A stretch of DNA of 63,624 nucleotides, counting the filler, from Octopus bimaculoides (Eukaryota), in NCBI RefSeq assembly GCF_001194135.2. It is 7 parts of 7 records of this genome, joined end to end, with 100 filler letters (N's around TTAATTAATTAA, not from the genome) between each part and the next. Parts side by side here need not be neighbours in the genome. Positions count along the whole stretch, not along the records: positions 1 to 27,041 come from NC_068987.1; 6 more parts are not named here. One strand, 5' to 3'. The position numbers and the translations under genes were made by a program. Positions 1-63,624 of this stretch are shown piece by piece. Below the pieces are notes generated by a model, which worked only from the letters and a program-made list of their open reading frames with translations, made no database searches and had not been told where the DNA came from. The stretch's first letter is position 1. Each line of letters opens with the position of its first letter.

Positions 1-339
1 AAGTTTAGGCACGAAAATTAAGTATGGTATTATCCATGCAGTTTCAAAATAAGGTGATTAAAGTTAAAATAAGCAACAAAGATATCCAAAGTTAATGCAG
101 TACGATCGTTTCATGCGACTCCATTTAATTAAGCAATGTGAACATTACATCAAATATAAAATGCAGAGCAATCCTCAGCTGCACAAAGATATAGAAATTT
201 AATGCAATTACATTTAAACAGAAGGACATATTTTTATAACTACATTTAAACTCTCCAAGTAGAAAGGACGAATACTAGCCTGTATGGTCTGGCTAAGTCA
301 AAATGGTTTTTGTATCCTTCCGTTGTAACTCTATTGAAC

Positions 340-1045
340 AACATGCTATCTCAGCTCAAATGAGATGGGCTGGACATGTTATTAGAATGAAAGATGAGCG
401 ATTGCTATAGCGTCTTTTTTATGGTGTGCTCAACTTTGGTAAGTGACCACGACATAAGCCGAGGAAAAGGTATAAAGACTGTGAAGGAAAACCTGAAGAA
501 ACTAGATATGAACAAAAGTGATTGGGAAACTGACGCTCTGGATCGGAACAAGTAAATGGGTGCTGTTAAGACTGGTTGTTATGACCGGGATGAAAAGATG
601 GTTCAGCGCTCTGCGCTTAAAAGTGCCTGTCGCAAAGGAACAATTGGAACTGAAATCAACATTGAATATTGGATATGCATTGCGTGCGATCGTGTTTTGT
701 TGTCAAAAGCAGCATACGTGAATCATATGAAGTCAGATGAAAATCGAAATGCCCAGGTAGGTAATAGTCTTAACCCCAGCCACCTCTTACGACTTGTGTC
801 TTATGTCATAAAAGTTGTATGACAAAACCCGGACTTAAAAGACATATGCTAGTTCATGAAAAAACATTCCTACAGAATCAGATTCCAAAGGGCAAAAATA
901 TTGAAGAAATTTGAATATCTGTGACGTGTTTTAAACCGTGTCAGTCAGCAGCTGGTCTTAAAAGTCATCTAGGGCTCATCAGTGGAGAGATTGTGCTGTG
1001 TGATGGGATGTGGTGCGTGCGCTGATGGAACGGCTATCATCATTT
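340..1045 (+). mobile_element. RTE-clade LINE 3' fragment with C-terminal C2H2 zinc fingers (decayed)
   Basis: Translates QLRWAGHVIRMKDERL...LFYG..GK.PRHKPRKRYKD (RTE C-terminus), then CIAC...H and TCVLCHKSCMTKPGLKRHMLVH; stops and frameshifts; ends in an (ATGT)/(TA) tail. Confidence 0.8.
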
Positions 1046-1466
1046 ATGTATGTATGTGTGTATGTACATATGTTATATATATATATATATATATATATNN
1101 NNNNNNNNNNNNNNNNNNNNNNNNNNNNNNNNNNNNNNNNNNNNNNNNNNNNNNNNNNNNNNNNNNNNNNNNNNNNNNNNNNNNNNNNNNNNNNNNNNNN
1201 NNNNNNNNNNNNNNNNNNNNNNNNNNNNNNNNNNNNNNNNNNNNNNNNNNNNNNNNNNNNNNNNNNNNNNNNNNNNNNNNNNNNNNNNNNNNNNNNNNNN
1301 NNNNNNNNNNNNNNNNNNNNNNNNNNNNNNNNNNNNNNNNNNNNNNNNNNNNNNNNNNNNNNNNNNNNNNNNNNNNNNNNNNNNNNNNNNNNNNTATATA
1401 TATATATATATACGTACATACATACATACATACATACACATACACTTAAAATTTAAAGAATGAGGT

Positions 1467-1680
1467 ACAAGAAAGAAACGGTTAAGAACTTCATTACATT
1501 AGCTTACAGCTGTTTTTGCAACAAGATGCAGTGAACTCATAGTTGAGTGCTTGAATAACACCCTATAGCTTCATCAGAGCCTCCAGTATGAGGTCACTCA
1601 TCTACACATCTACAATCTCTATAGAAGAAACAGCTGTAAGCTAATGAAATTCATAACATAACCGTTCTTTTTCTTTTGTC
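1467..1680. repeat. Short element with long inverted arms (MITE-like or Penelope pLTR-derived)
   Basis: Perfect 19-bp inverted repeat 1497-1515/1628-1646 plus degenerate outer arms at 1467-1484/1659-1679. Confidence 0.6.
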
Positions 1681-1960
1681 ATCTCATTTTCTTATAACTG
1701 TTCTATACTTGTCTAGCACTTCGTTCTGAAACATAAGTATATTGAGTTCTACATCAGGTTATTAGTCTCACAATGCCTTAGCGAAATATCAAAACACACA
1801 CACACACACATAATATGCGTGTGTGTGTTTGTGCCTGTGGATGCGTGTGTGTGTGTATCCCCGCCTTCATATATCTGTATGCATATGCTTATTTGTTAAA
1901 GTAACGACCATCTTAGGTTTCTGTAAAATAAACATAAGCAGTGTGAAACGTGATACTTAC

Positions 1961-2094
1961 TCGATGGTTCTTGTTTAATGTTCAATAAACCATTCATACT
2001 GTTAATCATCGTATTGGTTAACGTATTATTAGGTGAATCAGAGTACTTTCGCTTCTTGGAGACGCTGTTAGCTTGACTTAAATAGTTGGATAAA
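1961..2094 (-). CDS. MYRF: MYRF orthologue, NLS/SUMO-motif exon (LSNYLSQANSVSKKRKYSDSPNNTLTNTMINSMNGLLNIKQEPS)
   Basis: Acceptor atttatttgcag|, donor A|gtaagt; 134 nt. KKRKYSDSP...NG..IKQEP matches vertebrate MYRF KKRKHSESP...NGMIKQEP (sequence recalled from memory). Confidence 0.93.
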
Positions 2095-2171
2095 CTGCAA
2101 ATAAATATGTCAGTGTACATATATATGGATGGCTGTGTGGATGACTTAGCTTTGAAATGAAACAAATGTTA

Positions 2172-2250
2172 TTATGTATTGTTAGGTGAATCAGGGTAAT
2201 TTTTGTTGTTGTTGGAGGCAGCATTGGCTTGACTTAAATAGTTGGATAAA
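2172..2250 (-). pseudogene. Diverged tandem duplicate of the 5' half of the MYRF NLS exon (pseudo-exon or alternative acceptor)
   Basis: About 2178-2314 aligns to 2022-2165, with 28 identical nt across the acceptor. Same frame reads LSNYLSQANAASNNNKNYPDSPNNT*, with TAA at 2172-2174. Confidence 0.8.
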
Positions 2251-2407
2251 CTGCTAATAAATATATTAATGTATATGGATATCTGTGTGAATAACGTATT
2301 GGCCTTGAAACGAAAGACTTGTGAGACCTCTTATGATTAGTATAAGGCCAGAAATTTTGTAGGTGAATGATACTGTGCAACAAAATTTTCTTTCTTTGTC
2401 TTTGTTC

Positions 2408-2805
2408 AGTAAGTGTTATTTCCTATTTGTTTCTATCCAGAAATCAAAGGAAATGATTTCTTCGGACATTACTTTCGTGACCTGGACATCAATGTTTTGA
2501 AACTGATCTATTTTCCATTCCATCTTCGACACATTCAACGCTGAATTGTTGAAGCAGAAATATCATTGTAGAAATATTCTGCTCAATACTACAGATTTGC
2601 TTGTCAGTTGCTTGACCATAACCGCTTAGTTGCTGACAATATGTGCATCTCTGATCATGAACAAGAGTAGTGGTGGAGCATCATAGCCATGTGTTGAAAG
2701 GGATTCTTTGGGATTTGAATAAATGAAACAAAAGCAGAGTTTGAAGGAAATATTAACGATTTTTCATACTTTCTAGGGGTAAGCAAATAGGAAATAACAC
2801 TTGCT
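2408..2805. mobile_element. Candidate MITE
   Basis: 22-bp terminal inverted repeats, 21/22 identical (agtaagtgttatttcctatttg at 2408-2429 vs 2784-2805). No clear TSD. Confidence 0.45.
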
Positions 2806-3668
2806 ATCCAAGGATAAAAAACGTGTTACACAGTGTTATTAGTCAATTGAAATGTCACCAGTGTTTATTTTATCTACACTGGAAGAATGAAAGTCGAAGC
2901 TATTCTCGGGGAGATTTGAACCAAGAACGTAAATGTCTGCAATTTAAATACTGAGAGGAAATTTGTCCAACACTCTAACGATTCTACAAATCCATTGCCG
3001 TTCTGTGCGTTACTTTAGTATTAACTCTGAAATGGGTATTTGGCAATGACTGTAACTGGTCCTGGTTCATTTCAAAATAGGTGAAAAAGATATTGATAAT
3101 TATAGTACCAAGATCAAATCCTTAGAAAGAAAAAAGAGTAAAAGGTGAAACAAGTTACGATATGTTTTGTACTGAGTATCGATCAGAAGTCGATAAAATA
3201 AAGTACTAGTCAGGTACTGGGATCAAATTAAATATACTCACAAAATATTTGTGAGTATTATTTTCAAGTAGTCTGTACTTAAAATATATGGTTAGCTTTG
3301 TCAACAGTCTGTGAGTCCCTTGATTAAGTGTACTTTATAATTAAGGCTTTGAATTTGGTCTGGAGAAATGAATTGCACAAAGGATTGTACCCATGTGGTC
3401 CCTAGAAACCAATGGGATCAATATGGTTGACGGCTTCAGGGAAACACACAGACAGAGATGGAGTCCCAGAAGTATGATATAATGGGGATGGAAAACTGGG
3501 TGAAATGTAATTAGTACGGGGGCCTGGAGTGAGTAGACGTAGCATGGGTGACAAGAAAAAGGAGAGGCGAGTGATTCTCGGCTGGTCCTGAGTGGAGGTG
3601 GTATAACATTAGCCAACTTCGAGCAATGGAAGCCTGTGAAAATACAAATGTAATACGAAAATACTTAC

Positions 3669-4155
3669 TGTCCATAATGCATGAGTGATTGTTGCTGTTG
3701 TTGTTGCTGTTGCTGTTGTTGTTGTTGTGACTGTGGTTGTTGATTCATCAGAGAACAGTTCTGGGGGAGACCCGGGGGAACCGCTTGTATATTTGAGGAC
3801 GAGATCAAAGCTTGTGTAGGGACAGAAGGATTTAGCTTCAGCGGGTCGTTACATAGATAAGAGCTGTAACCCAAGTTCCGAGTCCCACTGACGTTGCCAT
3901 GAGAGACCAGATGCATGTTGCCGGATGGTCCTCTCACTGACGTGTTGCCACCCAAAGGAGGGTACATGTGTTGCTGAGGTGTTTGGGCTATACCATTACG
4001 GAGATCATGCGGTGGTCGTGATGGATGAGGTGAATGGTGTGGCTGCAAGTGAGGCACCACATTGGGGTTATTGAGGTTCTGTTGATGGTGACGCTGTTGC
4101 GGGTTGTTGTGAGGGTTGTGATGAGAAATGCCACCTGGAATATTATGTTTGGTAT
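3669..4155 (-). CDS. MYRF: MYRF orthologue, low-complexity His/Asn/Pro/Gln-rich exon with Q13 tract
   Basis: Acceptor ttttgcttacag|, donor CA|gtaagt; 487 nt, phase 1 to phase 2. Open frame matches track ORF 3665-4183; phases fit both neighbouring exons (G+AT=Asp, CA+T=His). Confidence 0.9.
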
Positions 4156-4235
4156 CTGTAAGCAAAACAGAAATGATTAACAATAACAGTAGAAACAGCT
4201 ATACAACAAATCAACAACAATTATAGTATACACTG

Positions 4236-4515
4236 GCACTCCGTCGGTTACGACGACGAGGGTTCCAGTTGATCCGATCAACGGAACAGCTTGCTCTTGA
4301 AATTAATGTGCAAGTGGTTGAGCACTTCACAGTCACGTGTATCCTTAACGTAGTTCTCAGGGAGATTCAGTGTGACACTAATTTTTGCCAGCTGAGTGGA
4401 CTGGAGTAACGTGAAATAAAGTGTCTAGCTCCAGGACACAACACACAGCCTGGAATTGAACTCACGACCTTGCGACCGTGAGCTGATTTCTCTAGTCACT
4501 AAGTCATATGCTTTC
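4236..4515 (-). mobile_element. tRNA-derived SINE (same family as 44163-44547), with internal deletion or rearrangement
   Basis: Reverse complement matches the 3' half of 44163-44547 (gttgatcggatcaac..ggaaccctcg..gacggagtgcca). Confidence 0.8.
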
Positions 4516-5162
4516 ACAATAACAGTAGTCACAACAATAATAGCAAAAGTAACGACACCAACATCCCGTATGGAGTAAGACTGAATTGTCGATCTGGTTC
4601 ATTTTGAACTTTGTAGAGAGTGTATAGTTGTTTGGAGATGAAGCTCAGAAAGAGAAGGCCTAGTCTTTGTCACAGGCAATTCTATTTCTTTTATCTCATG
4701 AGGGATCATATTTGTACACACATTTCAAAGCAACGAGTAAGCTCTTTGATATTTGGCTGTTATATTTGCTGATCCAGTGACACTTTAAATACAGAATATC
4801 TATTTTTAGTTATTCAAAGGAACGTAAGATAGACAAATGAAGGTGAATGAAAGAAAGATTTTTTTTTCTGTAGGATCAAAATAAGACTTAATGGTAAGTC
4901 ATGATTTATTACTTTTAATATTTCTAGTAATTAATCTCAACAATGCAGCTCAGAACCCCCGTGCACGGATATTTGATAATGCAGGGATTAAGAAGATTTA
5001 CAAGTACCTCTTAGTAAACCAGAACGTTTGTCATTTTAGGATATAACTAATATGGAAACAAATAGCAAACGAATGTCAAATTAGACATTTACTTTAAGAC
5101 TGAAGTCATCTAAAATATTGATACTTGTTAGTAATACAGGACATGTATCGGATGTCGGTTTT

Positions 5163-5209
<47 letters not shown>

Positions 5210-6775
5210 AAGGGGTCCCAGGGACCCCCTAGGGGTCGGCGAGGGATTAAAGGGGGTCGATGATAGCCAAGGGGTCGGTGTGCGAAAGACCAGCTCACCC
5301 AGATTAACTACTCGAAATACTTAGTCAGTGCTATGCTCATCCCTCACATTGATGTTGTCAATTTCAATGAAAGATATTCCAGCAATATGATGCGTTTTTC
5401 ACATTTTCTAACCGTGAAAACAATTTCATAAAAATTGAAAGTTTAATACTGTATATTCGTGCACGTAGTTTTAAATGTAAAAAGTGCGTCATTTTCAATA
5501 GAATTTCTTAATTTGTTGTACATGTAATTATTAGCTAGCATTTTAACTGCCGGCGTCAGTACCCGGTACGCATTCAAGGTATGATACAGTAGGGTAGGAT
5601 ATTAAGATATTTTAAATGAGGAGGTGGCTAAAGGGGGTTGATGGTCGAAAAAGTTTGGCGACTCCTGCGTTACTCCATACTTTTGTAGAGTACAAATTTA
5701 TNNNNNNNNNNNNNNNNNNNNNNNNNNNNNNNNNNNNNNNNNNNNNNNNNNNNNNNNNNNNNNNNNNNNNNNNNNNNNNNNNNNNNNNNNNNNNNNNNNN
5801 NNNNNNNNNNNNNNNNNNNNNNNNNNNNNNNNNNNNNNNNNNNNNNNNNNNNNNNNNNNNNNNNNNNNNNNNNNNNNNNNNNNNNNNNNNNNNNNNNNNN
5901 NNNNNNNNNNNNNNNNNNNNNNNNNNNNNNNNNNNNNNNNNNNNNNNNNNNNNNNNNNNNNNNNNNNNNNNNNNNNNNNNNNNNNNNNNNNNNNNNNNNN
6001 NNNNNNNNNNNNNNNNNNNNNNNNNNNNNNNNNNNNNNNNNNNNNNNNNNNNNNNNNNNNNNNNNNNNNNNNNNNNNNNNNNNNTATATATGTATGGTGG
6101 ATTTGGTAGACCGAAACTGAGAGAAGCCCGTCGTGCGTGTGTGCATGTGTATGTGTGAGCGTGCGTGCGTGTGTGTGTATGTGTGTGTGTACATACATAT
6201 ATGTGCGTGTGTAATAATTAAATATTACACACATTTACATACATTCACTCACGAATACACACAAGGTCACATGTAAGTATACATAGGGCAGCAGTGTTAA
6301 ATTCCATCATACAGCAGATGGGCCATCGACAATTTTGATCGGATAGCATTAGTCGGAGGAGAGGAACCACGGAATGATTGTGGAAAGGGTACAAAAATAA
6401 AGAGTGAAAAATCATAGTGGTGCTCCAGCATGACCACATCCACCTGGCTGAAACCCATAAAAGAATAAAATAATATATGCAAAGGATGGAGACAAGGACA
6501 TATTATTTTGTCAATAGTCAAGAGAGGAATGGCAATTAGTACATAGTGTTTATACTCATTATACAATGACAATACTATTACTAGAACCTTCACTCATAAA
6601 TTCACACAAGAACCTTCACTCATAGGTTCACACACTCAGACACACAAACGCACAAACACCCAATCACATGTAAGCATACAAATACATAAGCAATTGAAAA
6701 CACAATGGACGATAGACGAAGACACAGAACTACTAATAAATAAAAGGACACACAGCAATGAGATGCATAACGTAC

Positions 6776-6834
6776 CTTGCTGTTCGTCTGAAGGGGAGTA
6801 AGGTTCTGAATCTGGAGGGCTGTCTGGAAGGGAG
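6776..6834 (-). CDS. MYRF: MYRF orthologue, 59-nt exon SLPDSPPDSEPYSPSDEQQ
   Basis: Acceptor ctttacttttcag|, donor G|gtacgt; phase 2 to phase 1. Encodes the MYRF-family motif LPDSPPDS(GS)E-YSP. Not in the ORF track. Confidence 0.92.
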
Positions 6835-7424
6835 CTGAAAAGTAAAGATTAATGATTAAAGAATTAAAGGAATTAAACATATCAGTGTTCGATAAAATAT
6901 CAAACATTTAATCTAGTTTAAATTCATCTCATTGTTTACCCTCTCCCTATCCTCTCTCTACTCTCCGTTTCCATCTCTCTCTCTTTTCCTCGTCTCCCGT
7001 CTCTTATAACGCTCTCATTTGCTTTCTGTTCTCTCCTTTAGATTTTCGTTATTTCCTTGACGGATATCAAAAACTGGGCGGTAAATGTGGGAGAAGCTCA
7101 GAATCGTTGGTTATTTTCAGGTGGTAAGCCGTTTCAAATGCTTGCAACAGAGTAGATTCATCTGAAGCAGTGCTAGTCAAAGTAGTGGCCATCAGCGAGC
7201 CGGCGAGTTTCCAGAAAAGAAACATTATAAAATACTTATAAAATGCTTATATAATATTGTATTATTGTAATATTGTATTATTGTCAACTTTTATTATATT
7301 CATAATATATATTTTTTCCGGTATAGATCAATATTACTAAGAAATATTACCGGTCCCTGGCACATTGGGGGAAAAAAACTGCCAGTACGCCACATCAGAT
7401 AGTTTGAGAAGCACTGATCTAAAG

Positions 7425-7674
7425 CATTGGTTCTCAGCTATTTTTTTTTACTATGGGCTCCCTTTGGCTTCTATTTTATTCTACTAGATCTCCATAACCA
7501 TTTGCTGTATATATAAAAATATCTTACTGCAATTTTTATAATTAAATATTAGAAATTGTATTCAAAAAATTAAAATAATTTGTGTGTTGTAGAAGTACAA
7601 CCAATTTATTGCGCATAATTTTTAACAACAAAATCTTATGAAAACCCGCAATGGGCCCCAGTTGAGAACCACTG
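7425..7674. mobile_element. hAT/Charlie-type MITE
   Basis: Termini CATTGGTTCTCAGCT / AGTTGAGAACCACTG; left flank ATCTAAAG fits the nTCTARAn target preference. Another hAT-like end (agtttgagaagcactg) lies at 7401-7416. Confidence 0.6.
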
Positions 7675-8003
7675 AAATAATGACACAAAAAGCCAGTCAA
7701 ATGGTGGTGTTAATCTGAAGATAGATTAAGTGTAGGACTCAATAGAAGGCACAGTCAATCGGAACGGGTTTTCGCAGTTTCTGTTTTCTTTCTCGTTTAC
7801 TTGTTTCAGTCAGTTGACCGCATTGAAGAGTTTAATCGAGTAAGCTGATTCCAATACCTGCATTTTAAAGTCTGATTCTTATTCTATCAGTAACTCAGGC
7901 CGAATTGGTAAGTCACGAGTACGTAAAGAAACTAATACCAGTTGTCAAGTGGCGGGGCGGGGGACACAAACACAAGGACACACACATATGCATAAATATA
8001 TAT

Positions 8004-8180
8004 ATGATTGGCTTCCATACAGTTTCTGTCTATCAAATTCACTCACAAGGTCAAGGTGTTGGTCGAGTTGAAGATTTAACAGAAAACACTTGCTCAAGGT
8101 GCCGCACAGTGGTATCAAACTAGAAACCACAACACAAGTGATTCGGAAGCGAACTTCAAAAACTAAACGACGGCCATGTT
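8004..8180 (-). mobile_element. tRNA-headed SINE family A (GGCG..GGCTGTGTGGTAAG head; AAGAAGCCCGTCGT + microsatellite tail)
   Basis: Homologous copies at 6094-6136, 22817-22928, 25111-25220, 26021-26185, 34398-34458, 54249-54400 and 56538-56610. Confidence 0.8.
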
Positions 8181-8292
8181 TGCACTTTTAGTCACGCATG
8201 GTTATATAACTATCAGATGGTACAATATATACAGTAATTTTGCAGGGAAGAATAAATGTTAGAATTTTTCTTCTCTTCTTTCTTTCATAATG

Positions 8293-8340
<48 letters not shown>

Positions 8341-8546
8341 GCTACTGCTACTGCTACTACTACTACTACTAGTTTCAACGTAGGTATCAAGTGTTGATTC
8401 AGTTAATTAAATGAGCCCTGAAAGGATTACATAGTCATATTTATGCAAATATTGAGAGCACGCAGATTTGAGGAAGACTGAAAATGTAGAAACTATTTTA
8501 GAATAGAGAAATACAAACAACATGTTAATATATATCCGCATACGTT

Positions 8547-8752
8547 AAGGCGGTGAGCTGGCAGAATGGTTAGTCGGCTAAGCAAAAATGCTTAGAGGCT
8601 TTAGGTTTCGTGTTCAATTCCACTGAGGTTGACTTTGCCTTTTTTCCTTTCGGGGTCAATAAATCAAATACCTTTGAAATACTAGAGTCGATGTAATCGA
8701 CTAGTCCCTTCCATCAAATTTTCAGTCGTTGTACCTTTATAAAAAGGATTAT
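8547..8752 (+). mobile_element. tRNA-headed SINE family B (aaggcggcgagctggcagaa head; gactttgcctttcatcctttcggggtcgataaa core)
   Basis: Copies at 11721-11900, 22925-23121, 23139-23356, 31845-32060 and 52468-52690; reverse-oriented relatives near 2850-3000, 7790-7990, 34135-34350 and 57005-57170. Core resembles the Nin/Deu-type conserved SINE domain (from memory, unverified). Confidence 0.8.
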
Positions 8753-9470
8753 ACGAACCCTCCCTTTTTTTCCGTCTTACTTAGTTTTATAGAAAATAGT
8801 ACGGCCACAACCACCATCAGTTACAACAACATCAACACTGATATCATCATCATGATGACCACCAACACTTTTTTAACAACATCGAAATAACAGCAAAATC
8901 TCCCTCAAATCACAGTTTACAGTCCTAAGTAAGACTTTCTGTAACGGAGGAAAATGGAAGCTTAATAAAGTTATGTATATCACGAGTGTTTCAGAGGGAT
9001 GGAAGAGAGATCATTCGGATTAATATACGAGGGATTTATCTTCTTCTGTATGATAGATTAACTGCTAAGTAAGAGAAAGACATATAAAAAGTGATCCAAA
9101 GAAAAGTAATAAATAAAATAACAAAAAAAAAGGTCTATGAGAAAATGTCTGTTTACTTTATGTAGATTCCTTTCATCCACTCTCCTCTCCTCTCTGTCTC
9201 TCTTTCTTCTCACCTGTTCGTAAAACCTGCTCTAAGTCAACGATCTTGACAGTTCTCTAGCTATTTCTTCTCTCAAACATCTGTTTTCTCGCTCTCCGTA
9301 TTTCTCTATTTAGATAACATCCACTCTCTATCCTAATGCTACCTCCCAAATCTCACCTTTATATTCTGAAGTAATTCAAGTCTTTCTGAGCACCCGTTTG
9401 ACAGATAAATCTTACACATGACCACCACCATTCTCTATCCGAGCTTACTTTATCACCCCGCTCTGCCCCG

Positions 9471-9554
<84 letters not shown>

Positions 9555-9625
9555 ACCCAAGACTTTCCTTTATTCGAACACTCTTAGGCAAATTTCAAAG
9601 TGAAGGAAACAAGACTAGTCATATT

Positions 9626-9683
<58 letters not shown>

Positions 9684-9949
9684 AAGAGGTAGAAAATTCC
9701 TTGCCTTGACAGGTAAGCATTTCTCGGATAACCATAGGTATAAAATATCTTTAAATAGATGTTCCGTGAAAGTTTCTTACAGATACTGTCCCAACATAAA
9801 AAAATGTTACTACACGCAAGCAAGTATAGGCGCCTACGTCAAAATGTAACTGTAGATATGCGTGGTTAACTCAGTAGCTGACGAAGTTATGGCTACTTCA
9901 GTTCCATAAAATAACAAAACTGAAAAGAAAAAGTGACTTTAAAAATAGG

Positions 9950-10225
9950 TATACAAACAACCAGTCTTCTTTCTGACATGTAAGGAGAAAATCACTAAGA
10001 TAGCTAGCGATATATGTGACTTCAGGGCCAACAGTATACCACATACCATCAAGTGGAACATTGTAGAACGATCCACGCCATACGTTAATGACTCAAATAG
10101 GTGCAAGCTTTGTATAGCCGAAAGGTCTCTTTTAAATCTAAGAACTCTACTGACCTCCTGAATTATAGATCTGAAATTTTCACTAAATGTGAGCATCTGG
10201 ATCAGTTTCTATTATTGAACAGGAT
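9950..10225 (+). mobile_element. Penelope-like element, C-terminal GIY-YIG endonuclease fragment
   Basis: Translates IKWNIVERSTPY..SNRCKLCIAE...LLNYRSEIFTKCEH, matching the PLE C-terminal pattern IKW.I...C.LC..E...LN.RSE...C.H; frameshifted. Confidence 0.7.
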
Positions 10226-10657
10226 TAAGCATGTAGCCCCACCAACTTTAACCGTTCTCCGTTCAAGGGAGTACATCGACCGTATCAATTCCCATTCTAA
10301 CGGGCCAAAAGGATGCAGCTCTTATCTCCCATCACTCCGTGCTTCTTTTTCTTCGTTCCCGTTTTCAATTGCTTTCATTTGTTTTCATTTTCGTTCTTTC
10401 TCATTGCTTCTCTCTTTTTCTAAAAGAGCAGCCATTATTATGAACCTGAACTATTGTCTGAAAATACACGCTCATACGACCATTGTATTATCAGGAGGTA
10501 TGAAACTTATAGTAGCTCGCATTTAAACCCTCTTTACGAGTGTGTGTGTGAGTGTGTGCGTGTATGTATGTATGTATGTATGTATATGATCGTGTGTTTG
10601 AGTGTGTACTGTATGTATGTATATGATCATGTGTTTGAATGTGTACTGTATGTATGT

Positions 10658-11105
10658 ATTAGAATGAAAGATAGTAGGATCCCTAAGTAGATGCTATATG
10701 GGGAACTTGTGAATGGAAAGAGACCCCCGACAGAAACCAAGGTTGCGATTTAAGGACTGTGTCAAGCCCTCATTAAATGCCTGTGATATGCAGGAGACTG
10801 ACAGGGAGAGCACTACGTGTCATCTCCACAGATGGAGGAAGCAGGTTAAGGAGGGGTCCGACACTTTTGAGAGAGTACGTATTCTGCATGAAGAACTTAA
10901 GCGTGCTGCTCGGAAGTGCACTGCTGGTGTAATAAATGGGGTAAGCTTGGTTTGCAATGTTTGCAGTCGTGTATGCTTGTTAAGAGCAGGGCTCATTAAC
11001 CACCAACGGAGCCGCAAGTGCAAAATATAAGTTAGTCCTAGAGCGCACGGTGTTTCTGAAGGTCAGCAATGGTCTTCCTCGGTTACGAGTGGACGGCCGT
11101 CATGT
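10658..11105 (+). mobile_element. RTE-clade LINE 3' end, 5'-truncated, single C2H2-like finger, (ATGT)n tail
   Basis: IRMKDSRIPK*MLYGELVNG..QKPRLRFKD...CNVCSRVCLLRAGLINHQRS; closely similar copy at 48378-48822. Confidence 0.85.
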
Positions 11106-11951
11106 ATGTATGTATGTATGTATGTATGTATGTATGTATGTATGTATGTATGTATGTATGTATGTTTGTATGTATGTAGGTAGGTAGGTAGGTAAGTATA
11201 TGGTGGCAAATTGACAGAATCGTTGGAGCATCGGTTAGAATATCTTGCAGTATTTGTTGTAAGTCTCTGTACTCTGAGTTCAAGTCCATGTTCTAGCGAG
11301 ATATAGAGGTCCCAGATATGCGAACAAAATAGACAAAATAATAGACATACTGATTGATAACTACAGCCATGCATAGAAACATGCATGGCGGAATGCATAC
11401 ACAACAGGTTGGATGTTTATATACATACATACATACATGCATACATGCATACATACATACACATATTTTTGACGTCATAAGAATTTAGAAATCTTGAGAG
11501 ATTGTGAGTTAATTCTATTTTTAGAACGGTGAAACTCCAAGCAGTTAAAGTTAGAAAGAACTGCGAGTAAATTTTGGATTGAAAACCCTTTGGCTAGAGA
11601 AAAATCGAAGGCTGCCCGTGGGACACGAACCCACATCTGTAAACATAACAGTCCTCGACATTTTCTATCGGAAAGCTTTTTAACCCCAATATTTACATGC
11701 TATTAGTTATGGCTTTATTGAAGGCGGCGGGCTGGAAGAATCGCTAGGATCTCGTCTGTTTTTACGTTCTGAGTTCAAATTCCACCGACGTCGACTTGGC
11801 CTTTCATCCTTTTCGCGTCGATAAAATAAGTACCAGCTGAGCACTGGGGTCGATGTAATCGACTATCCCCGAAATTGCTGGCCTTGTGCCAAAATTTGAA
11901 ATTTGAAATTATTTATAGCTTTATTTGCGTCGAGTTTTACAGTTCTCTCCC

Positions 11952-12057
<106 letters not shown>

Positions 12058-12217
12058 CTCTCTCTGTATATATTTATGGATAGTAGGAGCAGGGGAGTAA
12101 AAAGTAGACAGACAGATTTAGAGGGTCAGAAATAGCGAAGTGGAGAGTATTAGAAATATATTGGGTGAAATATTTAAGGAGACATGCCAATAAAACTGCT
12201 AGGATATGTGTATTTAC

Positions 12218-12508
12218 GTTGCATTGTTCTTAAAGCTGATGACATTTGAATTTGCAGCAGTAATGCAGTACATGCCTGCAGCCGTTGCTGTAGTAACTGC
12301 CGCTGCACAATTTGAGGGGTGGCCGTGATGAATGTCAAGAGGATGTAGACCCTGCTGTGATGAGTTGATCTGTAATTGATTGTGATTGCCACCACTGAGA
12401 GATCCGCCGGCTCCATGGTTCGCACACGAGGATGAGTCGGCTCCGACCAGACTCTCTTGTAAACCGTTATTGTATGTCACAGCTGAGATTAAGTCACCAG
12501 GGAAATAC
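12218..12508 (-). CDS. MYRF: MYRF orthologue, N-terminal exon (YFPGDLISAV...NNAT)
   Basis: Acceptor tgtttcatttcag| and donor AC|gtaaat; 291 nt, phase 2 to phase 2, no stops. Joins the 6834 exon in frame (AC+C=Thr). YFPGDLISA resembles vertebrate MYRF CFPDISA. Confidence 0.8.
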
Positions 12509-12844
12509 CTGAAATGAAACAGAAACAAGGATTTATTTGGACTAAAAATGGTGATAGTTTCATATATTTATAACTGTCCGTGATAGTTTAATACAATAAT
12601 GTTAAATCGGACCGCCTATTAATCGTCGCTTATTCGATGCTGACTTGACGTCAGACGTTTCTCTCTTTCTCTTTCTGATTAAGCATGTATGTATTTCTCT
12701 TTATGTGTACGAAGAGAGAAAAGTGTTTATGTCAGGTTTGGTCAACGTTTTTGAGTAGCGGGCCACATAAGACATGGATCATCATCAAACGAGCCGCACT
12801 ACTAAAAGCATTCAAAGTAATTTTTCACGTGGTGTATCACTTAC

Positions 12845-12873
12845 AAAGCCCCTGCGAGTCGCAGTTTGCTCAT
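12845..12873 (-). CDS. Candidate (alternative) first coding exon of MYRF, MSKLRLAGA
   Basis: gccATG context and donor TT|gtaagt; phase 2 joins exon 12508 in frame. No homology support. Confidence 0.35.
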
Positions 12874-13379
12874 GGCTAGTTTTTGTCAATCGTATTCAAT
12901 TAATAAATTGTAATATCCTTCATGCTCCCTCTCTCTCGCTCTGTCTATCTGTATGTGTATAATTTTGCGTGTGGCCTCCAGTGCTAAAAACTATTGCCAC
13001 CAAAATAGGCTTAATGTTAAGTCAGCTGTGCCAAACAGCATCCAAACAGTCGCACCTAATAGTTTCATTATCTCCCTTGTATATGACTTCTATGAATTTA
13101 TTTAAACAGAATACCAAATGACTTATAGCCAAACGCTACTGCGAGAATATTTGAATGATGTCGATTTTAACTATTATATTCAGATATTCAATCAACAGAA
13201 CTTATATTAAATTAACCTGTAACTGACTGAGTATTCCACAGACGCGAATCAACATATATATATATATTTGTATATATATATATATATATTTGTATATATA
13301 TATATATATATTTGTATATATACACACACACAAACACATATCTTGCAAGATTATTTTAGTCACTTAATTTTACATGTTT

Positions 13380-14202
13380 ACACATTTATTGCCTTCAAAG
13401 TATCCTCCATTTGAAACAAATCGGTCGAGGTGCGTTTTCTAACATTCGAAGCAGTGTTGGAACTCTTGCGAAGTGATGCCTTTTAACGCCTCTGTCTTGG
13501 TTTCCTTCACCTCTTCCACATTTGCAAATTCCGTAGCACCGGTGATGATCTTCGAAAATAGGTCCGGATCAACTTCCATTTGTTCTTTCAATTCACGACA
13601 CGCATTCAGTCATGACTGCTTTTGACCTTCCGTGAGCAAGCGAGGCACAAATTTTACTGCAGCTGTTTTCATTCGCAATTCCTCTCACAAAATTCGTTGG
13701 CAAGAACTCCAGGACAAACCAAACTTATCAACAAGTTCGAAAATTGCTCGGTGATGGTCCTCCAAGATCAGTTCATGAATTTTCATATTTTCATTCGTTC
13801 GGGAGGTCGATGGTCGTCCTACACAAAGTTGGTCTTCAAGTGAAAAGTGGTCATTCCTAAAGCGTGAAAACCACTCGCAAACTTGTGTTTTGCTCATAGT
13901 AGCGGCCTTGTAAGCTGTTAAAAAGATGACAACTGTTTCGGCCGCCGTTTTCCCCACCAAAAAACAGAATTTCACGTAAGCACGCTCTTCCTTCGTTTCA
14001 CCCATCGCAAAAATCGATGAACTTGGGAGAAGCACTATAAAACAAAGGCGCATCACGTGGCAGTACGACCCCACTGAGCAACGCCGGTCGGCAGACTGAA
14101 GGCCGAAGGTCGCACCAAGTGGCTTCTAGCGGCGGAAGCCTGAACTACAACGGTCTTGTCCCACAGAGAACGTTTCCAGTTACTTTTCGTTACTCCCTCG
14201 TA
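13380..14202 (-). mobile_element. Mariner transposon, internally deleted
   Basis: 5' TIR TACGAGGGAGTAACGAAAAG at 14202-14183. ORF 13685-14074 has ERAYVKFCFLVGKTAAET...WFSRF...GRPSTS, followed by KFVPRLLT. IITG joins directly to the C-terminal EEVK..EAL..I...CF...YFEG near 13535-13540. Confidence 0.9.
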
Positions 14203-14446
14203 TATGCTAATGTTTTACTCGTCGTATGAGGTGTAACTTTGAGAGTAAACTTTGGCCATCATGGGTAATTCAAATTTAAGTTGAATTATAAATATTGTAT
14301 ATTTGGCATGTTTTCTGATATTTGCCATGGAACCAAAAGTATGTTAATTTTATTGAAGCATCATTTGTATATTAATTTGAAACGCTTTGCTAAAAGTTCT
14401 TAAGTTAGCAAATAACTAAGTAATTAATACTAAAAAGAAAATGATA

Positions 14447-14484
14447 TACTCTACTGATGAACGGCTTGAAATGTGTCTAAAGAA
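14447..14484 (+). ncRNA. Decayed minimal type I hammerhead ribozyme motif
   Basis: tactcta-CTGATGA-acggctt-GAAA-tgt-GTC-taaagaa; stem I partly paired; GAAATGTGTC equals GAAACGCGTC after two CpG>TpG changes. Confidence 0.4.
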
Positions 14485-15881
14485 AATATCCATTACAACG
14501 AGTATTGACTATTGCAGAATGTTTTTCAGATACAACCAACTACTGTGTCATTTCCTCCTCTTCCTATCTTTTTCCTCCTTCTTCGCTTTCTACGATTCTT
14601 TCTCAAACTGTGTATGGGTATATTTCCTTTACTCATTGTCTGCCATCAAGCCCAGTGTGTGCACTTACCTTGCACCTATCTCTCTGTATCTATCTTATAC
14701 TCTTTTAACCCTCTCTCTACCCCTCTCTCTCTCTCTGCGATATAAAGCGTGATTGGAGAAATCAACCAACTAAACAACATTTGTATCGGCTATTATATAA
14801 ACACACACACACACACATGCACGCATATGGAGAGAGAAGGAGAGAAAAAGAAAGATAGATATACGTATAAACACATACACACATACACACATACACACTC
14901 ACTAATGCATATGTGCAAATCGTCTCTTGATTTGAATTTTTGATTTCATTTTGATGTCATATCNNNNNNNNNNGTCTCTTGATTTGAATTTTTGATTTCA
15001 TTTTGATGTCATATCCTCAATGCATGGTCAGAATGAACAAATAGTTAAAGAAAGAGGTGTATATATGTATGTAATACATGTATGTATGTATGTATGTATA
15101 TGTATGACTGTAAATCTGTATCTAATTCTACATATATATAAATTTTTTTTCGAACTATTAACCTCAGCTTTATAAATAATAAAAAAAACTCTTAATATTT
15201 AAATCTACACTACATTTCGATCGGTTTGATATCCGAGCATCATCAGGTGTCTTATTCTCTGATATGTATATGACTGTATTCGAACTAAGAATATTTATTT
15301 CTGAAGTAATTGTAGGAATTCTCTTACACAAGAATTCTCTTACAGTTAGTGGAAAACAGCATAACTACAAATAGTTTTAAAATGAAGACTCCTTGTTCAA
15401 ATACGGCCCTTTACTCTGCATTAGGTTATCAGATAAATTCGTTCGTTTTTAAACTTTTTTTCTTTATAACATTTCCAATATTATTTCAATTGAAACACAC
15501 ATATACATAAAAAAAAAACTTATCGTAATATTTTGTTTTTTCTTTATGTACCTCTATACTTCCTTTACAAATTTTGCTTATCCGTATAGCTATAGAATGT
15601 CATGTAGAAAAAACCGAATGAATTTATCTGACAAAATAATAGATATCCAGGAATATGATGCCTGCTGACGATCGCTGATCGAATCCATTGAAACGTAATC
15701 CAGATTGCAATCCTGTAGCTAATAATTCAGCTCAGATACTGGGTTAATAAATACTGTTTATATGTATGTATGTATGCATGTATGTATGCATACATGTATG
15801 CTTGTACGCATGCGTGCATAAATATATTATCTATATATGCATATAGATATAAGTTTATATATGTGTGTATATATAGATATA

Positions 15882-15918
<37 letters not shown>

Positions 15919-17847
15919 ACACATATGTATGTATAGTCTGTCATACCGGCCATGATGAAATACCACAAGGTAAAGAAAATACGTATTCGCCTTTATATAT
16001 TTAATCCTTTATATTGAACACTCAATATTTCATCTATTCAATAAGACATATTCCATATATTCAAAAGACATTCAATACTTTATTTCATTGTACCATCCAT
16101 TTTTATTTTATATTATATATTGTATATTCCATATTCTATATCCCACATTGGTTTTGCAGGAATATAAATAAAACAAAAAAAAACAGACAGAGTTGGAACT
16201 CTTTTAAACAAAATAATATATTCCTCTATACACAATCATACAAAACCCCTTTTTTTGTATTTATTTTTACTCTCTCANNNNNNNNNNNNNNNNNNNNNNN
16301 NNNNNNNNNNNNNNNNNNNNNNNNNNNNNNNNNNNNNNNNNNNNNNNNNNNNNNNNNNNNNNNNNNNNNNNNNNNNNNNNNNNNNNNNNNNNNNNNNNNN
16401 NNNNNNNNNNNNNNNNNNNNNNNNNNNNNNNNNNNNNNNNNNNNNNNNNNNNNNNNNNNNNNNNNNNNNNNNNNNNNNNNNNNNNNNNNNNNNNNNNNNN
16501 NNNNNNNNNNNNNNNNNNNNNNNNNNNNNNNNNNNNNNNNNNNNNNNNNNNNNNNNNNNNNNNNNNNNNNNNNNNNNNNNNNNNNNNNNNNNNNNNNNNN
16601 NNNNNNNNNNNNNNNNNNNNNNNNNNNNNNNNNNNNNNNNNNNNNNNNNNNNNNNNNNNNNNNNNNNNNNNNNNNNNNNNNNNNNNNNNNNNNNNNNNNN
16701 NNNNNNNNNNNNNNNNNNNNNNNNNNNNNNNNNNNNNNNNNNNNNNNNNNNNNNNNNNNNNNNNNNNNNNNNNNNNNNNNNNNNNNNNNNNNNNNNNNNN
16801 NNNNNNNNNNNNNNNNNNNNNNNNNNNNNNNNNNNNNNNNNNNNNNNTGGTGTAAATAACAAAAGGATGTATTAGTATGACGCTCGGGAATACGGAAAGT
16901 CTTTGACGTTTCGAGCTACGCTCTTCAACAGAAAGAATACGGAGACAAGGAGAAAAACACGGAGAAAAAAATTGAATAGTGTTCAGTCAACGGTCAATCA
17001 TAGTAATCAATCATAGTATATATATATATATATATATTATACACACACACACGCACACACACATATATATATAATATAATATAATATAATATACACATAT
17101 GTCGGCGCATAGGCGTTTGACAAAGACAGAAAGAAGTACTCAATATACAATAGTATAGTTCATGCACTTTTTAAAGACTGATGCTTCACTCTGTAGCTCT
17201 CTGAGTTCACTTTTCAGTCTTTTGTGGTGGGAATACGAAATTTAGGTGTCATAAATGAAAATATGTATGTATGTGTTGTTTGCAAAAACAAAACAAACAA
17301 AAAAAAGCAAAAAAAAAAAAAAAAAACAGAAAGGGCTGAATGTAACTGCGGAGTCTCAACTTAGTTGTCTTTCTCAAGAATGGGTACTCAAATGCTTAAA
17401 TGTATTAAGGGAACCGCCAATAAATGCTTGACTGTTTTTCTTTTTCATATATAACTCTATATAAATACAAACATTTATACATACATACATACACAAACAC
17501 GTGCGCGCACACACACGGGCACACACACGCACGCACACACATATGTGTATATGCATGTATATTACACACACACACACACATATATGTATATATATATATA
17601 TATATATATACATAGAGACGCGAAGTTATGATACAGTGCATGAACAGCAAACAACCAGTTACAGTAGATCTCATTTTATGTATGCGTTCTACGTATCTAC
17701 GTATGTATGTATATGTGTGTGGTGTGTGTGTATATACATATATAAACACCTCGCACGTGTGTGTGCGTGTGTGCATGCGTGTGTGTGAGATCGTGTGTGT
17801 TTGTGATTTTGTGTTCATTTGTGTGTACGTTCCAAAACTGTACTTAC

Positions 17848-17879
17848 CTAAATCTTCCAAACTGCTTCCTGATATCCAT
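17848..17879 (-). CDS. Candidate alternative first coding exon of MYRF, MDIRKQFGRF
   Basis: Perfect AG|gtaagt donor at the edge of a non-repetitive island (about 17830-18330); phase 2 is compatible with exon 12508. No homology support. Confidence 0.25.
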
Positions 17880-19214
17880 ATAATAATTATAAGGAAAAGT
17901 GACCGCCTGATTAAATAATGTCCAGCTTAACCCTTCTTGTTTCTGTAGTGGTTATCTCAGCCAACAGTCTCTGCTGTAGATGCCGATACACTATCACCCA
18001 GATTCAGTGCTTGGCTCTATTGCACACCGCCCGTTTTCAACTAGCATTTTGCTTTTCTTTTCTATACTTGTCTTTGACGCAACACGTACTATCGTTGCGT
18101 GTGCCAGCACGAGTTTGTTTTATCCGTACGACTTGTATATCGCTAACAGCTTAAGTAGTCCTTATAGCGTACCCGGCTTGACGTATGTACACTAATGTAC
18201 AGTTTAAATATGCTTGGGTGTCGCAATAAGTGTGGTCGGGTGGTTGAGTGTCTTGAGTAAGTTTACTCTTTAACTGAAGTGAAAATCTTTGTCTTGTTTT
18301 TTTTATTTTATTTTTCACTTACACGCGGTCACTTCATATACATGCACGTATATACTTAACCACAAATGCACAAGTATATACACGCATGCACATAACATAC
18401 ATACATACAAACATATATGTGCGTATGTATATATATAATTATGTATATGCGTGTCTATGCGTATGTTATATATATGTATGTATGCATGTATAAATATGTG
18501 TGTATGTATGTATGTATGTATATATATTCACAAGTACATCAAGATTGTAGTTTGAAGCAGATTTTGGCTTTAGTTGGTTATATATGTATGTATATATGTA
18601 TATAAGATATATATATATATATGTATGTATATATAGATATGTATGTATGTACATATATGTGTATGTATGTATGTATGTATATGTATGTACGTATGTATGT
18701 ATATGTGTGTATGTATGTATAGATATGTATATATATTTACAAGTACATCAAGATTGTAGTTTGAAGCAGATTTTGGCTTTAGTTGGTTATATACGTATGT
18801 ATATAAGATATATATATATATGTATGTATAGATATGTATATATGTGTGTGTATGTATGTATGTATGTGTATGTATGTGTATGTATGTATGTATATATATG
18901 TGTGTATGTATGTATGTACGTATGTATGTATATGTGTGTATGTATGTNNNNNNNNNNNNNNNNNNNNNNNNNNNNNNNNNNNNNNNNNNNNNNNNNNNNN
19001 NNNNNNNNNNNNNNNNNNNNNNNNNNNNNNNNNNNNNNNNNNNNNNNNNNNNNNNNNNNNNNNNNNNNNNNNNNNNNNNNNNNNNNNNNNNNNNNNNNNN
19101 NNNNNNNNNNNNNNNNNNNNNNNNNNNNNNNNNNNNNNNNNNNNNNTCCCTTTCTCTTACCGTCTCCTACCTCACCCGTTACTGTTGTAAACCTTTAGTT
19201 GAAATATAATAACA

Positions 19215-19217
<3 letters not shown>

Positions 19218-19269
<52 letters not shown>

Positions 19270-19379
19270 GAGATACAGCTAGTACGAGCTAGTTTGACTA
19301 TTTCTTCTTCTTCTTCTTCTTCTTCTTCTTCTTCTTCTTCTTCTTCTTCTTCTTCTTCTTCTTCTTCTTCTTCTTCTTC
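19218..19379. repeat. (AAT)n and (TTC)n microsatellites; the window also holds many (CA)n, (TA)n, (ATGT)n, (TATC)n, (CT)n, (ACT)n and (ATG)-rich tracts
   Basis: Read directly, e.g. 8294-8371, 9473-9551, 9626-9682, 11101-11165, 11966-12052, 26545-26700, 39320-39405. Confidence 0.95.
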
Positions 19380-21270
19380 CATGTACCCTTGTTTTGTTTT
19401 CTTCTTTCTTATCCCTACAGAAAATAGCACTTGTTTCGGCACCACCGCCCCCCCCACTAACAACAACGACAACGATAGTAACAATAGACAACATGAACAC
19501 TCATACCACTATCATCAACATCACCAAAGCTTTTGTGAACAACATTAGCATAGCAGCCAAATCTCCCTCAATTTATACTTTACGGTTCTATTTAATCCTT
19601 AAACGACAAGGTAGTCGTTTAGATCATTTCGATCAGGTTTGACCTTGGGCTAAACAACACCAACACCACCACCATCTCCAAACCATGTCTAGTTACACCA
19701 ATATCACTACCACCACCACCACCAACGTGACCACCACCACCACCACCGCAACAACGACGACGACGACGACGACCACCACCACTGCCTCCGCTACCGCCGC
19801 CACCTCCGCCGCCGCTGCCGCCACCACCACCACNNNNNNNNNNNNNNNNNNNNNNNNNNNNNNNNNNNNNNNNNNNNNNNNNNNNNNNNNNNNNNNNNNN
19901 NNNNNNNNNNNNNNNNNNNNNNNNNNNNNNNNNNNNNNNNNNNNNNNNNNNNNNNNNNNNNNNNNNNNNNNNNNNNNNNNNNNNNNNNNNNNNNNNNNNN
20001 NNNNNNNNNNNNNNNNNNNNNNNNNNNNNNNNNNNNNNNNNNNNNNNNNNNNNNNNNNNNNNNNNNNNNNNNNNNNNNNNNNNNNNNNNNNNNNNNNNNN
20101 NNNNNNNNNNNNNNNNNNNNNNNNNNNNNNNNNNNNNNNNNNNNNNNNNNNNNNNNNNNNNNNNNNNNNNNNNNNNNNNNNNNNNNNNNNNNNNNNNNNN
20201 NNNNNNNNNNNNNNNNNNNNNNNNNNNNNNNNNNNNNNNNNNNNNNNNNNNNNNNNNNNNNNNNNNNNNNNNNNNNNNNNNNNNNNNNNNNNNNNNNNNN
20301 NNNNNNNNNNNNNNNNNNNNNNNNNNNNNNNNNNNNNNNNNNNNNNNNNNNNNNNNNNNNNNNNNNNNNNNNNNNNNNNNNNNNNNNNNNNNNNNNNNNN
20401 NNNNNNNNNNNNNNNNNNNNNNNNNNNNNNNNNNNNNNNNNNNNNNNNNNNNNNNNNNNNNNNNNNNNNNNNNNNNNNNNNNNNNNNNNNNNNNNNNNNN
20501 NNNNNNNNNNNNNNNNNNNNNNNNNNNNNNNNNNNNNNNNNNNNNNNNNNNNNNNNNNNNNNNNNNNNNNNNNNNNNNNNNNNNNNNNNNNNNNNNNNNN
20601 NNNNNNNNNNNNNNNNNNNNNNNNNNNNNNNNNNNNNNNNNNNNNNNNNNNNNNNNNNNNNNNNNNNNNNNNNNNNNNNNNNNNNNNNNNNNNNNNNNNN
20701 NNNNNNNNNNNNNNNNNNNNNNNNNNNNNNNNNNNNNNNNNNNNNNNNNNNNNNNNNNNNNNNNNNNNNNNNNNNNNNNNNNNNNNNNCACATACATACA
20801 TACATGCATAATACATACATACATATATACATACAAACACACACACATACATACATACATACATACATACATACATAATACAAACACACACACATACACA
20901 CACACATGCATACATAATACATAATACATACATACATATATACATACAAACACACACACATATATACATACATACATACATACATACATACATACAAGCA
21001 CACATACATACATACATACATACAAACACACACACATACATACATACATACATACATACATACATAAATATATAAATATATATATATGTGTGTGTGTGTG
21101 TGTATATATAAATACACAGGCATATTTTCTCTTCTACTCTCACATGCAAATTTACAGGTACACACACATGTTTTCTCTCTCTCCCTCTCTTCTTTCTCTC
21201 TCTCCCTTTCTTCTTTCTCTCTATCTCTCATATGTATGTATGCATATATATCTATATCTCTCTCCCTCCC

Positions 21271-21302
<32 letters not shown>

Positions 21303-21910
21303 GTATATATATCTATCTATCTATATATAAATGCATAGCTGTACATATATAGCCTCGACAAGAAAGATAATGTACCACAAGTAGACATACATACACAGGC
21401 ATACACACGTATACATACAGGCAAGCGGATACATTTCAACACACATGCACATATACATACGTGCATAGATAAACACATATATACAGACATACATAAACAC
21501 ATACATACACGCACAAACACGTCATGTGTGAAGTCATCTCCAGTTGCATGTTAACGAATGTCTCTCGATCTTCTGAAGCTAACATCTAAATTCCATTAAA
21601 CCATAACCTTACAATCTGAAAAATGAAGGCCACATTAGTATAGATATACAATCCCTTTCCTTTCTTTTTCCGGATCTTTTTTAAAACGGGGGCCACATTT
21701 TTCATTAACGAAACACTTTGAAACTTGGAACACTGGTAGAATGTGTCATATAAAACATCTTTTTCTCTTAGTCTTCTTTAAAAAAAAAGAAATCCATAAG
21801 TTATTCCATGTTAAAGTTGTCGTATTTCTGTAATTTCAACCAATCACTGACGTCCATTCAGCCGATATACATTAAGTGCCGACTACATAAACAAACGATT
21901 CTGAAACAAT

Positions 21911-21972
21911 TAACCCTAACCCTAACCCTAACCCTAACCCTAACCCTAGGGTTAGGGTTAGGGTTAGGGTTA
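21911..21972. repeat. Interstitial telomere-like palindrome (TAACCC)6 followed by (AGGGTT)4
   Basis: Read directly; perfect 50-bp palindrome 21923-21972 centred on CCCT|AGGG. Confidence 0.95.
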
Positions 21973-23792
21973 AAGCAAATTTAAAATGAAAAAAGCAAAT
22001 AAAACGAAGGTATGGAGATTAAATANNNNNNNNNNNNNNNNNNNNNNNNNNNNNNNNNNNNNNNNNNNNNNNNNNNNNNNNNNNNNNNNNNNNNNNNNNN
22101 NNNNNNNNNNNNNNNNNNNNNNNNNNNNNNNNNNNNNNNNNNNNNNNNNNNNNNNNNNNNNNNNNNNNNNNNNNNNNNNNNNNNNNNNNNNNNNNNNNNN
22201 NNNNNNNNNNNNNNNNNNNNNNNNNNNNNNNNNNNNNNNNNNNNNNNNNNNNNNNNNNNNNNNNNNNNNNNNNNNNNNNNNNNNNNNNNNNNNNNNNNNN
22301 NNNNNNNNNNNNNNNNNNNNNNNNNNNNNNNNNNNNNNNNNNNNNNNNNNNNNNNNNNNNNNNNNNNNNNNNNNNNNNNNNNNNNNNNNNNNNNNNNNNN
22401 NNNNNNNNNNNNNNCCTCCTCCCCTACCCCGCCCCTGTTATTATGAGGATCGTCTGCTCTCGAATACCGTGGATCGCCATCTTGGTCTTACCGTGCTGTC
22501 CTTACACATTTACAACACTTTAAGTCTGTCCATTCCTTGTTATCCATCTACATAATTTCTGGTTTTCCCTTTTCTTATTTTGCCTTAATTTTGCCTTCTA
22601 TAGATTTCTGTAAATCTAAGTCTGTAAACCTCTATATACTTTGTAAGCCATTTTCGTTTTCTGTAAGTCTCAGTAAACAATTTTTCTAGTTAAGTCGAAG
22701 TACAACAGTTTTTCTTTATTTGTTGGAGTCAAATAAAATTTTCTTAAATTTTCCCACTTTTAGGTCTAAATCATTGGTTTATACCCTGCCTATGATATTT
22801 TCAAAAAACTTCTATAGGCGTAGGCAAGGCTCAGCGGTTTAAAAAAGCTCACTTTACAACTTCGTGGTTTTGGGTTCAGCGCCACTGCGCAGCATCTTCG
22901 GCAAGAGTCTTTTATTATATCCCCGAGCTGGCAGAACCGTTAAGGTGCCAGAAAAAAATGTTTAGCGGCAGTTCTTCCGATTTTACGTTTTGTGTTCAAA
23001 TGCCGCCGGGGTTGACTTTGGCTTTCATCCATTAGGAGTCGATAAAATAAGTACCTGTTGAACACTGGGGTCGACTTAACCCCACTCAGAAATTGCTGGC
23101 CCTGTTCCAAAATTTGAAACTAATATTTAATGCATATTAAGATGCCGAGCTGGTAGAATCACCAGCCCACTGGACAAAATACTTAACGGTATTTCGCCCG
23201 TCTTTACGTTCTGAGATCAAATTCCACCAAGGTCGACTTTGCCTTTCGTCCTTTCGGGGTCGATAAAATAAGTAGCAATGAAGCACTGGGGTCGATATAA
23301 TAGATTCGCTCCCTCCTTGCAAACATGCTGGCCTTATGCCAACATTCAAAATCAATAATTAATGTACGTTGATGTAAAGTATGTTTGATATTTTTCAAAT
23401 GTCTTTGTAGCACAACTTATATCAGGAAAACGTCCCCACACGTTACTTTTAAACATGAGCAACACACATTTAGAGCCCTATGGGGCTCTAAACTATCCTT
23501 AACATAGCTGTGACTGCATCCCCAAAATTGACCCGTCTCTTCAGCCTTCAACGATTACTGACTTCCCACAAAGCATTAGTACGGAAGGAGGCAATTAGGT
23601 GTGGCTGTTTGGATGCAGACGATCTGGCATAGCTGGCTGGACATTGAACTTATTTTGGCGAGAGTACGTTTTGACAGAGGAAACAAACACCACACATGCA
23701 CGCGCACGCAGAAATATACATATACAGATAGAGAGAGTGAGGGAGAGACATTATGTTTACATACAAATATAACTAGATACTTACACACATAA

Positions 23793-23836
<44 letters not shown>

Positions 23837-24964
23837 GAGGACAGAGTGAAACAATGAGAAAGAGAGAGTAGAGGAGAACGAGAGAAACATCAAAATATAT
23901 GATGTCAAGTCAGCATCGAATCAGCGGCGCCAATAGGCGGCACCAAAACAGCCGCACCACAGCGTCTCTTACTCGCACAAGTAAGTCTGACGATGAAAAA
24001 CCAGGAAAGCCGCTGCTGCTGAAAATACAAACATCATTGGCTGCATTCAAGGAAAAGTCACTGGGCTGACTGGCATAAAGTTACTTGCCATCATGCTTCA
24101 CCTTCTGATCCACAATCATACTGTTCCCCCGCCCCTGCATTTTCTGTTGCTACTATAATGGTCTTCATTCCACGGAATAGACGTTAAGCTACCTCCATTC
24201 AGGCACTTCCAACTTATTTGCCTACCCTTCTCCCCTTCTCTCCTCATTGCGCTTAGCTCTTCTTCCTCATCAGAACGACTCTTCTTACGAACCTATCGAA
24301 CACTGAATTCAACAGATCGGAATGAAGAAGCTTTAGTTTCGTTGAATTCTTAAATTACATCGCCTCAGTACGAACTATAGTTAATTAAACCGAGACATCA
24401 ATGAACGGACTGATTTGGAAATAGGCAAAAACAGTGTTTTTCATTGTATTTTCCATAAGTAGACGCAAACTACTCTACTCACCTACAGAATCTCCCCTTT
24501 CTCCTCTATCTCCTTCTCTATAGATCGAACGAATTAAACACTCCTGATGAGCCGGTAATAACCAATGAAACAAGCTGAACTTATTCTACAGCAGTGCTCG
24601 ATGAAGTGGTCAATATTAATATACTGAGATTTTACGTGGTCATTCACGTGTTCGATATAAACAACACAATGAGCATTAAGGGAGCTGAGCGAGGTAATTA
24701 AAGGCTAAAACACTAATTTCCAACAAAATATTGATGCTATAACTAGTATTCACTAAAAACATATTTCACATTAAATATTCCGACTACATCAATGAATTTA
24801 TATTGTTCTTTATCAATTTTGTCGTGTATTTTCATGAATTTTTAAAGAAAAATTATCAAAAACCAGTAACGATACAAAAGAACGACGGGATTATTGACAT
24901 TTAAGTTATGAAATTTCTTTTCACTAAATCTAAGTATCAATTTCATTTTAGAAATTTATGACAG

Positions 24965-25095
24965 CGTTGCTAAATTATCAACGATTCTGACCAGCACTCG
25001 ACCACTGTCCGCAAATACAGCAAATCTGGATTCATCAGAGAATATGACAGTGTTCCAAAATGCTGGTGACCTCACCACCATCTCACTGGCTCAAT
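24965..25095 (-). mobile_element. Tc1-family transposase fragment
   Basis: Translates FWNTVIFSDESRFAVFADSGRVLVR (first catalytic Asp, W..V.FSDES.F motif); abuts a SINE at 25111. Confidence 0.75.
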
Positions 25096-25928
25096 CTTTT
25101 CTCTACTTGAGCCGAGGCTATAGTAGAAGACACTTGCCCAAAGTGCCACGCAGTGGAACTGAACCTGGAATCATGTGGTTGGGAAGCAAACTTCTTACCA
25201 CACAGCCACACCTGCGCCTATATGTGTGTGTGTGTGTGTGTGTGTNNNNNNNNNNNNNNNNNNNNNNNNNNNNNNNNNNNNNNNNNNNNNNNNNNNNNNN
25301 NNNNNNNNNNNNNNNNNNNNNNNNNNNNNNNNNNNNNNNNNNNNNNNNNNNNNNNNNNNNNNNNNNNNNNNNNNNNNNNNNNNNNNNNNNNNNNNNNNNN
25401 NNNNNNNNNNNNNNNNNNNNNNNNNNNNNNNNNNNNNNNNNNNNNNNNNNNNNNNNNNNNNNNNNNNNNNNNNNNNNNNNNNNNNNNNNNNNNNNNNNNN
25501 NNNNNNNNNNNNNNNNNNNNNNNNNNNNNNNNNNNNNNNNNNNNNNNNNNNNNNNNNNNNNNNNNNNNNNNNNNNNNNNNNNNNNNNNNNNNNNNNNNNN
25601 NNNNNNNNNNNNNNNNNNNNNNNNNNNNNNNNNNNNNNNNNNNNNNNNNNNNNNNNNNNNNNNNNNNNNNNNNNNNNNNNNNNNNNNNNNNNNNNNNNNN
25701 NNNNNNNNNNNNNNNNNNNNNNNNNNNNNNNNNNNNNNNNNNNNNNNNNNNNNNNNNNNNNNNNNNNNNNNNNNNNNNNNNNNNNNNNNNNNNNNNNNNN
25801 NNNNNNNNNNNNNNNNNNNNNNNNNNNNNNNNNNNNNNNNNNNNNNNNNNNNNNNNNNNNNNNNNNNNNNNNNNNNNNNNNNNNNNNNNNNNNNNNNNNN
25901 NNNNNNNNNNNNNNNATGTATATGTATA

Positions 25929-25968
<40 letters not shown>

Positions 25969-27041
25969 TGTGTGTGTGTGTGTGTATGTGTGCGTATGTG
26001 TGCGTGTGTGTATCCGACATACACGTCGGGCTTCCACACAATTCTCGTCTGCCAAATTCACTCACAGGGCATTGGTTGAACCGGATCTATAGTAGATGAT
26101 AATACTCAAGATGTTCCGCAATGAGATTGAACCTGAAACCACGTGGCTTCAAAGCAATCTTCTTTACCACAGTCAGATCGGCACTTATATGGAATATTGT
26201 CTACCTTTTTTTGATTCTCCAATGTTCTATGTCCTAATGTCTGTCGGTGGACTTTGCCACTGATCATCATACTTTACCGGGTTTTCGGTAAAGTAGATTT
26301 CTGTTATATCGTGAGATTTATTTCATTAAACCAATTCCCTCATACTAACCATGGCTACGCCGTATTTCTTTCCGTCACTGCTTACCTATGATAGAGTGTC
26401 ATTCAGTTTGTAATGCGGTAGAGTACAAAGTGAGGGAGATTTAGTTGCTAGTTCAAACATTTCCAGCGACCACGTTGCTTGTCACTGCAGTTCTTTCTGG
26501 TGGTGGTGGTGTTAAGATTGTGGTAACAATGCTGTTGTAGCTGCTGATGATGATGGTGATGAAGAGGCGGAGGACGAAAATGATAATGATGACGATTATG
26601 ATTATAATGGTGATGATAATGATGAGGATGATCATGATTATGATGGTGATGAGGATGATGATGATCATGATTATGATGGTGATGATGATGATGAAGACTG
26701 TGTTGGTGGTGGTGGAGTTCCTGATAGTGAAGAAGGGATGGTGGTGTGACCATTGTTCGTTTCACAACAGTTTTTCACCTCCTACCATCTCTTTCATCAC
26801 CTTTAATTCACTTTCCATTAATCTCTCTCTCTCTCTCTTTCACTTACGCACGCACACACACACGTATACGCACACGTACACACACAGAGTTTCTCACTTT
26901 CACCCTTTCTTTTCTTTTTCGTACACCTCCCCACTCATCCCAACCTCTCCTTTCTCTCATGTGTAGCAAGAGCGTAAGAGAGTACCCTATTGTTTTTCTA
27001 AATGACTGAGGTCATGTCTCAAGTAGTTGATCGCCCTCAGT

Positions 27042-27141
27042 NNNNNNNNNNNNNNNNNNNNNNNNNNNNNNNNNNNNNNNNNNNNTTAATTAATTAANNN
27101 NNNNNNNNNNNNNNNNNNNNNNNNNNNNNNNNNNNNNNNNN
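27042..27141. other. Artificial scaffold linker (44 N + TTAATTAATTAA + 44 N); also at 28881-28980, 51021-51120, 58461-58560, 60662-60761 and 62130-62229
   Basis: Six identical 100-bp spacers; the palindromic 12-mer places stop codons in all six frames. Confidence 0.97.
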
Positions 27142-27183
<42 letters not shown>

Positions 27184-27670
27184 GAGAGAGAGAGAGAGAG
27201 AGGAAGAAGAGTAAGAAAAAGAACGACGTAGTGACCGAATTGTGAACGGAGACGTCTCTCTTCCCAGAAGTCCTGTTGGCTCAGACATACATTAGTTACT
27301 GTTGAGATATTTCTATATGCTCCATTAACTTAAACAGTATACTTTTGAAGTCTTAATATTTAAAGGTTCTTTTAAACATTTCCGGCCTGGATCGATATAG
27401 GTTTAGTTTATTATTTAGATTAAAGCCACAGAAACTGCATTGGTCTACCATACAATCATATGTGGGCATACCAATACCTGGACATCGGTAGCCATGCATA
27501 AAGGAACACACTGGATATTTTCTATCATTCTTTTTTGGAGTTTTACTTTCTCAGGTAAAAAATATTTCCTTTTTATATTCAACAACGTATTTCATTTTAA
27601 TACCTACATTATCATTCCTTGTTGATAACTGTTATTGTTGCAACTGTTTCATCAAGAGTGGGGTCTAGGG

Positions 27671-27938
27671 CAGCGGTTTTCAACAGGGACCCTTATGACC
27701 CTTGGAGGTCATATAGGATTTTGTTGTTAAAACTACTGTGCAATAAATTTGTTTCACTTCTCCTCTACACGAAATATTTCAACAATTTTTTAAAATACAA
27801 TTTCTAATAATATCTAATTATAAAACTTTAATAGGTTTTTTAAAATATCGAATGGCTACGAGGGTCCATCCGAATAAAACAGAAATCAAAGGGGTCCATT
27901 GGGGTCCATAGGGGTTCCGTAGTGGTTGAAAGTCGCTG
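27671..27938. mobile_element. hAT/Charlie-type MITE
   Basis: TIRs CAGCGGTTTTCAAC / GTTGAAAGTCGCTG (12/14 match); 8-bp flanks GTCTAGGG / CTCCAGAG near the nTCTAGRn consensus; internal GGGGTCC motifs. A related right end lies at about 5630-5667. Confidence 0.7.
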
Positions 27939-29011
27939 CTCCAGAGGCTGCTAGATATAAATGATCTAACAAAATATAGCTGTTATTGTTTATTCCTGGC
28001 CCAGGGGTAATGACCACAGCTGGTCAATGGTCAAACGTGTCCCATCACAAAAGACGTTGTCCCGTATTTTGCCTTCAGACTAAGTATATCTAGGTCTTCG
28101 TCATACAATGCATCCTTCCTTTCCAAGACAGTCAGATATGAATGGAGGAATATTTATCTGCTATTTCTAGCAGGTCGTGAGACCCTGTAAAGGGTGCCTT
28201 GTAAGTTCATCAAGGAAAAAGGTTAAACCCAGACGTCTTTTATGAGGAATTTCAAACAAAAAGTAAAGGCATAAGATAAATATTACTGCAGCGGATCTCC
28301 GTCGTTCGACGATGAGGATTCAGCTAGTCGATTAACGGAATTACCTACCCTGATTTTATGTGCTAAAGGCTGAGTATTCCATAGATATGTGTACCCTTAA
28401 GGAAATTCGCAAGCAGAACCAGAGTGACGGAGTGAGTAACAAAGCTGTATCCTTTGAATACCAGAAACAGTCCACACGATTGAAATCGATCCAGCTTCCA
28501 TTTACCGAATTACCCTGGACATTACCTTAGGCAATGTGTATGCAAAACGGACGACATGGTCATGGCTGGAACGCCTTTCATCATAGCCGACTCGGAACTC
28601 AGCAATCACATTGACTGATTTGTTGTAAGTTATAATGGTACAGGTAGTCATTGAAACTAGCAAATGATATATTTAGAATAATACATTGCCTAGAGCGTAA
28701 TGAATGCTAAGTCTACCGAGGAGTATAGGAATATTTGACATAATGTTGCTATCTATTGTTGGTGTAGTTACGTACGTACACATTTATACATATACATACA
28801 TACATATGCATACATATATGCATATATGTATGTATGTACATATATAATATATATATTTATGCATGTATATATATATATATNNNNNNNNNNNNNNNNNNNN
28901 NNNNNNNNNNNNNNNNNNNNNNNNTTAATTAATTAANNNNNNNNNNNNNNNNNNNNNNNNNNNNNNNNNNNNNNNNNNNNCCAAGTATCCGAGTTCGATT
29001 CCAGGCAGTGA

Positions 29012-29078
<67 letters not shown>

Positions 29079-29139
29079 CTCCAACAGCAAGATACGAAAA
29101 TTTCCATTTTCCGTTTTCGCCATAAAGGGTTATCTATCT

Positions 29140-30449
29140 TTTACAAGCAAGAAAATAATGTTTGTTTCTGTACTGACGTTAATGCACTCATGCAAAAACT
29201 AGGATACGTGTTGTGACTAACGAATGGAGGTTGTTTATAGACTCGAATAAGGTTAGCCTCAAAGCTGTGTTGTCACATAATGTTAATGAAAAACCTTCCA
29301 TTCCTGTGTGTCATGTTGTCAGTATGGAAGAAACTTATGAATCAATGGAACTCATTCTGAAAGGAGTTAATTACTCAGTTCAAAAGTGGAATATTTATGG
29401 TGATTTAAAGGTGATTTTGCTCCTCCTAGGACTGCAGCTGGGATATACCAAAAATATGTGCTTCTTGTGCATTTGGAACAGCTGTGATGACAGCAATCAT
29501 TACATTGTTAAAGACTGGTCTAAAAGAGATGAGCACTTAGTTGGTAGGTACAATGTGAAGCATATGCCACTGGTAGACCCACAAAAGATTTTCCTTCCAC
29601 CCTTTCACATCAAACTCGGCCTCATGAAAAACTTTGTAAAAGCAATGACACATAATGGTTGTGACTTCCAGTACCCAAAAGTAAAATTTAGTGTAGAGAA
29701 TAGTGATGCAAAACTAAAAGCAAACATTTTCATTGGACTCGAGATCAGAGAATTGATATCTAATAGCAAATTCAGAGGGAAACTGAATCCAGTTGAGTAT
29801 GGGATTCATTCGTGGTAGTTACACAGAACTGTCTTGGAAATCATTAAGTTGAAAAGTATGCTGAATTAATCAACAATATGCTAACACTGCATGAAAGAAT
29901 GGGATGCTGTATGTCCCTTAAAATGCACTTCTTGCATTCTCATCTCGATTCTTTTCGAAAGAATCTTGGTACTGTTAGTGATGAGCATGGTGAGAGGTTC
30001 CACCAGGACATATCTGAGATGGAAACGATGTACCAAGGCTGGTTCAATCCAGGCATGATGGGTGATTACTGCTGCTTCCTACAATGGGAGACCAGCATGG
30101 TGCATAAGCACAAGAGCAAGTGTTTCAAACATTTCTGAGCTGAGCATATCTAAAATAAATTGAATATTCCATTAACATAAATATACTATGTACCATTATA
30201 TTATAATACTATTTGCCTTGAACATAAATTTACTATATACGGTACTAATATACTATTATAATAATTATTTACCTTGAACTTAACTATTCCTGATTCTAAT
30301 ATAGTATTAATATATAATTATGCGCATTACTCAAAATCCTGACATGCTATAGCAATTCTGAGTTCAGATTCAGAATCAGCGTACTCAGTTTAGTTTGGTA
30401 CAGTACTATTTGTCTGGGTAGCAGACAAATCTGTTTTGGTTGCCCAGTG
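29140..30449 (+). mobile_element. Chapaev3-like (CMC/Transib-related) DNA transposon, 5'-truncated, disrupted transposase
   Basis: ORFs 29213-29818 and 29878-30138 carry EWRLFIDS..SLKAVL, GDLKV..LLGLQLGYTK.CFLC.W, LPPFHIKLGLMKNFVKA and MSLKMHFLHSHLD...VSDEHGERFHQDI; right terminus ...GGTTGCCCAGTG. Family assignment is from memory of the motifs. Confidence 0.75.
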
Positions 30450-30589
30450 ATATTTCATTATTATACTGCTGCTATTTTTATTTTAGCTTCAGAAATTTGA
30501 TACTTTCATTATATGCAGCTATATAGTGATATCATGAAAATAATAAGCACTAAGAATGTCTGGGGGTGGGGGATCCTTAGATGTAATAG

Positions 30590-31845
30590 AAAGCTTACAT
30601 TACTGGGGCAACCAAGCTAGCAGTGGAAGAGCAAGTTCTGAAAGCATAGTTACTAAAATAAAAACAGGCTGGGTAAAATTTAGATAGTTACTACTTCAGA
30701 GTGAAAAGTAGATTGTATGGTGGCTGTGTATGTACAGCTATGTCACATGGCTGTGAAACATGGGCTATGACAACAGAAAACATGTGAATGCTTGAAAGAA
30801 ATGAAGTTAGCATGCTCCACCAGACAGATAATGTCTGTGAGCATGCACAACAGAGTGCAGATGATGTAAGAAGAAAACTGGGTATAAGAGACATCAGTTG
30901 TAGTGTGCAAGAGAGAAGTCTGTGCTGGTATGGTCATGTGATACAAATGGATGAGGACAGATGCATATAGAAGTGCTGATTTCTAATTGTGGAGGAACCT
31001 CTGGAAGGGGTACTACCAAGAAAACATGGGATGACGTGATGAGAAAGGATCTTCAGATGTCAGAGATGACAAGAGATCAAAACTTCTGGCAATTTGCTGT
31101 GCTTGAGAAGACATGCCAAGCTAAGTAAGATTGTAACTATCCTCACGTACCTACCATACCCCCTCTCAGCTACTTCCTTTTCCTCTCATCATCTCTTGCT
31201 ACATATCTGCCATGTCCCACCTTCCAGCCACTCTAATTTATTTCAACATCACATGCTATCTCTGCAATCTCTTAACATCTCCCCTCACACTATTATGAAC
31301 ATGCCCCTCTATCCCCTCTGGACTTCTTATACTAGCTACTGCTGTTCCTTGTGGTAGGCTTCTTTGCTCACTCTGACTGTTTTGATCTGCAACTCTCCCC
31401 AACTTTCCTCTTTCCTTGTCCTACTGAGGTAGCCACATACCTTCTCAATAGTAAGAAGGCTACCTCTATCATACTCTAATCTCTCTACTCCATTCCCTCT
31501 CTCAGCTGAGAGGTCCTTGTATTGTGAGCATGTGGATGCTAGTGCCACGTAAGAACACCTGTTTTGATGCCACATAAAAAGTACCTGTGCTGGTGCCACA
31601 TAGTAAGCACCCATGCTGGTGTTACATATAGAGCACCCATGCTGGTGTCATATGAAAGGCACCTGTGCTGGTGCCACATAATAAGCACCCAGTACACTTT
31701 GTAAAGTGGTTGGTGTTACAAAGGGTATTCATCCATTGAGACCATGCAAAAACAGACAATTGGAGCCTGGTGCAGTTCTCTGGCTGGCCAACTCCTCCCA
31801 GCCCATGTCAGCATGGAAAATGGACATTAAATGATGAGGATGATC
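30590..31845 (+). mobile_element. Older RTE LINE 3' fragment (family of 32750-33980) including 3' UTR minisatellite
   Basis: SESIV.KIK.GW.KFR..LL...LY.GCV.TAM.HG.ETWA...ERNE..ML...WYGHV.QMDE..C; 26-bp tandem units at 31537-31691; ends in an (ATG)n tail. Confidence 0.8.
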
Positions 31846-32749
31846 TTGAGCTGGCAGAATTGTTACTGCAGTTGGTGAAAGGCTTAGTGGCTTTTCTTCT
31901 GGCTTTATGTTCTAAGTTGATATTCCGCCAAGGCTGACTTTGCCTCTCATCCTTTCAGGATCAGTAAAATGAAGTACTAATCAAGCATTAGGGTTGATGT
32001 AATTGACTAGCCTCCCTCTCCTCAAAATTTCAGGCCTTGTACCTATAGTAGAAATGATTATTTCTAATATTGTCACAAGTCCATATCTTTTGTGATTTTG
32101 GTGGAATAAGTATCAGTATTTGACTGATACTTACTGTCATCACTCTAGGAAAATGAAAGTCAAATATCTACTTCTGTTAAATTTGGACTTAAGATATTTT
32201 GTCCTGGAATACACCAGCTTTTGCCATCCATTTCTCAAGAAGGTTAGTTTAATATAACTATATAATGTATAAACGATTACTAAAAATTGTAAATTAAAAA
32301 AATTAATTAACAATTCAATATTTAATATATATTTCACCTGGAGACTAATGTATTATTTTAATGTAAATATATATAACAATGTATATAATAATGTATTATT
32401 TTAATCATCATCATCATCGTTGTTTACTGCAAATATATATAGAGTATGTTTGTTGCAGTAATAAAAATATTAGTTGTCGTTGTGTGTAGCTGAAAATGGG
32501 TAAAATAAATACATTGTGCAAATGTAAACAGATATCTATATAGACTCTGTGCTAATGAAAAAAACATAAAGAAGTGATCAGGCTGACCTGTTGTAGTTCC
32601 ATTTAAGACATCAGACACTGTGTGCCTGCCCATCCAGAAAAACGAATTTGCATAAGTATTTTGCAGATAGGTCAATTTATTAACACAGTAAGCTGTGGGT
32701 TTTGGTCAATGTAAATGTACAAAGAATATATCTGTGGTAGTAGTACAAT

Positions 32750-33980
32750 TATAGCTGGTCTTGCATGTGTAGTGAAATACACTGTGAGAGCTGTACACGC
32801 CATGTACAGGGATACTGTCAGTAAGGTGAGGGTTGGCAATGAGTTTAGTGAAGAATTCCAGGTAGAGGTAGGGGTCCACCAAAGTTGAGTCCTCAGTCCC
32901 CTCTTTTTTCATCATAGTCCTCCAGGCAATAACAGAGGAATTCAAGACAGGCTTCCTCTGGGAGCTCCTCTGTGCTGATGACCTTGCTCTCATAGCTGAA
33001 TCACTACCAGAACTAGAGAAGAAATTTCAGGCGTGGAAGCAAGATTTAGAATCGAAGGGCCTTAGAGTCAATCTAGCAGAAACCAAAGTCTTAATAAGTA
33101 GGAAGGCAGACAAATCACAAATCCCTTCAGGTAGATGACCCTGCTTGATCTGTAGAAAAGGCGTAGGTAGAAACGCAGTAAGATGTACCCAGTGTAATCT
33201 ATGGACACATAAGAGGTGCAACAATATCAAAGAAAGGATTACTGGGAAGATAGTTTTTGTGTGTGGCAAATGCACAGGGGCAATAAACACTGAAAATGTG
33301 CAGAAAACAACTTCTGTCACATGCCAGGGGAAAAAACTAGAAGTAGTTGATAGCTTCTGTTACCTATGTGACTAAGTCAGTAGTGTGGGTGGATGCTCTG
33401 AGAGCATAGCTGCTAGAATAAGAATAGCCTGGGCAAAGTTCAGACAGCTCCTACCTCTGCTGGTAACAAAGGGCCTCTCAGTCAGAGTGAAAGGTGGACT
33501 GTATGACGCATGTGTGCAAACAACCATACTACACAGCAGTGAAACATGGGCTGTGACTGCTGAGGACATGCGTAAGCTTGCGAGAAATGAAGCTAGTATG
33601 CTCTCCTGGATGTGTAATGTCAGTGTGCGTACACAACAGAGTGGTTCCGTGCCAGTAGCATACGAAAAGCACCATTCGAGTGTGGTCATTGCCAGTGCCA
33701 TCTGACTGGCTCCTGTGCTGGTGGTACAAAAAAAAGCACCATTTGAGCGTGGCTAATGCGATTACCATATAAATGGCCCTTGTGCCAGTGGAACATAAAA
33801 GGTACCCACTACGTTCCCGGAGTGGTTGGTGTTAGAAAGGGCATCTAGCTGTAGAAATCTTGCCAGATCAGATTGGAGCCCCGTGCAGTCTTCTGGCTTG
33901 CCAGTCCTCAGTCAAACTGTCCAACCTATGCCAGCATGGAAAGTGGACGTTAAACGATGATGATGGTGATAATGATGATG
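32750..33980 (+). mobile_element. RTE-clade LINE: RT with embedded PHD finger, internal deletion, 3' UTR and (ATG)n tail
   Basis: GVHQ..VLSPLFFIIVLQAI...LLCADDLAL (32971-32982, YADD-type motif), C4HC3 finger at 33142-33273, then VDSFCYL.D, AWAKFRQLLPLL and SETWA. Confidence 0.92.
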
Positions 33981-34361
33981 AATATACACAAATGTTTATG
34001 CACTAGAAACTGTATACACCTATCTTTTGTCCACAAAGAAATTGTTTATATAGTCACTACAACAAAGGACTTCATTTAACTGGAAAATCTAATTTGTATA
34101 AATAATGCTTTACAGTTTGCTGGGTCAGTTCCGTTACACCTTTACTTGTTTCAGTCATTTGAGTGTGGCCATGCTGGAGCACCACCTTTTAGTCGAGCAA
34201 ATCGACCCCAGGACTTATTCTTTGTAAGCCTAGTACTTATTCTATCGGTCTTTTTTGCCGAACTGCTAAATTACGGGGATGTAAACACACCAGCATCAGT
34301 TGTCAAGTGATGTTGGGGGAGACAAACACAGACACACAAACATACACACACACACACACAC

Positions 34362-34414
<53 letters not shown>

Positions 34415-34539
34415 TACACGACGGGCTTCTTTCAGTTTCCATCTACCAAATCCACTCACGCCCAAGGTGCCACATATCTCTCATTTATCAGATCACACAA
34501 TCACAGCATGTATTGATTGAGCTCTTTTTGTTACTCTCT

Positions 34540-35250
34540 CTTCTAACTCTGTTATACTTCAGGAGTCAGTTTTGTCCCCAATGCTCTTTGTTGTATGCAT
34601 CAATGACCTACTTGCTGTTACATCCACTCTTACTCAGATGGTATCGCCTTTTATTTCTCCTAAACTTTTTCACTCATATATTATCCACTCACGACTTAGA
34701 CAACACACATCAAACCTCCACCAGTTCCATGAACAAGGAACCTCAAAAGCATCTTCCAACTGGGATATACTATTCTTATTTTTTTATAAGCAAGCAAACA
34801 CAAATGCTATTCATATTAAGGAAACATCATAGTGCCACTCCTTTGTTAAACATGAGCAGTACACAACTAGATCCTTCACAATTACTCCAAATGATGGATC
34901 TCACTATCACCAAGGATCTCTATTAGTGAAATCGCATCCTTAACATAACTAGGATCCCTTCCCAATGATTAGCTCTTCTCTTCAGCGTCAATTACTAACC
35001 CTTTACAAGGCTTAGGCAATGATCACAGTGAAGTATTGCTCTTACATCTGAGACAATGCTCTTGTTGCTCTTGACATTGTAGACTGCATCCAGAAAAGAA
35101 ATACTTGACTGATTAGCATAAAGTCACTTAGACATGCTGCAGCCTCTGACCCACCAGTGTACTGTCTCTTCGGGATGTCTCTCCTACAGGTATTCACTTG
35201 CATTGGTTTGAGAGGAGCATTGACGACATCAATCGCAGCTGTTTTAGAGC
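34540..35250 (+). mobile_element. CR1/L2/Jockey-group LINE RT fragment, decayed
   Basis: QESVLSPMLFVVCINDLL (QGSVLSP.LF..IND motif), followed by degenerate KTQ, LTIT.DL and EYCS.I...IQKR motifs. Confidence 0.65.
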
Positions 35251-35815
35251 ACCTGCAAATGTTATGGCCATTGTTCCTTTCCCCATACCCAGCAAGTAGA
35301 AAGTAAATAAATAAAATTGTATGGCACTGTTGTATTACATTTTTTTAAATATGTATTTTTGCTAAGGTTCGTTTTTTTCAAAAACCGAAACATGTTAAAT
35401 ATCTCTGAGAAAATTATAAATTAAAATTCATTTTTTATTTATTGGCGTTTTCAAACTTCTTTTTTATAAATATATATATATATATCTTTCCTCGCTACCT
35501 AGCAGTCAATCAAAACTAAGCAGAAGCACTACTACTTGAAAACATAACTATTTTGAATACTGTTTGTTTATATGCCTGCCTGCCCGTCGTGATAGGCATT
35601 CAGAAAAAGTAACGTATCTATTTGGTTTGGCTGGCAGCATCAATTTCTGTTCGAATTGATTTCATATTCAGTGTAATGATATACGTTTATAGGCTAATTA
35701 ATGACGGGAAAATAATTTTCGTTATAAATCAATAAATAAAGAATTATTAGCAATTAAATCTTGGCTAATTTTAGCCAACCGTTAACCACAGGCACATTCA
35801 TGCTTGTTTCCATAG

Positions 35816-35850
35816 TATAAAAGCAAACATGAGAACTCTTTTGTCAGCGA
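35816..35850 (+). promoter_or_regulatory. Candidate TATA box + initiator core promoter
   Basis: TATAAAAG at 35816-35823 and TCA(+1)GC with the A at 35846 (exactly 30 nt spacing), within non-repetitive, relatively CpG-rich sequence. No transcript evidence. Confidence 0.3.
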
Positions 35851-38800
35851 GAAAGTACGTGTGTTGACAAAAATATTATACGCGATACGACGTGCGTCGA
35901 CGCTGTTTTCTGTTGCTTGTGCCCATCTGTTGCTTGTACCCTCGTCGTGAGATGTGATAAAAATAACAGCTGAATAAGCCTTAGATCACGCTCTCACCCC
36001 ATTAAACATTTGGATATTTCTGAATTGACGGGCATCACTCTGTAAGGAGCGAACTCAAAAAGGAGAAATGGTGACGAATGGTAAAACAGAGGACTCCTTT
36101 TATTTAAACGTGTCACACGGTCGAACACACAATATTATATATCAATGATGATATGCTTAATATGTTATGCGACGATAACATAGATGACCAGTAATGAAAG
36201 ACCACAACCGTATTAGATGAATAACAGAGATATTTATTGTAGCGTTAAAGATGTATGTCTGTGTGTGAGTGTGAATGCGACATATAATAACATAATCAAA
36301 GACAGGCCGTCGTACAAAGAAAAGTGTGTATGTGAGTGATACATGTATGTGTATGTGAAATATTACAGCAGAGAAAGAGTCAATAACACGTGAGCAATTA
36401 TACCAGNNNNNNNNNNNNNNNNNNNNNNNNNNNNNNNNNNNNNNNNNNNNNNNNNNNNNNNNNNNNNNNNNNNNNNNNNNNNNNNNNNNNNNNNNNNNNN
36501 NNNNNNNNNNNNNNNNNNNNNNNNNNNNNNNNNNNNNNNNNNNNNNNNNNNNNNNNNNNNNNNNNNNNNNNNNNNNNNNNNNNNNNNNNNNNNNNNNNNN
36601 NNNNNNNNNNNNNNNNNNNNNNNNNNNNNNNNNNNNNNNNNNNNNNNNNNNNNNNNNNNNNNNNNNNNNNNNNNNNNNNNNNNNNNNNNNNNNNNNNNNN
36701 NNNNNNNNNNNNNNNNNNNNNNNNNNNNNNNNNNNNNNNNNNNNNNNNNNNNNNNNNNNNNNNNNNNNNNNNNNNNNNNNNNNNNNNNNNNNNNNNNNNN
36801 NNNNNNNNNNNNNNNNNNNNNNNNNNNNNNNNNNNNNNNNNNNGCTTCGCCGTAGTAGACAGGACATATCTACCAGAATGAGGGTTCATTACACTACTGT
36901 ATATACTCGTCGCGAATTTCTTTAACAGCTTTTAATACCGTATCTGGTGGTGTTTTACTTACTTTGTCAGAGAATATACTCTCCTTACGAGAGTGCTTCA
37001 AAGGTGAAGTTAGTTTTTCTCGAAAAATTTCAGTGACGGTATATTTCACCGATATATAATCCTGACTACTACTACTACTACAATAATCGTTGCGGTTGTA
37101 CCTGCAATTTATCCTAGTCGTAGTAAGGGGACCAGTTGTCAGTTACTTTAACCAGTAATGCAGTTTGGCTGGCCAGTAGTATAGGAATCTGCTGTAATGT
37201 CGTTAACTGCGAAACCACGTGATGTTCTCACATCGTGTACGCTTTTGTTTTCGTTTATAGTGTTAAGCAGAAGGTTAATTTACTAACTTTCTTCCTATCT
37301 GTCACAAATGTTGCTTGTTGGCATAATTATTTCGTAGAAAAATTATCTAATTCTGGATGCAGATCGTTCCAATATGATTTCAATCGATTCACACAGCCAA
37401 CAGCGGAGTTTTGTTTCGCTCTTTCATAACAGTTGAATAAATCAGTATTCAATTCATAGCACCAAGAAAAATGAGCTAAGTAGTTACGGTTTCTGCTTTA
37501 ACTGAAGCAAGACAGCTAGAAAGAATATGTTTACCAGTTGAGCTGTTGTTTTCATTCTGTGTTGCTGGTGTTGTGTTTAGCCATATTGATTGTAGTAACT
37601 CTCTTCAAGTTTCAGTTAAAAATCACTACGACCTTGTAGAAGAGGCTCCTTCAGTTAATTCATCTGAAGATTAACTAGTTATTTAACAAGGCTGATAGTT
37701 ATGGCATCAAAGTTGGAGATAGTATTCATCATATTTTCGATAAATAGATTCCCACACCAAATACNNNNNNNNNNNNNNNNNNNNNNNNNNNNNNNNNNNN
37801 NNNNNNNNNNNNNNNNNNNNNNNNNNNNNNNNNNNNNNNNNNNNNNNNNNNNNNNNNNNNNNNNGGTGGCAGTGGTGGTGGTAGTGGTGGTGTGTGTGTT
37901 GATAGTGAAAAGTACATTTTTTTTATTAGATCAAATCTCTAAGAATATTCTTGTATCTGGTCACGTACACTTCGCGCTTTAGCTTGTCAAAAAGGACGAG
38001 GAGAGAGTGAGAGAAAGAAAGATGGAATGTGAGAGTGAGTGAGAGAACAGACTGACAGCCGACATCCCAGACTGTCACCCATGTGACTAGTGGAAGTGAG
38101 AAACAGATGTTAGGGAGATGAAGAGAGGAATAACACGGTTGAAAAGATTGTTGAAATAGGAAGTGACAAAGAGAGAAATATGAAGTGATTAGCAGAGAGA
38201 AATTTTTAAATCATTTAATATTTTATTATTGTGACTGGAAGTAAAATAACTTAGCAAAATAAAAATTCTATGGAATTTCCACGGGTCCCACTATTATACA
38301 TAACAAATATAATATACATAATACTCATATAATATATATATATTACAGTTCTATATTTAAGAGATNNNNNNNNNNNNNNNNNNNNNNNNNNNNNNNNNNN
38401 NNNNNNNNNNNNNNNNNNNNNNNNNNNNNNNNNNNNNNNNNNNNNNNNNNNNNNNNNNNNNNNNNNNNNNNNNNNNNNNNNNNNNNNNNNNNNNNNNNNN
38501 NNNNNNNNNNNNNNNNNNNNNNNNNNNNNNNNNNNNNNNNNNNNNNNNNNNNNNNNNNNNNNNNNNNNNNNNNNNNNNNNNNNNNNNNNNNNNNNNNNNN
38601 NNNNNNNNNNNNNNNNNNNNNNNNNNNNNNNNNNNNNNNNNNNNNNNNNNNNNNNNNNNNNNNNNNNNNNNNNNNNNNNNNNNNNNNNNNNNNNNNNNNN
38701 NNNNNNNNNNNNNNNNNNNNNNNNNNNNNNNNNNNNNNNNNNNNNNNNNNNNNNNNNNNNNNNNNNNNNNNNNNNNNNNNNNNNNNNNNNNNNNNNNNNN

Positions 38801-39338
38801 NNNNNNNNNNNNNNNNNNNNNNNNNNNNNNNNNNNNNNNNNNNNNNNNNNNNNNNNNNNNNNNNNNNNNNNNNNNNNNNNNNNNNNNNNNNNNNNNNNNN
38901 NNNNNNNNNNNNNNNNNNNNNNNNNNNNNNNNNNNNNNNNNNNNNNNNNNNNNNNNNNNNNNNNNNNNNNNNNNNNNNNNNNNNNNNNNNNNNNNNNNNN
39001 NNNNNNNNNNNNNNNNNNNNNNNNNNNNNNNNNNNNNNNNNNNNNNNNNNNNNNNNNNNNNNNNNNNNNNNNNNNNNNNNNNNNNNNNNNNNNNNNNNNN
39101 NNNNNNNNNNNNNNNNNNNNNNNNNNNNNNNNNNNNNNNNNNNNNNNNNNNNNNNNNNNNNNNNNNNNNNNNNNNNNNNNNNNNNNNNNNNNNNNNNNNN
39201 NNNNNNNNNNNNNNNNNNNNNNNNNNNNNNNNNNNNNNNNNNNNNNNNNNNNNNNNNNNNNNNNNNNNNNNNNNNNNNNNNNNNNNNNNNNNNNNNNNNA
39301 TATATATATATATATCCATCCATCTATCTATCTATCTG

Positions 39339-39407
<69 letters not shown>

Positions 39408-40849
39408 ATTTCTAAGACTGTAACCACTCGAAAGTTATAGAGCAGAGATTACAGCAGTCGGTTGAATCTTGTACATTTTAAATCATTTATCTTTCTCTGT
39501 GAAACGTTAGACTCCGTGTGAAAGAGAGAGGCTAAGTCTAATACTCTTCATAAATACTTCTCAAGACACGGATAAATATATTTACGGTAAGTCTGTCAGA
39601 GTGGTCAATAAAATTGTTATAATCTCGAATTACACTAGAGTTAGATCTATTAAGATGGTGATACATGATGATGATGCTGATACAAGATGATGATGATGAT
39701 GATGATGTTGATTACCATAAAACAAACACTTTTGAAGAATTTTTAAAGGTCTTTACTCGTAGGTAAAAAAAACTTTTACTTTTTATAATTGAATCAGGGC
39801 AAAATGAAGACAGACCAGGTTGAGATGACAATCATGTTAACTGACAGATCTTGCAGATCTAAACAGGATTATTAGATAAAAACTGAGATATGTTTCGACC
39901 AAATATTGGTCCAGGCCATGTCTAACTTAATAGCACCACCTGATAGGATTATCTAAATCCTTTTTACAGTCAAGTTTTGTCTATGGTTCATTCAAGTAGT
40001 GAGTTCTTATTGAGCGGGTTGTTTTCATTGCCTAAACTGCTGAGTGAACCATTCGGGAGATTTGGAGATTATAAATTTTGGTTGTGTGCAGGAAATGAAA
40101 GAACATTTCTGTCACCTTAGTTGCTTCAGATTGGTCAGAGATGAGACACGTGCTGCTAAGGATAGGTGGCATGAAACTGGTAGAACTGACCAGTGAGCTG
40201 ACTTGAAGTTCCATCTGTCACACGTACACACATTCACATACGTATAAACACATGCATATATATATACAAATNNNNNNNNNNATACACACATTATTGTACG
40301 TATGACTATCTATACACACATACAAAAATACAAAAACATACACTCATACAAGATAAAACAATCGAAGGAGACTGGTGGTTGCCGACTTCGACAGGACTTG
40401 TATTACTTGGAAAAAAGTGACAGAAAGAGTAAAGTGAAAATGATGTGCAGAGTAGAGCGTCTGATGTTTCTTTAGGGTTAAGATGAGATGGAGAGGAGGT
40501 AAAACAGTTTTATATCCTCTATGATTGAGCTGCTAGCTACATTAAACGGAATAGGAGATAAAAACTGGATGAGGAGAAGGAAAGAAATGAAGAGGTGGTG
40601 ATGATAAGAAATGAAGGAGTAAAAGGGAAAAAGTAAGTTTAAACCAGTCAGTGCGATGGTCTTCCATTTCCTCGAGTGTGTGGGATTTCACATATATAAA
40701 TGGGTGATAAAATGGTCTGTTGTGTTGAAGCAGGTGGCAACGAGTTGGTTGGAATACGTAATAGTATACTTCGAATTGCAAAAGCCTAACAAGGAAACTT
40801 TATAACCATAAAAACTCTAACTCTTATCCTCACTGTAATTACAAAGCTA

Positions 40850-41560
40850 GTTTCTGGCATTAGCAGAAGAATCTCAGCTTTCGACCGATAGAGCGATTTT
40901 CTATAGGACTGCCTCATTACAACGAGGCATTAGCGAGAAGATTCATCGAAAAGCTAACGTATGTGGACAACCCTGCACCCGGAGAGAACCAAAAAAATAC
41001 TCTATTTAACCTAGAAGTTTCAATCAACGTAGCTAGGAGCTCCCTGTCATTGATCAAGAAGCATTTTCTTGGAGGTCATAAGTACTACAAGCTTTTCAGT
41101 CTACGCAACGCCAAGGTTAGCTTCTCATTAGATAACAGTTTCTAACATTGCACACTATAACACGCAAACACAACCTCCAATCTCCACCCTGTAACTTCCG
41201 AAACTTTATCAACTGCCCCCTGGGAGGATTCTACCTAAAGGGCTGTGATTTACAGAGCCATCATCACACCGTCTGCGTATGACTCACACTATATGGGCAT
41301 GACGGCCATTAACTCCAAGGGAAGGTATGCACAGCATATGCATTCCTCCAGATGTAGGGATAGGGAAAACTCCACCTTGTTCCACTTTATCTAGAGAGTT
41401 CACGACCGCCGGAATGACTTTCCCAAGATTGACCAGACTTGTTACTGCCTCTGCAAAAGATAGCATATTCTCCAGCAACCTGCAGTAGTCATAAACAAGA
41501 AAAAGAACTGTCTTATTACCACCAGATATACGTCCTCCCAATTATCTTTAAACCACTGGC
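40850..41560 (+). mobile_element. Penelope-like element: RT thumb to GIY-YIG fragment
   Basis: FNLEVSINVARSSLSLIKKHF...HKYYKLFSLRNAKVSFS (compare WFNP.YS.NV...FL.LI.KHF) and AVIYRAIIT...HYMGMT...KGRYAQH (GIY-YIG-like). Confidence 0.65.
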
Positions 41561-42399
41561 CGCCTACAACCCATATATACCACCTTAGGTCTGGCTGCCC
41601 CACAAGCAAGGGAGGGTATTTAACCTCTACTGCCTACACAGACTTCTCATGATTGACTTGCTATATGTGTGTGTGCACACACACATGTATATATACTTAC
41701 CTTTCTTCACCTAACACCGTCAAATTTTAATCCAGCATCAAATCTATTTACTCCCTTAATGACGCTGTTGCCACCGCGTGGTACCCAATACATACCAGTC
41801 CTATATGTGCATACAGCAGACGTGCTCACATACACAAATACCAGAAGCATTCTTATGCATACACCCCTTCCTGCAGATACGTACGCACACATACGTAGAC
41901 ATACAAATACAGAGACACATTCATGCATACCATACATACGCATACTCATACATGCATTCCAGACACGTAAGCACACATACATGCAGCGTATTCTAATGCA
42001 CACGTATACGTGCACAGACGCATACATAAACCAGCACGTTCGGATACGGAAACGCCCATGTATCCGTGCACAGATGATGCGCATACAAACATACACATCT
42101 GACACACCCATGCACCAACGAGCTGTCGCCGTCATCTCACATACACACGCACACTCAAGTACTTATGCCTTAGGTATCCCCCCATACCCACATCAGCAGC
42201 TGGTGTCTCTAAAGATTCTCACCCATATTACTTAGATACAACGCAGTCCAAGAAATACAAACTTCTATGTGATATTGCTGTTATTTCAAAACTAATATGA
42301 GCAACACCATGTGACCCGCCTTGACCAAAGCAGCCAAATATTCAGTAACCATCTAGAATTTCTTCTGTCACTTCATTCGATCACCTAAGCCTACTAAAC

Positions 42400-43200
42400 T
42401 TCAAGTTGTATTGAGCCGAATCAAACTGTTATTAAAAATTAATAACAAGGTAAGTCAAAAATTATACGCACTCTCGTTTCTGTAATTTATTATAACTTGC
42501 TCAGGTTGTGGACGTAACTATATAGGACAAACAAGTATGACATTACATAAGGAACAGATCCGGTTCCCGCAATACAGACAGATTCCTTTGAGGTGGGGTT
42601 TATCGCTGTCATTAAATTGTTTATCGCTGTCATTAAATTGCTTATTTAAGCGATTGATCTTTATTCTGTTTTATTAGGATTCTCCAGTCTCCGGGAATAA
42701 TGTTTCTGTATGCATTGGCTCATCTCTCCGAGATAAATTTAATGCATATATCTCGCATTTTTGAGTTTCGCATCAATTCGCTTCGGGATCTGGTTTTCAG
42801 TTGATTTCCAGTTAGTTTTATAGAAATTCAAATTGGATAGGGTTTGGGTGCTATCTGCGTGGAATTCATCTTTAATTGGTTGTAAATTGTTATTTCTATT
42901 GTTACGGTGTGAGAAAATTGGCGGTGGTACCTACACATTGTAGATAAGTTCCACGTTACTACAGAGGTTTAAGATGTTATGGTTTCTAGTTGGGGAAATT
43001 ATAGTTTGCTCCATGAGCATCATTTTCGTGAGATCAAGCGGAGATTCTTCGCTTTGCACGTCATTCTTGTGATTATGTCACCTTCAGGCTCTCTGGTGTT
43101 AGGGAAGACGAAGTCATCTACCAGAAGTACATTACTGCTTTGATCTAGTTTTGTTAGTTCTTCTTTTATCATTGTAAGGCTTTCCTCAAATTTACCATCG
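42400..43200 (-). mobile_element. LINE AP-endonuclease/linker fragment
   Basis: NVLLVDDFVFP (GDFN.P-like) and LSNLNFYKTNWKS; related to the plus-strand fragment at 59290-59623. Confidence 0.55.
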
Positions 43201-43536
43201 TGATTTGAGGCATCAGATGTATGTATGTGTGTGTGTGTATCAGAGTGAGAAAGGAGTAAAAGGCCGAAAGGAGAGAAACAAGAGTGGGATATGCAAATGT
43301 CTGTCTATCTACAAATAAATGTATGTACACACACACACTCACTATCTATACCCTTGTAGTGGTTCTCTAAGCTTATACATTACATTTATCCCTTTGAAGT
43401 CGCCGTCGGACTTCTGCTTTTTCTTTGTCTATATGTACCACTTTATGTCTATCTCTCCCACTATCTCCCTCTCTCTGGCTGTATATATGTCTCTTTCTCT
43501 CACTACCTCTACCTCTTTTTCTCTCTGGAGAAAAAA

Positions 43537-43580
<44 letters not shown>

Positions 43581-44162
43581 CGGGTTACGGAGAAAAAAAC
43601 AAGTGAAACGCCCGACCTCTGCTTTCTCTCTGTCTATATGTCTGTAGTGGCTTCATGCAGGCATAGCGTGGATTCGATCCTCGATAGTCAAGTTTCACTT
43701 AACAGTTCAACAGCACTTTTCTCATGGTAAAACAATAGTTTTCTCTGTGAGTGACAGCAGTTACATTTGCCAGATGCCTTCGCTAAGCAGAATAATGTCT
43801 TTGCCACTTCATCCTCTAACTTCTTCTAGGTTAGCAAAAGCTAGAATAGAGAGAAAAGACCGCCAATGAAATTCTCAACAATGTGTCTCCTTCTAACTAG
43901 TTTGGATAATTATAAATACTAAAACACCGTAGGAAAAAGTGAGTTGGCAAAAAGGAGATGACGTAGAGGCGACCACAGGCAGAATCCAGTTAGCGAGATA
44001 CTTCAACTGAGAGAAGGCTTACAGTGAGAATGTCAACTATGATACAATGTCTTGTCACAACACCACAGCTGTTTAAATGTCAGGCACCACGAAGATATCA
44101 TTTTATCAACTTCCTTCACTTAACATTCACTTTATCTTTCTCTAATTCCTAGTTAGGCAACT

Positions 44163-44547
44163 TGTGGAGGCGCAATGGCCCAGCGCTTAGGGCAGCGGAC
44201 TCGCAGTCATAGGATCGCGGTTTCGATTCCCAGACCGGGCGTTGTGAGTGTTTATTGAGCGAAAACACCTAAAGCTCCACGAGGCTCCGGCAGGGGATGG
44301 TGGCGAACCCTGCTGTACTCTTTCACCTCAACTTTCTCTCACTCTTACTTCCTGTTTCTGTTGTGCCTGTAATTCAAAGAGTCAGCCTTGTCACACTTTG
44401 TCACGTTGAATATCCTCGAGAACTACGTTAAGGGTACACGTGTCTGTGGAGTGCTCAGCCACTCGCACGTTAATTTCACGAGCAGGCTGTTCCGTTGATC
44501 GGATCAACAGGAACCCTCGACGTCGTAAGCGACGGAGTGCCAACAAC
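44163..44547 (+). mobile_element. Full-length tRNA-derived SINE with target-site duplication
   Basis: tRNA-like head with A box (TGGCCCAGCGCTTAGG) and B box (GGTTTCGATTCCC); (CAA)n tail; 12-bp flanking direct repeat agttaggcaact (44151-44162) / agttaggcagct (44548-44559). Confidence 0.9.
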
Positions 44548-45369
44548 AGTTAGGCAGCTATCAGTTGACCAAACATAACCAGCAACAACATACAAAAAAA
44601 GATAACTATATTGTTTTTATATAATACATACACCTGCCCGTTGAGGCATGGCATTGTACAAAGTAACGGTAAAAAAATATTTCTTTACAACTTCGATCAC
44701 TGTTCTTCTTCCATCTTGCATACTGGCAACCAACACCTTAACAACAACCGTTACAATTGGTGACCCTCGACTGCAACGAAGAACTAACCGTTACATGTCC
44801 TTCTCTATGTCTCTCTCTCTCTCTCTCTCTCAGTATCTCCCTTTCTCTCTCTCTCTCTCTCTCTCTTTGGTTGTATATGTGTCTCTCTCTTACTACCTCT
44901 ACCTCTTTTTCTCTCTAGAGAAAATGTACGTGAGACAGATAGAAAGGGGGTTAGGGAGAAAAAAACGAAACAGAGTGGGGCAAGAGACAGAAAACACACA
45001 CACACACACGTATTCTAGCGGGCCTCCCGGCCTTTGGCCCGGTCTATATGGTGCTTAAATGTATTTATAAGGCATATATTGACATCTATCGTAATGCTAA
45101 TTTTCCTTACAATAAAAGTTGTTAAAAGGTATTTCAATATTGTGTAACATAATTTTTAATATTTATTTAGAATATCTAAATTGAGCTACCAATACTACCA
45201 TCAGAACCACTAATACCTATTCATCTATACTGCCATCACCACTACAACTCACTGCCATCACCACAACTAGCACGACAACTACTGCCAACACCAATACAAC
45301 TAATACCACAACTACAGAGACGTCTCCACTACAAATATCACGACTACCACTAACAATATTCCTTTTTCC

Positions 45370-46552
45370 AGAAAACGGGAAAGGAAGGGCCCTACTCAGT
45401 TACAGATAAGCACAAGTCAGCCAAATATTGAAAAGATGTGGTAATTTGGGGAGATGAATGCACAATGGCACACAGATACGCATTAGAAGCCTTCGACAGA
45501 ACACAAGAAGATATACGGAACAGCATAACGATCATGGGAGGATTTATTGTTGTTTTATCAGGGGGCTTCCGACAAACTTTACTTGTAATATCAAAGGGAA
45601 CTCGCGCAGATCAAGTAAAATGTTGCCTAAAATCGTGAACTTTATGGCCATGTATCACCAAACTCAAGCGGGCACAAATTTAAGGTGGCGACGTTTCTGC
45701 TGAGTTTGCTCGAAATCTAAAACTTGGTGAAGGCAAAATGTGCCTTGATACTGAAAGGCGTTTTGATCCCTAATCATTTTGTACTATTGCGGAAAGCATT
45801 GATAGCTTCATTCATCAAGTGTTCCCAAATTTCGAATTCACCATCTTAACGAGGAGTGGCTCTGTGAACGAGAAATCCTAGCCCCCCCCCCCGCCAAAAA
45901 AAAAACATTATAGTAAATGCTATCAACAAAAATCTCATACAAATGATCCCTGGAGATAGCCACATCTACAAAATCTATCGACAAAGTTGTCGACGAAGAA
46001 GATGATGCTGCTCATTATCCTGTTGAATTCTTCAACAGTCTCGAACCGTCCGGTATGCCGCCACACAACCATGAATTGAAGAAGGGCAGAGTCATCATGC
46101 TTCTCAGAAACCTGGATCAACCAAGATTGTGCAATGGTACACGGACTGTGTTGTGACTGAAGTACAGCCTTACCTTATCGAAACAAAAATCCTCACTAGT
46201 GTGGTAAAGGAGAAATCGTATTTATACCTAGAATACCGCTAATACCAATAGATGTCCCTTTTCGTTTCAAACGATTGCAATTCCCAGTGAGTCAGTTACG
46301 CAATGACCATTAACTAGTCTCAAGGTCAATCACTGCAGGTTGTTGGTCTACATCTAGAAGAGGGCTGTTCCTCATATGGTCATCAAGTAGCTAGCGTGAA
46401 AAAAACCTCATAAGGGAAAAAAATCCATCATTTATTCCCCAAAATATATTCATTTATATAAGCTTTGAGAGTTGCATTTCCTCGCGTTCGGTAATAATGT
46501 GTTTATTATGGTAGTCTGACCTTAGAGTCCCTCATAGCGTGAGGCATTCTTG
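45370..46552 (+). mobile_element. Helitron PIF1-like helicase C-terminal fragment, pseudogenised
   Basis: DECTMAH..LEAFDRT...[60 protein letters not shown] and IPRIPLIP..PFRFKRLQFPV; hairpin cctca/tgagg at 46530-46544 near the end. Confidence 0.9.
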
Positions 46553-46599
46553 TATAGTAATGCCCTTATATATATATATATATATATATNNNNNNNNNN

Positions 46600-47360
46600 G
46601 CAATATAACCCGACGTTGTCCGGGTGTGACTTATTACGCCATCTACGATAAGTCTTGCTAGGTGAAAATCAACTAAAAAAGAAAGCCTTACAACGAAAAA
46701 ACCCTTATGATGTAAATGTGTTCATAATTCAAAAGACGATGAAATTAAAAGGGAAAGTCTGAAGGCTGTTTTGTGTAACATTATTAAGTGTACGTAAATT
46801 TCACTCGTCTAATTGGCTATACAAATGCTTGTGCAAAACAACTTTTTGCGCTGCCTTGATTATACATAGCGGGGTAACCCCTTTTCGCAAGAGGTAGGAC
46901 GGCAATTTTTGATGAAGCAATTGCTGGCAATCTGTTGCTACACAGTTCTGCCAGAATTCTATCAGATAGGGCATAAGATGTTGATGCACCATTTTGCATT
47001 ATGTTCAAAGTAGCTTCTGGAATGTGGTGAATTGCTGCAGTCTGTTGCTGTCTTTTTAAACTGGTTGCTTTCTTTCCCCAGCAAGCTCTCTTCTTTGTAA
47101 TGAAGTTCACTGATTTTCAATGTGTTGTCCATAAGCTCCGTAGTTTGTAAATTTACAAAACATTGACGAACATGAGTTATATTGTAGTGAATGCTTGTGT
47201 GTACGTGGGCGTGTATGCGTTTGAGAGAGCGAGAGAAAATATGGAGAGAGGAAAAGAGAGAGAGGGAGAGAAAGGAATAGAGAACGGAAGCAATGAAAAG
47301 AGAGAAAGGGAGAACGGAAGACAGTTATAAAATAGCAATGCGTGCGCTTGTTTTTATAAG
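46600..47360 (-). mobile_element. Non-autonomous Helitron (same family as 63291-63624 and 57937-58098)
   Basis: 3' hairpin acccgac..gt.cgggt next to a 10-N gap. Internal minus-strand remnant DRILAELCSNRLPAIASSKIAVLPL resembles helicase motif Ia (AVASSGIAA.LL). Confidence 0.7.
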
Positions 47361-48377
47361 AAACACACAGAAACTAAATCTTATATCAAGAAGAACGAAG
47401 TAAGAGTGAAAAGGTAAAAGGAAAGAATAGTCTTAAAGCAAGTTAATTTATGACTTTGTATGTATCACTTTCTCTCACTCTCTCTTCCTCTTTTACTGTT
47501 ACCCTCTATATTATATGTTGAGCGCGTGATCGATGTGTAAGAAGGGTAGAAGGGAAGAAATATAAAAGTTGCTAGAAACAACAGCCAAATCTCCCTTAAA
47601 TCACACAAAGTAAACGGAATTTTAAAAATCTAATTACTGCACTGGAAAGTTCACATCGAGAAAATTCCATTGATGTAAAAATGTTTACGATAAAGTGGAA
47701 AATGTTGATTTCTATAAACTTTTAAAAAGGCTTCACACAGATATACAACTTCAGCATTATATATTAAGATGGGCAACACGCACGCACACACACACACACA
47801 CACACACNNNNNNNNNNNNNNNNNNNNNNNNNNNNNNNNNNNNNNNNNNNNNNNNNNNNNNNNNNNNNNNNNNNNNNNNNNNNNNNNNNNNNNNNNNNNN
47901 NNNNNNNNNNNNNNNNNNNNNNNNNNNNNNNNNNNNNNNNNNNNNNNNNNNNNNNNNNNNNNNNNNNNNNNNNNNNNNNNNNNNNNNNNNNNNNNNNNNN
48001 NNNNNNNNNNNNNNNNNNNNNNNNNNNNNNNNNNNNNNNNNNNNNNNNNNNNNNNNNNNNNNNNNNNNNNNNNNNNNNNNNNNNNNNNNNNNNNNNNNNN
48101 NNNNNNNNNNNNNNNNNNNNNNNNNNNNNNNNNNNNNNNNNNNNNNNNNNNNNNNNNNNNNNNNNNNNNNNNNNNNNNNNNNNNNNNNNNNNNNNNNNNN
48201 NNNNNNNNNNNNNNNNNNNNNNNNNNNNNNNNNNNNNNNNNNNNNNNNNNNNNNNNNNNNNNNNNNNNNNNNNNNNNNNNNNNNNNNNNNNNNNNNNNNN
48301 TCCTCTTTTACTGTTACCCTCTATATTATATGTTGAGCGCGTGATCGATGTGTAAGAACGCCGGTACAAGACACCTT

Positions 48378-48820
48378 ATTAGAATGAAGGATAACAGGAT
48401 TCCTAAGCAGATGCTTTATGGAGAACTTGTGAATGGAAGGAGACTCCGGCAGAAACCAAGGCTGCGCTTTAAGGACTTATCAAGTCCTCATTAAAGGCCT
48501 GTGATATGCAGGACACTGACTGGGATAACAACGCCTGTCATCGCCACGGATGGAGGAAACAGGTTAAGGAGGGGATCGACATTTTGAGAGAGGACGTATC
48601 CAGCATAAAGAACTTAAGCGAGCTGCGCGAAAGCGCACGGCTCGTGTAGTGAATGGGGAAAGCTTGGTCTGCAATGTTTGCAGTCGTGTATGCTTGTCAA
48701 GAGCAGGGCTCATTAGCCACCAACGGAGCCGCAAATGCAATATATAAGTTAGTCCTAGAGCGCACAATGTTCCTGAAGGTCGGTAATGATCTTCCTCGCT
48801 CACGAGTGGACAACCATCAT

Positions 48821-48822
<2 letters not shown>
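48378..48822 (+). mobile_element. RTE-clade LINE 3' end (copy of 10658-11105), (CA)n tail
   Basis: IRMKDNRIPKQMLYGELVNG..QKPRLRFKD...CNVCSRVCLSRAGLISHQRS. Confidence 0.85.
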
Positions 48823-48853
<31 letters not shown>

Positions 48854-49849
48854 NNNNNNNNNNNNNNNNNNNNNNNNNNNNNNNNNNNNNNNNNNNNNNN
48901 NNNNNNNNNNNNNNNNNNNNNNNNNNNNNNNNNNNNNNNNNNNNNNNNNNNNNNNNNNNNNNNNNNNNNNNNNNNNNNNNNNNNNNNNNNNNNNNNNNNN
49001 NNNNNNNNNNNNNNNNNNNNNNNNNNNNNNNNNNNNNNNNNNNNNNNNNNNNNNNNNNNNNNNNNNNNNNNNNNNNNNNNNNNNNNNNNNNNNNNNNNNN
49101 NNNNNNNNNNNNNNNNNNNNNNNNNNNNNNNNNNNNNNNNNNNNNNNNNNNNNNNNNNNNNNNNNNNNNNNNNNNNNNNNNNNNNNNNNNNNNNNNNNNN
49201 NNNNNNNNNNNNNNNNNNNNNNNNNNNNNNNNNNNNNNNNNNNNNNNNNNNNNNNNNNNNNNNNNNNNNNNNNNNNNNNNNNNNNNNNNNNNNNNNNNNN
49301 NNNNNNNNNNNNNNNNNNNNNNATATATATACCCCACACACAACACACACATACATACACACACGCACACATATACCTCTTCACTACAACACCCACATAC
49401 ATACACACACTTACATACACGCGCGCACACATGCGGTACAGTCGCGGGTGGAGTGAAACACAACACAACATGTGGTTGTCATGGTAACAAGCTATTAATG
49501 CCACGCTATCTGTTGATTAGCTAAAATTATCCAAATTTCCGAACTTTAATTCCAAATAACATTAGATTCTTTAATTTACGAGATAAAGTAATTGGTTGAT
49601 CGTAATCAAAATTCAGAGTTGCATTGATACATCAAAATTGATAGCAATCTGAGCAAAATTAAGAGGGACTGATTTTGTGTATCAATTTAACTAGATCCTC
49701 TGTTACTACCCTAGAGAAGAAACTCTCCTCGCTGCTGTTAAGCCATAAACCTTTTCGACGCTCCTTTATAAGTGCAAAGAAGTCACAATTCCTGTGTCAA
49801 CATTTCTACTGAATGATCAAGGCAAAACGATGGAAAAATTAAATTTATT

Positions 49850-50247
49850 GAAGACTAGGTTACCAACAACCCACGTCACATACCTTTCTTCTTCCTTACT
49901 GAGACTCACCTTGATAACTCACATCGAAGCTGAAGTGAAATTGGAAAATTTTGCCACCATTCGGGGCGGACTGTATCGGCAGAAGAATGGGGGGTGGAGT
50001 TGTCATTTTCCTGCACGAGTCATTTACTGCAGATACGGATATCTAATTCTCTAATGGTTACTGTGAATTAGTATCCGTACATAATAAAATACACGACTTA
50101 GTGATAATTGGGCTCTACAGGCCACCCCAAACGCCACTACTGTGCTTCGGTGAATACCTCAAGAAAGCCAAGTCTTTCATCAACCAGTGCAAAACCGGTA
50201 GCATTTTAATGATGGGTAATTTCGATCTCCCTTGTATCGACTATACT
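49850..50247 (+). mobile_element. LINE AP-endonuclease fragment
   Basis: IGRRMGGGVVIFLHE, LYRPPQTP and ILMMGNFDLPCIDY (R.GGGV, YRPP and GDFN.P.IDW motifs); interrupted by the Gypsy LTR. Confidence 0.75.
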
Positions 50248-50251
50248 GTAG

Positions 50252-51020
50252 TGTTATGAGCCAGGCTGTGTTGTGGGGAAGGATCGGAAGTGAGGGAGTA
50301 AGTATGTCCTGTCGGAAGTGAGGCCAGTGGGTCCCACTGGAAGTGCCGCAGTGGGCTTGCGGCATCTGTGAAGCGCGAGGAGTGAGTTGGCGGCGGACAG
50401 CGCATCAGAGCAGACGTGTGAGATTGTACAGCGACGGATAGCGCACGTGGATGTGGAGTGAACCTTGCAAATCAAGACAGCACGTGGACGCTGAAAGTGA
50501 CCCTTTTTCGGATCGACAGGTAAGACTACCGTAATTCTCTCTCCGCTTCTGTCTTTTTCTTCCTTTACATCACAAGCTATTTCGGCTCAAGAGAAAAAAA
50601 ATGATGGGTATGGTCCGTGTTTCGAATGAAACGGTTAGGCCATTTTGTGGCGAGGGAGATGTCACCGCTTGGCTGCAAAAAGTTACGTTGGTGGCAAGAC
50701 TCCAAGATATAAATGATCTAGTGAGTTTCATATTGCTGTACCTCGATGGCGCTATAACTGGAAATGGAAGAGAAGGACCAGTTGAGCGCAGAAAAAATAG
50801 AAGGCCGGCTGATGGAGGCTTTCGCAGAAGGTCCATTTATGGCATTTGGTTGACTGTGGAAGCGAAGTGGATGGGCAAACAGGTCGATGTGTTTTCCAAC
50901 GAAATCAGGAGATTGGCTAGACTCGTGGGATATAGAGATGACGCGTTGGAACAAACCGTTAAATTAGCCTTTGTCACAGGATTTCCTTACTACGTGTCGG
51001 TCGAACTGCAAAAGCTGCGG
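50252..51020 (+). mobile_element. Ty3/Gypsy LTR retrotransposon: 5' LTR (about 50252-50574) plus gag start
   Basis: TGTTATG...CATCACA termini; gag-like RPFCGEGDVTAWLQKVTLVARLQ.I.DL.SF..LYLDG...VDVFSNEIRRLARLVG..LEQTVKLAFVTGFP; cut by the scaffold linker at 51021. Confidence 0.8.
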
Positions 51021-51315
51021 NNNNNNNNNNNNNNNNNNNNNNNNNNNNNNNNNNNNNNNNNNNNTTAATTAATTAANNNNNNNNNNNNNNNNNNNNNNNN
51101 NNNNNNNNNNNNNNNNNNNNATATATATATATATATATATATAGACATTCATACATGCATGTATGTGTGTGTGTGTGTGTTACCAAGTTCAATACAGCCC
51201 TGTAGCTTATCAGACCCTGTTATCAAACCATCCAACCCATGTCACCATGCAGAACAGATATTAAATGATGATGATGATAATGACGAAATATTATAACAAA
51301 CTGATTCATACAAAC

Positions 51316-51789
51316 CATTTCCTGGAGATGCTTTATTTCTTTCCACAACTGTTGTACATTTTGTTCTAAAAACCCTTTTGCTGTTTCCAATGATTTAATG
51401 TTGATCGAGAGATTTTTTATATTTTCGTGAAGGGTTTCAATTTGTTCCGTCAGATTATAGATATTTTGGGATGCTGACATTGATGTTCGTCTGAGAAATC
51501 TTTCCATATGTTTGTTCAATTCATCCAACTGGTCCTCAGTTGTTATTATTTCTTTTGAAGAGGTTTGTGCATAAGGTGAAGTGGATGGTGTCAGATATGA
51601 AACCTGTGAAGGCCTTCTTTTCTTAAACAGATATGATTTAATATCTGACAATTCGTTTTCGAGTTGGAACAAGCGATGAGTAAGCTTCTGTTCTTGTGAG
51701 TTTTGTCGTTGTAAATCAATGCTAAGAACAGACTTGGATGTTGATCCTAGGTCAAACTGTACCAATGAACCTCCTTGCTCACCTTTCTG
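51316..51789 (-). CDS. Internal exon of an unidentified coiled-coil protein
   Basis: Acceptor ttattttgtggttattttcag| (NAGNAG), 158 open codons with heptad-like Leu/Ile (LTHRLFQLENELSDI; IYNLTEQIETLHENIKNLSINIKSLE). Donor either gtttgt after 51316 or gtatga after 51312. Confidence 0.7.
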
Positions 51790-52149
51790 CTGAAAATAAC
51801 CACAAAATAAGTAAATGATTAATTAAAGAGAAACAAAGGAACATAAACAAAACTATATAGAATTATATTGGAAATTTTACTTGTAAAACTACCTTTCTTT
51901 CCTTTCCTGAGCATCTGCTAATACTTTGTATGTACCACATCCTCATGTTGTTGTTTTTTGCTTCTTGTATTTCTTCTTTGTTCATTTTTTTGCGGGGGGG
52001 GGGGGATTAACTATATATATATATATATATAAAGTGATGGTTTGTTGCCAGCTTAGTGTGGCAGTCCCAGGAAAGGGAAGAATGCTTCTGCTATTTAGCC
52101 CCAAGAAACACTGTTTCTAGTTGGCTACATGCCTATAATAGAAAGGATT

Positions 52150-52463
52150 GTGCCAGTGGCATGTGAAAAAACATTCAAGTGAGGTGGTTGCCAGTGCTGC
52201 TGGACTGGCTCCTGTGCAGGTGGCATGTAAAAAACACTACATGAGCATGGCCGTTGCCAGTACTGTCTGACTGGCCCTCATGCCAGTGGCACGTAAAAGC
52301 ACCCACTACACTCTCAGAGTGGTTGGCGTTAGGAAGGGCATCCAGCTGTAGAAACTCTGCCAGATCAGATTGGAGCCTGGTGCAGCCATCTGGTTCGCCA
52401 GTCCTCAGTCAAATCGTCCAGCCCATGCTAGCATGGAAAGCAAATGTTAAACGATGATGATGA
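52150..52463 (+). mobile_element. RTE LINE 3' UTR fragment with (ATG)n tail
   Basis: Matches 33640-33980; followed immediately by a family B SINE. Confidence 0.85.
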
Positions 52464-53464
52464 TTATAAAGGCAGTGAGCTGGCAGAGCCGTTAGCATGC
52501 CAGGCGAACTGCTTAGCAATATTTCATGTCTTCACATTCTGTCTGAGTTCAAATTCCACCAAGGTCAACTTTGCCTTTCATCCTCTCGGGGTTGATAAAT
52601 TAAGTACCAGTTGAGGACTGGGGTCGATGTAACCAACTTACCCCTTCCCCTAAATTTCAGGCCTTGTGTCTATAATAGAAAGGATTATTATTGTTAGTAG
52701 TTGTAGTGGTGGCAGCAACAGTAGCAGCAGCAGTCATAGTATATTTTGTCTCCCATAAATAGTCACAGCCATTCAAGACTGCAATTTTGTTAGTCTAGCA
52801 ATAGTTTACATGTAAATACAACAGATATCTTCCTTAAATATTAGAGTTCATACAGAGAAGTCCTTTTAAAAGATAATACTAAATTGGTACTTATTAAAAA
52901 AAAGTTAATGAGCATGTGGAAAAATTTTACCTTCTGTTTTTCTAATTCCATAACTTCAAGTTGCTTCATAAAAACTGTAATATTAAAAGTAGAAATTGAA
53001 GCCATTTATAAAATAATATTCAAAAAGTGATGCATCAAGTATTTATAGATTAATCAAAGAAGGAAAAGTGTACATGGCCAAACAAACCAATAGAAATAAT
53101 AGCTGAATTGCCTTCAAATCATGTTCTACTGATTTAAGGAAGGAAGATCACACAGGATATAATGTAGTCCTAGATACCAATATGTCTGATAACAAAAGGA
53201 GTTTGTCACGGATGGAATGTCTTTACTCATAAGTCTGCTTGATCAGGGTTAACATGGGGTTAAAAAAAAGAAACAGCTACAGCAGCAGATCTCTTATCTG
53301 GCTCCCAAAAATTTGAAATTTCCAGAAATATTGTGCAATATCATGCAGTATATTGAAACCTGCATTGAGTAAATAGACTCTGTTTTTGAAGTTGGTTAAT
53401 TTGCATATGGTGTGTTAAAAATAGTTTTGTTCTTTACTTTTTTATGTGGATCAGTAAAGATTAA

Positions 53465-53684
53465 CCCTTTTTATACCAACCTGGCTGAAACCGTCCCTGG
53501 CTCTGTAGTACAAATGTCTTACTTCCAAAAGTTCTGAATTAAAATCTTCCACCTAACTTTAGTCACAATTTATGTTCCTAACACTAGCTTAATGATAACT
53601 AAGTTATTTTACTAAATTCCTTATTATATTTAAAATTTATTGAAAGAAACACAGCATCTCAACAGAGATATGGTAACAAAAGGG
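53465..53684. mobile_element. piggyBac-type MITE
   Basis: TTAA|CCCTTTT...AAAAGGG|TTAA; 220 bp; an inverted copy lies at 55786-56007. Confidence 0.85.
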
Positions 53685-54399
53685 TTAAACATATTCTGCC
53701 TAAGTATTAATTTATACCTCTATCTGTTACATAAAATCATGTTCTTTACTTTTCTTCATTTAATTTTCATCTGTAAACATTATTCTGTATACATTGTACA
53801 GAATGATATATTCAGAAAATTTTAATCAGATTAATAAACGTTGAACATGCCCTCTTTTTGAAATGTATTAATCTGAATCTGTTAAATACAGTTTAGTTCT
53901 TTGTTTTTCATAGTTGATTTTATATTTTAAGTATATATTTAGATTGACTCCAGAAAACTGGAAAATCCAGAAATCTGGGACACTTCCAATCCAAAACTTG
54001 CCAGATAATTGCTCTGGAACAGTAATAAACCAACAATGGAAACTCTAGAAAGAGTAGCCTGATTTATGTTTAAGGAAAAAAAACTAGATGATTAAAGTTA
54101 AAATATCTTCCTGATCAGGACTGCTCTGGTGCTAAACAATAGGAACAATTTAAGGATGTCTTTTTCTGGCTTACTTAGAAGAAGATTGTACCCGTGACTA
54201 TTGCAGGGTCTCTGAACCAAGTAAATGAAAGGGGGAAAACAATCTATAGGCATGGCTATGTGTTTAAGACGTTTGCTCCTCAACCACATGGCATTGAGTT
54301 CAGTTCCACTGTGTGGTAACTTGGGCAAGTGTTTTTACTATAGTATCAGGGCAACCAAAGCCTTGTGAATAGATTTGGTAGACAGAAACTAAAAGAAGC

Positions 54400-55400
54400 A
54401 CATCTGAATAACCTCTACCAAATATTTTAAGCATGTCAACAGCGACCTGATGGACCACAGGATTTCCCTGTCTTCATATCTTTAATTGCCTTATATATCA
54501 TACTGCTGTCAACTAAGGAAGCTTGTCCCTCTGTTGGGTTTACATGGGGGAGACTCCCATTCTCCTATTCATTCTCCACATTTAACAGCCTTTCATAGTA
54601 GCTCTTCAATGCCTCTTATTTATCAGAATCATTTAGGGTTAGCATACCATTATCCATCCACACACACTTCTCTCCCACATCTCAATTCTCTCTGACATAT
54701 TGTCAAGCAATTTCTGATCTTCAAGCTGTAAGACACTAGCAAACCTCTTCCTTTCTGCTTAGCTAGGTAAACCTGACCCCTAGCTTCTCTTTTAGCTGCC
54801 TGATATGGTTCTTTGCTACCTCCACTTTTCCACTCTTACCATATATATCTCTTCTGTTTTATGGCTCTGTTGACCTAACCATTCCACCACTGTATCGCTC
54901 TTGGTCTAGCAGAAGGTTTGCTCCAACCACAGATATGGTCTGTCACTCTCAGTAGATTATCCCATAAGAACTTCCAGTTGTCCTCTATGTCATATGTCTC
55001 TATATCTTCTTCCTCATCAAATGCTTCATTTAAAACATCTCTAAATCTCTGCCCATTTCAAGGACCCTTGAGCTTCCATAATCTTTTCCAAATTGGTTGT
55101 GTCTCTGGGTCCTTCCAGCCCTAAGTTTGAAATCACTAACCACCAACCTATGTTGAGTTGTACATTCTTCACCTGGGAAGGACTTTCTGGTAGGAATGTA
55201 GTCAATCTGGCGAGTGAGCCCACCAGATTGATAAGTGATTAAATGGCAGGCTGATATCCTTAAGTTGGTATTGCAAACCATTAGAGTGCTTTCCAATATG
55301 ATTATAGAAGTCCCCAGCCATGATGATAATGTCTGTCTTTTGTTGTCAAGGTAGTCCACAGAAGAGATTCATAGAAACAGTTCTTCTGAATATCCGCCAG
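54400..55400 (-). mobile_element. RTE LINE endonuclease/linker fragment
   Basis: NTNLRISACHLITYQSGGLTRQIDYI...PGEECTTQHRLVVSDFKL (RTE APE C-terminal motifs). Confidence 0.8.
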
Positions 55401-55785
55401 TCTGATATGGGTAGCATACGCAAAGATAAATGATACAGTAACATTTAACAAGACTGCAGAAGGATTTTGATTTCTATATCCAGGTGGGTCATAGTGATAT
55501 GGTCAAGAAGTTATGAATAATATTGAACTACTATCATGGTAAGTGTTGTATCAGAGCAGACACATAGACTGTACACATTCTTTCACCTATTCTTTTAGAA
55601 TAGATCTTGGATCATCTCTGAATGAAACCAAACGAAGACTAATAATTGACCCAATGGTGAAGAAATATTTTTTACACTTACATTAAGTATATAGTTGGTG
55701 ATAGTTATGGCGATTGCGGTTGTGGTGCAGAGAAGACAATGTTACCATTACTGCTATTACTGCTGATGTGCTAATATTTATTTAA

Positions 55786-56007
55786 CCCTTTTGTTACCAT
55801 ATTTCTGTTGAGATGTTCTGTGTTTCTTTCAATTAATTTTAAATATAACAAAGAATTTAGTAAATTAACTTAGTTATCATTAAGCTAGTGCCAGGAACAT
55901 AAATTGTGACTAAGGTTTGGTGGAAGATTTTAATTCAGAACTTTTGAAAACATAACATTTGTACTACAGAGCCAGAAGCAGTTTCAGCCAGGTTGGTATC
56001 AAAAGAG
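55786..56007. mobile_element. piggyBac-type MITE (inverted relative to 53465-53684)
   Basis: TTAA|CCCTTTT...AAAAGAG|TTAA; reverse complement aligns along the full length of 53465-53684. Confidence 0.85.
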
Positions 56008-56393
56008 TTAATGAATAAATGTCACATCCTCACCTTCCAAGATTGCAATGTCATCTTCTGCTTTTTCCAGCCTATGCTATAAAGAAATAATACAAGTGGA
56101 AAATTATAATTATTACTATTATTATTACTATTGAGTGAGAGAGAGCAGTCCATGCCATTAAAGTGATGCTGGGGTACAAATATATGAAGCCCAATATACC
56201 AGTCTGATAAGAGCACACCAGGCACATACATCACAACCACATGTGCACAACATGGCAACTGTATATCCAGATAAACAGTGCACAACCTTGCAGATGGGGG
56301 TCCAGTTAGAATTTTCTTCAGGTCAAGTAGCCCATCCCACTCAAAAGGTCCCTGAATAAAGGTTGTTTAAGGATCGTCTGAGCTTTTCATGTA

Positions 56394-56493
56394 CTGATGA
56401 ATTAGTACCAGTCATGCACTGATAAATTAGTACCAGTCATGCACTGATAAATTAGTACCAGTCATGCACTGATAAATTAGTACCAGTCATGCA
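56394..56493 (+). repeat. 25-bp tandem repeat x4 (ctgataaattagtaccagtcatgca)
   Basis: Read directly; the first unit has one substitution. Confidence 0.95.
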
Positions 56494-57226
56494 TTAGGGT
56501 CAATTCAATTCATTCTGTCATGTGATTAGGCACAAGCATTGTTGTATGGTTAAGAAGTTCATTTCCTAAGCATGTGGTTTGGGGTTCAGTCCCACTGCAT
56601 GGCACTTCAGACAAAGAAACATATTGTGTGTGTGTGTGTGACCGCGCACGTGTGCCCTTGAGTTAGTATAACCCTTGTTTTCATGTGTTGTAAATAATAT
56701 AGTGTCAAATGATGTTATTTACATGTAGTCCATGCCAAAAGCATGACTGGGCTTCTTGGCATGTCTGAACATGTTTCACAAACTTTGTTAAGAAAAGGCT
56801 CCTTCATCATTCATATGGTACCGTTTGTTTCCAATTCTTCACATAATAAGCATGTCTGAGCTGTTTGTTGTTTGACAAACTGGGATTTGACATCAGAAAG
56901 GGTATGTAGTTATAGAAATCTGTCCCAAAGTATTGCCTGACAGATGCAAGCATGAAAAAGTAAATATTAAAGTGATGATGATGAGAAGGATGAACCATCT
57001 TTCAATTTATCTTTTACTTGTTTCACTCACTGGACTTCAGCCATGATGGGGCACCACTTTGAACAGTTTAATGAAACAAATCAAACCCAGTACTTGTTTT
57101 TTTAAGTCTGGTACTTATTCAAAGAGTCTCTAAGTTATGTGGATGTAAACAAGCCAAGACAGACATACAAACATACATACATATGTATGCATGTGTGTGT
57201 AGATATATATATATATATATATATAT

Positions 57227-57451
57227 CATCATCATCATCGTTTAACGTCCGCTTTCCATGCTAGCATGGGTTAGACGATTTGACTGAGGACTGGTGAAAC
57301 TGGATGGCAACACCAGGCTCCAGTCTGATTTGGCAGAGTTTCTACAGCTGGATGCCCTTCCTAACGCCAACCACTCAGAGAGTGTAGTGGGTGCTTTTAC
57401 GTGTCACCCGCACGAAAATGGCCACGCTCGAAATGGTGTCTTTTATGTGCC
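57227..57451 (-). mobile_element. Young RTE LINE 3' end; near-identical copies at 60425-60661 and 61858-62129
   Basis: (CAT)n + cgtttaacgtccgctttccatgctagcatggg...; all three copies run into N gaps. Confidence 0.9.
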
Positions 57452-58219
57452 NNNNNNNNNNNNNNNNNNNNNNNNNNNNNNNNNNNNNNNNNNNNNNNNN
57501 NNNNNNNNNNNNNNNNNNNNNNNNNNNNNNNNNNNNNNNNNNNNNNNNNNNNNNNNNNNNNNNNNNNNNNNNNNNNNNNNNNNNNNNNNNNNNNNNNNNN
57601 NNNNNNNNNNNNNNNNNNNNNNNNNNNNNNNNNNNNNNNNNNNNNNNNNNNNNNNNNNNNNNNNNNNNNNNNNNNNNNNNNNNNNNNNNNNNNNNNNNNN
57701 NNNNNNNNNNNNNNNNNNNNNNNNNNNNNNNNNNNNNNNNNNNNNNNNNNNNNNNNNNNNNNNNNNNNNNNNNNNNNNNNNNNNNNNNNNNNNNNNNNNN
57801 NNNNNNNNNNNNNNNNNNNNNNNNNNNNNNNNNNNNNNNNNNNNNNNNNNNNNNNNNNNNNNNNNNNNNNNNNNNNNNNNNNNNNNNNNNNNNNNNNNNN
57901 NNNNNNNNNNNNNNNNNNNNNNNNNNNNNNNNNNNGCTGGCGATCTCTTGCTACACATTTTTGCCAGAATTCTAACACATTGGGCAGAAGATGTTGATGC
58001 ACCATTTTGCATTATGTTCAAAGTAGCTTCTGGAATGTGGTGAATTGCTGCAGTCTGTTGCTGTCTTTTTAAACCGGTTGCTTTCTTTCCCCAGCAAGCT
58101 CTCTTCTTTGGAGGCATAATCTATGTATATATTAAACAGAACAACAAAAGTTATAATAGATGGCAGGGCCGGTAGTTTTCACATTCCGGTAATTTTGCGG
58201 ATTAACATCCGCACAAATA

Positions 58220-58322
58220 CTTAACCCTAACACTAACCCTAAACCATAACCCTAAACCCTAACCCTAAAACCCTAACCCTGACCCTGACCCTAAAACTGT
58301 AACCGTAACACTAACCCTAACC
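58220..58322 (+). repeat. Degenerate (TAACCC)n telomere-like tract
   Basis: taaccctaacactaaccctaaaccataaccctaaaccct... read directly. Confidence 0.8.
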
Positions 58323-58587
58323 GGGTAATCTTCAAGTTTAGGGAGTTAAAAAAAGAAAACAAAATATATTCAAGGGAAATAACTGAACGACTTACCAGTA
58401 TTGTCCGTACTACTCTGAAATGTGTTTTCTTTTAGCTGTTTATAAATAAATCACACACGTNNNNNNNNNNNNNNNNNNNNNNNNNNNNNNNNNNNNNNNN
58501 NNNNTTAATTAATTAANNNNNNNNNNNNNNNNNNNNNNNNNNNNNNNNNNNNNNNNNNNNTGCAATTATTTCTTATTTCTTTTGCAG

Positions 58588-58796
58588 GAAGGGAATTAGG
58601 AATTAAACAAAATGACCTGGACATCATCAAGCATGACTATCAGGATAAAGGCATTATGGAACAAGGCTTCCAGATGCTGCTGAAATGGTTTCAAAGTTCT
58701 GATCCAGCGAAACGTACACTTCGGATATTAAAAGAAGCCCTTAAAAAAAGTGAATGTTTTACTGCGCTTGAATGTTTAAAATCAGACTTCAATTGA
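58588..58796 (+). CDS. Terminal exon encoding the C-terminal part of a death domain
   Basis: Strong acceptor tttcttatttcttttgcag|; phase 1, reading (G)RELGIKQNDLDIIKHDYQDKGIMEQGFQMLLKWFQSSDPAKRTLRILKEALKKSECFTALECLKSDFN*. Fits the death-domain pattern RxLG...IxxI...EQ..xMLxxW...TL..L..AL. Confidence 0.85.
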
Positions 58797-59289
58797 ATTT
58801 CTGTGTAAATTGTTGCTGTTGCCTAGTCCCACATCTGTCTTCACCACAGACCTATTATCAAATGCCTTCCATCCAGGACCATCCTGTCTTTTTCCTAAGT
58901 ATAGAGAACATAGGACCACATTGTTTAATGTGTCTTTCTTTAAGGTGACAGGTTGTGAATGAGGTAGGATTTGGTTACTAATTCTAGCAGATCTATCTAC
59001 CACATGTAGACCACTTTATTAGTTTGACTCCCTCATTGTTTGAGATTAACTGTGGAAACAAAGATAAGCTTTGAAATTTCATTTGTTGTTGGTGTTGTTG
59101 TTGTTGTAAGTCCCGGCATCTCCCTAAACACTTCCATTGTTATATAGTTTAAATATCCTGTGGAATTTTTCCAAAAATGAAAGTTGTAATTCCATTTTGT
59201 GAAACTTACTTAAAACGCATATTTTGCTTTCAAGTAGAACCTCCTTGCAGACACAATTGTCAGTAAACATACAGTTTCTATTTCTCTCA

Positions 59290-59623
59290 GCCAATATTTT
59301 TATATAAGCCTTCATCCAAAATCTAGAAAAAGAAACTTACAGCTGACCACGAAAAGCAACCGAAATCTCTCCAATCTGAACTTCCACAAAGCAGACTGGA
59401 AATCGATCCAAAAAGAGATCCTCGGACAGGACTGGCCAAAATGTCTCTCCACACCAGACATTGGCATGAAACTGGAATATTTCATGTCTGCTATGCAAGC
59501 CATATGCCAGAAATATGTCCCAGAGCACAAGGCTAACACAAAAAGGAACAAGATTCGAACGGAGAGGAAGATCCTAATAAGACAATGGACAAAGGTTGCA
59601 AATCGCCTCAACCACCATTCCAA
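59290..59623 (+). mobile_element. LINE endonuclease-RT linker fragment
   Basis: LSNLNFHKADWKSIQKEILGQDW...LEYFMSAMQAICQKYVP; ends at an N gap. Confidence 0.65.
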
Positions 59624-62600
59624 NNNNNNNNNNNNNNNNNNNNNNNNNNNNNNNNNNNNNNNNNNNNNNNNNNNNNNNNNNNNNNNNNNNNNNNNNNNNN
59701 NNNNNNNNNNNNNNNNNNNNNNNNNNNNNNNNNNNNNNNNNNNNNNNNNNNNNNNNNNNNNNNNNNNNNNNNNNNNNNNNNNNNNNNNNNNNNNNNNNNN
59801 NNNNNNNNNNNNNNNNNNNNNNNNNNNNNNNNNNNNNNNNNNNNNNNNNNNNNNNNNNNNNNNNNNNNNNNNNNNNNNNNNNNNNNNNNNNNNNNNNNNN
59901 NNNNNNNNNNNNNNNNNNNNNNNNNNNNNNNNNNNNNNNNNNNNNNNNNNNNNNNNNNNNNNNNNNNNNNNNNNNNNNNNNNNNNNNNNNNNNNNNNNNN
60001 NNNNNNNNNNNNNCACCATGTTGGAACACAGACAAGTGAATGAACCAGCAGATTTCTTTGCTGCCAAACGAGGCAGTTACGATGGAATACATCGACATTG
60101 GCGAAGAACATTATTTACATTTGACGGATATTTGTCCTCATCTTGTTTGTTGCTAACACAACGTTTCAGCTGATATAGCCTCCAGCCTTCATTAGGTGTC
60201 TTGGGGAAATTTCGAACCTGGGTTCTCATTCCTAAGGTATTTTTCGATGTTGTTGTTGTTATTATTATTATTATTATTCAGGTCACTACTTGGAATTGAA
60301 CTCGGAATCTTGGGTTAGTAGCCCGTGCTCTGAACCACTAGGCCATATGCCCATGGGTAATTATGGAGTGGATTTTAGGGCTTATAAATCTAATATTTTT
60401 CTAGCCTTCTTTAATACCAGTTCCCATCATCATCATCGTTTAACGTCCGCTTTCCATGCTAGCATGGGTTGGACGATTTGACTGAGGACTGGTGAAACCG
60501 GATGGCAACACCAGGCTCCAGTCTGATTTGGCAGAGTTTCTACAGCTGGATGCCCTTCCTAACGCCAACCACTCAGAGAGTGTAGTGGGTGCTTTTACGT
60601 GTCACCCGCACGAAAACGGCCACGCTCGAAATGGTGTCTTTTATGTGCCACCCGCACAAGCNNNNNNNNNNNNNNNNNNNNNNNNNNNNNNNNNNNNNNN
60701 NNNNNTTAATTAATTAANNNNNNNNNNNNNNNNNNNNNNNNNNNNNNNNNNNNNNNNNNNNTCCACCTACAAAATTCTTCCCAAAAATGTCTTTGAATTA
60801 TGAAAGTTTGAGACAGATTATTAGATTTCACAGTTGGCTAGTTTTTCAAAAAAAAAAAAAACTCAAAAGATTTTTTAGGTTAATGAGTGATAATAATAAT
60901 TAATGGATATGTGACTTCCCATCAACTTGCAGATATTAACAGCAGCCAACATAATCTTATTAAAATCCCTCACAATATTTTGATGACTAAGATGGTGGTA
61001 TTTGGGAAAAGGAGACAAGCAACTCTAATTTAGTGACATTGTTAGGATTCCAAAAAAGTACAGATTACCAAAATTTGCTCAGAGATATGGAAATTGAGAG
61101 AAATAATTTAATCCACCATCATGGATATTTAAAAAAATATTTTTACCAAAATAAAATAAAGAATCTATAATGTTGCTGTGTGTGTATTAGAGGAATTACC
61201 TTCCATGTGTACCGATAATATTATTGCCTCTGCTATGTCACAGAATGTTGAGACTAGAGACATAAAATTCGTACTAAAATTGGATTTGTTTGTTCACTCT
61301 AGTGGAGAGGAAATTACACATACAGCAAGAGTGATTGCAACACAGCAAAAAAAAAAAAGTGGGATGGGGGGAAGCAACAATTAATAAAACGAACTCTGGT
61401 AAACAAACAACATCAGAATTTTCTCGTTATTAAACAGCAACAACAACAAAACACTCAATCTTTCATTGGAATACATACAATCACCCTAACCCCCAACAAC
61501 AACAACAGCAAAAACATTGTGCTTACCTCCTACTCTCCCCCAGATCTCACTGTTTACTGTACATTGTACAATAAATGGCCAGGTTTGCGATCAGGCCATT
61601 TGAAGAAGAGAGACTAAATAAAGTTTAAAGACAAAGTTTTAACATTTAGTGGCAAGCAAGAAGCTGAGTGGAGTCAAAGTTATCATTAACGAAAATAATT
61701 TCAACTAAAAACAACAAATCCAATAAATCTTAATTGGTTGTAAACCTCTTTGATAAGTGTAACACAGAAATTCTCAAGCTTTAAAATTTCTTAAGTAACT
61801 TTACAGTCTTATTTATGAAGTCCAATTTCTCTTGCTTATTCCACCAAAGATATATATCATCATCATCATCGTTTAACGTCCGCTTTCCATGCTAGCATGG
61901 GTTGGACGATTTGACTGAGGACTGGTGAAACCGGATGGCAACACCAGGCTCCAATCTAATTTGGCAGAGTTTCTACAGCTGGATGCCCTTCCTAACGCCA
62001 ACCACTCAGAGAGTGTAGTGGGTGCTTTTACGTGTCACCCGCACGAAAACGGCCACGCTCGAAATGGTGTCTTTTATGTGCCACCCGCACAAGCCAGTCC
62101 AGGGGCACTGGCAACGATCTCACTCGAAANNNNNNNNNNNNNNNNNNNNNNNNNNNNNNNNNNNNNNNNNNNNTTAATTAATTAANNNNNNNNNNNNNNN
62201 NNNNNNNNNNNNNNNNNNNNNNNNNNNNNTTCACACAGACATACATTCTCAATTTTATATATGTATAGATTACCAGTAGGGTATATAATATACTTCATTA
62301 ATTATATCTTACTTTAGTTAATGCTTATATTTATTAACTATGAAGGAACTACATGTGTTTCAGTATTGGAAGATTACAATATACATATACACAACTGTAT
62401 ACCCATATATATACATATATAAATACATATATGAAATCATCAGATTTACAATCATTCCAACACATCTTCAGGTTCTATTTCAAAATATTATATATCTAAT
62501 TTTACATCCCTTTTAAAAATAAGCAATACAATTAAACATTAAAAGATAAAAAATTAAGAATTAAAAATTAAGAATAAAAATTATACTTTGTAATATTAAG

Positions 62601-63290
62601 AATTAGAATTTATATATTATACATTATAAATATGAATTAGCATATATATCAATCATGTAAAATCAAGTATATGTCAAATACAGAATGTGAGATATAAGAT
62701 TAAACATCAGAATAAAAATATCTGTCTTTAAATGTGATATATAACAAGAAAAATTCAAATACATATCATCCTTTTTTTGCTGGTACTAAAATGGTGATTT
62801 GAGGAAGAAGATAGCAGGGAACTATGGGTATTTATAAGTGATTAGTACAGAGTTTTAATTTTAAATTATCCTCTATTATTATTTTCAGATTTACCTATAT
62901 TGGGAAGTATATATAATTTGTTATTATATAATTTTAGTAATATTTAATTCATATATTTATTTTATTTAAATTATTGCATTATTTTTTATTTTTTATATAT
63001 ATTTAAAAAAAATTATTTATATAATCTATTCAAGTGCTTTAGAAATAAAATTGTATAGTTATTTGATTCAGGAGTTAGGGGTTCAATACTTCATTTTACT
63101 AAATGTAAAATTACTTCAGTGCCAGTCTTATGGTTTTATTGGAAACTATATTTGAATAACTATTGTCCTTTTTAAAAACCGTTTTTACTATTTTAAGTGT
63201 CTCCTTAATAATATCAGTCATAACTTGATCCCAATACAGAATAATTACCCATATAATATCTTTTTTATTTTTCATATTTTTATATTATCA

Positions 63291-63624
63291 CTAGCAGTAT
63301 AACCCGACCTTGTCCGGGTGTGACTTATTACACCATCTACTATAAGTCTTGCTAGGTGAAAATCAACTAAAAAAGAAAGCCTTACAATGAAAAAACCCTT
63401 ATGATGTAAATATGTTCATAATTCAAAAGACGATGAAATTAATAGGGAAAGTCTGAAGGCTGTTTTGTGTAAAATTATTAAGCGTATGTAAATTTCATCC
63501 GTCTAATTGGCTATAGAAATGCTTGTGAAAACAATTTTTTGTGCTGCCCTGATTATACATTGCAGGGTAATCCCTTTTCGCAGGAGTTAGGACGGCAATT
63601 TCTGATGAAGCAATTGCTGGCGAT
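63291..63624 (-). mobile_element. Helitron 3' end (non-autonomous), runs off the window
   Basis: Minus strand reads hairpin (acccgga...tcgggt), then ttatactg, then CTAG followed by T; closely similar to 46600-46930. Confidence 0.8.

What the first reader, a model, noticed from the sequence alone, without database searches (positions are those of the whole stretch)
2022..2314. Tandem duplicate of the MYRF NLS exon that keeps acceptor and frame but has erased the NLS and ends in a stop
Seen: a copy about 156 bp upstream in transcript direction retains the AG acceptor (2251-2252, as TAGCAG) and 28 identical nt. It keeps the frame through a 3-nt insertion, but SVSKKRKYSDSP becomes AASNNNKNYPDSP, then TAA at 2172-2174. 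The spliceosome meets this acceptor first. Inference: an alternative 3' splice site giving an NLS-less truncated or NMD-targeted transcript could act as a dosage switch for MYRF. Divergence looks concentrated in the basic codons, although simple AAC-repeat drift could also explain this.
Basis: partly seen in the sequence, partly recalled or inferred. Interest (0 to 1): 0.75.

Follow-up and report, generated by a model that had tools for sequence, protein, structure and literature searches.

The report
Decaying partial duplicate of MYRF exon
An intron of a mollusc-type MYRF gene holds an old, half-length tandem copy of the next exon's front end; the copy still looks like a splice acceptor but is decaying like junk DNA, so it is most likely an ordinary duplication relic and not a dosage switch.

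Summary
On the minus strand, 2315-2168 is a diverged tandem copy (76% identity over 146 nt, E 8e-24, offset 150-156 nt) of 2162-2017. That segment is the last ~66 nt of the intron plus the first ~78 nt of the 134-nt exon 2094-1961. The exon is the MYRF NLS1 exon: its best hits are molluscan MYRF proteins carrying NDT80, Peptidase_S74 and MYRF_ICA domains. The copy keeps an AG (TAGCAG, 2256-2251), a pyrimidine tract and a branch-point-like TTAAT. It keeps the frame, reads AASNNNKNYPDSP where the exon reads SVSKKRKYSDSP, and ends in TAA TAA.

The proposed dosage switch has no support here. The copy never had a donor. Its exon part has diverged as much as its intron part (0.208 against 0.203). 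The frame-keeping insertion lies in an (AAC)3 run, which points to slippage, and all three CpGs have decayed. Divergence is not concentrated on the KKRK codons (P=0.53), only over a ~30-nt patch (P=0.03). Use of the acceptor would give a 290-nt exon with a stop 211 nt before its donor. Such a transcript would be unproductive, not an NLS-less protein. RNA evidence and related cephalopod genomes could not be reached. One oddity remains: a 37/38-nt identical core around the acceptor (P≈0.02).

The parts
2168..2315 (-). Upstream (psi) copy of the tandem duplication: ~66 nt of intron plus a partial pseudo-exon
   Evidence: blastn 2315-2176 against 2162-2023, 76%/146 nt, E 8e-24. Local alignment. 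The repeat finder D1-D3 with spacings 156/153/150.
2017..2162 (-). Source copy: the last ~68 nt of the intron plus the first ~78 nt of the real NLS exon
2251..2256 (-).
2265..2269 (-). Branch-point-like TTAAT (yUnAy) of the copy. Its A is at -16, homologous to the real CTGAC, from which it differs by three transitions.
   Evidence: ungapped register, spacing 156
2172..2250 (-). Pseudo-exon reading frame: (H)LSNYLSQANAASNNNKNYPDSPNNT, then TAA at 2174-2172. A second TAA follows at 2171-2169.
2205..2213 (-). (AAC)3 run that replaces the Lys codons and contains the 3-nt insertion (slippage signature)
1961..2094 (-). Real MYRF NLS1 exon (134 nt; acceptor TTGCAG 2100-2095, donor GT 1960-1959)
   Evidence: translation. 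phmmer hits to molluscan MYRF. Same exon boundary and phase in Candidula and an ENA contig.
2046..2057 (-). KKRK codons AAGAAGCGAAAG (NLS1 core; also a purine-rich tract)
   Evidence: Human NLS1 is K245KRK248 (PMC3742443).
2109..2113 (-). Likely branch point CTGAC of the real acceptor (A at -16)
   Evidence: consensus match only, inferred
3669..4155 (-). Upstream MYRF exon (His/Pro/Gln-rich, ends CA|GTAAGT). Its donor would pair with either acceptor.
   Evidence: weak similarity to Pinctada MYRF around QQHMYPP
6776..6834 (-). MYRF exon encoding SLPDSPPDSEPYSPSDEQQ
   Evidence: tblastn 87.5% identity over 16 aa to Pinctada MYRF; splice sites and phase
12218..12508 (-). Tentative further upstream MYRF exon (YFPGDLISAVTYNNG...)
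   Evidence: Open frame with fitting acceptor, donor and phase. Resemblance to CLPDDGIPAIAY of Patella seen by eye only; tblastn did not report it.

Best explanation
This is a lineage-specific partial tandem duplication of about 150 bp that straddles the 3' splice site of the MYRF NLS1 exon.

Origin (inferred): a replication-slippage or unequal-exchange event copied the last ~66 nt of the intron and the first ~78 nt of the exon, and placed the copy directly upstream, inside the intron. The 3' 40% of the exon and its donor were not copied, so it was never a complete second exon.

Since then (partly shown, partly inferred): the copy has decayed like unconstrained DNA.
- About 20% divergence in both its intron-derived and exon-derived parts.
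- CpG loss.
- An AAC microsatellite grown over the Lys codons, which accounts for the 'in-frame' 3-nt insertion.
- Two stop codons.

What remains is a decoy 3' splice site with a branch-point-like motif, a pyrimidine tract and TAGCAG.

Consequence if used (inferred, not observed): the exon becomes 290 nt long with a stop 211 nt before its donor. That transcript would be an unproductive, NMD-type product or would encode a truncated N-terminal fragment without NLS1, DNA-binding domain or trimerisation domain. I expect such use to be rare splicing noise, not a regulated switch.
For: - Anatomy and significance of the duplication.
- No usable donor in the copy: the four GTs between 2250 and 2095 match CAG|GTAAGT at only 2-4 of 9 positions, against 6-7 of 9 for the four real donors.
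- Equal divergence of the exon-derived and intron-derived parts: 16 events in 77 columns against 13 in 64.
- dN/dS 0.32 on 14 changes. About 0.5 is expected if one copy is free and the other constrained (9.2 nonsynonymous changes expected, 8.5 observed).
- The insertion lies inside AACAACAAC.
- The three CpGs of the real segment (AGCGTC, AGCGAA, TACGTT) are all non-CpG in the copy.
- The densest 12-nt window of differences is not unusual (P=0.53).
- No RNA structure signal (z -0.33) and no Rfam family.
- The real acceptor position and phase are the ancestral ones, and no second copy exists near the exon in Solemya, Candidula, an ENA contig or a Logan contig.
- Unannotated intronic copies of neighbouring exons are common in animal genes (4,027 intronic targets in human; PMC9013439).
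- An independent local amplification of the other end of the same exon in Pinctada shows that such events happen readily in mollusc genomes.
Against: - The core around the copy's acceptor is 37/38 identical to the real one (2264-2227 against 2108-2071). The 28-nt perfect run is nominally unusual for 20% divergence (P=0.022, post hoc). This could reflect constraint on the decoy acceptor or gene conversion.
- By simple consensus criteria the decoy acceptor is almost as good as the real one, so appreciable use cannot be excluded.
- No transcript data and no sister-species sequence could be examined.
Confidence: 0.7

Rival explanations
1. One reading: the copy's acceptor is a regulated alternative 3' splice site. 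Its use diverts MYRF pre-mRNA into a stop-containing, NMD-targeted transcript and thereby sets MYRF dosage (unproductive splicing).
For: - Branch-point-like TTAAT, a pyrimidine tract (6/10 against 7/10) and a CAG are all retained at homologous positions.
- The frame from the upstream donor is kept, and the stop lies 211 nt before the next junction.
- The core around the acceptor is 37/38 identical, and the 28-nt perfect run has P=0.022.
- It is transcribed before the real acceptor.
Against: - There is no evidence of use.
- Overall divergence is neutral-like.
- The frame is irrelevant for an NMD switch, and slippage explains why it is kept.
- The purine-rich AAGAAGCGAAAG tract next to the real acceptor is gone in the copy.
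- T-to-A at -5 weakens the tract and adds a competing TAG.
- Known regulatory poison exons are typically highly conserved, whereas this element is absent from the other molluscs examined.
Confidence: 0.07
2. Relic of a once-functional pair of mutually exclusive NLS exons made by tandem exon duplication, one of which later died.
For: Adjacent, same-strand homologous exon sequence with its own acceptor and the same phase. Tandem exon duplication is the usual origin of mutually exclusive exons (PMC9013439).
Against: - Homology ends mid-exon at TAAC. Five nt later the second unit begins (…TAAC ATTTG TTTCATTTC…), so the duplicated unit never included the exon's 3' end or a donor.
- There is no competing docking/selector pairing above background.
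Confidence: 0.05
3. The acceptor core of the copy is kept similar to the real one for a non-coding role, for example as a loading platform or decoy that modulates recognition of the weak real acceptor. Alternatively it is simply being homogenised by gene conversion between the tandem copies.
For: The 37/38 identical core is centred on the acceptor while the flanks differ by 25-40%. Short conversion tracts between close tandem repeats are well known (general knowledge).
Against: The P value is only about 0.02-0.04 and was chosen post hoc. There is no independent evidence. A role as a 'platform' has no precedent I can cite for this arrangement.
Confidence: 0.08
4. Assembly artefact or chance similarity.
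For: The window is a gapped draft with 8 N-runs.
Against: E is 8e-24. The copies differ by 24% with indels, whereas artefactual duplications are near-identical and abut gaps. The nearest gap is 1099-1394, about 600 nt away.
Confidence: 0.02

Closest known systems
Unannotated intronic copies from tandem exon duplication (Letunic, Copley & Bork 2002 as cited in, and extended by, Ivanov & Pervouchine 2022, PMC9013439)
   Same: A same-strand, nearby, diverged copy of an exon lying in the adjacent intron, with flanking intron sequence and a splice site copied along.
   Different: Only the 5' 58% of the exon was copied. There is no donor, the frame is closed by two stops, and no mutually exclusive arrangement is possible.
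Unproductive splicing / AS-NMD through poison exons or alternative 3' splice sites (as in SR-protein genes; own knowledge, not checked in a paper here)
   Same: If used, the upstream acceptor would insert a premature stop more than 50 nt upstream of an exon junction.
   Different: Regulatory cases are defined by observed, regulated use and strong conservation. Neither is shown here, and the divergence looks neutral.
Pseudoexons / decoy splice sites in introns (reviewed in PMC3800588 and PMC8819188, listed but not read)
   Same: An intronic sequence with consensus-like splice signals that is normally ignored by the spliceosome.
   Different: Its origin is known here: it is a duplicate of the authentic site, so it starts from near-identical signal strength instead of chance resemblance.
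NAGNAG tandem acceptors (own knowledge)
   Same: The copy's acceptor reads TAGCAG (2256-2251).
   Different: The motif arose by a T-to-A change in a non-functional copy. The authentic acceptor is TTGCAG.
Pinctada imbricata MYRF locus: 45-bp array of exon end plus donor (found here)
   Same: The same exon of the same gene in another mollusc carries a local tandem duplication that includes a splice site.
   Different: It involves the donor side, about 13 copies, a 45-bp in-frame unit and ~90% identity. It is much younger or is being homogenised. The event is independent.

Membership tests
MYRF gene (identity of the host gene) | NLS1 exon motif KKRK-[YF]-S-[DE]-SP ... IKQEP located N-terminal of the DNA-binding domain | tested here: met
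   phmmer of the 44-aa exon against 1.84e9 representatives gave 8 hits (E 6e-7 to 6e-4, 55-69% identity), and every one that carries a source name is a molluscan MYRF. Human NLS1 is KKRK 245-248 (PMC3742443).
MYRF gene (identity of the host gene) | NDT80/PhoG DNA-binding domain plus Peptidase_S74/ICA domain in the same protein | not testable with these tools
   Those exons lie beyond position 1 of the window. The domains are present in the hit proteins P0002, P0003 and P0007, not in the window.
MYRF gene (identity of the host gene) | Conserved N-terminal LPDSPPDSEPYSP motif upstream, on the same strand and in the right order | tested here: met
   Exon 6834-6776 encodes SLPDSPPDSEPYSPSD, 87.5% identical to Pinctada MYRF.
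Tandem exon duplication giving mutually exclusive exons | Adjacent homologous copy on the same strand in the same gene | tested here: met
Tandem exon duplication giving mutually exclusive exons | Both copies are complete exons with acceptor and donor, and similar length and phase | tested here: not met
   Homology stops after ~78 of 134 exon nt. The best GT in the copy matches the donor consensus at 4 of 9 positions.
Tandem exon duplication giving mutually exclusive exons | Open reading frame through both copies | tested here: not met
   TAA TAA at 2174-2169
Tandem exon duplication giving mutually exclusive exons | Competing RNA pairings (one docking site, one selector per copy) | tested here: not met
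   The candidate 3063-3076 pairs with the two unit starts at -13.9 and -13.2 kcal/mol. The median best partner for any 26-nt window of this intron is -14.3.
Regulatory unproductive splicing (AS-NMD) | Consensus splice signals at the alternative site | tested here: met
   TTAAT at -19..-15, 6/10 pyrimidines at -14..-5, and CAG. Consensus matching only; no trained splice-site model was available.
Regulatory unproductive splicing (AS-NMD) | Premature stop more than ~50 nt upstream of a downstream exon junction | tested here: met
   TAA at 2174-2172, exon end at 1961: 211 nt
Regulatory unproductive splicing (AS-NMD) | Observed, regulated use in transcripts | not testable with these tools
   No RNA-seq or transcript collection for this organism was reachable.
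Regulatory unproductive splicing (AS-NMD) | Conservation across species above the neutral level | not testable with these tools
   No close relative was reachable. The within-genome proxy is inconclusive: the overall level is neutral, but there is a 28-nt identical run with P=0.022.
Neutrally decaying duplicate (pseudo-exon) | Disabling lesions relative to the functional copy | tested here: met
   All four basic residues are changed (K, K and K to N, R to K), S is changed to P, and there are two stops.
Neutrally decaying duplicate (pseudo-exon) | Exon-derived part diverges as fast as intron-derived part, with no coding constraint | tested here: met
   0.208 against 0.203 events per column. dN/dS 0.32 on 14 changes, compatible with ~0.5 expected for one free and one constrained copy. 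Small numbers.
Neutrally decaying duplicate (pseudo-exon) | Lineage-specific, absent from more distant relatives | tested here: met
   No second copy within the held loci of Solemya (L003), Candidula (L004), an ENA contig (L005) or a Logan contig (L001).

The most novel reading that the evidence does not exclude
The decoy acceptor is kept by selection (the 37/38-nt identical core) and is used as a regulated poison 3' splice site that tunes MYRF output. Molluscan MYRF would then repeatedly acquire duplicated splice sites around its NLS exon for this purpose: acceptor side here, and about 13 donor copies in Pinctada.
Probability: 0.05. Interest if true: 0.5.

Novelty: new member of a known kind. 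Interest (0 to 1): 0.2.

Why it matters
If the decoy acceptor were used and regulated, it would be a clear case of a gene-dosage control born from a small tandem duplication of a splice-site boundary. The host gene is a dosage-sensitive, membrane-tethered transcription factor. As the evidence stands, it is an ordinary relic. Its practical value is for annotation: gene predictors and RNA-seq aligners may pick the wrong acceptor or a false isoform here. It also gives a datable marker, at ~20% divergence, for comparing related genomes.

Tried and rejected
1. Finding the same gene in close relatives.
- The search for homologous proteins with the two-exon peptide found nothing. The exon alone gave no candidate.
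- A Patella MYRF DNA-binding-domain query returned 346 MYRF proteins but no cephalopod, and every one of the 120 listed was at most ~650 aa.
- That index also missed P0001 although it shares six 5-mers with the query, so its negatives are weak.
- Exact look-ups of window ORFs found nothing.
- A metagenome scan for the 24-nt core found nothing.
- The source organism was therefore not identified, and 'octopod' is unverified.

2. Docking/selector RNA pairing. An inverted repeat (2151-2164 with 3063-3076) suggested that both unit starts could pair with one upstream site. Duplex energies are at the intron-wide background, so this was rejected.

3. A local RNA structure covering both copies: z-score -0.33. 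Rfam: no hit in the window.

4. A cassette 'poison exon' with its own donor. Rejected because there is no donor-like GT.

5. Alternative splicing at this exon in other molluscs. The Patella isoforms X1-X4 differ only at the N-terminus, not at the NLS exon.

6. A dispersed repeat or transposon as the origin. The unit has no other copy in the window; only its TA/CA-rich stretch hits microsatellites.

7. Plus strand of 2022-2314: no ORF of 40 aa or more.

8. Correction: an earlier count said 39/40 identical for the core. The checked figure is 37/38.

Full report
**What is there**

Read on the minus strand, the window carries part of a gene whose exons run from high to low coordinates. The exon at 2094-1961 follows the acceptor TTGCAG (2100-2095) and precedes the donor CGA|GTAAGT (1960). 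It encodes LSNYLSQANSVSKKRKYSDSPNNTLTNTMINSMNGLLNIKQEPS.

Exactly 156 nt upstream in transcript direction, a second acceptor-like site TAGCAG (2256-2251) is followed by LSNYLSQANAASNNNKNYPDSPNNT and then TAA TAA (2174-2169). The upstream exon 4155-3669 ends CA|GTAAGT. CA+T therefore gives His at either acceptor, and the frame is the same.

**It is a real duplication, but a partial one**

blastn of either copy against the 27-kb window finds the other at 76% identity over 146 nt (E 8e-24). Otherwise it finds only microsatellite-like matches to the TA/CA-rich intron stretch. A whole-window repeat search shows no other non-simple tandem pair.

The unit runs from TTTC[A/G]TTTCAA, about 66 nt upstream of the acceptor, to TAAC, about 78 nt into the exon. 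After the copy's TAAC come five bases (ATTTG), and then the second unit starts. The 134-nt exon was thus only 58% copied, and its donor was not copied.

Between the decoy acceptor and the real one, the four GT dinucleotides match CAG|GTAAGT at 2-4 of 9 positions. The four real donors of this gene match at 6-7 of 9. A separate cassette exon is therefore not on offer. The only possible event is a 5' extension of the real exon to 290 nt.

**Gene identity**

An exhaustive phmmer search with the 44-aa exon against 1.84 billion representatives gave eight hits (E 6e-7 to 6e-4, 55-69% identity).
- The long hits carry NDT80_PhoG, Peptidase_S74, MYRF_ICA and MRF_C2 domains.
- Their sources name them myelin regulatory factor of Pinctada, Patella, Lottia and Plakobranchus, or give no function name (Solemya, Candidula).
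- In all of them the motif KK[RM]K-[YF]-[ST]-[DE]-SP...IKQEP lies just N-terminal of the DNA-binding domain.
- A second conserved MYRF motif, SLPDSPPDSEPYSPSD, is encoded by exon 6834-6776 on the same strand, with fitting splice phases.
- In human MYRF the homologous KKRK (245-248) is NLS1. Deleting it alone only partly blocks nuclear entry, because a second NLS lies in the DNA-binding domain (PMC3742443).

The host gene is therefore a mollusc-type MYRF. I could not confirm that the organism is an octopod.

**How the copy has evolved**

I aligned the two copies (intron part ungapped near the acceptor, exon part by codons) and counted each substitution or indel as one event.

| Measure | Result |
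|---|---|
| Intron-derived part | 13 events in 64 columns (0.203) |
| Exon-derived part | 16 events in 77 columns (0.208) |
| dN/dS (Nei-Gojobori, 24 shared codons) | 0.32 on 14 changes |
| Densest 12-nt window (size of the KKRK codons) | P=0.53 |
| Densest 30-nt window (ANSVSKKRKYS) | P=0.03 |
| Longest perfect run, 28 nt | P=0.022 |

If the copy were under coding constraint, its exon part should be the more similar of the two. It is not. With the real exon constrained and the copy free, dN/dS of about 0.5 is expected (9.2 nonsynonymous changes expected, 8.5 observed), so there is no sign of constraint on the copy.

Three features explain the heavily changed patch without any selection to 'erase' the NLS.
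- The 3-nt insertion that 'keeps the frame' lies within AACAACAAC (2213-2205). That is what slippage of a new trinucleotide repeat produces.
- All three CpGs of the real segment are non-CpG in the copy.
- The real exon cannot change its basic residues, so all amino-acid differences fall on the copy.

**The one thing that does not look uniform**

From -14 to +24 around the acceptor, the copies are 37/38 identical (2264-2227 against 2108-2071). The 28-nt perfect run has P=0.022 under shuffling of the differences. That test is post hoc. Chance, a short gene-conversion tract between tandem copies, and constraint on the decoy acceptor all remain possible. Only an outgroup can separate them.

**Could the decoy acceptor work?**

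By consensus it could.
- TTAAT (2269-2265) sits at the same -16 position as the real CTGAC (2113-2109), from which it differs by three transitions. Both fit yUnAy.
- The tract at -14..-5 is ATATTTATTA against ATATTTATTT.
- Both sites end in CAG.

There are three differences against the decoy.
- The weaker branch motif.
- The T-to-A change at -5, which also creates a NAGNAG (TAGCAG).
- The loss of the purine-rich AAGAAGCGAAAG tract that lies 37 nt inside the real exon. In the copy this is CAACAACAACAAAAA. That this tract acts as a splicing enhancer is my inference and is untested.

If the decoy were used, the first stop would lie 211 nt upstream of the exon's donor. The transcript would be a textbook NMD substrate. 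If it were stable, it would encode only the N-terminal region without NLS1, DNA-binding domain or trimerisation domain. The 'erased NLS' therefore has no consequence of its own.

**Comparative evidence**

I could not reach any close relative.

In the more distant loci I could fetch, the acceptor position and phase of the NLS exon, read directly in Candidula L004 and the ENA contig L005, match the real site here. No second copy of the exon lies nearby in any of the four (Solemya L003, Candidula L004, ENA contig L005, Logan contig L001). The duplication is therefore lineage-specific and the downstream acceptor is the ancestral one.

Pinctada imbricata shows an independent event at the other end of the same exon. 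The last 38 nt of the exon plus the donor (…AAACAGGAGCCTAATG|GTAAGTC) are amplified as a 45-bp array of about 13 units. The unit is in frame (15 codons). The annotated protein reads through the first donor and uses the second (L002 27821-28406). This shows how readily such local duplications arise in mollusc genomes. It is not evidence for function.

**Other ideas tested**
- A docking/selector pairing of the kind that drives mutually exclusive splicing was suggested by an inverted repeat. It is no stronger than background.
- The region has no unusual fold and no Rfam match.
- Patella MYRF isoforms do not differ at this exon.

**Verdict**

The most likely reading (about 0.7) is a decaying partial tandem duplication that left a decoy 3' splice site in the intron. 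This is a common kind of object in animal genes (PMC9013439).

Junction counts from RNA-seq and the orthologous intron of sister species would settle the matter. Interest is low (0.2). If the decoy proved to be a conserved, regulated poison acceptor (about 0.05), it would be moderately interesting.

Noticed in passing
L002 27821-28406 (Pinctada imbricata GCA_033119305.1, VSWD01000005.1): The 3' end of the MYRF NLS exon together with its 5' splice site (AATGGTGTACTCAATATAAAACAGGAGCCTAATG|GTAAGTC) is amplified as a 45-bp tandem array of about 13 units at ~90% identity. The unit is in frame. Most units keep GGTAAGT, two have GATAAGT, and some carry stops. The annotated protein (KAK3102622.1) contains one extra unit.
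   Followed up: partly
window 2392-2443 / 2770-2821 and 1472-1515 / 1628-1671: Two pairs of long inverted repeats (52 nt at 75% complementarity, 326 nt apart; 44 nt at 80%, 112 nt apart) in the introns flanking the NLS exon. They look like small MITE-type elements.
   Followed up: no
window 13685-14074 (-): A 129-aa ORF with the HTH_48 domain of Mos1-type mariner transposases (E 1.4e-8). This is a transposon remnant inside a MYRF intron.
   Followed up: partly
window 8587-8700, 11749-11862, 22970-23083, 23191-23304: Four copies (63-83% identical) of a ~114-nt dispersed repeat. ORFs over three of them share a motif (LFYR..KDE..S.P.WNL.SERK). Probably a SINE-like family.
   Followed up: no
window 3690-3735 (-), within exon 4155-3669: The MYRF exon upstream of the finding ends in a run of 14 Gln codons (mixed CAA/CAG) and is rich in His and Pro. 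This low-complexity stretch may have spoiled the first homology search.
   Followed up: no
window 26448-26765 (-): A 105-aa ORF made largely of His (HHHHHHHNHDHHHPHHHH...). It is unclear whether it is low-complexity noise or an upstream coding exon. No MYRF N-terminal exon (MDVLGEE...LEDYI) was found in the window.
   Followed up: no
window 1099-1394, 5702-6084, 16278-16847, 18948-19146, 19834-20788, 22026-22414, 25246-25915 (and 14964-14973): Eight N-runs (3,472 N inside the piece), mostly flanked by TGTA/CA microsatellites. The piece comes from a gapped draft scaffold. None of the gaps touches the duplication.
   Followed up: no
window 556-822 (+) and 10713-11030 (+): Two ORFs with a C..C...H...H zinc-finger-like motif (CIACDRVLLSKAAYVNHMKS; CNVCSRVCLLRAGLINHQRS). 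One gives a sub-threshold zf-C2H2_jaz hit (E 8e-4). Probably fragments of one transposon family.
   Followed up: partly
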